From: a virus | Lineage: Duplodnaviria > Heunggongvirae > Uroviricota > Caudoviricetes | Strand: one strand, 5' to 3' | Virus record (IMG/VR): IMGVR_UViG_2698536372_000022 | DNA length: 5,893 bases | Program-made: the position numbers and the translations under genes | The notes under the pieces: generated by a model | Told to the model about the DNA's origin: nothing | The model's database searches: none | The model's input: the letters and a program-made list of their open reading frames with translations, nothing else | In this document: piece by piece, positions 1-5,893 of the stretch | Layout: every line of letters starts with the position of its first letter | Numbering within the stretch: the stretch's first letter is position 1

Positions 1-197
1 CCAGGTTTATCCTCGCAGACAATAAATTTATAAGCGCAGTCCTGAGCAGCCGGATAATGTTCCAGGAACTGCCAGTGAAATTTTGCTCGAGCACGGCGTT
101 CGTCGCCAGCTTCAATGGCTGTGGCTACAGCCACAGAGCCTTCTTCCCTTGTTGCCAGTTCGTCAGGAATAGCGGCGCAAATAAAGACTTTACTCAT
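1..197 (-). CDS. 5' part of a prophage gene in the ydfE position (hypothetical protein); gene runs off the left edge of the window
   Basis: ATG at 195-197 on the minus strand, with GAGG about 10 nt upstream. The frame stays open to position 1, reading MSKVFICAAIPDELATREEGSVAVATAIEAGDERRARAKFHWQFLEHYPAAQDCAYKFIVCEDKP. It lies directly downstream of ydfD in the same orientation, as ydfE does in Qin-type prophages. The identification is by position, not by sequence recall. Confidence 0.6.
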   Translation of the reverse strand, partial: MSKVFICAAIPDELATREEGSVAVATAIEAGDERRARAKFHWQFLEHYPAAQDCAYKFIVCEDKP

Positions 198-290
198 TTT
201 GTTTTAACCTCATGACAGATTTAAGGATGAACAAATCCCTGCCATTGCTGGCATATAAGAATGAAACCGGATATTTATTACGGAACTGTT

Positions 291-482
291 TTAAAGACCT
301 GCCGGGATTTCGATATTATCCTGGTGAATAACTTTATCGACCGGGTAACAGTTACCGGGAATTTTCTGTTCGGTTGCTGCAGTCATACACTCCTGCATTG
401 TCCTGTGAACACTGACTGCAATATCAACTGGCACTCCGGAAACAAGAAAAACTGTCAGAACAAGCGCAAATGCTGAATTCAT
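291..482 (-). CDS. ydfD: YdfD-family small prophage lysis protein (63 aa)
   Basis: Internal Met of the 291..536 ORF gives MNSAFALVLTVFLVSGVPVDIAVSVHRTMQECMTAATEQKIPGNCYPVDKVIHQDNIEIPAGL, which matches E. coli YdfD as I recall it. Its ATG (480-482) overlaps the dicB stop (479-481) as ATGA, suggesting translational coupling. It has an N-terminal hydrophobic segment. Confidence 0.85.
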   Translation of the reverse strand: MNSAFALVLTVFLVSGVPVDIAVSVHRTMQECMTAATEQKIPGNCYPVDKVIHQDNIEIPAGL

Positions 483-667
483 TGTGCACATCCTTTTGGC
501 ATCAGACGTAAACGAGCCAGCATTGAAACAATGCATATTTTATTTAATAGCTCCCGTTCTTGTTTTCTCTTGTTAATGGCATCTTCAGTAAATACAGGGT
601 TACTGATAGTGACACCAATTTCAAAACAACCTTCAGACGTATTAACGTTTGGTAATAACGTTTTCAT
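479..667 (-). CDS. dicB: Cell-division inhibitor DicB (62 aa; acts with MinC on FtsZ)
   Basis: Internal Met of the 479..772 ORF gives MKTLLPNVNTSEGCFEIGVTISNPVFTEDAINKRKQERELLNKICIVSMLARLRLMPKGCAQ, which is the E. coli DicB sequence as I recall it. GAGGA lies about 9 nt upstream of the ATG at 665-667 on the minus strand. The longer N-terminal extension in the ORF track has no ribosome-binding site and is not expected. Confidence 0.9.
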   Translation of the reverse strand: MKTLLPNVNTSEGCFEIGVTISNPVFTEDAINKRKQERELLNKICIVSMLARLRLMPKGCAQ

Positions 668-836
668 TATCGCGTCCTCAACAATGAATTTTGTGATGCA
701 GTGCCTGGTGCCTCCAGGTGACGTTAACCAGTTAACAATTAACGTCGGATACAGAGAATCCACCCATAACACTGTTTTTGGTTTTAACTGTTCCGCGTGC
801 GCTTAGCCGTATTCACCGCATCACAAAATTCACTTT

Positions 837-894
837 AAAAAGGGCGGCAGAGCAGTCACGGAGTAAAACTGATACCGCCAAACGTCACCAGAAA
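837..894 (-). ncRNA. dicF: DicF small regulatory RNA (53-nt mature sRNA plus U-tail of its intrinsic terminator)
   Basis: Reverse complement of 842-894 reads TTTCTGGTGACGTTTGGCGGTATCAGTTTTACTCCGTGACTGCTCTGCCGCCC, followed by TTTTT (837-841). This is the DicF sequence as I recall it, with its GC stem and U-tract terminator. It sits between the ydfB/ydfC region and dicB, as in the Qin dicB operon. Confidence 0.9.
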
Positions 895-1153
895 ATTGAT
901 AACAGAGGGCGTTGCAGCGGGGTTGTCACTTAAGCGTATGGTCAACCTGACAACCCGGTGTCCTCAACGGGGAAGGAATAACCCCGCCATACTTACCGCC
1001 GCGCCATTTTGCGGGTTGCCACAACCGGAAGCGCACGGTCGAATTAAATTTAACGACACCGTACAGTGAGACGAACTTCGCCGTGCGCTTTCGTGTTGTG
1101 TGCCTGCTTTTAACCACGTCAGGCGAGGTGGTATCCTTAAAATCACCACAGTT

Positions 1154-1729
1154 TTAAGGATTCATTAAGCAATGTCGCAACCACCAATAAATCCGCTTAA
1201 GAACATGAAAATTGATTACTGGTATAAAGCGCTTACAGTTGTTGGCGCTGCGTTGTTTGTCTTTAATGGAACGTCTTTTTTTGACAGATATCCCGTTGTT
1301 CCATTGGGTTTTTTGTCCTCCGGCATCTTTTTTATTGGTTTGGGGGAGTGGATTAATCACCCTCTCATAGTGAGATTTATTGGTCCTGGAGTTTGGACTC
1401 GTGGATATAATCGTTCTTCGTGCGCACTCGGTATCATCTTCGACATACTTGGTTGTTTCCTGATTGTTACAGGAGTCGTCAAGTTCTTCTGATGTAAAAC
1501 CGCAAATGGGGCACGTAACGGGAATTTTGAAAAGCGTTTCTCCGGGTTCCAGAACAAAATTTTCTGCGGTCTGATTTTGCTTCTCATATTTGTGCTCCGC
1601 GTCATTGTGAGAGCACATTCTTATTCTGAGTGCCTGTTTAAACTCACTGAAGCTGAGAGCTTCTTCGCCTTCGGCAAGGCCTTCGAAGTATTCTTCGTAA
1701 GCCTTTTCCATGATTGTGTTGAAATCCAT
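1154..1729 (-). CDS. YdfB-like prophage protein; open reading frame continues for 191 codons, C-terminal extent uncertain
   Basis: ATG at 1727-1729 on the minus strand lies 1 nt after the ydfA stop, with GGTGAG upstream. The N-terminus MDFNTIMEKAYEEYFEGLAEGEEALSFSEFKQAL is acidic and protein-like and includes a CPICG motif. The frame stays open to 1154, but the last ~100 residues are K/R/N/T-rich low complexity, which is what the antisense of a hydrophobic ORF looks like. The K-12 counterpart is much shorter as I recall. Confidence 0.45.
   Translation of the reverse strand: MDFNTIMEKAYEEYFEGLAEGEEALSFSEFKQALRIRMCSHNDAEHKYEKQNQTAENFVLEPGETLFKIPVTCPICGFTSEELDDSCNNQETTKYVEDDTECARRTIISTSPNSRTNKSHYERVINPLPQTNKKDAGGQKTQWNNGISVKKRRSIKDKQRSANNCKRFIPVINFHVLKRIYWWLRHCLMNP
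1172..1492 (+). CDS. Candidate small membrane protein (106 aa, about 3 hydrophobic segments), convergent with and antisense to the ydfB-like ORF
   Basis: ATG at 1172 with AAGGA 12 nt upstream. Product MSQPPINPLKNMKIDYWYKALTVVGAALFVFNG...GFLSSGIFFIGLGEW...ALGIIFDILGCFLIVTGVVKFF has three hydrophobic stretches of transmembrane length. The ORF contains no TTA, CTA or TCA codons. It is mutually exclusive with the minus-strand ORF over the same bases, so only one can be the selected frame. Confidence 0.3.
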   Translation: MSQPPINPLKNMKIDYWYKALTVVGAALFVFNGTSFFDRYPVVPLGFLSSGIFFIGLGEWINHPLIVRFIGPGVWTRGYNRSSCALGIIFDILGCFLIVTGVVKFF

Positions 1730-1730
1730 A

Positions 1731-1886
1731 TCACTCACCTGAGTTTCTTTCCAGCCAGCGACGGGCACCATTTTCGGTTTTAAACGTTTTGCTTTTGGTA
1801 TACGTCATCGCGGTGAACGTGCCGTCCTGGTTGGGGAACACGCCACATACCAGAGATTCGCTGTTGCCAAGATCGATAGTATCCAT
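1731..1886 (-). CDS. ydfA: YdfA-family small prophage protein (51 aa, DUF1391-like)
   Basis: Internal Met of the 1731..2042 ORF gives MDTIDLGNSESLVCGVFPNQDGTFTAMTYTKSKTFKTENGARRWLERNSGE. GAGGT lies 7-8 nt upstream of the ATG at 1884-1886 on the minus strand. It is the first gene downstream of the dicA-like repressor gene, the ydfA position in Qin. The N-terminal extension in the ORF track is unsupported. Confidence 0.85.
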   Translation of the reverse strand: MDTIDLGNSESLVCGVFPNQDGTFTAMTYTKSKTFKTENGARRWLERNSGE

Positions 1887-1962
1887 GCTGACCTCATTTC
1901 CCCTTAACGCCGGGGTAGCGGAACTGTTTGCTGAGAACACCGTGCGGTGTCTTGATGGAGGT

Positions 1963-1991
1963 AATTTAGTTTTCTCATTATTTTTCGTCAA
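1963..1991 (-). promoter_or_regulatory. Candidate sigma70 promoter of the leftward dicB operon (ydfA-ydfB-dicF-dicB-ydfD)
   Basis: Minus strand reads TTGACG (-35, plus-strand 1986-1991), a 17-nt spacer, then TAAATT (-10, plus-strand 1963-1968). The predicted transcription start is about 70 nt upstream of the ydfA ATG. Operator-like motifs overlap the spacer/-10 and lie just upstream of the -35. Confidence 0.5.
1964..1977. promoter_or_regulatory. Operator-like site O3 (imperfect TGAG-N4-CTAAA) overlapping the -10/spacer of the dicB-operon promoter
   Basis: Minus strand reads aTGAGAAAACTAAA. It shares the 10-nt core TGAGAAAACT with the sites at 2001-2014 and 2537-2550. Confidence 0.4.
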
Positions 1992-2000
1992 GGTTTTTTG

Positions 2001-2014
2001 ATGAGAAAACTCAA
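2001..2014. promoter_or_regulatory. Operator-like site O2 (ATGAG-AAAA-CTCAA) immediately upstream of the dicB-operon -35
   Basis: Plus strand reads aTGAGAAAACTCAA at 2001-2014. It shares a 13-nt core with the palindromic site in the dicA/dicC intergenic region. Confidence 0.45.
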
Positions 2015-2078
2015 GTGTTGGCGCAAGATAAAGCCAATACATTGAAATGTAAGGCTTTAAAATTTTGTGAAGGGATGA

Positions 2079-2486
2079 TTATTGATGCTTGTTGCGTTTG
2101 CGAGCCTCTAATAGCTCGGTGAACAGGCGATTAAAATTCTCAACGCGGGCGCGGAGTTCGCTGAGTTGTGCTTGTTGCTCTGATTTAGGAAGTGCGCGAT
2201 ACAAACGCAGCATCTCTAACTCATCTTCCGATAAGTCTAAGGCACTATCGAGTGAAACAGGGGGAGCTGGTGTTTTGTCCTCGTCGCCAAACAGTATCCA
2301 AGTTGGTGAACATTGCAATACCTCGGCGAGGCGATGCAAATTTTGCCCGCGCGGGGCTGTATGGTCACTTTCCCATAATGAAATTGATGAGCCAGATACG
2401 CCAGCAGCTTTGCTTAAACCGTTTTGACTTAAGCCTACCTGCTTACGTCTTTCTCTAATGCGTTGACCTAAAGTTTTCTCGTTCAT
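2079..2486 (-). CDS. dicA: DicA-like prophage repressor (XRE-family HTH, 135 aa; no S24 peptidase domain)
   Basis: From the second Met the product is MNEKTLGQRIRERRKQVGLSQNGLSKAAGVSGSSISLWESDHTAPRGQNLHRLAEVLQCSPTWILFGDEDK... It aligns along its full length with E. coli DicA as I recall it (METKNLTIGERIRYRRKNL...VLQCSPTWILFGDEDK) and has the same length. There is no Shine-Dalgarno before the ATG at 2484-2486, so it is leaderless-like, as is common for cI-type genes. It is divergent from the cro-like gene. Confidence 0.9.
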   Translation of the reverse strand: MNEKTLGQRIRERRKQVGLSQNGLSKAAGVSGSSISLWESDHTAPRGQNLHRLAEVLQCSPTWILFGDEDKTPAPPVSLDSALDLSEDELEMLRLYRALPKSEQQAQLSELRARVENFNRLFTELLEARKRNKHQ

Positions 2487-2507
2487 ATTTAGATATCTTA
2501 ATAACCC

Positions 2508-2537
2508 TTGACTTGAGATTCCTTGAGTGATTAGCAT
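2508..2537 (+). promoter_or_regulatory. Candidate rightward early promoter for the dicC-like operon
   Basis: TTGACT (2508-2513), an 18-nt spacer, then TAGCAT (2532-2537). The palindromic operator at 2537-2550 sits at the predicted transcription start. TTGAG half-sites recur at 2513, 2523 and 2537 with 10-bp spacing. Confidence 0.4.
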
Positions 2538-2550
2538 TGAGAAAACTCAA
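2537..2550. promoter_or_regulatory. Operator-like palindrome O1 (TTGAG-AAAA-CTCAA) in the dicA/dicC divergent intergenic region
   Basis: Perfect 5-bp inverted half-sites around an A4 centre, located between the divergent repressor and cro-like genes. The same core is found at the dicB-operon promoter. Confidence 0.5.
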
Positions 2551-2563
2551 TATTGGAGGTGCG

Positions 2564-2791
2564 ATGTTTAAATCAGACGTAATTAATTTTTACGGTACGA
2601 AAGCCAAAGTAGCGAAAGCTGCTGGCGTTGACCCATCTGCTGTTTCTCAATGGCAAGAGCTGGTTCCTGAAGGTCGCGCGATGCGTCTACAGGAGGCATC
2701 TGGCGGCGAGCTTCTGTATGATCCCAAGGTTTATGACGAATATCGTAAGACGAAGCGGGCGGGGCGGTTGAACAATGAAAATCACTCCTGA
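2564..2791 (+). CDS. dicC: DicC/Cro-like transcriptional regulator (75 aa, YdaS/DicC family HTH)
   Basis: ATG at 2564 with GGAGG 4 nt upstream. Product MFKSDVINFYGTKAKVAKAAGVDPSAVSQWQELVPEGRAMRLQEASGGELLYDPKVYDEYRKTKRAGRLNNENHS. The C-terminal half matches E. coli DicC as I recall it. It is divergent from the repressor gene. The TTG start at 2537 in the ORF track is less likely. Confidence 0.85.
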   Translation: MFKSDVINFYGTKAKVAKAAGVDPSAVSQWQELVPEGRAMRLQEASGGELLYDPKVYDEYRKTKRAGRLNNENHS

Positions 2792-3296
2792 ACAGGCTCG
2801 TGAGGCTCTGGATGCCTGGATATGTCGACCAGGAATGACACAGGAGCAGGCGACGATATTAATCACTGAAGCATTCTGGGCTTTGAAAGAGCGCCCGAAC
2901 ATCGATGTTCAGCGTGTCACAGATGAAGGTGGCGCGGTTGATCAGCGAGCACTTGGCGTTAATCGAGTGAAGATATTCGAACGCTGGAAGGCTATCGACA
3001 CCAGGGATAAGCGTGAAAAGTTCACGGCGCTAGTGCCTGCAATTATGGAGGCTATTCGGATTAATGATTTCAGGTTGTATCGTGAAATTAGTGACGGAAA
3101 AAGCATCACGTACATGATCGCCGGGTTAAACAAAGAATATGGCGATGTGGTGGAGTCCGGACTGCTTTTTGCTGATCCTGCCGTAGTGGATCGTGAAACT
3201 GACGAACTTATAGAAAAAGCAATTGCTTTCAAACTTGCGTATCGACAGCAATACCAACAAAAAGCTGGATGGAATTATGAGCCTTCTTTTTGCTGA
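2775..3296 (+). CDS. ydaT: YdaT-family protein (PF06254-like; proposed CII-equivalent regulator, historically annotated as toxin YdaT)
   Basis: The N-terminus MKITPEQAREALDAW and the block KIFERWKAIDTRDKREKFTALVPAIMEAI follow the pattern of Rac YdaT as I recall it (MKI...RW...REK...L.PAI). It overlaps the dicC-like stop by 17 nt and lies in the cII position of the early-right operon. Confidence 0.8.
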   Translation: MKITPEQAREALDAWICRPGMTQEQATILITEAFWALKERPNIDVQRVTDEGGAVDQRALGVNRVKIFERWKAIDTRDKREKFTALVPAIMEAIRINDFRLYREISDGKSITYMIAGLNKEYGDVVESGLLFADPAVVDRETDELIEKAIAFKLAYRQQYQQKAGWNYEPSFC

Positions 3297-4242
3297 ACGC
3301 CCACTGGTTATAAACACACAGCTTGCGATGAAGATTGGCTTAAATGAAGCCATTGTGTTGCAGCAGTTGCATTACTGGTTGAGAGATACCAATTCCGGCA
3401 TGGAATGTGATGGTGTTCGCTGGATTTACAACACAACGGAACAATGGCTGGAACAGTTCCCATTCTGGTCAGAGTCAACGTTAAAGCGCGCGTTTGCAAG
3501 TCTGAAAACGCTGGGGCTTTTGCGTTGTGAAAAGCTCAATAAATCAAAGCGCGATATGACCAATTTCTACACGATCAACTACGGGAGCGAGCTTTTAGAT
3601 GGTGGCAAATTGAGCGAATCCATCGGTTTAAAATGCGCCGCTCCATCAGGTCAAAATGACACGATGGAAGAGGTCAAAATGAAACGCTCCATTGGTTCAA
3701 AACGACCCAATGTCATCGGGTCAAAATGGCCTGATGATCTTACAGAGAATACAACAGAGATTACTACAGAGAATAAAAACACTTTTCGTCCGGAAGCTTC
3801 GCAACCGGACCAGCAGACCGCTGAACAGGATTTTTTAACCCGGAACCCCGACGCGGTTGTGTTTAGTGCGAAAAAACGCCAGTGGGGTAGCAGGGAGGAT
3901 TTGGCGTGTGCGCAGTGGATTTGGGGGCGGATCGTGAACCTTTACGAACAGGCTGCCAGCGACGATGGAGAGATCATGCGACCAAAAGAGCCTAACTGGA
4001 CAGCCTGGGCCAATGACGTGCGCACAATGCGGATGCTGGATGGCAGAAGCCACAGACAAATTTGCGAAATGTTTGGTCGGGTACAGCGAGATCAATTCTG
4101 GGTAAAAAACATCATGAGCCCGTCAAAACTCCGCGAAAAATGGGACGAACTGGTCATCCGCCTGGGACGTTCACCTGTACAGCGTTGTGTGAATCATATT
4201 TCTGAACCGGATACAGAAATTCCGCCTGGTTTCAGGGGATAA
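3277..4242 (+). CDS. Phage replication initiation protein (O-like replisome organizer with C-terminal DnaT-like domain)
   Basis: From the ATG at 3277 the N-terminal region (MSLLFAERPLVINTQLAMKIGLNEAIVLQQLHYWL...) resembles the phage replisome-organizer N-domain. The C-terminal region (NWTAWANDVRTMRMLDGRSHRQICEMFGRVQRDQFWVKNIMSPSKLREKWDE) resembles the DnaT C-terminal domain. The central linker is encoded by iteron repeats. The gene overlaps the ydaT-like stop by 20 nt. The TTG at 3223 is a less likely start. Confidence 0.85.
   Translation: MSLLFAERPLVINTQLAMKIGLNEAIVLQQLHYWLRDTNSGMECDGVRWIYNTTEQWLEQFPFWSESTLKRAFASLKTLGLLRCEKLNKSKRDMTNFYTINYGSELLDGGKLSESIGLKCAAPSGQNDTMEEVKMKRSIGSKRPNVIGSKWPDDLTENTTEITTENKNTFRPEASQPDQQTAEQDFLTRNPDAVVFSAKKRQWGSREDLACAQWIWGRIVNLYEQAASDDGEIMRPKEPNWTAWANDVRTMRMLDGRSHRQICEMFGRVQRDQFWVKNIMSPSKLREKWDELVIRLGRSPVQRCVNHISEPDTEIPPGFRG
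3625..3728. repeat. Iteron array (5 copies of GGTCAAAATG-like repeat, about 23-24 bp period) inside the O-like gene; putative prophage replication origin
   Basis: GGTTTAAAATG at 3625, GGTCAAAATG at 3649, GGTCAAAATG at 3672, GGTTCAAAACG at 3694 and GGTCAAAATG at 3719. The protein linker they encode is correspondingly repetitive (SIGLK / IGSKRP / IGSKWP). Confidence 0.6.
3739..3790. repeat. AT-rich region with three ACAGAGA(A/T)TA direct repeats immediately downstream of the iterons (candidate DNA-unwinding element of the origin)
   Basis: Sequence cttACAGAGAATAcaACAGAGATTActACAGAGAATAaaaacac. It sits in the same position relative to the iterons as the AT-rich segment of lambda ori within gene O. 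Confidence 0.45.
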
Positions 4243-4282
4243 GTGTTGATTTTAGGGTATAAAGTAATGTTCAGGAGGACTT

Positions 4283-4702
4283 GTGGCAAAAGTTTTTACA
4301 CAAGAAGAGCGGGAAAAAATTAAAGGGCAGGTGGTGGAACTCGTACGCCAGAGTGGGCGCGAGACGTTACGACAACTGGAAGCTAAAACTGGGGCAACAA
4401 GATATCTGATGAGCGTTCTGGCCAGAGAGCTGGTTGCCAGTGGCGATGTATACAGCTCTGGTTACGGGTTATTCCCGTCTGAACAGGCGCGTAAGGACTG
4501 GCAAAACGCCCGCAAAAAACTCTCGAGGGCAAAGGTGAAGAAACCTGCTGTGGTTGATCCGGACCTTATCTGGTCATTACCTGACGGAGAAATACGTCGC
4601 TACGACAGTCGTCTAAACATAATCTGTCGCGAGTGCCGGAAGGCAAGGAGAAGCAGGCTATTGTTAACACCAAGCTGTAATGTCCCCTTTGAACCATTCT
4701 AA
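4283..4702 (+). CDS. Hypothetical basic protein (139 aa), function unknown; possibly a remnant of a replication/helicase-loader module gene
   Basis: GTG start at 4283 with AGGAGG 5 nt upstream. Product MAKVFTQEEREKIKGQVVELVRQSGRETLRQLEAKTGATRYLMSVLARELVASGDV... is lysine/arginine-rich with a possible HTH-like segment and a CRECR motif. A GC hairpin plus T-tract follows the stop. I recognise no family for it. Confidence 0.6.
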   Translation: MAKVFTQEEREKIKGQVVELVRQSGRETLRQLEAKTGATRYLMSVLARELVASGDVYSSGYGLFPSEQARKDWQNARKKLSRAKVKKPAVVDPDLIWSLPDGEIRRYDSRLNIICRECRKARRSRLLLTPSCNVPFEPF

Positions 4703-4707
4703 AATGT

Positions 4708-4734
4708 CCCCAGACAATTCTCTGGGGGATTTTT
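4708..4734 (+). terminator. Intrinsic-terminator-like hairpin (7-bp GC stem CCCCAGA/TCTGGGG, 6-nt loop, T5 tract) between the hypothetical gene and the transposase start
   Basis: CCCCAGA (4708-4714), loop caattc, TCTGGGG (4721-4727), then gaTTTTT (4728-4734). It ends 1 nt before the transposase ATG at 4736. It could equally be a structure at the IS end that blocks read-through. Confidence 0.35.
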
Positions 4735-4735
4735 C

Positions 4736-5830
4736 ATGATCAAAGAGACTGTTACGATGAGTCATAAGGAACTCCACCGACTTCAGATTATTCAGGAGTC
4801 AATTAATCGACATATTACTCAGGAACAAGCTGCGGCACGCATTGGCATTTCTATTCGGCAGGTTAAACGTCTGGTGCAACGGTATAGAAATGAAGGGCCT
4901 TCTGGTCTGGTTTCCCACCGACGTGGAAAGCGTCCTAATAATTCCTTTTCTACTGAATTCAGAGCAACAGTAATTTCACTCCTCAAAGGCCGTTACGCTG
5001 ATTTTGGACCTACGTTTGCGTGCGAAAAATTGCGCGAGATACACGGTTTATCTTTATCCGTTGAAACTCTCAGAAAGTGGATGATAGAAGAGGGGTTATG
5101 GCGTGAACGCCGTCGTAAAATTGCCCGTATATATCAACGCCGCATGCGACGACCATCTTACGGTGAACTGATCCAGATTGATGGCTCACCTCATGACTGG
5201 TTTGAAAATCGAGGCCCCAGATGTACACTGATCGTTTTCATTGATGATGCCACCAGTGCGTTGATGGCGTTGCGTTTTGTGCCTGCTGAAACAACCCGGG
5301 CTTACATGGAAACCCTCCGGGGTTACCTTAATGATCATGGCGTACCGCTCGCTCTCTACTCTGATAGACACAGTATATTCAGGGTAAATAACCCAGAGCG
5401 GGAAGGTGAGCTGACCCAGTTCACTCGTGCGATAAAGACACTGGGCATCGAGCCAATCCATGCCAACAGCCCGCAGGCAAAAGGGCGGGTAGAGCGCGCC
5501 AATCAGACACTACAGGACAGGCTGGTCAAAGAAATGCGGCTTCAGAATATCAGTGATATTGAAACAGCAAATGCATGGTTGCCGACCTTTATTGAAGCCT
5601 ATAACAACCGGTTCGCTACGTCGCCTCGTACTACTGATAATGCTCATCTTGATGTGCACCATTCTGAAGAGGAACTGGGTTATATCTTCAGCCTACAGGC
5701 GAAGCGCGTTCTGTCTAAAAATCTCACTTTCCAGTACAAAAGCAGTGCGTTTCAGGTACGCAGTGAGGGCCGGGGATATCGACTTAGGCATTCGGTTGTT
5801 ACTGTATGTGAGAACTTTGAGGTAGCCTGA
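4736..5830 (+). CDS. DDE transposase of the rve (retroviral-integrase-like) superfamily with N-terminal HTH; IS481/ISNCY/IS21-IstA-like
   Basis: The N-terminal HTH region reads AARIGISIRQVKRLVQRY. The catalytic core has the DDE arrangement: D in QIDGSPHDW, D in LYSDRHSIF, and E in the KGRVERANQ signature typical of rve transposases. Alternative start at ATG 4757 (MSHKEL...). The exact IS family is not resolved from memory. Confidence 0.85.
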   Translation: MIKETVTMSHKELHRLQIIQESINRHITQEQAAARIGISIRQVKRLVQRYRNEGPSGLVSHRRGKRPNNSFSTEFRATVISLLKGRYADFGPTFACEKLREIHGLSLSVETLRKWMIEEGLWRERRRKIARIYQRRMRRPSYGELIQIDGSPHDWFENRGPRCTLIVFIDDATSALMALRFVPAETTRAYMETLRGYLNDHGVPLALYSDRHSIFRVNNPEREGELTQFTRAIKTLGIEPIHANSPQAKGRVERANQTLQDRLVKEMRLQNISDIETANAWLPTFIEAYNNRFATSPRTTDNAHLDVHHSEEELGYIFSLQAKRVLSKNLTFQYKSSAFQVRSEGRGYRLRHSVVTVCENFEVA

Positions 5831-5881
5831 GTTTAACGGACACTCCTTCCTGAAATAGAATGGCATCAGAAGGAGCTAATA

Positions 5882-5893
5882 ATGAGCAGAAAA
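5882..5893 (+). CDS. Start of a downstream gene (first 4 codons, MSRK); possibly a second IS gene or passenger
   Basis: ATG at 5882 is preceded by AGGAG (5871-5875) at 6-nt spacing, 51 nt after the transposase stop. Only 12 nt are in the window. Confidence 0.3.

Follow-up and report, generated by a model that had tools for sequence, protein, structure and literature searches.

Long antisense overlapping genes are rare and contested in bacteria and phages, since most candidates rest on single-strain expression data. Among the described cases, nog1, asa and ano of EHEC and olg1 and olg2 of Pseudomonas aeruginosa are long ORFs embedded antisense in a coding gene; they are evolutionarily young, and the evidence for them comes mainly from Ribo-seq in single strains. 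Type I toxins, which are usually hydrophobic single-helix proteins of fewer than 60 aa, represent another well-known type of antisense arrangement. In the temperate phages P22 and lambda, the lysogen-side membrane gene sieB lies behind a conserved element and a hairpin and faces the PL operon, whose convergent early gene (24 or N) ends before sieB begins. The P22 RNA known as sas is derived from the early-left transcript. Reviews describe a 105-nt cis-antisense RNA of sieB under this name (PMC12197685, PMC7067206). In the Qin prophage of E. coli K-12, the stretch between ydfA and DicF holds a short ydfB (42 aa, ending ...SSSAKSNG), with ydfC next to it.

The DNA analysed here, a 5,893-nucleotide stretch of a Caudoviricetes genome (IMG/VR record IMGVR_UViG_2698536372_000022; hereafter the window), resembles Qin in that a gene whose first 34 codons match ydfB follows ydfA and precedes DicF, and differs from it in that the tail of ydfB and all of ydfC are replaced at approximately 1139-1629. 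On balance, comparison with related phages favours a model in which 1139-1629 constitutes a mobile two-gene cassette with both strands read over the same 107 codons. On the plus strand, the ORF termed X here runs from ATG 1172 to TGA 1490-1492 (1172-1492, 106 aa). On the minus strand, the ORF termed Y, a member of the early-left operon of the window, runs from ATG 1729 to TAA 1156-1154 (1154-1729, 191 codons), or over 205 codons if the alternative upstream start at ATG 1771 is used. The two frames are codon-aligned, with position 1 of the plus-strand codons corresponding to position 3 of the minus-strand codons, and the tail of Y (1157-1492, minus strand) reads the whole of X, together with five further codons, in antisense. 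DicF (842-893, minus strand; Rfam RF00039, 76.7 bits, E = 3e-16), which alone reached threshold in the Rfam search, lies downstream on the same early-left transcript, and approximately 490 nt of untranslated RNA, made up of the conserved element upstream of X, DicF and their flanks, separate the Y stop from dicB. A PL-like promoter candidate found by consensus scan (1963-1991, minus strand; TTGACG-17-TAAATT) sits upstream of ydfA and would drive ydfA, Y, DicF and dicB, the gene order being that of annotated relatives. X is located antisense inside this early-left (dicB) operon, in the slot that sieB occupies in P22 and lambda.

Y of the window is an in-frame fusion between the N-terminus of YdfB and a Y core. 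Its first 34 codons (1628-1729, minus strand) match phrog_2061 (residues 1-34, E = 1.2e-20), and comparison with the K-12 YdfB translation shows that it starts with the YdfB sequence MDF(D/N)TIMEKAYEEYFEGLAEGEEALSFSEFKQAL. DNA homology to K-12-type prophages ends at approximately 1629-1632, the right-hand mosaic junction, and the left junction lies at 1138/1139; rather than terminating as ydfB does in Qin, the ORF continues through the cassette to its 191 codons. Beyond the ydfB head, the only match of Y is to phrog_35040, a family of unknown function. PGAP labels the minus-strand ORF either as a 191-aa hypothetical protein or as an incomplete ydfB fragment, and in some genomes and in phage HannyBb it is annotated as a 191-aa early protein. 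A first-pass annotation, made by a model from the letters of the window, had placed ydfC at a different minus-strand ORF of approximately 76 aa (1357-1587). This turned out to be an internal start of an 82-aa ORF (1357-1605, minus strand) that has no family match in Pfam, NCBIfam or PHROG searches and is interrupted by stops in related lineages; neither the 76-aa nor the 82-aa version gives a BLASTP alignment to K-12 YdfC at E<=100. The ‘ydfC-like’ ORF is spurious.

By comparative criteria, X is a genuine and widely conserved small membrane-protein gene. Its homologues (n = 60, 34-99% identity) come from Escherichia, Yersinia, Herminiimonas and Reinekea, and a profile search retrieved 488 cluster representatives at E<=1e-3, 220 of them at E<=1e-10, nearly all of which are 100-115 aa long. 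The alignment columns W17 Y18 K19 A20 and G58 E59 W60 N62 H63 P64 are invariant, and X of the window carries the features that define the family, i.e. the N-terminal motif NPL...DYWYK(A), the central GLGEWINHP and three hydrophobic helices. The three transmembrane-length stretches noted at first pass are borne out both by the Kyte-Doolittle maxima (residues 20-34, 42-56 and 85-99) and by a confident AlphaFold model (pLDDT 88.9), which places helices at 17-32, 42-62 and 85-105 and adds a beta-hairpin, and X is predicted to be a small inner-membrane protein with three transmembrane helices. Counting substitutions by codon position, which had been put forward at first pass as a check on which frame is the coding one, came out in favour of X: relative to the homologue in lineage L120, 11, 7 and 35 differences fall on codon positions 1, 2 and 3, respectively (dN 0.087, dS 0.67, dN/dS 0.13), which shows X to be under strong purifying selection.

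X has no match in Pfam, PHROG, NCBIfam, PADLOC or the PDB, and the PADLOC protein models match neither X nor Y at E<=1. The family also occurs outside phages, in non-phage gene arrays, where its surroundings (small orphan ORF arrays, a ParD-like gene, DUF5677) gave no functional hint. The expectation of an undescribed prophage component holds insofar as X is uncharacterised and the RefSeq and phage records examined leave it unannotated, and does not hold in the strict sense, RefSeq already having X under ‘hypothetical protein’ accessions. Phage X genes were missed by gene callers, Pfam and PHROGs because the longer antisense ORF was kept.

Within the overlap, the Y frame stays open. X contains none of the codons TTA, CTA and TCA that create stops in the antisense frame: its ten leucines are encoded by CTT (three), TTG (four), CTC (two) and CTG (one), and its six serines by TCG, TCT and TCC (two each), so that the codon avoidance reported at first pass is confirmed by count, as the ORF listing confirms the 106-aa plus-strand ORF within the 191-codon minus-strand frame. 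General codon optimisation was rejected as the cause because X uses the rare codons ATA, AGA and GGA and has A as the last base in 27% of its four-fold codons. Across the 14 lineages that carry the N-terminal domain of Y, only 3 stops interrupt the Y frame over X where 39.9 are expected, and the frame is fully open in 13 of the 14 (0.76 expected). In 24 X lineages without this domain, by comparison, there are 124 antisense stops against 102.7 expected; both stop counts are relative to a null of pooled, GC-binned codon usage. Even in phage-type X genes that lack the Y domain the antisense frame is interrupted, with three stops in L264 and seven in L277. At a dS of 1.7-2.6 between lineages, synonymous sites can in effect be treated as independent from one lineage to the next. 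The probability of a stop-free frame was estimated at 0.002-0.02 per lineage from the codon usage of neighbouring phage genes, or at 0.0005-0.013 per enteric lineage from the third-position usage of X itself. This latter ‘own-gene A3’ null proved too strict for higher-GC genes and was replaced by the local and the pooled GC-binned nulls.

Taken at the level of sequence comparison, the Y frame is selected to stay stop-free across X in almost every Y-bearing lineage. In the one exception, L289, the frame is broken at X codons 4, 5 and 16, and full coverage of X is therefore not obligatory. Seven X homologues without a recognisable Y domain are also stop-free (approximately 0.9 expected), which reflects either an imperfect null at GC >= 0.47 or further classes of Y.

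What is kept open does not appear to be kept for its sequence. Over the overlap, dN/dS in the Y frame is 1.7, and the identity between Y tails (0.30-0.41) differs little from the null that the constraint on X imposes (0.30-0.35); it slightly exceeds this null in most pairs, with p = 0.05-0.19 in four of the five saturated pairs. The acidic N-terminal part and the basic tail described at first pass do exist in the window (pI 4.6 and 9.7, respectively), and the pI of the tail ranges from 5.7 to 10.5 among lineages. The AlphaFold model of Y reaches a pLDDT of 41.8 from a six-sequence alignment, a value compatible with disorder as well as with shortage of data. By these comparisons, no constraint on the Y tail is detectable at the amino-acid level. 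Both frames are thus open beyond chance in diverged relatives, as expected of an overlapping gene pair, and purifying selection on Y is confined to its N-terminal domain, outside the overlap.

This domain lies directly before the overlap in 14 diverged phage lineages and takes an IPxxCPxCGF-like or a PGSV...GW-like form. The class A version of the window extends from an internal ATG at 1618 to the start of the overlap (1493-1618, minus strand) and includes a conserved CPICGF knuckle (1496-1513, minus strand); the CPxCG is found exactly 21 nt past the X stop in E. coli, Escherichia sp., Yersinia, the P0013 lineage and Roseateles. The last of these five is a betaproteobacterium. Differences within the domain are enriched at third positions of the Y frame (dN/dS 0.29 in class A and 0.30 in class B), from which it can be concluded that the N-terminal domain of Y is under purifying selection. 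Y also has start codons and Shine-Dalgarno sequences of its own. Y-type ORFs of 150-165 aa are present in approximately 20 lineages and stop 4-12 codons past the X start, and no homologue consisting of the N-domain alone was found, the domain always being attached to a tail. Zinc-ribbon matches for class A (Com-like and Nudix N-terminal) had E values of 0.06-0.24, too weak to be accepted; no second Cys or His pair that would complete a zinc site is conserved.

Upstream of X, the cassette adjoins a sequence that is shared by a great many phages. The invariant element TGCCTGCTTTTAACCACGTCAGGCGAGGTGG (1101-1131), with its interleaved GCCTG/CAGGC and CCAC/GTGG repeats, is common to the upstream regions of P22 and lambda sieB and of many other cargo types, and was found in at least 120 viral contigs and upstream of at least 33-45 types of cargo. 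Neither the element nor the hairpin that follows it matches Rfam, the C4 and c4-a1b1 models included, and assignment to the P1 c4 or P4 CI type was dropped on these grounds. The 8-bp inverted repeat CCTTAAAA / TTTTAAGG (1135-1142 / 1152-1159) that had been reported around AAGGA is perfect and can be lengthened to 10 Watson-Crick pairs with a 9-nt loop, ATCCTTAAAA / TTTTAAGGAT (1133-1142 / 1152-1161). The corresponding 53-nt fold has a stability of -12.5 kcal/mol (z = -3.4; none of 200 shuffled sequences was as stable), and its arms covary across lineages and cargo types. The right arm contains both the Shine-Dalgarno sequence of X (AAGGA, 1156-1160, 11 nt from the ATG) and the stop codon of Y.

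A consensus scan reported no promoter site upstream of X; the putative X promoter (1110-1137, plus strand) was proposed solely from comparative patterns: it consists of a -35 box TTAACC (1110-1115), a 16-nt spacer and an extended -10 element TGgTATCCT (1129-1137), and scores 8 of 12 against the consensus, under the threshold of the scanner. TAT(A/G/C)CT directly follows GGTGG in every short-leader cargo type and in no long-leader type; for sieB of P22, the promoter and the RNA start are annotated downstream of both the element and the hairpin. The predicted transcription start of X would be near 1144, inside the hairpin loop, and the left arm would for this reason be absent from the X mRNA. 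The hairpin is therefore probably not a cis-acting trap for the ribosome-binding site of X. Averaged over the family, the fold is more stable on the minus strand than on the plus strand (-10.05 vs -8.45 kcal/mol; minus more stable in 22 types vs 11; Wilcoxon p = 0.018), which suggests, as an inference at the family level given that the perfectly paired hairpin of the window itself is slightly more stable on the plus strand (-11.5 vs -9.4), that the hairpin belongs to minus-strand RNA. Together with its covariation and with the invariant element, this is suggestive of a minus-strand antisense RNA resembling sas.

Under the favoured model, X and Y would be expressed in alternation. X would most likely be transcribed in the lysogen from the extended -10 promoter built on the invariant element, and Y, as part of the repressor-controlled early operon, would be made on induction or infection. 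Y would be read antisense through all of X and terminate just beyond its ribosome-binding site, inside the conserved hairpin, which together with the invariant element would form part of a sas-like antisense RNA of the early-operon strand. Convergent transcription and fully complementary mRNAs could allow X and Y to silence each other. Ribosomes crossing the X-antisense stretch may protect the early transcript against Rho-dependent polarity or prevent it from pairing with the X mRNA, and a requirement to translate across this stretch would account for a frame that is selected while its sequence is free. Avoidance of polarity on its own explains the arrangement poorly because approximately 490 nt of untranslated RNA follow the Y stop. 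As to X, its occupation of the sieB slot makes a lysogen-side, superinfection exclusion-like role a reasonable analogy, and it probably has a membrane function in the lysogen, e.g. in exclusion or abortive infection, for which position is the sole basis. X agrees with sieB in its location, behind the conserved element and hairpin and facing the PL operon, and not in sequence: a single BLASTP comparison of X with SieB gave E = 0.1 and no meaningful alignment, and X has no Pfam or PHROG match.

The other readings of the locus differ in which of X and Y, and how much of Y, they take to be genic. The first-pass annotation had taken X for the only gene, tightly controlled by a hairpin that sequesters its ribosome-binding site in cis and possibly toxic, with the minus-strand ORF beyond the ydfB-like head being an accidental read of the opposite strand. 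In its favour, X is clearly under selection, the tail of Y shows neither amino-acid constraint nor a confident fold, a membrane-protein gene read on its opposite strand automatically gives a hydrophilic product, PGAP sometimes treats the minus-strand ORF as a ydfB pseudogene fragment, and the hairpin is significantly stable and includes the Shine-Dalgarno sequence. Yet an accidental tail is hard to reconcile with 13 open frames among 14 Y-bearing lineages and 124 stops in those without Y, with N-domains under purifying selection directly upstream of the overlap, with the start codons and Shine-Dalgarno sequences that Y has of its own, or with a Y stop that always lies just beyond the X start, and a likely X transcription start within the hairpin loop, together with a fold that is more stable on minus-strand RNA across cargo types, speaks against tight control in cis. 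The type I toxin-like layout fares no better. X does share with hok/sok-like systems a small hydrophobic product and a hairpin including the Shine-Dalgarno sequence, and would share with them an opposing transcript complementary to its own, but at 106 aa it is approximately twice the size of a typical toxin, has three helices and a beta-hairpin, belongs to a family that extends beyond phages and would be opposed by a protein-coding mRNA. We therefore regard an X-only locus as improbable. The converse, in which Y is a 191-aa early protein and the plus-strand ORF a chance shadow of it, is in line with the habit of gene callers to choose the longer minus-strand ORF and with the fact that Y forms PHROG 35040 while X is missing from PHROGs and Pfam. 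It is hardly credible in view of an X family of hundreds of members, many at loci with 5-17 stops in the antisense frame, of dN/dS values of 0.13 for X against 1.7 for the Y frame with substitutions at the third positions of X, of the confident structure model of X and of Yersinia and P0013-type prophages, in which X is the sole gene called at the locus; the comparative data have effectively refuted it already.

A closer competitor to the favoured model is true dual coding, in which all of Y would be functional alongside X, e.g. as an Esc-like early antidote or regulator of X with a sequence-tolerant, for instance disordered, tail. The maintenance of the Y frame across X, the conserved N-domain that comes only joined to a tail, a slot analogous to that of sieB, esc and sas and the slight excess of tail identity over the null would all fit. 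On the other side stand a tail without significant sequence constraint and with a widely varying pI, its early end in L289 and the lack of a predicted fold for Y, and we consider dual coding of this kind unlikely. The broader proposition that X and Y form a dual-coding pair conserved in temperate phages of both Gamma- and Betaproteobacteria, with the whole of Y, antisense tail included, produced and functional early in the lytic cycle, is likewise rather unlikely. If dual coding were true, a single piece of DNA could specify an exclusion-type effector with one of its strands and, with the opposite one, a protein that neutralises it.

Set against the described systems, the favoured two-strand cassette is closest to sieB-esc-sas of P22 and lambda, with which it has in common a lysogen-side membrane gene in the same position and orientation against the PL operon and the same invariant element followed by a hairpin. 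It differs in the size of the protein (192 aa for SieB), in that X has no evident internal Esc-type start and in that the early frame of the window crosses the entire cargo gene. Unlike the overlapping genes of EHEC and P. aeruginosa, the X/Y pair is known from sequence alone, through comparative evidence from approximately 14-20 diverged phage lineages of Gamma- and Betaproteobacteria, and it is the overlapping part of the longer ORF that lacks sequence constraint. The case is thus an evolutionary one, a 107-codon frame being stop-free in more than 12 phage lineages with saturated synonymous sites, and lends itself well to the question of what keeps a frame open without conserving its sequence. 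Candidate answers are ribosome read-through (anti-polarity), avoidance of RNA duplexes and a sequence-tolerant protein, and the question is directly testable by single-nucleotide changes that introduce a stop codon on one strand and are silent on its complement. New in addition is the finding that the classical sieB slot carries, as one of its cargoes, a widespread and uncharacterised family of small membrane proteins, and that it is preceded by a regulatory element which is unannotated although it is shared very widely.

The cassette also occurs at a second type of position. In phage mEp390, Y is annotated as gp39 and lies between cro-like and cII-like genes, and cassettes of this type are oriented with X toward the repressor gene, which is also how an establishment-type transcript running antisense through cro would be oriented. 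This is reminiscent of lambda PRE/OOP, except that in lambda the antisense RNA does not code for protein where it covers cro and cII, whereas that of the mEp390 type would encode a membrane protein.

The window spans the immunity and early region of an E. coli lambdoid prophage of the dicB/Qin type. Its minus strand carries ydfD (291-482), dicB (479-667), the canonical DicF sRNA (842-893; Rfam RF00039, 76.7 bits), ydfA (1731-1886) and a DicA-like repressor gene (2079-2537), its plus strand a DicC/Cro-like gene (2564-2791), and a ydaT-like gene, an O-like gene and an IS transposase are also present. Two further ORFs described in the first-pass annotation are indeed there: X, a plus-strand ORF encoding a 106-aa small membrane protein (1172-1492), and Y, a minus-strand ORF of 191 codons (1154-1729; 205 codons from an upstream ATG at 1771) that runs antisense over all of X. 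DicF lies downstream of Y on the same transcript, and a candidate PL-like promoter on the minus strand (1991-1963) identifies the Y strand as that of the repressor-controlled early-left operon. X is a cargo gene of the sieB slot, on the lysogen side, and Y a conserved reading frame of the early operon that overlaps it completely. Their codons are in register, position 1 in X facing position 3 in Y, and X contains three hydrophobic stretches and, as had been noticed, avoids TTA, CTA and TCA (none among 10 Leu and 6 Ser codons). A third ORF, at 1357-1605 and noted earlier for its ydfC-like position, was discarded as spurious, having no homology to K-12 YdfC, no family match and a frame that is interrupted in relatives.

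X is a genuine conserved membrane-protein gene. Searching 5.8 billion proteins returned 60 homologues, the most distant at 34% identity and almost all 100-111 aa long, among them proteins from Yersinia, Herminiimonas and Reinekea. Of 1.84 billion cluster representatives searched with a profile, 488 matched at E<=1e-3 (220 at E<=1e-10). Invariant in the alignment are W17, Y18, K19 and A20 as well as G56, G58, E59, W60, N62, H63 and P64. AlphaFold (pLDDT 88.9) predicts helices at residues 17-32, 42-62 and 85-105 and a beta-hairpin at 65-79; Arg and Lys are located in the N-terminus and loop 2, which fits an N-in, C-out topology that would place both conserved motifs at the cytoplasmic face. Compared with an 84%-identical Escherichia sp. 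copy, differences number 11/7/35 at X codon positions 1/2/3 and dN/dS is 0.13 in the X frame versus 1.7 in the Y frame, so the third-position comparison proposed in the first-pass annotation favours the plus frame. The type I toxin-like picture drawn there does not fit the size and architecture of X. Its position suggests that X might serve the lysogen in exclusion or abortive infection; neighbourhoods outside phages gave no hint of function. In such non-phage loci (L129 and L130 from Reinekea, and L131), X homologues sit within arrays of small same-strand orphan ORFs, one of which includes a ParD-like gene, a layout that recalls cassette arrays.

The tail of Y, which is the antisense of X, had been taken for an accidental read of a membrane protein. 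The comparison of lineages speaks against this. In four lineages (the window, the 84% copy, the 58% P0013 lineage and the 51% Yersinia lineage, all of 40-44% GC), the codon-aligned antisense frame has no stop in any of its 107 codons, which local phage codon usage (TTA 18-26%, CTA 4-15%, TCA 18-29%) would allow with a chance of 0.002-0.02 per lineage. As dS between these lineages is 1.7-2.6, they are near-independent trials. Non-phage X homologues of similar GC contain 5-17 antisense stops, and two phage-type X genes lacking a Y domain contain 3 and 7. For a wider sample, metagenome and viral contigs were scanned and ordered by similarity to a distant X copy; the 63 different X proteins obtained fall into 38 clusters at an 80% identity cut-off, and their antisense stops were compared with those expected from pooled, GC-binned codon usage. 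Among the 14 lineages with a Y N-terminal domain, 13 are fully open versus 0.76 expected, and the group has 3 stops versus 39.9 expected, all of them in a single lineage (L289; X codons 4, 5 and 16). The 24 lineages without this domain have 124 stops where 102.7 were expected, indicating that the null is not overly strict; since the domain was classified from sequence outside X only, the grouping is independent of the stop test. Seven of these 24 (L013, L273, L293, L323, L023, L004 and L296; GC 0.47-0.63) are stop-free versus about 0.9 expected, and may represent further classes of Y or an imperfection of the null at higher GC. In Burkholderia phage Bcep176, gp33 is an annotated X-type protein whose antisense frame has stops.

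In each of the four open lineages, Y begins 35-45 codons beyond the X stop at a plausible start codon and encodes ...IPxxCP(I/V)CGF, and the DNA differences within this motif are silent in the minus frame; Roseateles aquae, a betaproteobacterium, has the same CPxCG at a distance of exactly 21 nt beyond the X stop. Two classes of N-domain precede the overlap, class A with an (I/T)P..CPxCG(F/C/H) knuckle and class B with ..FFERL..PGSVxIDxxxxxVxLxGW, both of which display third-position enrichment and a Y-frame dN/dS of ~0.3. Conservation of the N-domain indicates that Y also has some role as a protein in its own right. Searched as a profile, Y retrieved no N-domain relatives standing by themselves, Y being met only together with X, and AlphaFold reached a pLDDT of 41.8 for Y from a shallow alignment. 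Y length is steady at 150-165 aa, with the stop 4-12 codons past the X start. Within the overlap, selection acts on the open frame and not detectably on the sequence of the tail: tail identity between saturated lineages (0.30-0.41) is close to the 0.30-0.35 predicted from X constraint plus random stop-free synonymous codons (p = 0.05-0.5), and the pI of the tail varies between 5.7 and 10.5. A different E. coli prophage type (L295, proteins P0067-P0070) has a Y that starts at the ydfA position (MGI(Q/R)...) and, without a hairpin stop, continues into an in-frame fusion with a YdfC-like C-terminus (245-272 aa). Among three Yersinia enterocolitica assemblies (L117, L118 and L119), one has the Y frame shifted, upstream of the presumed Y start, by a T6/T7 difference in homopolymer length ~90 nt past the X stop, which is either genuine variation or a mistake of assembly.

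The whole 1100-1800 segment is present in 793 of 5,426 complete E. coli genomes. Other matching genomes mostly share 1629/1632-1800 only (ydfA plus ydfB codons 1-34) and some only 1100-1138, boundaries that delimit an exchangeable module from 1139 to ~1629, which stands in place of the K-12 ydfB tail and ydfC. RefSeq labels the stretch a ydfB pseudogene fragment or a 191-aa minus-strand hypothetical protein, the phage HannyBb record annotates a 205-aa version of Y, and none of the records examined annotates X here; the exact X and Y proteins both have WP accessions at NCBI as 'hypothetical protein'.

X always adjoins the immunity region and faces an early lytic operon on the other strand. Y lies among the leading genes of the PL (repressor-proximal) side in the window, L120 (the Escherichia sp. 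copy), L113, and the Yersinia and Pantoea types. In phage mEp390 (L413, NC_019721, 2462-2917), the gene annotated as gp39, between cro-like gp38 and cII-like gp40, is a class B Y, and an unannotated X on the opposite strand is directed towards the repressor gene, i.e. in a PRE-like direction. Flanking ORF orientations in most other lineages agree with this pattern. BL21-type prophages (L122; also phage mEp460) have an unrelated 66-aa soluble cargo in the slot (L122 1571-1771, plus strand), whose Shine-Dalgarno sequence likewise pairs with a conserved TCCTT; the convergent 121-aa early gene (1740-2105, minus strand) overlaps it by 32 nt only, which makes complete overlap a peculiarity of the X cargo.

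Upstream of X lies a 31-nt element (1101-1131) that is nearly invariant even where X proteins share 51% identity: TGCCTG(C/TC)TTTTA(A/G/T)CCAC(N)TCAGGC(GAG/TCG)GTGG (also L133-L251 and P22, L252 702-733). It holds interleaved complementary pairs that would permit a pseudoknot, has no Rfam family, and occurs in at least 120 viral contigs, where the plus-strand cargo behind it is of 33-45 kinds, SieB of P22, lambda and VT1-Sakai being one. In L295-type prophages, Y passes through it. Always 3′ of the element is a hairpin whose arms covary among cargo types (AAAA/TTTT, CTT/AAG, AAAGG/CCTTT, TGCTGG/CCAGCA, TTCTCG/CGAGAA). In the window, the reported inverted repeat is exact and lengthens to 10 bp (1133-1142/1152-1161; -12.5 kcal/mol, z = -3.4), with AAGGA (1156-1160) in its right arm. 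Short-leader types, the window included, always have TAT(A/G/C)CT immediately after GGTGG, which long-leader types never have, forming an extended -10 (TGgTATNCT) 31-36 nt before the ATG. X transcription therefore likely starts near 1144, within the loop, and its mRNA would lack the left arm; the hairpin proposed to cover the X ribosome-binding site does contain the Shine-Dalgarno sequence, but probably does not form in X mRNA.

Long-leader types instead have a -10-like box past the hairpin, and the hairpin-loop sequence recurs at the opening of the 5′ UTR, in the same sense and just after the annotated or predicted cargo start (e.g. ACCCCTACAG, TTCCACAGTCAA, TCCCCAACAAC; L229, L226, L236, L237 and other cargo loci; P22 L252 740-785). 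These specificity sequences vary between types, and the repeat resembles the loop-target (kissing) arrangement of an antisense RNA. In the P22 reference record, the sieB promoter and RNA start lie downstream of the element and its hairpin, leaving the element outside the cargo mRNA. Across 33 types, minus-strand RNA folds more stably (mean -10.05 versus -8.45 kcal/mol; 22 versus 11 types; p = 0.018), and several hairpins pair well on the minus strand only. Together with the documented P22 sas antisense RNA (PMC12197685, PMC7067206), this suggests that the early-operon strand gives rise to a sas-like RNA comprising hairpin and element, with an anti-Shine-Dalgarno in the stem, an assignment made across types, as the window's own perfectly paired stem favours neither strand decisively. 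The element may be the scaffold or 3′ part of such RNAs.

In a lysogen, the repressor would keep the early operon off and X would be made. Upon induction or infection, early transcription would converge on X, yielding RNA fully complementary to X mRNA, and Y would be translated across the entire antisense region to end in the hairpin. An open frame without sequence constraint would most simply reflect a need for ribosome transit, which might guard against Rho-dependent polarity or against RNase III-sensitive pairing with X mRNA; alternatively, the Y tail might be a sequence-tolerant part of the protein. The module recalls the sieB/esc/sas locus by its position and, probably, by its antisense control, although X is not a SieB homologue. 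As a candidate antisense overlapping gene pair, X/Y keeps both frames open but lacks dual amino-acid constraint. No description of the pair or the X family appeared in the searched literature.

Elsewhere in the window, a sub-threshold STnc100 sRNA-family match (635-844, minus strand; 34.6 bits versus a gathering score of 47, E = 7e-5) covers the DicF-dicB spacer and the dicB 5′ end. A DUF977-like gene (4283-4702) with an apparently altered 3′ end adjoins the inserted IS (4736-5830), whose 364-aa transposase has, by eye, a helix-turn-helix domain and an integrase core, and at ~5830-5893 another ORF begins from 5881, after sequence resembling a further element boundary.

Follow-up and report, generated by a model that had tools for sequence, protein, structure and literature searches.

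Comparison with Escherichia coli K-12 indicates that the long ydfB frame on the minus strand of the window (the whole 5,893-nt stretch of viral DNA analysed here) is a chimera of three segments, derived from modular exchange in a Qin/Rac-like prophage. Codons 1-34 (1629..1729) are homologous to YdfB according to BLASTP, blastn and PHROG 2061. Codons 35-79 (1493..1628) belong to a swapped-in cassette, lie outside the plus-strand gene and are marked by their polymorphism ratio and a conserved peptide. Codons 80-191 (1157..1492) form a hydrophilic tail. Two thirds of the 191-aa product are the codon-aligned reverse complement of a plus-strand gene (1172..1492), whose 106-aa product is predicted to have three membrane helices. 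We consider it likely that the account as a whole is correct, namely a fusion to ydfB, a two-strand module with a real plus gene and an antisense ORF, and a mechanism tied to the sieB slot.

The long ydfB frame and its K-12 counterpart

The minus-strand ORF (1154..1729) runs uninterrupted for 191 codons from an ATG at 1729 to a TAA stop at 1156-1154, as the initial annotation had described; mechanical ORF calling extends it to 1154..1771 (205 aa) by way of an ATG further upstream. In RefSeq it appears under WP_000344958.1, a hypothetical protein of 191 aa, or, in the identical strain, as a truncated ydfB pseudogene "missing C-terminus". In phage HannyBb the same ORF is annotated as a 205-aa hypothetical protein. 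Homologues of the full-length product, which the initial annotation had proposed to look for, do exist in other prophages: they form cluster P0061, whose 1798 member sequences compare with about 280 for the plus ORF, and PHROG 35040 matches the 191-codon ORF. This is the only PHROG at the module, and it is antisense to the plus gene.

As stated in the initial annotation, K-12 MG1655 carries a ydfB of 42 codons followed by a ydfC of 72 codons in one operon. The suggestion that this pair was left over after frameshifts in a longer ancestral gene is refuted, because neither DNA nor protein similarity extends past codon 34 and no indel relates the two arrangements. In blastn, K-12 DNA is homologous to window positions 1-1111 (97.1%) and 1629-1957 (96.7%), and positions 1112-1628 showed no homology to it. 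The hedged alternative of a different local insertion proved right: a 517-bp cassette (1112..1628) replaces the 3' end of K-12 ydfB, ydfC and about 120 bp downstream, opposite which K-12 holds an unrelated 396 bp (the ydfB 3' end and ydfC). An O157-type prophage has a third, unrelated filling in the same slot. BLASTP aligned residues 1-34 with K-12 YdfB (33/34 identical, 97%), leaving the eight C-terminal residues of YdfB unaligned, so that homology over the whole 42 aa was not found; PHROG 2061 likewise matches residues 1-34 only. The frameshift model is ruled out by blastn and BLASTP against K-12, and the cassette minus ORF is fused in frame to ydfB by happenstance in this window.

The frame taken for a ydfC equivalent is indeed open, comprising 82 codons in another minus frame (1357..1605), and is unrelated to YdfC. 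No alignment was obtained between K-12 YdfC and the 82-aa frame by BLASTP at E<=100, K-12 ydfC DNA had no blastn match in the window, and the frame had no Pfam hit. It occurs in databases solely as the tail of frameshifted long-ORF variants (P0073, P0078, P0079) and is probably not a gene. The relatives P0067, P0068 and P0070 join the cassette ORF and intact YdfC sequence in one reading frame, which indicates that the two are separate modules. No description of this variant was found in the literature on ydfB, ydfC and dicF.

The plus-strand gene

The gene at 1172..1492 is missing from the RefSeq annotation of the locus; in RefSeq as in phage records, it is the other strand that carries the annotated ORF. 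Sixty homologues of the 106-aa protein were found, down to 34% identity and all about 100-111 aa long. A profile search with the family recovered 484 cluster representatives at E<=1e-3 and 218 at E<=1e-10. Homologues are present in Yersinia, Pantoea, Herminiimonas, Reinekea, many MAGs and several phages, with the conserved motifs NPLxxLKIDYWYKA and GLGEWINHPL. Differences in the plus frame are concentrated on codon position 3 (11/7/35, 8/10/22, 38/23/55 and 41/25/60 at positions 1, 2 and 3), and polymorphisms in this frame comprise 6 synonymous and 5 nonsynonymous changes. AF2 predicted the protein with a pLDDT of 88 and a pTM of 0.74, with helices at residues 17-32, 42-62 and 85-105 and a hairpin at 66-78. 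The homologues, third-position substitutions and structural model together show that the plus gene is real, belongs to a widespread family and is under purifying selection.

No family was assigned to the 106-aa protein in Pfam (sub-threshold noise only), PHROGs, PADLOC or NCBIfam, and the protein resembled neither SieB nor any defence protein in sequence or fold. The gene neighbourhoods of non-phage homologues showed no recurrent partner gene. A holin was rejected, as the gene always lies beside the immunity region and has no lysis cassette or endolysin neighbour; the sole holin match in BFVD had E=0.45 and TM 0.28. A type I toxin-antitoxin system was also rejected, the protein having 106 aa and three helices as against fewer than 60 aa and a single helix. 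Rfam sRNAs in the window were limited to DicF.

The CPxCG head of the antisense ORF

The peptide I-P-V-T-C-P-I-C-G-F (codons 69-78, 1496..1525, minus strand) contains a CPxCG knuckle that ends directly at the stop codon of the plus gene. At its eight conserved codons (I, P, C, P, I/V, C, G, F) in five lineages, third positions vary in 7 cases, first positions in 2 and second positions in none. Polymorphisms over 1493-1729 (cassette head and YdfB part) comprise 5 synonymous and 3 nonsynonymous changes. These wobble-position substitutions and the 5:3 ratio, which includes the ydfB-derived codons, show that the head encodes a conserved short peptide ending in the CPxCG knuckle. In ten lineages (alignment A7), C36, C39 and G40 are invariant and P37 nearly so; these correspond to C73-G77 of the 191-aa ORF. 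The sequence PPGFKFxPxHKxCPxCG(C/F)DLS heads the antisense ORF in the environmental relatives L178, L183, L184 and L185, and the plus proteins of relatives with the recurring CPxCG head are just 39-46% identical. Codons 35-79 thus appear to be genuinely coding.

The initial annotation had pointed to a C...H...CPIC arrangement as a possible small zinc-binding element. C38, H40 and C73-P-I-C76 do occur in the ORF, and of these only C-P-x-C-G is conserved in relatives. A zinc-binding element is weakly supported, since the CPxCG knuckle is conserved and a set of four ligands is not. A four-ligand zinc ribbon was rejected because C38, H40 and later cysteines are not conserved and phage mEp390 has no knuckle; one knuckle may be shared between two chains. 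No resemblance of the minus head to Rac YdaE (annotated as zinc-binding) or YdaG was seen when the translated sequences were compared by reading.

The open frame across the plus gene

The plus gene contains no TTA, CTA or TCA codons, and the antisense frame is free of stops in all the enterobacterial phage and prophage lineages analysed. The Escherichia, L011-type, Yersinia, Pantoea and mEp390 copies all lack antisense stops at a GC content of 0.41-0.49. Neighbouring prophage genes have a mean of 4.5 such stop-forming codons per 106 codons, and 4.4% of their 106-codon windows are antisense-open, with open runs reaching 193 codons. By the analytic estimate, openness has a probability of 0.004-0.01 in any one lineage; at 0.044 for each of the three non-discovery lineages, the combined probability is about 1e-4. 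Among homologues from non-enterobacterial genomes with GC<=0.47, 14/15 have 3-17 antisense stops. At GC>=0.5, some antisense-open frames are expected from composition alone.

The tail is less conserved than the protein that it overlaps: antisense amino-acid identity is 60, 39 and 35%, as against 84, 58 and 51% for the plus protein. Its polymorphisms in the minus frame comprise 2 synonymous and 9 nonsynonymous changes, one of them a nonsense codon found in 1/78 copies. The AF2 model of the 191-aa ORF has a pLDDT of 44.5, with residues 39-173 below 50; as it was built from a shallow alignment, it lends only weak support to a disordered tail. By these comparisons the tail is not conserved as an amino-acid sequence and evolves like unconstrained sequence. 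The motif is frameshifted in 1/80 copies and L018 has TGA in place of the motif Gly, which together with the nonsense copy shows that intactness of the minus ORF is not absolute. Coding-type conservation in the overlapping pair is clear in the plus frame, and the minus frame has only the coding signature of its head and the openness of its tail. Statistically, we infer that selection keeps the tail stop-free in many lineages.

Flanking sequences and the sieB slot

A block upstream of the plus gene (1093..1171, plus strand) is conserved in the Escherichia, L011-type and Yersinia lineages (alignment A2). Within it lie a candidate extended -10 sequence, TGGTATCCT (1129-1137, plus strand), and a Shine-Dalgarno sequence AAGGA (1156-1160, plus strand). 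A perfect 10-bp inverted repeat (1133-1142 and 1152-1161) holds the stop codon of the minus ORF. The block is a putative promoter of the plus gene. A scan for consensus promoters and terminators found no sigma-70 site or terminator for the plus gene; the sole terminator-like site, at 1669-1688, is weak. RNAalifold gave about -4 kcal/mol for the upstream block on both strands, with little covariation, so that support for an RNA structure is weak.

The minus ORF lies in an operon. Upstream of it is ydfA (DUF1391; 1731..1886, minus strand; Pfam PF07151, E=8.8e-28), whose stop is coupled to the minus ORF start at 1729. A promoter-like site, TTGACG-17-TAAATT (1963..1991, minus strand), stands at the position of the dicB-operon promoter and is a consensus match only. 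Downstream in the same operon is the DicF sRNA gene (842..893, minus strand; Rfam RF00039, 76.7 bits, E=3.3e-16). The immunity region that adjoins the module contains a gene for a DicA-like HTH repressor (2079..2486, minus strand; Pfam HTH_3, E=2.1e-15). In the window, L011 and L017, the 285-490 nt that come after the minus ORF are untranslated.

In Rac the gene order is racR(-), ydaG(-), ydaF[DUF1391](-), sieB(+) and kilS/kilR(-), and in lambda it is N(-), sieB(+) and ral(-). The plus gene has a position of the sieB type, that of a membrane-protein gene beside the repressor and antisense to the early-left operon; the 106-aa protein does not belong to the Pfam SieB family. The plus gene adjoins a repressor gene on the opposite strand in nine prophage contexts, and this repressor-adjacent antisense position recurs in Yersinia, Pantoea and three other prophage types. 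The plus gene lies in the sieB slot and orientation, antisense within a repressor-controlled early operon and beside the repressor gene. Given this slot and orientation, it is probably expressed in the lysogen from its own promoter, as a membrane protein of the superinfection-exclusion or abortive-infection type. The minus ORF would be transcribed and translated solely upon derepression of the early operon, and antisense transcription and translation over the plus gene would silence it and keep the early transcript translated. At L178, L185 and similar environmental loci the minus ORF does not clearly lie within an opposite-strand operon, which weakens the idea that it keeps an operon translated. 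By analogy, the arrangement suggests a lysogen-expressed, exclusion-type membrane protein overlapped antisense by a frame of the lytic operon.

More tentatively, the module might be a mobile and conserved pair of fully overlapping coding genes that acts as a lysogeny/lytic toggle. An ancient small membrane protein, serving as exclusion or abortive-infection factor in the lysogen, would then be paired with an overprinted partner that combines the CPxCG head with a tail existing solely as the reverse complement of the membrane-protein gene and selected for openness. Expressed from the derepressed early operon, this partner would serve as off-switch, antidote or translation bridge; we hold this to be possible and somewhat short of an even chance.

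Alternative explanations

If the long ORF were the ancestral intact gene and K-12 ydfB and ydfC its frameshifted remnants, the 34 codons common to K-12 ydfB and the recurrence of the long ORF in many E. coli prophages would fit; however, the absence of DNA or protein similarity past codon 34, with 396 unrelated bp against 517, and the in-frame coexistence of cassette ORF and YdfC in P0067, P0068 and P0070 make such an origin extremely improbable. Hardly more credible is a 191-aa minus protein as the only real gene, with the 106-aa plus ORF as its shadow. Distant bacteria have plus homologues with 5-17 antisense stops, and sequence changes, be they substitutions or polymorphisms, are synonymous when read in the plus frame but not in the minus one. 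Invariant motifs and a confidently predicted fold mark the plus protein, as against a minus tail with pLDDT <50. These observations outweigh the preference of gene callers and PGAP for the minus ORF, the existence of PHROG 35040 and the larger minus cluster (1798 members against about 280).

The minus ORF might be real for about 80 codons and its 112-codon continuation a chance shadow, open without selection. A codon-aligned antisense frame requires just the absence of TTA, CTA and TCA, the tail is unconserved as a protein and predicted to be disordered, broken copies exist, and neighbouring genes show antisense-open runs of up to 193 codons. We nevertheless think this unlikely, because openness is found in at least four diverged enterobacterial lineages and several environmental ones carrying the CPxCG head, with a probability of about 1e-4 for the three non-discovery lineages at 0.044 each, and at similar GC stops are numerous in members that do not have the head. 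Openness without sequence conservation would be accounted for if the minus ORF were mainly a translated bridge: with the plus gene antisense inside an early operon, an open frame across it would let ribosomes stay on the early transcript and would spare downstream genes Rho-dependent polarity. The antisense ORF gp39 of mEp390 fills the gap between cro and cII with spacers of 37 nt and 17 nt, and the rut sites of lambda tR1 lie in this same cro-cII gap. Against such a bridge stand the untranslated 285-490 nt behind the minus ORF of the window and of L011 and L017, the conserved CPxCG head, which it leaves without explanation, and the environmental loci with no clear opposite-strand operon; we judge that it has a small chance of being the main role. 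Our preferred reading is a real plus gene overlapped by an antisense ORF with a coding head and a tail that is kept open.

Implications

Window positions 900-1800 are covered at >=80% in 792/5426 complete E. coli genomes. The annotation given there by RefSeq/PGAP, a deposited phage genome and PHROGs is placed on the wrong strand or reads as a ydfB pseudogene. None of the curated libraries (Pfam, PHROG, PADLOC, NCBIfam) has an entry for the family, which comprises 484 cluster representatives. In Qin/Rac-like and other lambdoid prophages, the sieB slot would hold interchangeable, putatively lysogen-expressed cargo, and the plus gene is, by analogy, a new candidate for phage exclusion or abortive infection inside the well-studied dicBF operon. 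Antisense overlapping genes in bacteria are disputed, mostly for want of comparative evidence. Here an antisense frame has a conserved and, to judge from its substitutions, evidently translated head and is open across lineages with sense proteins only 39-58% identical. Family members without the head carry many stops, which provides an internal control for openness. Selection for openness without sequence conservation is directly testable by silent mutations.

Comparison with known systems

The dicBF operon of the K-12 Qin prophage has the order ydfA-ydfB-ydfC-dicF-dicB-ydfD (PMC5069750). The window is alike in order and flanks, with ydfA, dicF, dicB and ydfD, and unlike in that the ydfB C-terminus and ydfC are replaced by the 517-bp two-strand module.

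The sieB gene of lambda, P22 and Rac shares the slot and orientation, being a membrane-protein gene convergent with the first early genes, and Rac ydaF is a DUF1391 homologue of the window's ydfA. SieB is expressed in the lysogen, and in P22 an antisense RNA (sas) is present at sieB. The products differ in length (162-192 aa as against 106 aa here) and have no sequence similarity. Whereas sieB abuts its convergent neighbour, the convergent ORF here crosses the entire plus gene.

Shadow ORFs and wrong-strand calls resemble the tail, which is the reverse complement of a real gene, hydrophilic, predicted with low confidence and annotated in its place. Unlike them, the ORF here has a conserved and evidently translated head, judged by its codons, and openness well beyond expectation. 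Type I toxin-antitoxin systems of the hok/sok kind are likewise carried by mobile elements and have an antisense transcript that overlaps the gene of a small hydrophobic membrane protein; the antisense partner here is a long coding frame in an operon and not a short sRNA.

Typical accessory loci include genes that lie antisense to lytic genes (PMC7067206). In Pseudomonas phage Fc02, the lysogenic exclusion gene of the pair olg1 / gene 10 is overlapped antisense by a lytic-operon gene, and both overlapping products were shown to exclude phages (PMC9936078). In both cases a small gene beside the repressor has a lytic-operon gene lying across it on the other strand, lysogen expression being predicted here. 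Fc02 is a Mu-like beetrevirus with unrelated proteins. Unlike in Fc02, the overlap here is complete, codon-aligned and conserved across distant lineages.

Prophage setting and comparison with K-12

The prophage in the window is lambdoid and Qin/Rac-like; the stretch covers its immunity and early-left region, and the minus strand carries the early-left (dicBF) operon. The gene for a DicA-like HTH repressor (2079-2486) is also on the minus strand and faces a Cro-like gene (2564-2791) and a YdaT-like gene (2775-3296) on the plus strand. A promoter-like site on the minus strand (1991-1963) is followed by ydfA (DUF1391; 1731-1886), the 191-codon ydfB frame (1154-1729, here the minus ORF), DicF (842-893; Rfam, 76.7 bits), dicB (479-667) and ydfD (291-482). 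The region 900-1800 was 100% identical in E. coli E2865, and at least 80% of it was found in 792 of 5426 complete E. coli genomes. On the plus strand, a 364-aa transposase-like ORF with HTH_28/HTH_29/HTH_32 and rve_3 integrase-core domains follows the DUF977 gene (4736-5830); an insertion sequence probably landed here in the prophage replication region.

The minus ORF is open from ATG at 1729 to TAA at 1156-1154, and a second minus-strand frame (1357-1605) is open for 82 codons. The initial annotation had read K-12 ydfB and ydfC, whose sizes it gave correctly as 42 and 72 codons, as a frameshifted remnant of this arrangement. Blastn aligned the K-12 locus with window positions 1-1111 at 97.1% and 1629-1957 at 96.7%, and found no alignment in 1112-1628, the K-12 counterpart of which is 396 unrelated bp containing the ydfB 3' end and ydfC. 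YdfB aligned with the minus ORF at residues 1-34 only (33 of 34 identical), and YdfC did not align with the 82-aa frame once taken as its equivalent. The same slot of an O157-type prophage holds yet another gene pair. Because the flanks align and the middle does not, the YdfB match ends at residue 34, YdfC matches nothing and a third filling exists, these alignments indicate a cassette swap and not an indel, with one breakpoint inside ydfB codon 33-34. The frameshift reading was wrong, and the local insertion offered as its hedged alternative is right. In the window's prophage, the minus ORF of the module forms an in-frame fusion with ydfB codons 1-34.

The O157-type pair between ydfB and dicF consists of a plus-strand Cys-rich ORF of 61 aa (1331-1516 of locus L004; CPAC...NCPEH) and a minus-strand ORF of 129 aa (1703-2092). 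Small cargo genes lying in opposite orientation appear to have a hotspot in this slot. On the left, the recombination boundary of the cassette (window 1093-1111) falls within a short sequence, GTTGTGTGCCTGCTTT, common to the window, L011-type and Yersinia lineages and degenerate in K-12 (about 2663-2690 of locus L001); modules may be exchanged repeatedly at this junction.

Protein-level selection on the plus strand

The cassette contains a plus-strand gene (1172-1492) encoding 106 aa, codon-aligned with the minus ORF such that plus position 3 is minus position 1. Differences from the window at plus codon positions 1/2/3 numbered 11/7/35 for locus L017, 8/10/22 for L018, 38/23/55 for L011 and 41/25/60 for Yersinia. 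Identity to these four was 84, 88, 58 and 51% for the plus protein and 60, 73, 39 and 35% for the antisense product. The overlap had 11 variable sites in a sample of 78 IMG/VR copies of the E. coli type: the plus frame reads 6 as synonymous and 5 as nonsynonymous, the minus frame 2 as synonymous and 9 (one a nonsense codon) as nonsynonymous. Codon-position differences, identities and polymorphism ratios together place protein-level selection on the plus gene. Its reverse complement makes up two thirds of the minus ORF, which RefSeq records as a truncated ydfB pseudogene or a 191-aa hypothetical protein; the phage HannyBb annotation is a 205-aa antisense ORF, and PHROG 35040 is the same ORF.

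The plus protein had 60 matches in 5.8 billion proteins, down to 34% identity, from Yersinia, Herminiimonas, Reinekea and many metagenomes; full-length matches were 100-111 aa in most cases. W17-Y18-K19-A20, G56, G58-E59-W60 and N62-H63-P64 were invariant. A profile search of 1.84 billion representatives gave 484 proteins at E<=1e-3 and, at the stricter E<=1e-10, 218; most have the same length. The AF2 model (pLDDT 88, pTM 0.74) has three long helices (17-32, 42-62 and 85-105) and a β-hairpin (66-78). No Pfam, PHROG, PADLOC or NCBIfam model matched, and fold searches returned generic helical bundles and nothing else.

Three family copies sharing their flanking ORFs occur in one Arcobacter sp. 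chromosome, which suggests carriage on a repeated mobile element; each has 10 antisense stops. The Reinekea marinisedimentorum member belongs to a run of six small ORFs on one strand, of unknown function, with a ParD-like gene after them (589-2729 of locus L006); the arrangement resembles a cassette array. The copy in a Shigella flexneri locus (L041) seems decayed: its plus gene is broken after 10 codons (3001-3036), and alignment of the cassette reaches only 77% identity, with 114 gaps.

Conserved head and open tail of the minus ORF

Directly outside the plus gene, the minus frame reads I-P-x-x-C-P-(I/V)-C-G-F in Escherichia, Yersinia and L011-type prophages. Across eight conserved codons in five sequences, variation fell at seven third, two first and zero second positions (including ATT/ATA/ATC, CCC/CCT/CCA/CCG, TGC/TGT, GGT/GGA and TTT/TTC), and 1493-1729 carried 5 synonymous and 3 nonsynonymous changes in the population sample. 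Four environmental metagenome relatives (L178, L183, L184 and L185), whose plus proteins are just 40-46% identical to the window's, have PPGFKF(T/V)P(L/F)HKxCPxCG(C/F)DLS ahead of the antisense frame. The wobble variation, the 5:3 changes and this recurrence argue that the head is a conserved, translated peptide. The small zinc-binding element suggested for it finds no support as a classical four-ligand zinc ribbon, since C-P-x-C-G alone is invariant.

The tail (codons 80-191), antisense to the plus gene, has no protein-level conservation and is modelled at pLDDT <50. An antisense stop in this frame requires a TTA, CTA or TCA codon in the plus gene. None occurs in the Escherichia types, the L011 type, Yersinia, Pantoea rodasii or phage mEp390; the plus genes each contain 8-12 Leu and 3-6 Ser codons at GC 0.41-0.49. 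In neighbouring prophage genes, TTA or CTA makes up 30% of Leu codons and TCA 25% of Ser codons, a usage giving a computed probability of openness of 0.004-0.01 per lineage; 4.4% of their 106-codon windows were antisense-open, with a mean of 4.5 stop-forming codons per 106. Homologues from non-enterobacterial genomes at GC<=0.47 had 3-17 antisense stops in 14 of 15 cases, and metagenome members lacking the CPxCG head had antisense stops too. Broken minus ORFs were seen as a nonsense codon (1 of 78 copies), a frameshift (1 of 80) and a TGA at the motif Gly in L018. We infer with moderate confidence that selection keeps the frame open, not any given tail sequence.

In three database proteins (P0067, P0068 and P0070), the antisense ORF continues stop-free beyond the upstream region of the plus gene into intact YdfC sequence, giving fusion frames of 245-271 aa.

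Block upstream of the plus gene

Lineages of the Escherichia, L011 and Yersinia types share a block of ~75 nt (1093-1171), with a candidate extended -10 (TGGTATCCT), a stretch invariant across lineages (GTGGTATCCT) and a perfect 10-bp inverted repeat (1133-1142 and 1152-1161) that takes in the Shine-Dalgarno sequence of the plus gene and the stop codon of the minus ORF. The upper pairs of the repeat are lineage-dependent (AAAA/TTTT vs AAGG/CCTT). The block could be a promoter with operator, a hairpin sequestering the Shine-Dalgarno sequence or a 3'-end structure of the minus ORF; a strict promoter scan and RNA structure tests of it gave no support.

Possible role and comparison with known systems

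The module is mis-annotated and carries coding sequence on either strand: across the whole of a conserved gene for a predicted membrane protein runs an antisense ORF whose conserved head is probably translated and whose tail selection appears to keep open. We consider this more interesting than the frameshifted remnant proposed initially. In phage mEp390 (L130), the annotated gp39 (2456-2911) is the antisense ORF, and the plus-strand family member (2501-2815) is unannotated. That pair lies outside the sieB slot, its place being the other early operon, where cro-like gp38 and cII-like gp40 flank it; the antisense ORF fills the gap save 37 and 17 nt.

A gene antisense to lytic genes is typically an accessory locus that a prophage expresses in the lysogen (PMC7067206), and a lysogenic exclusion gene of Pseudomonas phage Fc02, overlapped in antisense by a lytic-operon gene, is a precedent (PMC9936078). 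The reading we favour, drawn from context, is that the plus gene encodes a lysogen-expressed membrane protein of the exclusion or abortive-infection type. Transcription and translation of the minus ORF would be confined to times when the early operon fires; the effect would be to silence the plus gene, to bridge translation over it, or both. Nine prophage contexts place the plus gene beside the repressor gene, on the strand opposite the repressor and early-left genes. Slot and orientation match those of sieB exactly, as in Rac (racR(-), ydaG(-), ydaF[DUF1391](-), sieB(+), kilS/kilR(-)) and lambda (pL, N(-), sieB(+), ral(-)).

Follow-up and report, generated by a model that had tools for sequence, protein, structure and literature searches.

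The toxic division inhibitors DicF and DicB, together with the lysis protein YdfD, are made when the immunity circuit of a Qin-like prophage allows it, and the short intergenic stretch between the dicA-like repressor gene and ydfA raises the question of which promoter and which operators take that decision. The DNA analysed here, called the window throughout, is 5893 bases long and is found at 100% identity in a prophage of E. coli O26:H11 strain 11368 and in many other EHEC genomes; it is a Qin-like lambdoid prophage of E. coli O26:H11 with an mEp460-type immunity module. The region at 1963-2016 is very probably the PL-analogue control region (dicBp), a predicted sigma-70 promoter silenced by the DicA-like repressor at shared operators. 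RefSeq annotation and our own scans are concordant on the gene order:

Left part of the window, leftward: end of an exonuclease gene (RefSeq)
291-482, minus strand: ydfD (DUF1482; Pfam E 2e-25, RefSeq)
479-667, minus strand: dicB (Pfam DicB E 2e-40, RefSeq)
842-893, minus strand: DicF small RNA (Rfam RF00039, 76.7 bits, E 3e-16)
1731-1886, minus strand: ydfA (DUF1391), first gene of the operon, ATG at 1886 (Pfam, RefSeq)
2079-2486, minus strand: dicA-like repressor gene, 135 aa (RefSeq, Pfam HTH_3)
2564-2791, plus strand: cro/dicC-like gene, 75 aa, P22_Cro family (RefSeq, Pfam)
Beyond the cro-like gene, rightward: ydaT, a replication-type gene, DUF977 and an ISEsa1 transposase (RefSeq)

These assignments, with DicF from Rfam and DicB, YdfD, YdfA, the HTH_3 repressor and P22_Cro from Pfam and RefSeq, agree with the gene names given in an earlier note on this DNA. 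According to the RefSeq annotation, ydfB is truncated in the window's operon, ydfC is absent or replaced, an opposite-strand gene is inserted and a rem gene is present in the same prophage. The candidate promoter lies between the dicA-like gene and ydfA, codirectional with both, and DicF, dicB and ydfD are all found downstream of it in the operon, as in a Qin-type dicBp. An Rfam search of 1700-2100 at E <= 1 returned a single chance match to rpsB (15 bits). The elements of the intergenic region, listed in the direction of the operon, are:

2029-2059, minus strand: hairpin followed by UUUAUCUU (U-rich tract), past the dicA-like stop (-11.3 kcal/mol, z = -3.3)
1999-2016: candidate operator B1, promoter-distal, core ATGAGAAAACTCAA at 2001-2014, in opposite orientation to B2 (motif, entropy)
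1992-2000, minus strand: A-rich tract CAAAAAACC that separates B1 from the -35 (read from the sequence)
1986-1991, minus strand: -35 hexamer TTGACG (promoter scan; TTGAC kept in K-12 and in same-immunity loci)
1963-1980: candidate operator B2, promoter-proximal, 18-bp frame, core 1964-1978, TAATGAG-AAAA-CTAAATT on the minus strand (motif, entropy)
1963-1968, minus strand: -10 hexamer TAAATT of the dicBp-like (PL-analogue) promoter (promoter scan; in register with K-12 TAATCT)
1955-1957, minus strand: predicted transcription start, 7 nt past the -10
1887-1956, minus strand: conserved 5' leader of the ydfA-dicF-dicB transcript (entropy 0.13 bit, K-12 alignment)

The promoter scan gives TTGACG-17-TAAATT (1991-1963, minus strand) nine of 12 consensus matches, and no other match of that quality lies between dicA and ydfA. 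In the window as a whole, matches of equal quality are not more frequent than in shuffles (6 versus 7.4 +/- 2.8), so the hexamers alone prove nothing. The promoter had been described as near-consensus, and the hexamers and the 17-nt spacer stand, although the adjective is generous for a -35 with five matches out of six and a -10 with four. Its placement some 70 nt upstream of ydfA is borne out by a predicted +1 at about 1956 and the ATG at 1886. The predicted start also appears to mark the border between immunity-specific DNA and the conserved ATCAA... leader: the window and K-12 become similar again no more than a few bases from it, the first common block being CATCAA from 1957, and ATCAA follows a -10-like hexamer in most other immunity types too. 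Upstream, the A-rich tract could be a proximal UP-element subsite, a weak assignment because 1992-2000 varies among relatives. The DNA of the hairpin at 2029-2059 varies little among 46 same-immunity sequences; it is probably the dicA terminator, and dicBp would therefore be a separate transcription unit. Leader hairpins or a nut-like element were also sought, but the single-sequence fold of the leader was no better than shuffles (z = -0.18), RNAalifold found zero compensatory pairs in it, and the weak covariation in a hand-drawn 4-bp stem was equalled by 30 of 500 shuffles.

A much rarer signal than the hexamers is the 10-mer TGAGAAAACT, of which the window holds three exact copies (1968-1977, minus; 2002-2011, plus; 2538-2547, plus), where 0.01 is expected and none of 200 shuffles reached three. 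Two of these copies lie at dicBp as the arms of a 14-nt inverted repeat (1965-1978 / 2001-2014, 93% complementary). When the motif is relaxed to TTGAG-N4-CTCAA, five of seven matches fall inside the two control regions, which together make up about 5% of the window. B2 spans the 3' part of the spacer and the entire -10, from -24 to -7 in its 18-bp frame, and each of its halves carries one change (ATGAG, TTTAG), because the right half must double as the -10. The B1 core sits at about -58 to -45 (18-bp frame, -60 to -43) and combines one good half (cTTGAG) with one that has a T-to-A change (ATGAG). The earlier note had located both sites correctly, including the overlap of the weaker one with spacer and -10; it had the upstream site abutting the -35, but nine bases (1992-2000) lie between them. 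The centres of B1 and B2 are 35-36 bp, or about 3.4 helical turns, apart, so dimers on the two sites would occupy nearly opposite faces of the DNA and simple side-by-side cooperativity is not favoured. No third operator was found between or beside B1 and B2 at <=2 mismatches. A fourth copy of the 10-mer with one mismatch, at 2472-2481 in dicA codons 3-6, was rejected as an operator and is probably coincidental, since chance alone predicts 0.55 copies with one mismatch per window and Buttiauxella has other codons there, for MNEM instead of MNEK. A literature search found no publication on the operator string ATTGAG-AAAA-CTCAAT of this allele, and the published O157:H7 dicA/dicC work is without mapped sites.

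The third exact copy lies on the other side of the repressor gene, in the control region of the cro-like gene:

2508-2537, plus strand: PR-analogue promoter TTGACT-18-TAGCAT for the cro/dicC-like gene (promoter scan)
2535-2552, unstranded: Oc-equivalent candidate operator C-ATTGAG-AAAA-CTCAAT-A (motif, degenerate scan)
2513-2526, unstranded: weak Om-like site TTGAGATTCCTTGA, 8/10 arm positions (degenerate scan)
2488-2501, unstranded: weak Oa-like palindrome TTTAGATATCTTAA, adjoining the dicA start codon (inverted-repeat and degenerate scans)

The arrangement is that of K-12, in which TTGACT-17-TATCTT is followed directly by Oc; the Oc-equivalent overlaps the -10 end and the start site of the cro-side promoter, in the same place as K-12 Oc. 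What had been called a perfect palindrome at 2536-2551 is indeed a perfect 6+6 inverted repeat (ATTGAG/CTCAAT), but its AAAA centre is asymmetric. Of 18 unique upstream sequences, 17 have the site unchanged while its immediate flanks vary; the one exception (L011) belongs to another immunity type. The centre of the Om-like site is 24 bp from that of the Oc-equivalent, and the site is less conserved in Buttiauxella; the Oa-like palindrome is not strictly immunity-specific, because it is kept in L009-L011. On the PR side, Oc is accompanied by two weak sites, at centre-to-centre distances of 24 and 25 bp; on the PL side two sites can be recognised, 36 bp apart. The two weak sites mirror K-12 Om and Oa, neither of which is bound by DicA on its own (PMC3441716); poor binding, or a need for help, is thus conceivable for B2 and other degenerate sites.

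Comparison with the Qin prophage of K-12 places these elements in a known circuit. The K-12 gene order is the same (dicC, divergent dicA, promoter, ydfA-ydfB-ydfC-dicF-dicB-ydfD), except that the right arm has ydfX/ydfW where the window has ydaT and replication genes. On the operon strand the two promoters read:

Window: TTGAGTTTTCTCAT-CAAAAAACC-TTGACG-AAAAATAATGAGAAAAC-TAAATT-ACCTCC-ATCAAGACACCGCACGG...
K-12 dicBp: ATGTTAGCTATAGCATACAA-AATCAC-TTGACC-GATATGTTAGTCATGGC-TAATCT-TGTTTGC-ATCAACACACCGCACGG...

The hexamer pairs TTGACG/TTGACC and TAAATT/TAATCT agree in register to within 1 bp and lie 12-13 nt ahead of the common leader ACACCGCACGG; leader and ydfA are conserved from about +1, whereas upstream of it only the hexamers align. 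Operators of the K-12 type occupy the same places, in the spacer/-10, about 8-9 bp ahead of the -35 and directly adjoining the dicC -10, but they are of the TGTTAGT-N4-ACTAACA type (TGTTAGT-CATA-ACTAACA; Oc, TTGTTAGTCATAACTAACAA) and those of the window are ATTGAG-AAAA-CTCAAT. The K-12-type operator has zero matches in the window at <=3 mismatches, and TTGAG-N4-CTCAA has zero matches in the K-12 locus at <=1 mismatch. Because the operators are mutually absent and the recognition helices differ (SGSSISLWESDH in the window, SHVSVSQWERGD in K-12), the immunity of the window is, judged by sequence, a heteroimmune (mEp460-type) allele of the K-12 circuit, with the same architecture and a different specificity.

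Much is established for the K-12 allele. In vivo, DicA occupies Oc, and the substitution of a single base is enough to abolish binding (Yun et al. 2012, PMC3441716). A dicBp fragment of about 113 bp, bounded by primers O-PR241/O-PR242, reaches from the dicA stop codon to about +20; lacZ is expressed from it, with a 22-fold derepression when dicA is deleted. Within the locus, a dicBp-lacZ fusion responds to the antirepressor Rem with a 165-fold induction, and deletion of dicC leaves dicBp activity unchanged (Ragunathan et al. 2023, PMC10448788). That a single repressor should control the immunity region as well as dicBp is therefore not a new idea: it has been published for Qin of K-12 (Bejar et al. 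1988, as cited in PMC10448788) and is standard lambdoid logic; the operator sequence is what differs here. In RegulonDB the K-12 DicA site at dicB is a low-evidence entry with its location listed as unknown. The OL-OR distance is 536 bp in the window and 511 and 546 bp in K-12, and no looping claim is made because the phasing is inconsistent between alleles.

If B1 and B2 are operators they should be retained while their surroundings drift, and this is the pattern seen downstream of the repressor gene, where 89 same-type loci yielded 47 distinct sequences, of which 46 were scored; L011 was left out as a different immunity type despite passing the recognition-helix filter. Across the 46 sequences, mean column entropy was 0.058 bit for B1 (14 bp) and 0.043 bit for B2 (14 bp), followed by 0.10 bit for the -10 hexamer and 0.22 bit for the -35 hexamer; it was 0.39 bit in the discriminator, 0.48 bit in the 9 bp between B1 and the -35, 0.53 bit in the 5' part of the spacer and 0.58 bit in the 12 bp distal to B1. 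By this measure the two sites are 7-13 times less variable than adjacent bases, and sites and non-sites are separated in a Mann-Whitney test over columns with p = 6e-8, a value that is overstated because the sequences are phylogenetically related.

The sites also change in step with the repressor. A scan of a genome collection gave DicA relatives at 44% to 100% identity, and the co-variation test rests on 11 loci in four helix groups. Buttiauxella prophages L009 and L010, with repressors 76% and 74% identical to that of the window and the helix SDSSISLWESD, keep TTGAGTTTTCTCAA at all three positions, in the same orientations and with the 35-bp B1-B2 spacing, and L009 has a perfect ATTGAGTTTTCTCAAT at the B1 place; their flanks, leader and -10 (TAACCT) differ from the window. 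At the same two places, loci with the helix SHVSVSQWER (K-12, Citrobacter NCU1) have TGTTAG...CTAACA, those with xHVTISQWE (Symbiopectobacterium, Yersinia, Rosenbergiella) have GTTAGATTT / TCTAACAAA, and those with SSVSVFKWE (E. whittamii, LSJC7) have TAACTTTTGTTA. When the longest exact match is tabulated for every pairing of an upstream with a downstream region, the table falls into blocks along the recognition-helix groups, and neither a host-factor site nor a decaying duplication would behave in this way. A profile search of viral contigs for further immunity types, with ranking by the first sequence, returned only the window's own type. With a promoter in the K-12 dicBp register, conserved sites and co-variation with the recognition helix, the two-region model that the earlier note had proposed for a single repressor appears sound. 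Furthermore, the cross-type co-variation offers independent sequence-based support for the place of action of DicA at K-12 dicBp.

The proteins fit this picture. The window's repressor is 57% identical to K-12 DicA overall and about 38% identical in helices 2-3, the lowest value along the protein, and the Cro-like protein is 70% identical to K-12 DicC, with the differences concentrated in its N-terminal 32 residues. Repressor residues 1-72 match the N-terminal domain of P22 c2 (1adr, E 8.3e-16; 2r1j, E 4e-15; phmmer against PDB), a homologous HTH, and the Cro-like protein belongs to Pfam P22_Cro. The P22 half-site consensus is ATTTAAG, and the window half-site xATTGAG shares four of the six contacted positions with it. 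As a dimer, P22 repressor occupies 18-bp sites, where it touches positions 2-7 and 12-17 but not the four bp in the middle, and an A-tract centre gives the tightest binding (PMC4267663). The candidate operators of the window have a matching layout, being twofold-symmetric and about 18 bp long with four central bp that form an A-tract. The repressor is P22-like in DNA recognition only: P22 c2 has a LexA-like/S24 C-terminal domain, and no such autocleavage and oligomerisation domain was found in the window's repressor, for which Pfam gives only HTH families over the 135 aa. P22 also has three PL-side operators, compared with two recognisable ones in the window that bracket the -35 at 35-36 bp, and Asn46 of P22 repressor is Arg in the window's repressor. 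K-12 DicA, likewise of the 135-aa type without a cleavage domain and with rem in the same prophage, as in the window, is reported to lack the Ala-Gly cleavage site (PMC10448788). Since the window's repressor has no peptidase domain, its induction would not be via RecA cleavage.

A similar logic operates in other cryptic lambdoid immunity regions. In CP-933P the CI analogue PaaR2 represses a PR-like promoter and a distant PL-like promoter (PL933P) via shared repeats (PMC8630535), and CP-933P and Rac (PMC11879457) have ydaT after the cro-like gene, as in the window. Their repressor family and motif (GTTTAGTAA-type 18-bp palindromes) are unrelated to those of the window and, unlike the window, they have a toxin-antitoxin pair behind the repressor and, in PaaR2, an octamer.

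In the proposed mechanism, sigma-70 polymerase would start near 1956 from TTGACG-17-TAAATT and transcribe leftward via ydfA, DicF, dicB and ydfD. The 135-aa DicA-like repressor, encoded immediately upstream, would bind as dimers to the 16-18-bp ATTGAG-AAAA-CTCAAT operators. Occupancy of B2 would cover spacer and -10 and block sigma region 2; that of B1 would flank the -35 and shut off the UP/alpha-CTD region; and that of the Oc-equivalent (2535-2552) would cover the -10/+1 of the divergent cro-side promoter, so that a single protein would keep the division-inhibitor operon silent and the cro-like gene as well. The affinity order is expected to be Oc > B1 > B2, because the match to the symmetric consensus falls in that order. 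Relief would come via a Rem-type antirepressor and a DicA/DicC bistable switch, as described for K-12 (PMC10448788).

The TGAGAAAACT sites might instead serve mainly or only the Cro-like (DicC-like) protein or YdaT, with the DicA-like repressor using other sequences. The N-terminal DNA-binding part of the Cro-like protein also differs from K-12 DicC alongside the operators, and co-variation by itself is therefore not enough to give the sites to DicA. Furthermore, Cro and CI share operators in lambdoid phages. Footprints overlap for PaaR2 and YdaS of CP-933P as well (PMC8630535). By analogy, the Cro-like protein of the window probably uses the same sites, and the wording of a single repressor in the earlier note is incomplete to that extent. 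An exclusive assignment to it is nevertheless very unlikely: the site geometry fits a P22 c2-type domain, known YdaT boxes are a different motif (TTGATT-N6-AATCAA) and, in K-12, DicA binds the positionally equivalent Oc in vivo and dicBp responds to deletion of dicA and not of dicC. Silencing by the DicA-like repressor remains the preferred reading. The hexamer match is not above chance by itself, and ydfA-dicB could be transcribed from elsewhere, for example by read-through from dicA on which the repeats then act. This is slightly less probable still, given the stable hairpin and U-rich tract past dicA, the conservation of the hexamers in register with K-12 dicBp, the lack of any other 9/12 match between dicA and ydfA, and the behaviour of the short K-12 fragment, which has no dicA promoter and is nonetheless a strong DicA-repressible promoter (PMC10448788).

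The alikeness of the -35 regions of the two promoters (AACCTTGAC / AACCCTTGAC) hints at common ancestry, and the three copies could on that account be non-functional relics of a PL/PR-side duplication or recombination; alternatively, they could be sites for a host protein. Either origin is the least credible of those considered, since relics would decay at the rate of their flanks, rather than being 7-13 times less variable and surviving in another genus, and a host-factor site would not change with the recognition helix of a phage repressor. Beyond the repression model, it is conceivable, though unlikely, that the DicA family has a PL architecture distinct from that of lambda and P22, in which the -35 is flanked by two operators of opposite orientation that lie a conserved 35-36 bp apart, each built around an asymmetric, invariant A4. 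Such sites would be read partly by minor-groove shape, with Arg46 in place of the Asn46 of P22 repressor, and looping could couple the dicBp sites to the perfect site some 536 bp away across the repressor gene. If so, each copy of the division-inhibitor module would be an independently switchable bistable unit.

Repression of dicBp by the DicA-like protein at operators shared with the cro side, the reading favoured here, leaves the current picture of lambdoid immunity control unchanged. It predicts that the window's allele is not cross-repressed by K-12 DicA, and the operator ATTGAG-AAAA-CTCAAT is a ready target for reporter and EMSA work.

The module is widespread. Of 5426 complete E. coli genomes, 797 (~15%) carry the immunity segment at 1940-2570, 565 of them at >=99% identity and 191 at 90-95%, and the same segment occurs in the lambdoid phages mEp460 and HannyBb; O26 and O157 EHEC are among the carriers. 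Several Qin-like dicF/dicB modules are found in EHEC genomes, and their immunity alleles differ.

Downstream of the dicBp promoter, the ydfA transcript would open with a leader that is conserved across immunity types, and further elements were read beside the neighbouring genes.

Features of the window (coordinates, strand, description)
1172-1492, plus: hydrophobic ORF of 106 aa opposite the dicB operon, with DicF on one side and the ydfB remnant on the other
1887-1956, minus: 5' leader of the ydfA transcript
2029-2059, minus: hairpin (-11.3 kcal/mol, z = -3.3) followed by UUUAUCUU, 3' of the dicA-like stop codon
2486-2504: palindrome TATTTAGATATCTTAATA, directly adjoining the dicA-like ATG
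2766-2783, plus: TTGAACAATGAAAATCAC, overlapping the ydaT start codon
4736-5830, plus: ISEsa1 (IS1202-like) transposase gene with a truncated C-terminus, breaking the prophage right arm past DUF977

The first leader hairpin lies directly 3' of the +1 and reads ACACC-GCAC-GGTGT in the window and ATCAC...GTGAT in other genera, while the second, CCCC-GGCGTTAA-GGGG, is preceded by an invariant GTTCCGCT and has counterparts in LSJC7 (GCCT...AGGC) and C. braakii (CCCTG...CAGGG). In more distant relatives, GTTCTGACA precedes a stem capped by a GAAAGA loop, an arrangement reminiscent of boxA/boxB nut sites. The leader had no matches in Rfam, and its hairpins gave a weak signal in covariation tests. 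The promoter itself varies among some viral-contig relatives when aligned to window positions 1963-1991: for example, the -10 changes from TAAATT to CAAATC in L024, while in the -35 L033 and L071 have CTGAC, and L099 has TTGAT, in place of TTGAC. These changes should make the promoter weaker, and they could mean that the toxic operon is decaying, or is being selected against, where the copy is cryptic.

The 106-aa ORF occupies the place of ydfC in K-12. The RefSeq O26 record leaves it unannotated, and neither Pfam nor PHROG gave a match; phage HannyBb has a hypothetical protein, annotated as such, that is 98% identical to it, and distant relatives occur in mEp390 and in Burkholderia phage Bcep176. 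This ORF is probably a genuine moron-like gene that runs convergent to dicBp transcription.

The hairpin beyond the dicA-like gene was missed by the terminator scan because it is A+T-rich, and E. whittamii has an analogous hairpin of different sequence (AAAGGCAATG...CATTGCCTTTATTTTT) 3' of its repressor gene. At the other end of the gene, the palindrome resembles the P22 operator, ATTTAAG-ATAT-CTTAAAT, minus one base in each half. It is retained in Buttiauxella and in C. braakii, the latter having a different operator type, and may serve as the Oa/OR3-like site or belong to a promoter that yields a leaderless dicA mRNA. The element at the ydaT start is similar to the published YdaT box, TTGATT-N6-AATCAA, which in Rac reads ATGATTCATGAAAATCAA (PMC11879457), and this resemblance suggests that the window also holds a putative CII-like YdaT autoregulatory or PRE-like element.

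Towards the right end, the window loses its identity to most O26 genomes at 5823; just two genomes continue to match as far as 5893.

Follow-up and report, generated by a model that had tools for sequence, protein, structure and literature searches.

The immunity spacer of an mEp460-type prophage as a probable operator region of a P22-related DicA/DicC-type switch

Introduction

The locus described here raises the question of which elements in a short spacer between two divergent regulatory genes are bound, and by which protein. We have analyzed a window of 5,893 nt of viral DNA in which this spacer occupies positions 2487-2563 (77 bp), the ATG of the repressor gene being the complement of 2484-2486 and the ATG of the cro-like gene lying at 2564-2566. 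In an earlier note on this DNA, copies of the pentamer TTGAG in the spacer had been read as phased half-sites. Our analysis indicates that the spacer is quite likely the right operator region (OR) of a P22-related switch of the DicA/DicC type, with its own specificity and of the mEp460 immunity type. Judged from the sequence, it appears to be a new specificity of a known kind, which would work like P22 immC and would belong to the DicA/DicC family.

Results

Genes and occurrence of the locus

The window carries the immunity region of a lambdoid E. coli prophage of the mEp460 type, and its DNA is a 100% match to prophage DNA of E. coli O26:H11. The immunity type is common: at least 80% of the 1.6-kb immunity region was found in 778 of 5426 complete E. 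coli genomes. The region is also present in phage records, with 99.7% identity in mEp460_ev081, a functional temperate phage (PMC10448788), and 99.5% identity in phage HannyBb. Repressor copies identical to that of the window, together with near-identical K-12-type DicA, were also seen in bins labelled Bacillota, Veillonella parvula and Collinsella (L001, L002 and L006); these loci are almost certainly mis-binned E. coli prophage contigs.

The spacer is flanked on the one side by the gene of a DicA-like repressor of 135 aa with an N-terminal HTH_3 domain (2079-2486, minus strand; Pfam HTH_3, E = 2.1e-15), and on the other side by the gene of a Cro/DicC-like regulator of 75 aa (2564-2791, plus strand; Pfam P22_Cro, E = 3.2e-16), which has a GGAGG ribosome-binding site at 2555-2559 (+). 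Pfam and homology agree with the earlier description of a divergent immunity spacer, flanked by the genes of a DicA-like repressor and a Cro-like protein. Divergent HTH repressor and Cro genes with a short operator/promoter spacer, as found here, are characteristic of P22/lambda-type immunity. A YdaT-like gene is located at 2775-3296 (+).

The repressor shows the features of the DicA/DicC (Qin-type) family, namely a length of about 135 aa, an HTH_3 N-terminus and a conserved C-terminal half, LQCSPTWILFGDED...NFNRLF..LL.ARKR (alignment by eye, 13 genome loci, K-12-type DicA among them). It was 57% identical to K-12-type DicA. Elements of a Qin-type module, in which the left promoter (PL) drives ydfA-ydfB-ydfC-dicF(-dicB), were also found downstream of PL. 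A DUF1391/YdfA-like ORF (Pfam) is located at 1731-1886 (-), and the names ydfA and ydfB are given by RefSeq under the region matching the window; dicB is annotated in the mEp460_ev081 record. Because a DicF RNA is located at 842-893 (-) (Rfam RF00039, 76.7 bits), the leftward operon under the candidate operators described below carries a cell-division-inhibitor sRNA. DicF was the one Rfam family found in the window, and the spacer and the PL leader gave no match. A sub-threshold match to STnc100 (635-844, minus strand; 34.6 bits vs a gathering score of 47) adjoins DicF.

A palindrome at the rightward promoter

As reported earlier, the plus strand has three TTGAG (2513-2517, 2523-2527 and 2537-2541) and, after the last of these, CTCAA (2546-2550). 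The three copies had been given a regular 10-bp spacing, and this is correct for the first interval only, the second being 14 bp. The last copy and CTCAA form the exact palindrome TTGAGAAAACTCAA at 2537-2550 (TTGAG-AAAA-CTCAA), which extends to 16 bp, ATTGAGAAAACTCAAT, at 2536-2551. Its proposed location at the predicted rightward start also holds, since the promoter scan places it on the -10/+1 of the rightward early promoter (PR, the dicCp equivalent). The predicted PR (2508-2537, +) consists of TTGACT (2508-2513), 18 nt and TAGCAT (2532-2537). The core of the palindrome begins with the final T of TAGCAT, and the predicted +1 falls within it; the 18-bp site around it (2535-2552) overlaps the -10 by 3 bp. 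The PR -35 showed no change in any relative and is the same as that annotated for P22 PR. The -10 differed by lineage (TAGCAT, TACTAT, TAGTAT, TATCAT, TAATAT, TAAACT), yet it was always TAnnnT.

In terms of number, TTGAG was not enriched across the window (14 copies vs 14.9 expected). Four TTGAG within 77 nt were obtained in 7 of 1000 shuffles, and some 5-mer reached at least four copies per 77 nt in 200 of 200 shuffles. Because some 5-mer clusters likewise in every shuffle, the TTGAG cluster alone is not beyond chance when multiple testing is considered. The palindrome itself is non-random, because it recurs at the second early promoter and is conserved in relatives.

We scanned the window with a matrix built from 12 sites in four other lineages only, to which the window contributed no site. 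The top three matches were located at 2537-2550 (22.9 bits), 2001-2014 (20.0 bits) and 1965-1978 (18.8 bits). When the window was shuffled 200 times, the best score had a mean of 11.5 bits and never exceeded 18.7, and the third-best score never exceeded 12.6. The palindrome at 2537-2550 is very probably the main binding site of the repressor, and a main repressor site of such a kind is an ordinary feature. With its flanks it gives the putative main operator CATTGAG-AAAA-CTCAATA at 2535-2552, the equivalent of P22 OR1 and K-12 Oc.

Candidate operators at the leftward promoter

The 13-mer TGAGAAAACTCAA at 2538-2550 was repeated exactly at 2002-2014, and an inverted copy with two mismatches was found at 1965-1978. 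Both of these left copies are located between the stop codon of the repressor gene and the ydfA-like gene, where the promoter scan predicted the leftward early promoter PL (1963-1991, minus strand; TTGACG, 17 nt, TAAATT), the dicBp equivalent. The distal left operator candidate, TGATGAG-AAAA-CTCAAGT on the plus strand (1999-2016; core 2001-2014), lies directly upstream of the PL -35. The proximal candidate, TAATGAG-AAAA-CTAAATT on the minus strand (1963-1980; core 1965-1978), lies between the -35 and the -10, its right arm overlapping the -10, and is placed like P22 OL1. Accordingly, the same motif overlaps or flanks the hexamers of both early promoters, as in P22/lambda-type immunity. Both left sites were kept in all six lineages that we compared, despite diverged flanks and a diverged intervening sequence. 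The matrix scan of the window gave no third strong operator at PL.

Alignment with P22 and the weaker sites in the spacer

The window spacer aligns end to end with the OR3-OR2-OR1 region of P22, and TTGACT and AGGAAT-17-TAAGAT are common to both. The P22 layout is ttcat-AGTTAAGTCATCTTAAAT (OR3)-aaac-TTGACT-AAAGATTCCTTTAGT (OR2, which overlaps the -35 by 3 bp)-agataat-TTAAGTGTTCTTTAAT (OR1), and the aligned layout of the window is ttcat-ATTTAGATATCTTAATA-accc-TTGACT-TGAGATTCCTTGAGT-gattagcat-TGAGAAAACTCAAT. From this alignment, the palindrome therefore occupies the OR1 position. The centers of the candidate operators (2543.5, 2519.5 and 2494.5) align with those of P22 OR1-3 and are 24 and 25 bp apart in the window, compared with distances of 23 and 25 bp in P22. 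With the matrix, however, the second and third sites reached only 7.3 and 12.0 bits, and they overlap the hexamers of the predicted repressor promoter, PRM.

The OR2-equivalent, ACTTGAG-ATTC-CTTGAGT (2511-2528), is a weak hybrid site, whose left half is consensus-like and whose right half is not. It aligns with P22 OR2, ACTAAAG-ATTC-CTTTAGT, which is a true palindrome, unlike the window site. The OR3-equivalent, TATTTAG-ATAT-CTTAATA (2486-2503), aligns with P22 OR3 and is the fourth-best matrix match in the window, with a score about equal to the mean best score of the shuffled window. Each of its halves departs from the consensus at position 5 and nowhere else. The site directly adjoins the start codon of the repressor gene, and the PRM -10 lies partly within it. 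The conservation of the OR2- and OR3-equivalents can be explained by the overlapping -35 and -10 of PRM alone.

Another copy, GAGAAAACT at 2472-2480 (-), the fourth, falls within repressor codons 3-5 (N-E-K-T). We considered it as an autoregulatory site and rejected it, as it scored at most 6.7 bits and was not conserved in four of the six lineages.

Based on homology with P22, PRM is predicted at 2495-2523 (-), with AGGAAT (2523-2518), 17 nt and TAAGAT (2500-2495). These hexamers and their spacing are identical to those of the PRM annotated in NC_002371, and the conserved ATTCCT at the center of the OR2-equivalent is the complement of AGGAAT, the P22 PRM -35. In the same P22 record, the 5' end of the RM transcript is located 4 nt before the c2 ATG. 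Considering that the -10 is shared and that the window is one base shorter before the ATG, the predicted start of the repressor transcript is close to 2489, which would leave a leader of about 3 nt. In none of the six lineages was the repressor ATG preceded by a Shine-Dalgarno motif, and our literature search found no mapped dicA transcription start. The repressor gene had been described earlier as apparently leaderless, and this is plausible on the basis of the shared P22 hexamers; by homology with P22, a near-leaderless repressor mRNA is to be considered. Lambda makes a leaderless repressor mRNA from PRM.

Conservation and co-variation among relatives

The comparison covered six diverged lineages with the recognition helix S(G/D)SSISLWES, obtained from genome and viral-contig scans: the window type, a 96% E. 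coli variant, two Buttiauxella prophages and two further viral contigs. At repressor identities of 74-96%, the core was kept at all three positions, and the flanks diverge. The conserved blocks of the aligned spacers were 2487-2503, 2507-2512 (the -35), 2514-2517 (TGAG), 2519-2525 (TTCCTTG) and 2537-2549, of which the first was almost invariant and the last invariant; positions 2526-2527 and the bases adjoining the palindrome vary. Among the viral-contig copies of the window type, TTGAGTTTTCTCAA at OR was unchanged in 79 of 79, with substitutions just outside the core. The center was AAAA in 15 of 17 collected sites, and counts for the half-sites are partly constrained by the collecting pattern. 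The orientation of the A-tract was fixed at each position in all lineages, which may be simple inheritance, as a symmetric dimer does not require it.

Lineages with other recognition helices have other palindromes at the equivalent position. Within the S(G/D)SSISLWES class, the OR site matched any PL region at 13-14 of 14 bases, vs 9-12 for other helix types. In distant members of the family, the cross-match between OR and PL gave a weak diagonal (11-13 of 14), because their sites are less perfect, so that clear co-variation is limited to the S(G/D)SSISLWES class, taken as a block. At K-12-type DicA loci, the equivalent position carries Oc, TTGTTAGTCATAACTAACAA, which is a published, mutationally defined operator (PMC3441716) and was found only in the L007 and L008 types. 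In one lineage (L005), the repressor has a changed helix, OR1 and the OL sites are changed with it, and the Cro helix is unchanged. The Cro helix D(P/R)SAVSQW was constant across the lineages sharing the sites.

Discussion

Alternative explanations of the sites

In the reading put forward earlier, three direct TTGAG half-sites (2513, 2523 and 2537) lie on one helical face and bind cooperatively, the palindrome being the last element. In favor of this reading, none of the three copies is missing, the distance between the first two is exactly 10 bp, and the 2513 copy is kept as YTGAG in six lineages. However, the second interval of 14 bp does not agree with helical phasing, and the middle copy is not conserved. 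Conservation of the half-sites in relatives had been offered as a check, and the outcome speaks against the 2523-2527 copy: it is TTGCG or TTGCA in four lineages not of the E. coli type and TTGAA in some E. coli variants, while its neighbors are conserved. Also, the 2513 and 2523 copies both lie around the PRM -35 within the OR2-equivalent 18-mer, the counterpart of P22 OR2 in the alignment and, in P22, a palindrome. Direct repeats are not read by an HTH dimer of two-fold symmetry, and PL has full inverted sites only, with no such array. We consider a phased array quite improbable. The 2513 and 2523 copies would form no independent array, and phased half-sites would be no separate feature; the 10-bp offset of these copies would simply be the half-site spacing of one operator. 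In this case, drift in the right half of the OR2-equivalent appears to have produced a direct repeat, and only in the E. coli lineage.

If the TTGAG-N4-CTCAA sites are operators, they could be used mainly by a protein other than the repressor, either the Cro-like protein alone or the YdaT-like protein as a CII equivalent. Lambdoid Cro proteins share operators with their repressors, and the constant Cro helix where the sites are shared would fit such a use. Sharing of the operators by Cro is, however, expected and is no rival to repressor binding, and the sites track the repressor helix, as seen in L005, where OR1 and OL change with it at the same Cro helix. Against the YdaT-like protein, the repeat bound by the characterized YdaT is a different one, TTGATT-N6-AATCAA, and is located outside OR, at the end of ydaS (PMC9986795); this site gave only chance-level matches in the window. 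Use mainly by another protein is therefore improbable in our view. It is scarcely plausible that the palindrome functions in the RNA, as a hairpin of the cro leader, or that it arose by chance in an AT-rich spacer. UUGAG-AAAA-CUCAA could give a 5-bp stem just before the cro ribosome-binding site, and a repeated 13-mer within 5.9 kb is not rare as such. However, with the predicted +1 within the palindrome, the transcript would contain only a part of the stem, and the distal PL copy lies upstream of the -35 in DNA that PL does not transcribe. Moreover, the three copies are the positional homologs of OR1, OL1 and OL2 in P22, and six lineages have kept them. Binding of the repressor to an operator at the palindrome is thus the reading that we prefer.

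One chance-level match to the CP-933P YdaT site, TTGAACAATGAAAATCAC at 2768-2785 (+), has three mismatches and lies at the cro/ydaT junction. Its position matches that of the CP-933P YdaT site, which is at the end of the cro-like gene (PMC9986795).

Comparison with known switches

On the one hand, the window and P22 immC have several features in common. Both have divergent repressor and cro genes; residues 1-72 of the window repressor are 47% identical to P22 C2 (216 aa), and an identity of 47% was also found between the Cro-like protein and P22 Cro (57 aa), in both cases without gaps. The operators of P22 and the candidate operators of the window are 18-bp sites of 7+4+7 with an A/T-rich center, and OR3 or its equivalent abuts the repressor ATG. 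In both, the proximal left site is located between the two promoter hexamers, of which the -10, TAAATT, is identical. On the other hand, the half-site is (T/A)(A/C)TTGAG in the window vs ATT(T/A)AAG in P22, so that position 5 is G (TTGAG) in the window vs A (TTAAG) in P22. The repressors differ at recognition-helix positions 32, 33, 37 and 40 (N32G, V33S, Q37L and R40S relative to P22), whereas the Cro-like helix stays P22-like (AVSQW). The window has one strong site in OR and two at PL vs three and three in P22. Finally, the window repressor has a short DicA-type C-terminus, whereas P22 C2 has a RecA-cleavable domain. Pfam showed no S24-peptidase C-terminal domain in the window repressor, and only residues 1-72 align with C2; because this RecA-cleavable domain is absent, the repressor is not of the full C2/CI type. 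DicA-type repressors are reportedly relieved by an antirepressor (PMC10448788).

The dicA-dicC locus of K-12 Qin belongs to the same repressor family, with 57% identity, 135 aa and the conserved C-terminal half. It also has a Cro-like DicC, ydfA...dicF downstream of the left promoter, a palindrome beside the ribosome-binding site of cro/dicC and two related sites at dicBp. In terms of specificity, however, the two loci are distinct. The operator of the window is CATTGAGAAAACTCAATA and not the Oc of K-12 Qin, and the recognition helix is SGSSISLWES in the window repressor vs SHVSVSQWER in K-12 DicA; the Cro helices differ too. From these differences in operators, repressor helices and Cro helices, the K-12 Qin type and the window type are therefore presumably heteroimmune. 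In K-12, DicA at Oc represses dicC and activates dicA, and an in vivo assay showed no binding of DicA to Om and Oa on their own (PMC3441716). The pattern of one strong site and two weak candidate sites in the OR of the window fits this behavior of Oc, Om and Oa, although the lack of binding at Om and Oa also counts against the corresponding weak sites as repressor operators.

With lambda and 434 the window shares the logic of common operators at two divergent early promoters, and a distance of about 24 bp between operator centers. The operator sequences of lambda and 434 are unrelated to those of the window, and the fold of lambda Cro differs from that of the window type. The cooperativity and looping of lambda CI depend on its C-terminal domain, which is absent from the window repressor.

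Proposed mechanism

We propose that a repressor dimer with a P22-C2-like HTH would bind 18-bp sites of 7+4+7, with the pattern (T/A)(A/C)TTGAG-AAAA-CTCAA(T/G)(A/T). Bound at 2535-2552, it would cover the -10/+1 of the cro promoter and turn off rightward early transcription. Bound at 1963-1980 and 1999-2016, the sites that bracket the leftward -35, it would turn off the ydfA...dicF operon. Indirect readout of central operator bases is known for 434 and P22, and the repressor probably senses the nearly invariant central A-tract in this indirect way, through a narrow minor groove like that of the P22 repressor complexes. The P22 repressor binds 18-bp sites as a dimer that contacts positions 2-7 and 12-17; the central 4 bp are not contacted, and binding is tightest when the center is an A-tract (PMC4267663).

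The weaker sites at the OR2 and OR3 positions (2511-2528 and 2486-2503) surround the -35 and overlap the -10 of a presumably weak PRM, which would give a near-leaderless repressor mRNA. They may serve in the control of PRM by both the repressor and the Cro-like protein. The Cro-like protein would use the same sites, probably OR3 first, and would thereby turn off the repressor gene. We infer the assignment of proteins to sites, the order of occupancy, cooperativity, PRM activation and the transcription starts from sequence comparison. Cooperativity is not transferable from P22 and lambda, because the repressor is without their C-terminal domain.

It is also conceivable, though unlikely in our estimation, that the switch uses two partly separate half-site codes. 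In this case, the repressor would read TTGAG at OR1, OL1 and OL2, and the Cro-like protein would read a P22-like TT(A/T)AG at OR3 and in the right half of OR2. Consistent with this are the repressor helix changes relative to P22 at a P22-like Cro helix, and L005, where the repressor helix changes together with OR1 and the OL sites and both Cro and OR3 stay the same; this is one lineage, and the PRM -10 inside OR3 confounds the comparison. If two codes exist, the regulators would be told apart by the position-5 base and not only by graded affinity for one motif.

Returning to the single set of shared operators that we propose, we found no operator study for the mEp460 immunity type in the literature. 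Because no literature on mEp460-type operators was found, the list of sites is a new annotation; it contains no new principle, and the understanding of such switches is unchanged by it. The switch would control a cell-division-inhibitor operon of the dicF/dicB type. A defined operator set allows testable predictions of heteroimmunity against K-12 Qin DicA, and the sites provide a clean target list for reporters or ChIP. Additionally, the locus is a natural variant for the study of a specificity change of a P22-type HTH at one half-site position.

Other elements of the locus

A perfect 14-nt inverted repeat, ACGCCAGCAGCTTT / AAAGCTGCTGGCGT, was present at 2398-2411 and 2615-2628. Read on its own coding strand, each copy encodes K-A-A-G-V in HTH helix 2, one in the repressor gene and the other in cro. 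Judged by protein sequence, the cro genes of Buttiauxella do not have this repeat.

An ORF at 4736-5830 (+), which follows a DUF977 gene, has transposase-type HTH domains and an integrase core (rve_3). This suggests an insertion sequence in the early-right region of the present prophage copy.

The PL leader (1892-1957, minus strand) contains CATCAAG, a hairpin (ACACC-GCAC-GGTGT), CTCAG ... GTTCCGCTA and another hairpin (CCCC-GGCGTTAA-GGGG). Nearly all DicA-type loci show this pattern in outline, although the stems differ in sequence, and distant members have GAAAGA loops that are reminiscent of boxB. It could be a nut-like or processing element. RNAalifold retained 4 pairs of the PL leader on a poor alignment.

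A further hairpin was located at 2029-2059 (-), about 20 nt past the repressor stop codon, with an energy of -11.3 kcal/mol and z = -3.4, which was matched by 1 of 200 shuffles. It has a weak U run after the stem, and relatives seem, by eye, to have a hairpin there with other sequences. This hairpin may be the terminator of the repressor transcript.

Follow-up and report, generated by a model that had tools for sequence, protein, structure and literature searches.

A probable replication origin on the lambda/RepA_N plan inside the initiator gene of a Qin-type prophage, with 12-mer repeats common to phages of several phyla

The DNA analysed here (the whole stretch of 5,893 nucleotides, hereafter the window) belongs to a Qin/Kim-type lambdoid prophage of E. 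coli, of which it covers the region for immunity and replication. Its segment 3200-4300 is 100% identical to the chromosome of strain E2865, and at least 80% of this segment is present in 1,745 of 5,426 complete E. coli genomes, with a best match of at least 95% identity in 1,332 of the 3,968 matching E. coli records. The annotated gene order begins with int-xis-exo-ydfD-dicB ... ydfA, a DicA-like repressor, cro and a YdaT/cII-like gene, and continues with a “hypothetical protein” (the initiator), DUF977, an insertion sequence, ydfW, flxA and relBE-hokD. The DicF small RNA was located with Rfam at 842-893 on the minus strand. The cI/DicA-like repressor gene (2079-2537, minus strand) is divergent from cro, and between the two lies a pR-like promoter candidate on the plus strand (TTGACT-18-TAGCAT, 2508-2537, identified by consensus scan only), which would transcribe cro, the cII/YdaT-like gene, the initiator and the putative origin described below.

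In this prophage, in phage mEp460_ev081 and in other E. coli prophages alike, the gene directly 3' of the initiator gene is DUF977 (“Ren-like” in PHROG). An ISEsa1-like element cuts off the last ~18 codons of DUF977 and is in turn interrupted by IS600 near 5823. No P, DnaC or DnaB gene was found in this prophage, in mEp460_ev081 or in the other E. coli prophages checked, and since the phage relative and the other prophages also lack a loader gene, its absence appears to be native rather than a product of decay. An earlier note on this DNA had described the downstream replication genes as disrupted, a view that finds no support: the relatives in phage genomes likewise pass from initiator to DUF977 with no P, DnaC or DnaB gene, and the insertion only trims the end of DUF977. 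The same initiator and an identical origin occur in the complete phage genome records mEp460_ev081 and PhiR42_1; the initiator is 99.4% identical to the mEp460_ev081 protein, 3547-3810 is identical to the same region of that record, and the N-domain is identical in PhiR42_1 (ECOR13). For mEp460, our literature search retrieved only genome announcements. In this particular genome the origin might never be active, given that the prophage carrying it is defective and broken up by insertion sequences.

The initiator gene (3277-4242, plus strand) is intact, encodes 321 amino acids and contains the putative origin. It is labeled “hypothetical protein” in RefSeq and matches PHROG 391 (“replication initiation O-like”, 4.8e-93). 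Searching Pfam with the whole protein and with each half returned no family, only sub-threshold matches to Slx4 and YLR146W-A, and a sequence search of the PDB with the whole initiator gave nothing except the C-terminal tail discussed below. The N-terminal domain (aa 1-105, 3277-3591, plus strand), which we take as the likely reader of the iterons, was predicted from an eight-sequence alignment to form a winged helix (pLDDT 86, pTM 0.78), and the fold closest to this model is that of RepA_N plasmid initiators. The domain had no Pfam match at E ≤ 10, and a PDB search with a 30-sequence N-domain profile produced only insignificant matches of PadR-type winged helices. Assignment to Phage_rep_O (PF04492), on which lambda O itself scores 5.7e-36, was rejected as there was no match, as was assignment by sequence to Pfam RepA_N (PF06970). 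The family defined by this domain is large, with 10,302 cluster representatives (50% identity) at E ≤ 1e-3.

The C-terminal domain (aa 170-294, 3784-4158, plus strand) is of the lambda O type. It matches the O proteins of lambda, phage 21 and Stx phages by tblastn (36.8% identity, E 4e-18) and residues 135-270 of lambda O by BLASTP (2e-28), at 34-37% identity overall. The description of the gene as O-like, given in the earlier note, therefore holds for the C-domain (2e-28 to lambda O) and fails for the N-domain, which has no Phage_rep_O match and a RepA_N-like predicted fold. A full-length AlphaFold model, built on a shallow alignment, was poor (pLDDT 54) and was left out of the fold search; in that model residues 108-178, which the origin encodes, score below 50 in pLDDT and form no secondary structure, and this segment is thus predicted to be a disordered linker between the two domains. 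The protein ends in a 21-residue tail, VQRCVNHISEPDTEIPPGFRG (4177-4239, plus strand), which is a near-copy of the extreme C-terminus of DnaT: sequence searches aligned it to residues 159-179 of 179 of E. coli DnaT (PDB 2ru8, 6aep and 9zbt), and a weak match to positions 160-179 of DnaT was the only one in NCBIfam. These matches are individually weak (E 0.014-0.04), with 15 of the 21 residues identical. Similar tails (IPAGFRG, VPAGFRS) end relatives that have a different C-domain, and a similar tail is also found on at least one initiator of another N-domain family. Literature searches for the PPGFRG tail returned only unrelated sequence or primer matches, and the sections consulted of a 2026 preprimosome paper describe no role for the extreme DnaT C-terminus. 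We hypothesize from the sequence resemblance that the tail could dock directly to the host helicase-loading machinery.

Between the coding parts of the two domains, at 3597-3736, lies an array of six head-to-tail 23-bp units that start at 3597 (degenerate), 3620, 3643, 3666, 3689 and 3713. The core of the iteron is GGTCAAAATG, found exactly three times (3649, 3672, 3719) and with two mismatches at 3626 and 3695. A repeat finder detected five copies over 3607-3736 with start-to-start distances of 23, 23, 23 and 24 bp, while the degenerate unit at 3597-3619 (core TGGCAAATTG) aligns in register with a sixth unit present in colinear relatives. The repeats and their spacing of about 23-24 bp were thus correctly noticed before, although the count of five has to be raised to six, one of them degenerate. 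Allowing up to two mismatches, GGTCAAAATG occurs nine times in the whole window against 7.8 expected, which is unremarkable by itself; the array is non-random because of its ordered spacing only. Starting at 3626, five units follow one another in steps of 22-24 bp with neighbors identical in at least 8 of 10 positions, and in 500 dinucleotide-preserving shuffles the longest such chain was two units in 488, three in 3 and four or more in none. The consensus over ten relatives is a 23-bp palindrome around an A-tract, CATCrGGTCA-AAA-TGACCcGATG, and agrees with the iterons described for RepA_N replicons in PMC7145576. In the window itself, the units at 3643, 3689 and 3713 have dyad symmetry at 8 of 11 positions around the central A-tract. 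No DnaA box was found in or beside the origin, the sole match being at 4294, and the GATC at 3736 is not conserved among relatives. No other origin candidate was found within the window.

Immediately after the iterons, three tandem 12-mers of the form (T)ACAGAGAnTAC(A) occupy 3741-3778. The unit is written ACAGAGAATACA, and the repeat finder reported three copies of a 12-14-nt unit over exactly this interval, while Tandem Repeats Finder gave a period of 12 with 2.8 copies at 3742-3775. At one mismatch or fewer, ACAGAGAWTA occurs five times against 0.54 expected, a count reached in 0 of 200 shuffles. GC content drops to 27.5% at 3740-3779, and by nearest-neighbor energy no 37-bp stretch of the gene is less stable than 3744-3780 (−41.3 kcal/mol against a gene mean of −50.8, sd 3.3, i.e., 2.9 sd off). 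The AT-rich segment with three ACAGAGA(A/T)TA repeats that had been reported directly behind the iterons is therefore borne out, and with its purine-rich top strand it is a candidate unwinding element.

Repeats within a coding sequence could also be nothing but a low-complexity, repetitive linker between two domains with no role as DNA, and it is true that the segment is predicted to be disordered and that the 12-mers, being in frame, yield a T-E-x-T peptide repeat. The iterons do not behave in this way. Their 23-bp period is not a multiple of three and so shifts the frame from unit to unit, the core falling in codon phases 2, 1, 0, 2, 1 and 1, i.e., all three frames, and being read as unrelated peptides (SIGLKC / PSGQND / EVKMK). 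The earlier statement that the iterons impose a repetitive peptide linker consequently applies to the 12-mers only. Identity per codon position, computed on ten colinear enterobacterial relatives, follows the normal protein-coding pattern in the N-domain (0.87/0.93/0.57 for positions 1/2/3), as opposed to 0.83/0.87/0.80 in the iteron array and 0.96/0.79/0.97 in the 12-mers. Within the latter, 85% of third codon positions are invariant and the single variable base is a second codon position, so that wobble positions are kept where an amino-acid-determining one varies. Across 32 relatives from several phyla, Thr-Glu in the linker zone is encoded as ACA-GAG in 62 of 75 cases (83%), compared to 10.7% expected from codon use elsewhere in the same genes. 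Moreover, copies of the 12-mer are off-phase in relatives from Bacillus, Hydrogenimonas and Taibaiella (for example, spacings of 11 and 10 bp in Bacillus phage BMBtp2), and in two Neobacillus prophages (L044 and L045) both the iterons and the CAGAGAnTAC repeats are found 270-400 bp ahead of the initiator gene, in DNA whose three forward frames are all broken by stops. A mere peptide linker is hence extremely improbable, and judged from these substitution and frame patterns the constraint acts on the DNA and not on the protein. The outcome that would have reduced the repeats to a linker, namely their lack of conservation in homologous genes, was likewise not what we found, since they are conserved as repeats in homologues from Proteobacteria to Bacillota.

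The same layout recurs well beyond E. coli. Relatives that share the N-terminal ~105 residues carry, just after the N-domain, 3-7 A-tract-centred palindromic iterons at 21-24-bp spacing, which are then followed by 2-5 CAGAGAnTAC repeats. This order is kept in phages and prophages of Escherichia, Klebsiella, Providencia, Erwinia, Pseudomonas, Staphylococcus, Bacillus and Listeria, and in most of the 43 genome loci compared, reaching bins of Bacteroidota, Campylobacterota and Nitrospirae; five N-domain relatives (L041, L048, L053, L055 and L056) had no such repeats in or near the gene. The comparison with the iterons of related prophages that the earlier note had recommended thus returned the same repeats in the same layout from several genera and phyla. 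C-domains and downstream genes vary among these relatives, examples being Staphylococcus phage 42E, with a DnaB-like helicase and a loader, and Pseudomonas phage AF, with a primase/helicase.

Within E. coli, the variation has a sharp boundary. Similarity to other E. coli prophages starts only at query position 577 (window 3776), and a mosaic junction can be placed at 3776-3786, where an exchangeable cassette meets the shared C-domain. In the E. coli prophage L057, for example, the N-domain is an unrelated one (HTH_36) that comes with iterons of its own, TTGACCCGTCAA, and is joined to the same C-domain at 86% nucleotide identity from window ~3776. Because the E. coli relatives match only past ~3776, N-domain, iterons and AT-rich element can be regarded as one exchangeable cassette, as is classical for lambdoid phages. 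Residue 67, at the start of the predicted recognition helix, also reflects a pairing between initiator and iterons: the base 5' of the CAAA core is T in all 20 loci with Ser67 and G in all 5 with Asp67 (raw counts that ignore kinship), the Asp-G loci including one of Bacillota type and one from Campylobacterota. This covariation is suggestive support for initiator-iteron pairing.

Starting from the DNA, we scanned viral contigs for two exact adjacent 12-mers (ACAGAGAnTACnACAGAGAnTAC) and recovered at least 120 loci. In 65 of the loci listed, the tandem is preceded on its own strand by an N-domain of this family, which ends 82-214 nt before it, whereas in 46 of 50 other loci the tandem lies 135-320 codons into an ORF with a different N-terminal domain. 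These other N-domains are Pfam-less, winged-helix-looking, and each accompanied by its own A-tract-centred palindromic iterons. A chain of at least three repeats at 20-25 bp spacing was found within 200 nt upstream in 96 of 115 listed loci compared to 1 of 120 control stretches. The lambda-O-type C-domain occurs in 25 of the 120 listed loci and the lambda-type N-domain in none of these 120. Over the loci compared, the iterons change with the N-domain and the 12-mer is constant across families and phyla, which is unusual for an unwinding element. Such constancy while the iterons diversify implies a common reader; one candidate is a second surface for DNA binding that the initiator superfamily has conserved, the other a universal component of the replisome.

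Taken as a design, the locus resembles the lambda origin closely. In both, the initiator gene carries the origin in its middle, between the coding parts of the N- and C-domains, and this origin consists of at least four iterons of the lambda kind, imperfect inverted repeats of ~18-19 bp about two helical turns apart (here six units, 23-24 bp apart), with an AT-rich region on their promoter-distal side. Lambda has four iterons (ATCCCTCAAAACGAGGGA and variants) with a TCAAAAYG centre at spacings of 20, 24 and 23 bp, and a purine-rich AT tract (ACAAAAGACACTATTACAAAAGAA...) on the same side as here (PMC3349717; PMC7466680). A set of 4-6 iterons centred on TCAAAAYG is common to the lambda-type origins, including those of the six-iteron Stx phages P27 and 933W, and the present locus. 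The N-terminal half is origin-specific and the C-terminal half exchangeable in both systems, and the C-domains are homologous. The differences are nevertheless considerable: the N-domain is not Phage_rep_O, unlike that of lambda O; the iteron arms are GGGTC/GACCC instead of TCCCTC/GAGGGA; the units abut without the spacers of lambda; and a conserved 12-mer, repeated in regular tandem, makes up the AT-rich part, unlike in lambda. Furthermore, the lambda order O-P-ren is replaced by one without P, in which DUF977 (Ren-like) directly follows, and the DnaT-like tail that ends the protein here is missing from lambda O. Since the iteron centre, the spacings and the side of the AT tract agree despite the different N-domain family, the analogy with lambda is apt at the level of design.

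The second model is provided by the RepA_N theta replicons of Gram-positive plasmids (pSK41, pTZ2162) together with the RepA of the Vibrio cholerae PLE, whose winged-helix N-domain fold of the RepA_N/DnaD type is also predicted here. The pSK41 origin occupies the centre of rep, where it codes for a dispensable linker joining a conserved DNA-binding N-domain to a variable, host-specific C-domain (PMC5703833). The present locus has the same layout, with a central origin that encodes the predicted linker and a variable C-domain. It departs from the RepA_N replicons in having no sequence-level RepA_N match, in its lambda-O-type C-domain and in its host element, a temperate phage instead of a plasmid; the ACAGAGAnTAC tandem is not mentioned for RepA_N replicons in PMC5703833 or PMC7145576. 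Unlike the N-domain of DnaD, which has no sequence-specific DNA binding (PMC7145576), and unlike the Gram-positive DnaB primosome proteins and the “DnaD-like” replisome organizers of phages, the domain here is tied to cognate iterons. An origin built on the lambda/RepA_N plan is thus supported. An origin inside the initiator gene is ordinary for a lambdoid phage; the exception is the 12-mers, which are common to many phage origins across phyla.

Our main reading is that 3597-3780 is the vegetative origin of this Qin/Kim-type lambdoid prophage, placed inside its own initiator gene, and from the comparative sequence evidence we give this a probability of roughly 0.85. The suggestion of a lambda-style origin in an O-like gene, made from the letters of the window, is upheld in its essentials, with iterons and an adjacent AT-rich element between the initiator's two domains. 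The elements present are six contiguous 23-bp dyad iterons built on an A-tract and then, promoter-distal, the three ACAGAGAnTAC 12-mers. Dimers of the N-terminal winged-helix domain would bind the iterons and assemble an O-some-like nucleoprotein complex, whose stress would open the adjacent 12-mer region. This region is probably read specifically, most likely when single-stranded, because its sequence and not just its AT content is under selection. More speculatively, the lambda-O-type C-domain and the DnaT-like tail may bring the host DnaB-DnaC helicase and loader directly, which we propose because the module encodes no P-type loader. Rightward transcription from the pR-like promoter would traverse the origin, as in lambda.

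Other explanations share part of this evidence. The locus could be an origin by descent that is now an inert relic, given that the Qin-type prophage is defective, that its ISEsa1-like element truncates DUF977 and is itself cut by IS600, and that P, DnaC and DnaB genes are absent. We consider this unlikely: the initiator ORF is intact, 3547-3810 is identical to mEp460_ev081, which also has no loader gene, so that the lack is native and not decay, and the allele is as widespread in E. coli as the 1,332 of 3,968 records at ≥95% indicate. Very unlikely is that the array serves as a cis site in some other capacity, as a set of autoregulatory operators, a packaging or partition site, or an exclusion (incompatibility-type) decoy. 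Iterons of other replicons do also serve copy control and exclusion, and cloned lambda iterons inhibit incoming phage (PMC3349717); here, however, a conserved low-stability element adjoins the array, the array sits at the domain boundary of a replication initiator and is co-inherited with its N-domain, the whole matches two experimentally defined origin architectures, and the window offers no other candidate.

For the 12-mers themselves, conservation might be due mainly to service as a shared recombination linker, at which C-domains are reassorted with cassettes of N-domain and iterons. In E. coli relatives they directly precede the mosaic junction, and several families of N-domain are connected to several families of C-domain through this tandem. 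It is unlikely, though, that second-order selection for recombination would hold wobble positions invariant across phyla, and the element is retained even where it lies outside the gene, coincides with the minimum of duplex stability and occupies the place of the AT-rich region of lambda, all of which makes this account quite improbable as the main cause. The roles in recombination and in unwinding are not mutually exclusive.

Beyond the assignment of the origin, two broader proposals can be made, and we hold them jointly only tentatively, as somewhat less than an even chance: that the 12-mer tandem is a sequence-specific element of phage origins so far undescribed, and that P-less initiators make use of a DnaT-like tail. 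Several winged-helix initiator families with no Pfam entry, from phages of Proteobacteria, Bacillota, Bacteroidota and Campylobacterota, have the 12-mer in common, and it would then be a possible phage counterpart of the 13-mers of oriC or of the DnaA-trios. The DnaT-like peptide IPPGFRG may likewise be a direct plug of P-less initiators into the host helicase-loading machinery. The iteron and 12-mer motifs found no mention in the phage-replication papers searched, and this is weak evidence of novelty.

At the strength given above, these results assign a function to a widespread E. coli “hypothetical protein” and locate the origin of Qin-type prophages and mEp460-like phages. They also raise the question of what reads a conserved unwinding-element sequence across phyla. 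The covariation at residue 67 leads us to propose a residue-to-base specificity rule (Ser67 with T, Asp67 with G), and the DNA signature as a whole, A-tract-centred palindromic iterons followed by ACAGAGAnTAC repeats, finds phage origins directly in raw sequence.

The ACAGAGAnTAC tandem that follows the iterons in this initiator gene is shared well beyond one type of initiator. An exact scan for two adjacent 12-mers yielded at least 120 loci in viral contigs (L060-L179). Among them the tandem also sits after the iteron arrays of several other initiator N-domain families, all of them lacking a Pfam match, and each of these families carries palindromic iterons of its own (for example L137, L142, L143, L147, and L152). 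Among the matches listed, an iteron chain was found upstream of the tandem in 96 of 115 loci, compared with 1 of 120 controls.

The N-domain family of the initiator itself (3277-3591) is very large, with 10,302 cluster representatives at E ≤ 1e-3 and 4,527 at ≤ 1e-10; no Pfam or NCBIfam model matches the domain and the RefSeq name of the protein is “hypothetical”. Within this family, the base immediately 5' of the iteron CAAA core covaries with residue 67 (codon at 3475), at which the predicted recognition helix begins, serine being paired with T in 20/20 loci and aspartate with G in 5/5 (counts that take no account of kinship among the loci), while arginine, asparagine, lysine, or glutamate at this position pairs with other bases. 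From the sequence comparison, this pairing is a candidate specificity code.

The arrangement of these parts varies among relatives. In two Neobacillus niacini prophages, L044 (1100-1250) and L045 (1100-1245), the iterons and a CAGAGAnTAC element lie upstream of the initiator gene and not within it, and stop codons break all three forward frames of this stretch. Many family members, including L052, L053, and L055, carry the N-domain in two tandem copies, in proteins of 400-880 aa; in L052 the iterons and 12-mers come after the second copy, with spacings of 12 and 9 bp. The GATC (Dam) site that lies between the iteron array and the 12-mers (3736-3739) is kept in most, not all, enterobacterial relatives, and reads GTTC in two of them (L021 and L023).

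As for the surrounding prophage, the DicF small RNA was matched at 842-893 on the minus strand (Rfam RF00039, 76.7 bits), a match that marks the prophage as one of the Qin/Kim type (dicA-dicC-dicF-dicB). Downstream of the initiator, the DUF977 (Ren-like) gene (4283-4702) is cut short by an ISEsa1/IS1202-like insertion sequence (region 4645-5893) that removes its final ~18 codons; the transposase ORF of this insertion sequence (4736-5830) is in turn interrupted near 5823 by an IS600 end.

The final 21 residues of the initiator (4177-4239) are a near-copy of the very end of E. coli DnaT, with the motif SEPDxxIPPGFRG, for which our literature search found no paper. The same tail terminates the initiators of two relatives whose C-domains are of another kind (L006 and L004), as well as that of L147, which belongs to another N-domain family. 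The tail may be a peptide that docks to host helicase-loading proteins where the replication module has no P gene.

Follow-up and report, generated by a model that had tools for sequence, protein, structure and literature searches.

In lambda and Rac, the gene for the replication initiator is followed by a P or DnaC-like gene. In the stretch of DNA analyzed here (the window; 5,893 bp), a transposase gene is found two genes past an O-like initiator gene. This raises the question whether the prophage has lost a helicase loader, and with it the capacity to replicate, by insertion of a mobile element. The window is the entire draft contig CYEF01000088.1 (GCA_001283205.2), the right edge of which lies inside a repeat; a contig search meant to extend it gave no more than this contig itself and one of 1.3 kb from Logan, and each of the two stops in IS600. 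Up to position 5823 the window is 99.98% identical to O26:H11 11368 (O26 below). The region is best described as a three-layer scar in a Qin-like lambdoid prophage, and we consider the full reconstruction, with transposon insertion at a hok gene, a deletion and an IS600 insertion, highly probable. It is an ordinary scar of decay and not a hit on replication. In the cryptic prophages of E. coli and Shigella, inserted IS elements, deletions at microhomologies and nested copies of IS600 are commonplace.

The replication region

The O-like replication initiator gene (3277-4242, plus strand) is intact. It encodes 321 amino acids from the ATG at 3277, or 339 from an alternative TTG at 3223. The protein has an N-terminal replisome-organiser region, matches phrog_391 ('replication initiation O-like') at full length (4.8e-93; profile 11-298 of 298) and is identical to its homologue in mEp460_ev081 at 319 of 321 positions. 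Positions 1-4642 of the window align with phage HannyBb without gaps at 98.5% DNA identity, and the encoded repressor (152/152 residues identical), cro-like (74/75), cII-like (173/173) and O-like (313/321) proteins are near-identical to those of HannyBb. An earlier note on this DNA had judged the replication module probably inactivated, a claim for which these data give no support.

The same note had expected a loader gene after the O-like gene. HannyBb and mEp460_ev081 show the gene order of the window, cro, cII-like, O-like and DUF977, and in E. coli W and strain CUVET21-1780 the O-like gene is likewise directly followed by DUF977. A phage loader adjoining the initiator is absent from the window and from all four of these relatives. 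The 45 kb of HannyBb carry no helicase or loader annotation, an absence that is based on annotation together with family scans of five HannyBb/mEp460 ORFs. A 228-aa HannyBb ORF in the region concerned is QueH and no loader. Measured against a module of O plus P (or DnaC-like) genes, the window thus has the O-like origin-binding initiator and lacks the adjoining loader. Since the O-like gene passes to DUF977 without a loader in the relatives, a missing loader should not be counted as damage, and judged by these gene orders a loader is not to be expected at this position in phages of the HannyBb type. The ancestor of the prophage would have been a HannyBb/mEp460-type phage without a helicase loader of its own, in which repressor, cro, cII-like, O-like, DUF977 (Ren-like), methyltransferase, small genes, hok/sok and rem followed each other.

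The C-terminal 21 amino acids of the O-like protein are identical to the C-terminus of E. coli DnaT at 14 of 21 positions. The O-like initiator presumably works without a phage loader, and its DnaT-like tail may recruit the host primosome or DnaB-DnaC. The accessible part of the paper on the DnaT preprimosome does not specify the DnaT residues touching PriA (PMC13377028). A phage initiator ending in a copy of the DnaT C-terminus is of interest as a possible path to loader-independent helicase recruitment.

The O-P-ren region of lambda shares with the window the order cro, cII-like, O-like and then a Ren-like gene (phrog_142), but the window is without the P/DnaC-like gene and its initiator ends in the DnaT-like tail. 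The lambda template of O followed by P is inapplicable to this widespread phage group.

The transposase and the transposon

The reading frames reported earlier were recovered: 4283-4702 (139 aa), 4736-5830 (364 aa, with HTH and rve_3) and an ATG at 5882, 51 nt past the stop. The second of these belongs to the left part of a transposon of the ISEsa1 type (IS1202 family), which occupies 4662-5817 on the plus strand and starts with its left inverted repeat (TGTTAACACCAAGCTGTAATGTCCCC... from 4662). The transposase gene within it (4736-5817, plus strand) is cut, with 361 of 446 codons left. The product of the 364-aa ORF has N-terminal HTH_28, HTH_29 and HTH_32 matches and an rve_3 domain (29.1 bits; cut-off 26.5). 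Its O26 counterpart is an uninterrupted ORF of 446 aa, which scored 465.5 bits against NF033594 (transpos_ISNCY_2; cut-off 250; 1.2e-139; model 1-365 of 368); the score was taken on this full O26 allele, which in the part common to both is identical to that of the window. Against NF033546 (transpos_IS21) only 55.7 bits were obtained at a cut-off of 160, which excludes the IS21 assignment suggested earlier. By model score the transposase is of the IS1202 family, in its HTH plus DDE class and its size range of ~394-507 aa. The NCBI name for it is 'IS1202-like element ISEsa1 family', and counted from the second Met the protein has 439 aa, as in the ISEsa1 listing. PGAP breaks the intact 446-aa transposase into a 'partial transposase' and 'ydfW'.

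In close relatives the complete element measures 3,301 bp (ends at 6463 and 9763 of locus L001). It has imperfect inverted ends of the TGT…ACA type and carries the 446-aa DDE transposase, an internal Xer (cer/dif-like) site, flxA, ydfV, relB and relE. The left inverted repeat (TGTTAACACCAAGC…) and the reverse complement of the right one (TGTCAACGCAAAGC…) are identical at 23 of 36 positions; only the left one, from 4662, lies in the window, and its position is the same across seven independent loci. Both ends of the element are flanked by the 15-bp target site duplication GGAGAAGCAGGCTAT in O26 and E. coli W, by a 15-bp duplication of their own (GGAGAAGAAGGCCAT) in plasmid pEnt261 and in IncHI2 plasmids, by a 16-bp variant in a Citrobacter freundii plasmid and, in the relatives L020 and L032, by 15-bp copies with 2 mismatches. 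These lengths fall within the values typical of IS1202 subgroups that were used as a criterion (5-6, 15-17 or 27-28 bp). In the window the left copy is seen alone (4647-4661); the right end, the right duplication copy and relBE of this strain, all outside the contig, are presumably as in the 99.98% identical relatives.

The target of the element is a hok gene. The duplicated GGAGAAGCAGGCTAT consists of the hok Shine-Dalgarno sequence and the 'AT' of the hok start codon, and it is present once in HannyBb, where it lies within an intact hok/sok locus; mEp460_ev081 has the empty site as well. The empty site of HannyBb matches Rfam sok RF01794 with 115.3 bits (L013 7062-7236) and is followed by a Hok ORF. 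The transposase gene therefore belongs to a real mobile element, as the earlier note had supposed, because inverted ends, target site duplication and empty site are all found in relatives. That it could be a domesticated phage gene at a fixed position is hardly conceivable: hundreds of Qin-type prophages of E. coli do have the element at one and the same position, but two phages have the empty site, and plasmids of Enterobacter, Klebsiella, Salmonella and Citrobacter carry an element of 99.6% identity in their hok loci, each with its own duplications.

The extent of the mobile unit needs separate consideration. ISfinder lists ISEsa1 with 1,609 bp, a 439-aa transposase, terminal inverted repeats of 15/22 and no detectable duplication (PMC10132070), and many plasmid copies share with the Qin copy only ~1.61-1.65 kb from the left end, matching the listed length. 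The mobile unit might accordingly be this 1.6-kb ISEsa1 alone, with flxA-ydfV-relBE, right end and duplication being adjacent DNA that homologous recombination has carried from one hok locus to another. We regard this as improbable. The TGT…ACA ends are abutted on both sides by a separate 15-16-bp duplication in each of four contexts. The right ends adjoin at least seven different Hok ORFs, with non-homologous flanks (for example GATATGCTG… and GGAGAAGCAGGCTATG) that recombination cannot explain. Related elements of 2,575 and 1,938 bp have 15-bp duplications at sites other than hok, and no inverted repeat can be recognised where the short forms end on the right. These short plasmid copies are read as probable cargo-swapped or truncated forms. 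Among 38 GTDB-species matches to the 19-mer of the right end, 26 have relBE 61-584 nt inside that end. The element is abundant on IncF and IncHI2 plasmids, the phage record PhiR42_1 carries it whole (3.3 kb), and tandem insertions at one target occur in L053 and L049.

Several other delimitations were rejected. An IS of 1,648 bp (L001 6435-8082), drawn from the limits of the match between O26 and Enterobacter plasmid AR_0073, includes at its left 28 bp of hok leader shared by homology, and its right boundary is without an inverted repeat and has only AATGTCC motifs in direct orientation. Targeting of an Xer site, as in ISAba32-type elements, does not apply, as the Xer site (L001 8014-8042) lies within the element, and both its side and its orientation are wrong for this; left of the left inverted repeat, no dif-like site was found. 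A plasmid segment that seemed 'IS-less' and is homologous to L001 7919-8083 proved to be a remnant of the element cut by IS26.

The complete 3.3-kb transposon landed where the Shine-Dalgarno sequence and the start codon of the phage hok gene lie, and duplicated 15 bp. Its insertion separated hok from the sok/mok leader and put it behind relBE, in the relB-relE-hokD order of E. coli K-12. Sequence comparison shows this step and the two that follow.

The truncated DUF977 gene and the deletion

Between the O-like gene and the transposon lies the 139-aa ORF (4283-4702, plus strand, GTG start). It had been called unrecognised, but its family is readily identified: it matches Pfam DUF977 (PF06163) at 4.1e-22, with residues 1-121 aligned to profile 1-115 of 134, and phrog_142 ('Ren-like exclusion protein') over profile 1-98 of 116, whereas the intact copy of E. 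coli W covers 1-115 of 116. A full-length match to these DUF977/Ren-like profiles was not obtained. The suggested 5' remnant, with last codons of foreign origin, proved correct. Codons 1-119 are native, and codons 120-139 (ARRSRLLLTPSCNVPFEPF and stop) are foreign, coded by 19 bp of hok leader and the left end of the transposon. In the alignment with intact homologues, which the earlier note had proposed for 4283-4735, similarity breaks after codon 119, past ...ICRECRK in the protein. The truncated DUF977 protein is probably non-functional.

When the window, O26 and E. coli W were aligned together with intact DUF977 genes, the junction mapped to 4634-4642, where TGCCGGAAG of DUF977 is fused to the near-identical TGCCGAAAG of the hok/sok leader. 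The two 9-mers agree at 8 of 9 positions; microhomology of this sort typifies illegitimate deletion. To the right of the junction follow 19 bp of hok/sok leader (4643-4661, plus strand), which hold the left duplication copy, and then the transposon. With 28 bp of the leader left, no Rfam sok match was found in the window. The deleted segment amounts to 1,989 bp relative to E. coli W (blastn) and, from the coordinates, to 1,607 bp relative to HannyBb. A search of 5,426 complete E. coli genomes found this DUF977-hok junction in 106, O26:H11 among them.

A simple insertion of the ISEsa1-type element into the 3' end of DUF977, without deletion, would account for a left end just 19 bp past the end of DUF977 homology. 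It is nevertheless very unlikely. Those 19 bp are hok leader, and the 15-bp duplication copy in them recurs next to hokD, where the element has its other end. In E. coli W and phage PhiR42_1 the element occupies this very hok site, and some ~2 kb of phage genes separate it from a DUF977 that is intact; the microhomology adds to this. An adjacent deletion mediated by the end of the IS was also rejected for this junction, as 19 bp of target DNA with a duplication copy lie between the junction and the left inverted repeat. The insertion site is not in the replication module, where it had been placed earlier, but in the hok/sok locus 1.6-2 kb downstream, and it was a deletion, separate from the insertion, that brought DUF977 and transposon together. 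This deletion of 1.6-2.0 kb between TGCCGGAAG and TGCCGAAAG took away the 3' end of DUF977, the methyltransferase and small ORFs, together with almost the entire sok/mok leader, and left the transposon 28 bp past DUF977 codon 119 (junction 9-mer counted).

The nested IS600

The third layer is the left end of an IS600 (IS3 family; 5818-5893, plus strand), with its left inverted repeat (TGAGGTAGCCTGAG...) and the start of orfA. These 76 nt are identical, at 76 of 76 positions, to the first 76 nt of the IS600 annotated in strain 95_0274 (NZ_CP074785.1), to which stretch the comparison is limited. Bases 5818-5820 (TGA) can be assigned to either IS600 or the transposon. The stop of the 364-aa ORF (5828-5830, plus strand) lies inside the IS600 inverted repeat, and the last three residues, EVA, are IS600-encoded: the ORF ends as ...CENFEVA and stop in the window, where O26 carries on with transposase sequence (...CENFDGEINVLYDG...). 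The ATG at 5882 is preceded by GAAGGAG and reads MSRK to the end of the window. The exact junction of transposase and IS600 was found nowhere else among 5,426 complete E. coli genomes; in three genomes (CE10, IAI39 and N32) an IS600 lies ~165 bp away from it. IS600 entered the transposase gene after codon 361 in this strain, and the insertion very probably disables the transposase. What lies beyond could reflect a simple insertion or an IS600-mediated deletion.

The earlier note had compared the transposase and the following gene with the istA/istB pair of IS21, and had looked to the latter gene for a Walker A helper; MSRK is the start of IS600 orfA and not of istB, and the transposase ORF continues in O26. 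An IS, possibly of this IS21-like type, in the place of the helicase loader and with the replication module knocked out, would fit the gene order of lambda and Rac. It has very little probability in view of the loaderless intact relatives (two phage records included), the intact O-like gene, the IS21 score far under the cut-off, the IS600 origin of the second gene and a target that is hok and no replication gene. The transposase beside the O-like gene, as originally posed, carries little weight; nothing in the data shows replication to have been hit. The use of the correction is that a 'missing loader' should not count as damage in this phage group and that the splitting of the transposase by PGAP was exposed. 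The relBE transposon, a by-product, is of more interest than the finding as posed.

Comparison with known systems

ISEsa1 belongs to the IS1202 family, formerly ISNCY or the IS1202 group. Compared by its catalogue description, it agrees with the element described here in the 439 aa from the second Met and in the length of the conserved left arm (L001 6463 to ~8072, 1,610 bp, vs the listed 1,609 bp). The element here differs in being a TGT…ACA-bounded unit of 3.3-6.1 kb with relBE and variable cargo and with 15-16-bp duplications. Harmer et al. placed ISEsa1 in a separate 'no TSD' branch of the family (PMC10132070). Members of the ISTde1 subgroup have 15-17-bp duplications, TGT/ACA termini and an HTH + DDE transposase of 394-507 aa; no target specificity was reported for them, and the survey counted only one plasmid copy among them (bioRxiv 10.1101/2022.12.17.520857). 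The duplications of 15-16 bp, termini and transposase found here are alike, but the present element is abundant on plasmids (IncF, IncHI2) and ISEsa1 has been placed in another branch. Elements of the ISAba32/ISAjo2/ISKpn21 subgroup target dif-like sites, landing 5 bp away from the XerC arm and duplicating 5 bp (PMC10132070; bioRxiv 10.1101/2022.12.17.520857). They share with the present element the family, an oriented site-selective insertion, tandem insertions at one target and, in some members, passenger genes, whereas the element here targets hok starts with a 15-bp duplication and has its Xer site internally, not as target.

Integration of relBE into hokD has been described (Ramisetty & Santhosh 2016, as cited in PMC6379469); within the incomplete literature that could be accessed, neither the transposon itself nor its ends, duplication or choice of target were found described. 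We put forward, at roughly even odds, that the catalogued 'ISEsa1' (1.6 kb, no duplication) is only the left arm of IS1202-family transposons of 3.3-6.1 kb. These would have a constant right arm (relB-relE and the right inverted repeat), cargo varying beside the internal Xer site, 15-16-bp duplications and an oriented regional choice of the Shine-Dalgarno/start of hok-family genes on phages and on IncF and IncHI2 plasmids; one insertion would have made the relB-relE-hokD (relBEF) order of K-12 Qin by uncoupling hok from sok/mok. The catalogue entry would then possibly be mis-bounded. The data suggest a transposon with its own addiction module that homes to hok toxin genes; if true, a type II toxin-antitoxin transposon homes into type I toxin-antitoxin loci.

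The cryptic prophage Qin of E. coli K-12 (dicB, dicF, dicA, dicC, ydfX, ydfW, flxA, ydfV, relBE, hokD) is of the same prophage type as the window, with the same transposon at the same hok site; ydfW of K-12 is the last 49 codons of the transposase. In K-12 a different deletion has taken the 3' end of the cII-like gene, the O-like gene and DUF977, along with three quarters of the transposase, whereas the window retains all replication-region genes and has the DUF977-hok deletion and IS600. The proposed insertion into hok would give the textbook relBEF operon of K-12 a concrete and testable origin.

Gene content and limits of the contig

The window is the complete 5,893-bp draft contig CYEF01000088.1 (assembly GCA_001283205.2), and its genes are those of a lambdoid early region in a Qin-like prophage. 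On the minus strand lie dicB (479-667), the DicF sRNA (842-893; Rfam RF00039, 76.7 bits), a 205-aa ORF (1154-1771) with no Pfam family on record that is conserved in phage HannyBb (CDS0038, 'hypothetical'), and the gene of a cI-type repressor (2079-2537) that is identical to that of HannyBb at 152/152 residues. Division-inhibition and immunity genes have thus been kept, as the earlier note held. They are followed by a P22-Cro-like gene (2564-2791), a YdaT/cII-like gene (2775-3296), of which K-12 'ydfX' is the N-terminal portion, and the O-like initiator gene (3277-4242). The ATG at 3277, chosen in RefSeq, gives a 20-nt overlap with the cII-like gene; an in-frame TTG at 3223 would encode 339 aa. 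The ORFs downstream, of 139 aa (4283-4702) and 364 aa (4736-5830, a transposase), were found to be correctly located and described in the earlier note. The left contig end (window 1) lies within an exonuclease gene, at the equivalent of position 965 of the HannyBb locus. The right end (5893) lies 76 nt into IS600, because the assembler halted in a repeat.

The replication module

It had been proposed that the transposase lies where a helicase loader gene is expected and that the replication module is probably inactivated. Comparison with relatives speaks against both. Window 2537-4642 is 98.3 % identical to Escherichia phage mEp460_ev081 and 97.5 % to HannyBb, and window 2663-4642 is 96.4 % identical to phage PhiR42_1. 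In mEp460_ev081 and HannyBb the gene order is repressor, cro, cII-like, O-like (321 aa), DUF977/Ren-like and methyltransferase, with nothing intervening, and prophages of E. coli W and strain CUVET21-1780 show the order of HannyBb. No helicase or loader is annotated in the 45-kb HannyBb record, which does include head, tail, integrase, exonuclease, lysis and Q-like genes; the sole loader-sized ORF near its replication genes is QueH. Judged by gene order, a helicase loader is not to be expected at the O-like/DUF977 position. Window 1-4642 aligns with HannyBb at 98.5 % identity without a single gap, and the Cro (74/75), cII-like (173/173) and O-like (313/321) proteins are nearly or fully identical to their HannyBb counterparts, so the replication gene is intact; the O-like protein matches that of mEp460_ev081 at 319/321 residues. 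The sequence gives no support for inactivation.

At its 3' end (4180-4242, 21 codons) the O-like gene encodes VQRCVNHISEPDTEIPPGFRG, which shares 14/21 residues with the very C-terminal end of E. coli DnaT (PDB 2RU8, 9ZBT chain D). Such a tail is common to several unrelated PHROG replication families (phrog_3729, 18526, 1701). It may be a docking peptide for the host primosome with which these phages dispense with a loader.

The transposase gene and IS600

The 364-aa ORF encodes an ISNCY/IS1202-family transposase. The full-length allele of E. coli O26:H11 strain 11368 (O26) scores 465.5 bits with NF033594 (cut-off 250) versus 55.7 with the IS21 model (cut-off 160), which refutes the IS21-like arrangement suggested previously. 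In RefSeq the intact protein carries the name 'IS1202-like element ISEsa1 family transposase'. O26 is 99.98 % identical to window 1-5823 and then continues in an uninterrupted 446-aa transposase ORF, while the window from 5818 onward matches the initial 76 nt of IS600 perfectly. An IS600 copy has therefore inserted into the transposase gene, 3' of codon 361, and its inverted repeat supplies the final three residues and the stop of the 364-aa ORF. The putative second, istB-like gene, starting MSRK, is IS600 OrfA. This IS600 insertion was found in 0/5,426 complete E. coli genomes.

RefSeq/PGAP labels the unbroken 446-aa ORF of O26 (L001, the O26 locus, 6537-7877) 'partial, missing C-terminus' and adds a separate 'ydfW'; the plasmid-borne version of the same length, WP_004196353.1, is listed there as intact. 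K-12 'ydfW' corresponds to the in-frame final 49 codons of the ISEsa1-type transposase (K-12 locus L018 2223-2685; L001 7728-7877). A single deletion, distinct from that of the window, has deprived K-12 Qin of DUF977, the O-like gene and all but a quarter of the transposase.

A deletion joining DUF977 to the hok leader

The 139-aa ORF, previously unrecognised, matches Pfam DUF977 (4.1e-22) and PHROG 142, 'Ren-like exclusion protein', covering 1-98/116 of the latter profile versus 1-115/116 for the 140-aa homologue of E. coli W. Intact homologues match it up to residue 119 (…ICRECRK) and continue SEVMQR(V/I)L(T/A)FYQGN…, whereas the window reads ARRSRLLLTPSCNVPFEPF. The suspicion that the gene is truncated and ends in foreign codons was well founded. 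In the window and O26, DUF977 sequence stops at TGCCGGAAG (4634-4642) and is directly followed by GCAAGGAGAAGCAGGCTAT, the final 19 bp of a hok leader, within which lies the left duplication copy (4647-4661); the left inverted end of the transposon starts at 4662. At the equivalent position the hok leaders of W and HannyBb read TGCCGAAAG, matching TGCCGGAAG at 8/9 positions.

The simplest account of this adjacency is an illegitimate deletion over the 8/9 microhomology (1,989 bp compared to W, 1,607 bp compared to HannyBb), which placed the transposon beside DUF977. Lost with it were the 3' end of DUF977, the methyltransferase gene, small ORFs and nearly the whole sok/mok leader. In E. coli W, DUF977 is intact and the transposase lies ~2 kb farther downstream, past the methyltransferase and two decayed ORFs. 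In the phage collection searched, the complete 3.3-kb relBE transposon occurs in a single record, PhiR42_1 (PV340562.1; 11493-14766), again ~2 kb beyond this replication module, which is the pre-deletion arrangement. The DUF977-hok junction is present in 106/5,426 complete E. coli genomes. The headline interpretation of the earlier note fails in four respects, namely position, family, downstream gene and consequence; the window is an ordinary decay scar. A moderately interesting by-product is an apparent relBE-carrying, hok-homing IS1202-family transposon, together with an initiator with a DnaT-like tail.

The relBE transposon and its target

The true insertion site is not the replication module but the hok locus. 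In E. coli W, Enterobacter and IncHI2 plasmids the left flank is a hok 5' leader ending …AAGGAGAAG(C/A)AGGC(T/C)AT, after which the transposon starts with TGTTAACACC…. HannyBb, whose hok/sok locus is intact (Rfam sok RF01794, 115 bits), shows the empty site, …GGAGAAGCAGGCTATGAAGCAG…. Upstream of the hokD start, O26, W and K-12 read …GCTTTGCGTTGACA, then GGAGAAGCAGGCTATG. The O26 unit, from TGTTAACACC… to …GCGTTGACA, measures 3,301 bp, has TGT/ACA termini (inverted identity 23/36) and is bordered on both sides by copies of a 15-bp direct duplication. A 99.6 % identical element, with a plasmid-specific duplication (GGAGAAGAAGGCCAT), occurs in plasmid pEnt261, likewise in the hok locus. Together with the empty site, the inverted ends and the duplications of 15-16 bp mark a genuine mobile element, as had been assumed.

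From left to right the O26 unit comprises the transposase, a cer/dif-like Xer site (GGTGCGCGTAA-TGAGGCG-TTATGGTAAAT; L001 8014-8042), flxA, ydfV, relB and relE. An IncHI2 hok locus has a 6,093-bp version (15-bp duplication) with ISEsa2, cytochrome b and a CDF transporter in place of the flxA-ydfV of Qin, and a Citrobacter freundii plasmid a 4,155-bp version (16-bp duplication) with DUF2158 and others. There are hints in these sequences that cargo exchange is linked to the Xer site. The variable cargo spans from 30-40 bp past this site to just upstream of relB (L001 boundaries ~8072-8082 and 9051). A 4.3-kb plasmid shares the 34 nt over the Xer site (L001 8012-8045) at 100 % identity.

A search with the right-end 19-mer, one genome per species, placed relBE 61-584 nt inside the right end in 26/38 species hits. 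At 2-16 nt past the right end lie the start codons of at least 7 different Hok proteins, among them HokE-like and Buttiauxella types, whose flanks have no homology in common. These observations favour repeated, oriented insertion by transposition at hok starts over spread by recombination. Tandem or adjacent related elements occupy one hok site in loci L053 and L049, and locus L035 has an inverted flank arrangement. In loci L020 and L032, related elements of 2,575 bp (RelB/RelE still encoded) and 1,938 bp (no RelB/RelE match) have 15-bp duplications at non-hok targets.

Comparison with known systems

Integration of relBE into hokD was already noted (Ramisetty and Santhosh 2016, as cited in PMC6379469), and such toxin-antitoxin modules have been described as moving as bare promoter and ORFs (PMC5120126). 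No description of the relBE transposon was found in the literature, of which coverage was incomplete. Its transposase HMM match, its TGT/ACA ends and the length of the duplication place it in the IS1202 family. ISEsa1 is listed in ISfinder with 1,609 bp, a 439-aa transposase, a TIR of 15/22 and no duplication (PMC10132070), while the conserved left arm of the present element measures 1,610 bp and its protein 439 aa when counted from the second Met. Based on these listed lengths, we suspect that ISEsa1 was bounded where the cargo starts to vary. Two IS1202-family surveys make no mention of hok targeting with 15-bp duplications (bioRxiv 10.1101/2022.12.17.520857; PMC10132070). They document Xer-site targeting with 5-bp duplications for the ISAba32 subgroup, whereas the transposon described here targets hok and generates 15-bp duplications.

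Follow-up and report, generated by a model that had tools for sequence, protein, structure and literature searches.

The ren gene of phage lambda reportedly enables the phage to evade the exclusion that its own Rex system exerts, a property that is said to have been described by Toothman and Herskowitz in 1980. It is a non-essential gene (PMC10695390), and an early one that is transcribed from pR together with O and P (PMC3640518); a preprint describes the Ren protein as "likely involved in DNA replication" and reports contacts with the Rex proteins and with O in two-hybrid assays (bioRxiv 10.1101/2021.04.19.439022). Lambda Ren (NP_040633, 96 aa) is the founding member of PHROG 142, and its gene lies after the replication genes in the order O-P-ren-ninB. 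The same slot of the early rightward operon is occupied in phage HannyBb and in E. coli ZYS9073, where an O-like gene is followed by a gene of the Pfam family DUF977 (PF06163), whose members are known as prophage proteins of E. coli and Salmonella and carry the labels “LygF” or “Ren-like exclusion protein” in phage records. The DUF977 family is small: of 1.84 billion cluster representatives only 85 match at E <= 1e-3, many of these being fragments, and its intact members measure 131-141 aa. Our literature search found no experimental test of any DUF977 member; the term “DUF977” turned up in a single paper on an unrelated subject, and “LygF” as a locus label only.

Another protein encoded at this place is YdaW (b1361) of the Rac prophage of E. 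coli K-12, which follows ydaU and ydaV and also starts with a winged helix. Unlike the protein described below, YdaW belongs to DUF1627 (PF07789) and has two wHTH-like modules, and BLASTP gives no alignment between the two, so that an identity with YdaW was rejected. The published result that ydaW blocks the RcaT toxin of retron-Sen2 is therefore not transferable to the protein of this study.

Here we analyzed a stretch of phage DNA of 5,893 nucleotides, termed the window, and in particular one ORF of 139 codons that lies in the ren-like slot behind an O-like initiator gene. In our judgment the ORF is likely a C-terminally truncated, chimeric DUF977/Ren-like gene, carried by E. coli strains of the O26:H11 type within a defective lambdoid prophage of Qin/Rac type. 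It is a direct member of the DUF977 prophage proteins with the same position after the initiator gene, and differs from the intact members in ending with 19 foreign residues instead of the native C-terminus.

Prophage context of the ORF

Over positions 1-5823 the window matches E. coli O26:H11 str. 11368 and many related Shiga-toxin-producing strains at 100% identity, and among 5,426 complete E. coli genomes about 106 have the same arrangement. It covers the genes for immunity and replication of a defective lambdoid prophage of Qin/Rac type, and its features are summarized in Table 1. The gene order in the left part runs from the 5′ end of an exonuclease gene through ydfD, dicB and DicF to ydfA, and the occurrence of DicF downstream of dicB/ydfD marks this part as a Qin-type dic region. 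Unlike lambda, the prophage has no rexAB within the part covered by the window. A long ORF of 205 aa on the minus strand (1154-1771) overlaps a second one, of 106 aa, on the plus strand (1172-1492). The former is a hypothetical protein in the annotation of phage HannyBb, the latter is very hydrophobic, and the O26 annotation over this stretch is mostly blank except for ydfA/ydfB fragments.

Table 1. Features of the window, in the order of their position
Feature	Position	Strand	Basis or remark
DicF small RNA	842-893	-	Rfam RF00039, 76.7 bits, full length
cI-like HTH repressor	2079-2537	-	then a P22-Cro-like gene and a cII-like/YdaT-family gene
Lambda-O-like replication initiator (upstream neighbor of the ORF)	3223-4242	+	PHROG 391 “replication initiation O-like”, E 5.5e-93
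Shine-Dalgarno AGGAGG	4273-4278	+	4 nt before GTG; read from sequence
ORF, 139 aa, GTG start	4283-4702	+	chimera of native and foreign codons; RefSeq “DUF977 family protein” WP_001151195.1
Native DUF977/Ren-like coding part, codons 1-120	4283-4642	+	about 94% DNA identity to the intact HannyBb gene up to 4642, then no similarity
Winged helix-turn-helix, residues 7-65	4301-4477	+	AlphaFold2 pLDDT about 90: H7-24, H29-36, H40-53, beta hairpin
Basic helix, residues 67-83, then K/R-rich low-confidence linker	4481-4567	+	AlphaFold2 and composition
Retained first half of the conserved block (Y107, N112, C115, E117, C118, R119)	4601-4642	+	invariant columns of alignment A5; aligns to lambda Ren N73..ECR
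Deletion joint, 10-nt microhomology GTGCCGGAAG	4633-4642	.	single copy in the window
hok/sok leader 3′ remnant including the hok RBS AAGGAG, read as codons 121-127	4643-4661	+	Rfam sok/CssrC RF01794 on homologous stretches
ISEsa1-like element (IS1202 group)	4662-5823	+	left end about 4662 (+/-2); Pfam HTH and rve domains; transposase ORF from 4736
IS600 left end interrupting the ISEsa1 transposase gene	5824-5893	+	IS3-like IS600 match; O26 genomes match to 5823 only

The initiator gene contains, at 3607-3778, five imperfect direct repeats spaced by 23-24 nt with the core GGTCAAAATG, followed by three 12-nt repeats TACAGAGAATA. This iteron array resembles the iterons of lambda ori within gene O, and is probably the replication origin of this prophage. 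At the other end of the window, the junction of ISEsa1 and IS600 (5823/5824) is contiguous in no complete E. coli genome of the collection, where the sequence matches in two pieces, and the strain of the window therefore has an extra IS600 event or a rearrangement.

Kinship of the ORF with DUF977 and lambda Ren

The start and stop of the ORF agree with those set by RefSeq/PGAP (L004:5041-5460, WP_001151195.1). Its product is basic (pI 9.96; 28 K+R versus 17 D+E) with nine K+R in residues 70-95, and carries a CRECR motif at residues 115-119. A sequence-only reading of the same DNA had pointed to a good ribosome-binding site, the GTG start, a charged N-terminus, a K/R-rich center and the CRECR motif near the C-terminus, all of which hold on the sequence. 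It had found no family to which the protein could be assigned, and here it has to be corrected, as the protein is a member of Pfam DUF977 and PHROG 142, a catalogued DUF977/Ren-like prophage protein that is already annotated in RefSeq. Its remark that the place behind the initiator often carries accessory or anti-host genes was borne out by the gene order (cro-like, cII-like, O-like, then the ORF), since this is the position of lambda ren, a slot for an accessory or anti-exclusion gene in lambdoid phages.

The ORF reaches 79.1 bits with the Pfam DUF977 model (E 4.1e-22) against a gathering score of 22.1, and matches only profile positions 1-115 of 134, where the intact HannyBb protein matches 1-133; by this comparison it is a DUF977 member by descent that has been truncated. 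NCBIfam holds no model for the protein. It has 852 homologues, and the named matches among the close ones are Escherichia or Salmonella in all cases. Residues 1-120 are 93-97% identical to those of the intact close relatives, which are 140-141 aa long, and the pN/pS of codons 1-120 against intact relatives is 0.04-0.08. Taken together, the Pfam score, the homologues and the low pN/pS identify the ORF as a real gene, far above chance. The low pN/pS points to past purifying selection, and would mostly reflect the history before the deletion described below, saying little about the time since.

The relation to lambda Ren is a remote one. With the PHROG 142 profile “Ren-like exclusion protein” the ORF protein gives E 4e-35 and lambda Ren itself E 1.6e-41. 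Lambda Ren did not reach a match with Pfam DUF977, and pairwise BLASTP of the ORF protein against lambda Ren is insignificant (E 0.054). Comparison by hhalign of a DUF977 profile (12-sequence alignment A5) with a Ren profile (11-sequence alignment A6) gave a probability of 96.2% and E 2.2e-9 over 76 columns, spanning the HTH region and the C-terminal ECR..M.RVLA.Y motif. These profile matches identify the DUF977 proteins as remote homologues of lambda Ren, and we hold it as almost certain from them that the ORF belongs to the DUF977/Ren-like family.

An intact 140-aa member (P0002) was modeled with AlphaFold2 from an alignment of 27 rows, in which DUF977 proteins of E. coli and Salmonella and Ren proteins were represented. 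In the model the winged helix-turn-helix (wHTH) and the basic helix are followed by a low-confidence linker (residues 84-115) and a C-terminal helix of moderate confidence (residues 116-139, pLDDT 66-77). The segment RETLRQLEAKTGATRYLMSVLARELVASG, which had been singled out earlier as a possible winged helix, falls inside the confidently predicted wHTH, and the PDB searches agree. Foldseek against the PDB matched the N-terminal domain only, with the AraR/GntR DNA-binding domain, MarR, MntR and Zalpha as targets (E >= 0.02, probabilities about 1, TM-scores up to 0.66-0.76 on small targets), and Foldseek against the BFVD viral models gave generic wHTH matches only. A profile search of PDB sequences returned MntR (3e-4), AraR (7e-4) and PKZ Zalpha (1e-3). 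The likeness to GntR/AraR, MarR, MntR/DtxR and Zalpha domains concerns residues 7-65 at the level of the fold, with 12-22% identity, whereas the dimerisation and effector domains of these proteins are absent from the ORF.

The best-conserved part of the family, as seen in alignment A5, is a C-terminal block and not the wHTH. Its conserved columns are Y107, N112, C115, E117, C118, R119, S121, M124, R126, L128 and F130, and the family signature reads N-x-I-C-x-E-C-R-x-S-x-x-M-x-R-V-L-A-F-Y, of which CRECR is the start. Lambda Ren has N-L-I-F-K-E-C-R-Q-S-A-A-M-K-R-V-L-A-V-Y, thus both groups hold a C-terminal N-x-I/L-x-x-E-C-R-x-S-x-x-M-x-R-V-L-A-x-Y helix in addition to the N-terminal wHTH and the same slot after the replication genes. 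The DUF977 proteins exceed lambda Ren by about 40 aa, have an additional helix at the N-terminus as well as the K/R-rich linker, and differ further in a second Cys that makes up a CxxC. A zinc finger at CRECR was considered and rejected, as the block offers one CxxC only. Because no second Cys/His pair is conserved and lambda Ren is without the first Cys, a monomeric zinc site in this block is unlikely.

An intact DUF977 allele, in a cluster of 1,191 sequences, is also found in Salmonella enterica contigs (L010-L012, gene 5001-5396). It is the only such gene left at the border between chromosomal genes and a heavily degraded prophage island (integrase, PagK, RecT fragment), which hints that a DUF977 gene may persist after the rest of the phage decays.

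The deletion joint and the foreign 3′ end

Only two of the 120 residues encoded by the native part of the ORF differ in the comparison with the intact gene. Behind codon 120 the reading frame runs through 19 nt of a hok leader and 41 nt of an IS end including the TAA, with the left end of ISEsa1 supplying the last 12-13 codons and the stop (4700-4702). The protein consequently ends in A-R-R-S-R-L-L-L-T-P-S-C-N-V-P-F-E-P-F, where intact relatives continue with S-E-V-M-Q-R-V-L-T/A-F-Y-Q-G-N... to 140-141 aa, and among the 852 + 85 homologues no intact family member was seen that naturally ends in ...ARRSRLLLTPSCNVPFEPF. Judging from these alignments, there can be little doubt that the ORF is truncated, its last 19 residues being foreign and the native last 20 codons lost.

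The course of the event can be read from the related prophage of E. coli ZYS9073 (L005), which carries GTGCCGGAAG at 513 in its DUF977 gene and GTGCCGAAAG at 2501 in a hok/sok leader, 1,988 bp apart. The two breakpoint repeats form a 9/10 microhomology, and between them lie a SAM-methyltransferase pseudogene, another gene and a hok/sok-type locus. The comparison indicates that a 1,988-bp deletion between these 10-nt near-repeats joined codon 120 to the final 29 nt of the hok leader, which abuts ISEsa1, and by the same evidence the deletion also took the methyltransferase gene, the further gene and most of the hok/sok locus. HannyBb, a functional phage, has the intact arrangement, therefore the state in the window is the derived one. 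In HannyBb, a “hypothetical protein” two genes downstream of DUF977 (L001:4726-5409) strongly matches the family of QueH, epoxyqueuosine reductase (PF02677, E 1.9e-65); this QueH-family gene adjoins a small “DNA methyltransferase” ORF, and the corresponding region is lost from the window.

The border between leader and IS was placed with the help of Rfam RF01794, which matches L005:2359-2530 (104 bits) and HannyBb L001:5856-6030 (115 bits). The HannyBb leader ends ...AAGGAGAAGCAGGCTATGAAG into the hok start codon and continues GCAGGCTATGAAG; L005 and the window read ...GCAGGCTAT and then TGTTAACACC at the IS boundary. As the leader departs from HannyBb between GCAGGCTAT and TGTTAACACC, ISEsa1 starts at about 4662. 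Plasmid copies of ISEsa1 are 99.6% identical over window 4634-5823; a left end at about 4634, where these copies begin to match, was rejected, as Rfam shows 4633-4661 to be hok/sok leader.

A direct cut by the IS, or an IS-mediated adjacent deletion, was likewise rejected, for the joint sits 20-29 nt outside the ISEsa1 end, in the hok/sok leader remnant; a microhomology-mediated deletion appears to fit better than either. The earlier suspicion that the 3′ end of the ORF is affected by the neighboring IS region was right to this extent, whereas the IS itself did not make the cut, the deletion ending just outside it. The sequence-only reading had also named an alternative, that the ORF could be the N-terminal fragment of a known helicase loader or NinB-type protein truncated by the IS. 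It was correct in spirit as to the truncation, with the native C-terminus of about 20 aa gone, and wrong as to the direct IS cut and the family. No match of the ORF was found in Pfam, PHROGs or NCBIfam (E <= 0.1-1) to helicase-loader families (lambda P, DnaC/IstB-like, DnaD-like) or to an AAA+/P-type domain, nor any to PF05772 or the NinB PHROG for a NinB/Orf recombination mediator.

The neighborhood of ISEsa1 deserves a separate description. All copies examined, from an E. coli Qin-like prophage, a Klebsiella IncFIB/HI1B plasmid and an Enterobacter IncF plasmid, lie directly after a sok/hok-type leader (RF01794), in place of the hok start codon (window 4633-4735; L005:2359-2604; L008:1054-1303; L007:1154-1303). 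The leaders upstream of the copies are only about 70% alike, hence the insertions look independent. This suggests either a target preference of ISEsa1 (IS1202 group) for hok loci or a co-mobilisation of the leader. A plasmid-encoded 21-aa “DUF5431 family protein” across the leader/ISEsa1 junction is probably an annotation artefact. The annotated “ydfW” (L005:3795-3944, and at the same place in L003, L004 and L006) corresponds to the C-terminal 49 codons of the ISEsa1 transposase ORF, which when intact encodes 446 aa (L005:2604-3944), and PGAP marks the transposase as “missing C-terminus” in the same records.

Possible roles of intact and truncated members

By analogy with lambda Ren, an intact DUF977 protein would be an accessory factor of the early phase, dispensable for the phage and acting at its replication complex. 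The wHTH and the basic region would anchor the protein to nucleic acid, to the O-type initiator or to this complex, and the conserved helix at the C-terminus would bind a partner that would otherwise trigger or transmit Rex-type abortive exclusion, with the outcome that the phage could escape this exclusion. We offer this two-part mechanism of docking and C-terminal helix for the intact proteins as a tentative proposal, which is rather doubtful as it stands.

The copy in the window has lost with the deletion S121, M124, R126, L128 and F130, all invariant or nearly so, and with them half of the signature helix. AlphaFold2 of the window protein leaves the wHTH unchanged (pLDDT 87-90) and predicts a C-terminal helix only at 122-128, versus 122-139 in the intact model, with pLDDT over the last 20 residues falling to 55/37. 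Since half of the signature helix is gone, this copy is probably inactive, or at most may keep the activity of the wHTH. The truncated allele is identical in about 106 of 5,426 complete E. coli genomes, non-O26 backgrounds included, which fits clonal inheritance; a residual or altered function would also be compatible with it.

One may ask whether the protein could instead be a functional small transcription factor, the wHTH of which binds specific operators and controls genes of the prophage or the host, with the change at the C-terminus tolerated since the DNA-binding domain is intact. The wHTH is predicted with confidence, the nearest structures are the DNA-binding domains of repressors (AraR, MarR, MntR), relatives are listed in some sources as “DNA-binding protein” or “MarR family transcriptional regulator”, and the ORF keeps a strong RBS and its place in the early operon. 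However, conservation is highest in the lost C-terminal block and not in the recognition helix, the ORF protein has no predicted domain for dimerisation or effector binding, on which MarR/GntR-type regulators depend, and no regulatory role is known for lambda Ren, which leaves the regulator improbable.

A wider reading of the Ren-like function, to which we give a similarly small chance, draws on the remote Ren homology and the published two-hybrid contacts. DUF977 and Ren would then be widespread small anti-abortive-infection factors in which the wHTH docks and the C-terminal helix neutralises Rex-like systems, the conserved CxxC of DUF977 might link two molecules into a dimer through zinc, and the O26-type truncated allele would be a natural separation-of-function variant, capable of docking without neutralisation. 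The PADLOC defence models gave no match for the ORF, the intact homologue or lambda Ren.

Still less probable is a strict replication accessory, that is a helicase loader, or an adaptor for one, standing in for a missing P/DnaC-type gene beside the O-like initiator. It is true that the initiator is followed by the ORF without a P/DnaC-like gene in between, where K-12 Rac has ydaV, and the replication role ascribed to Ren and its interactions with Rex and O would suit a protein of this kind. Yet the ORF shows no DnaC, P, DnaD or NinB similarity, the C-terminal half of the initiator itself has DnaD-like/replisome-organiser similarity, Ren is dispensable for lambda growth, and the functional phage HannyBb shares the gene order, so that no loader is “missing”. 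A neo-functionalised fusion, whose chimeric tail gives a new function selected in the O26 lineage, could call on the identical allele in genomes that are in part non-O26, but it is scarcely credible for a tail without homologue that derives from the end of an IS and a ribosome-binding region of hok and is predicted to be disordered (pLDDT 37), in a prophage that shows nested IS insertions and decay around the ORF.

We thus return to a truncated DUF977/Ren-like gene as the preferred reading. As an annotated member of a known family and a damaged copy, the ORF in itself has little discovery value. It does call for an annotation correction, in that WP_001151195.1, a deletion chimera, is now labeled as an intact “DUF977 family protein”. 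The wider meaning lies with the family, where DUF977 and lambda Ren as one family with a common C-terminal signature helix provide a larger set of natural variants for the ren/Rex problem, which is about 45 years old.
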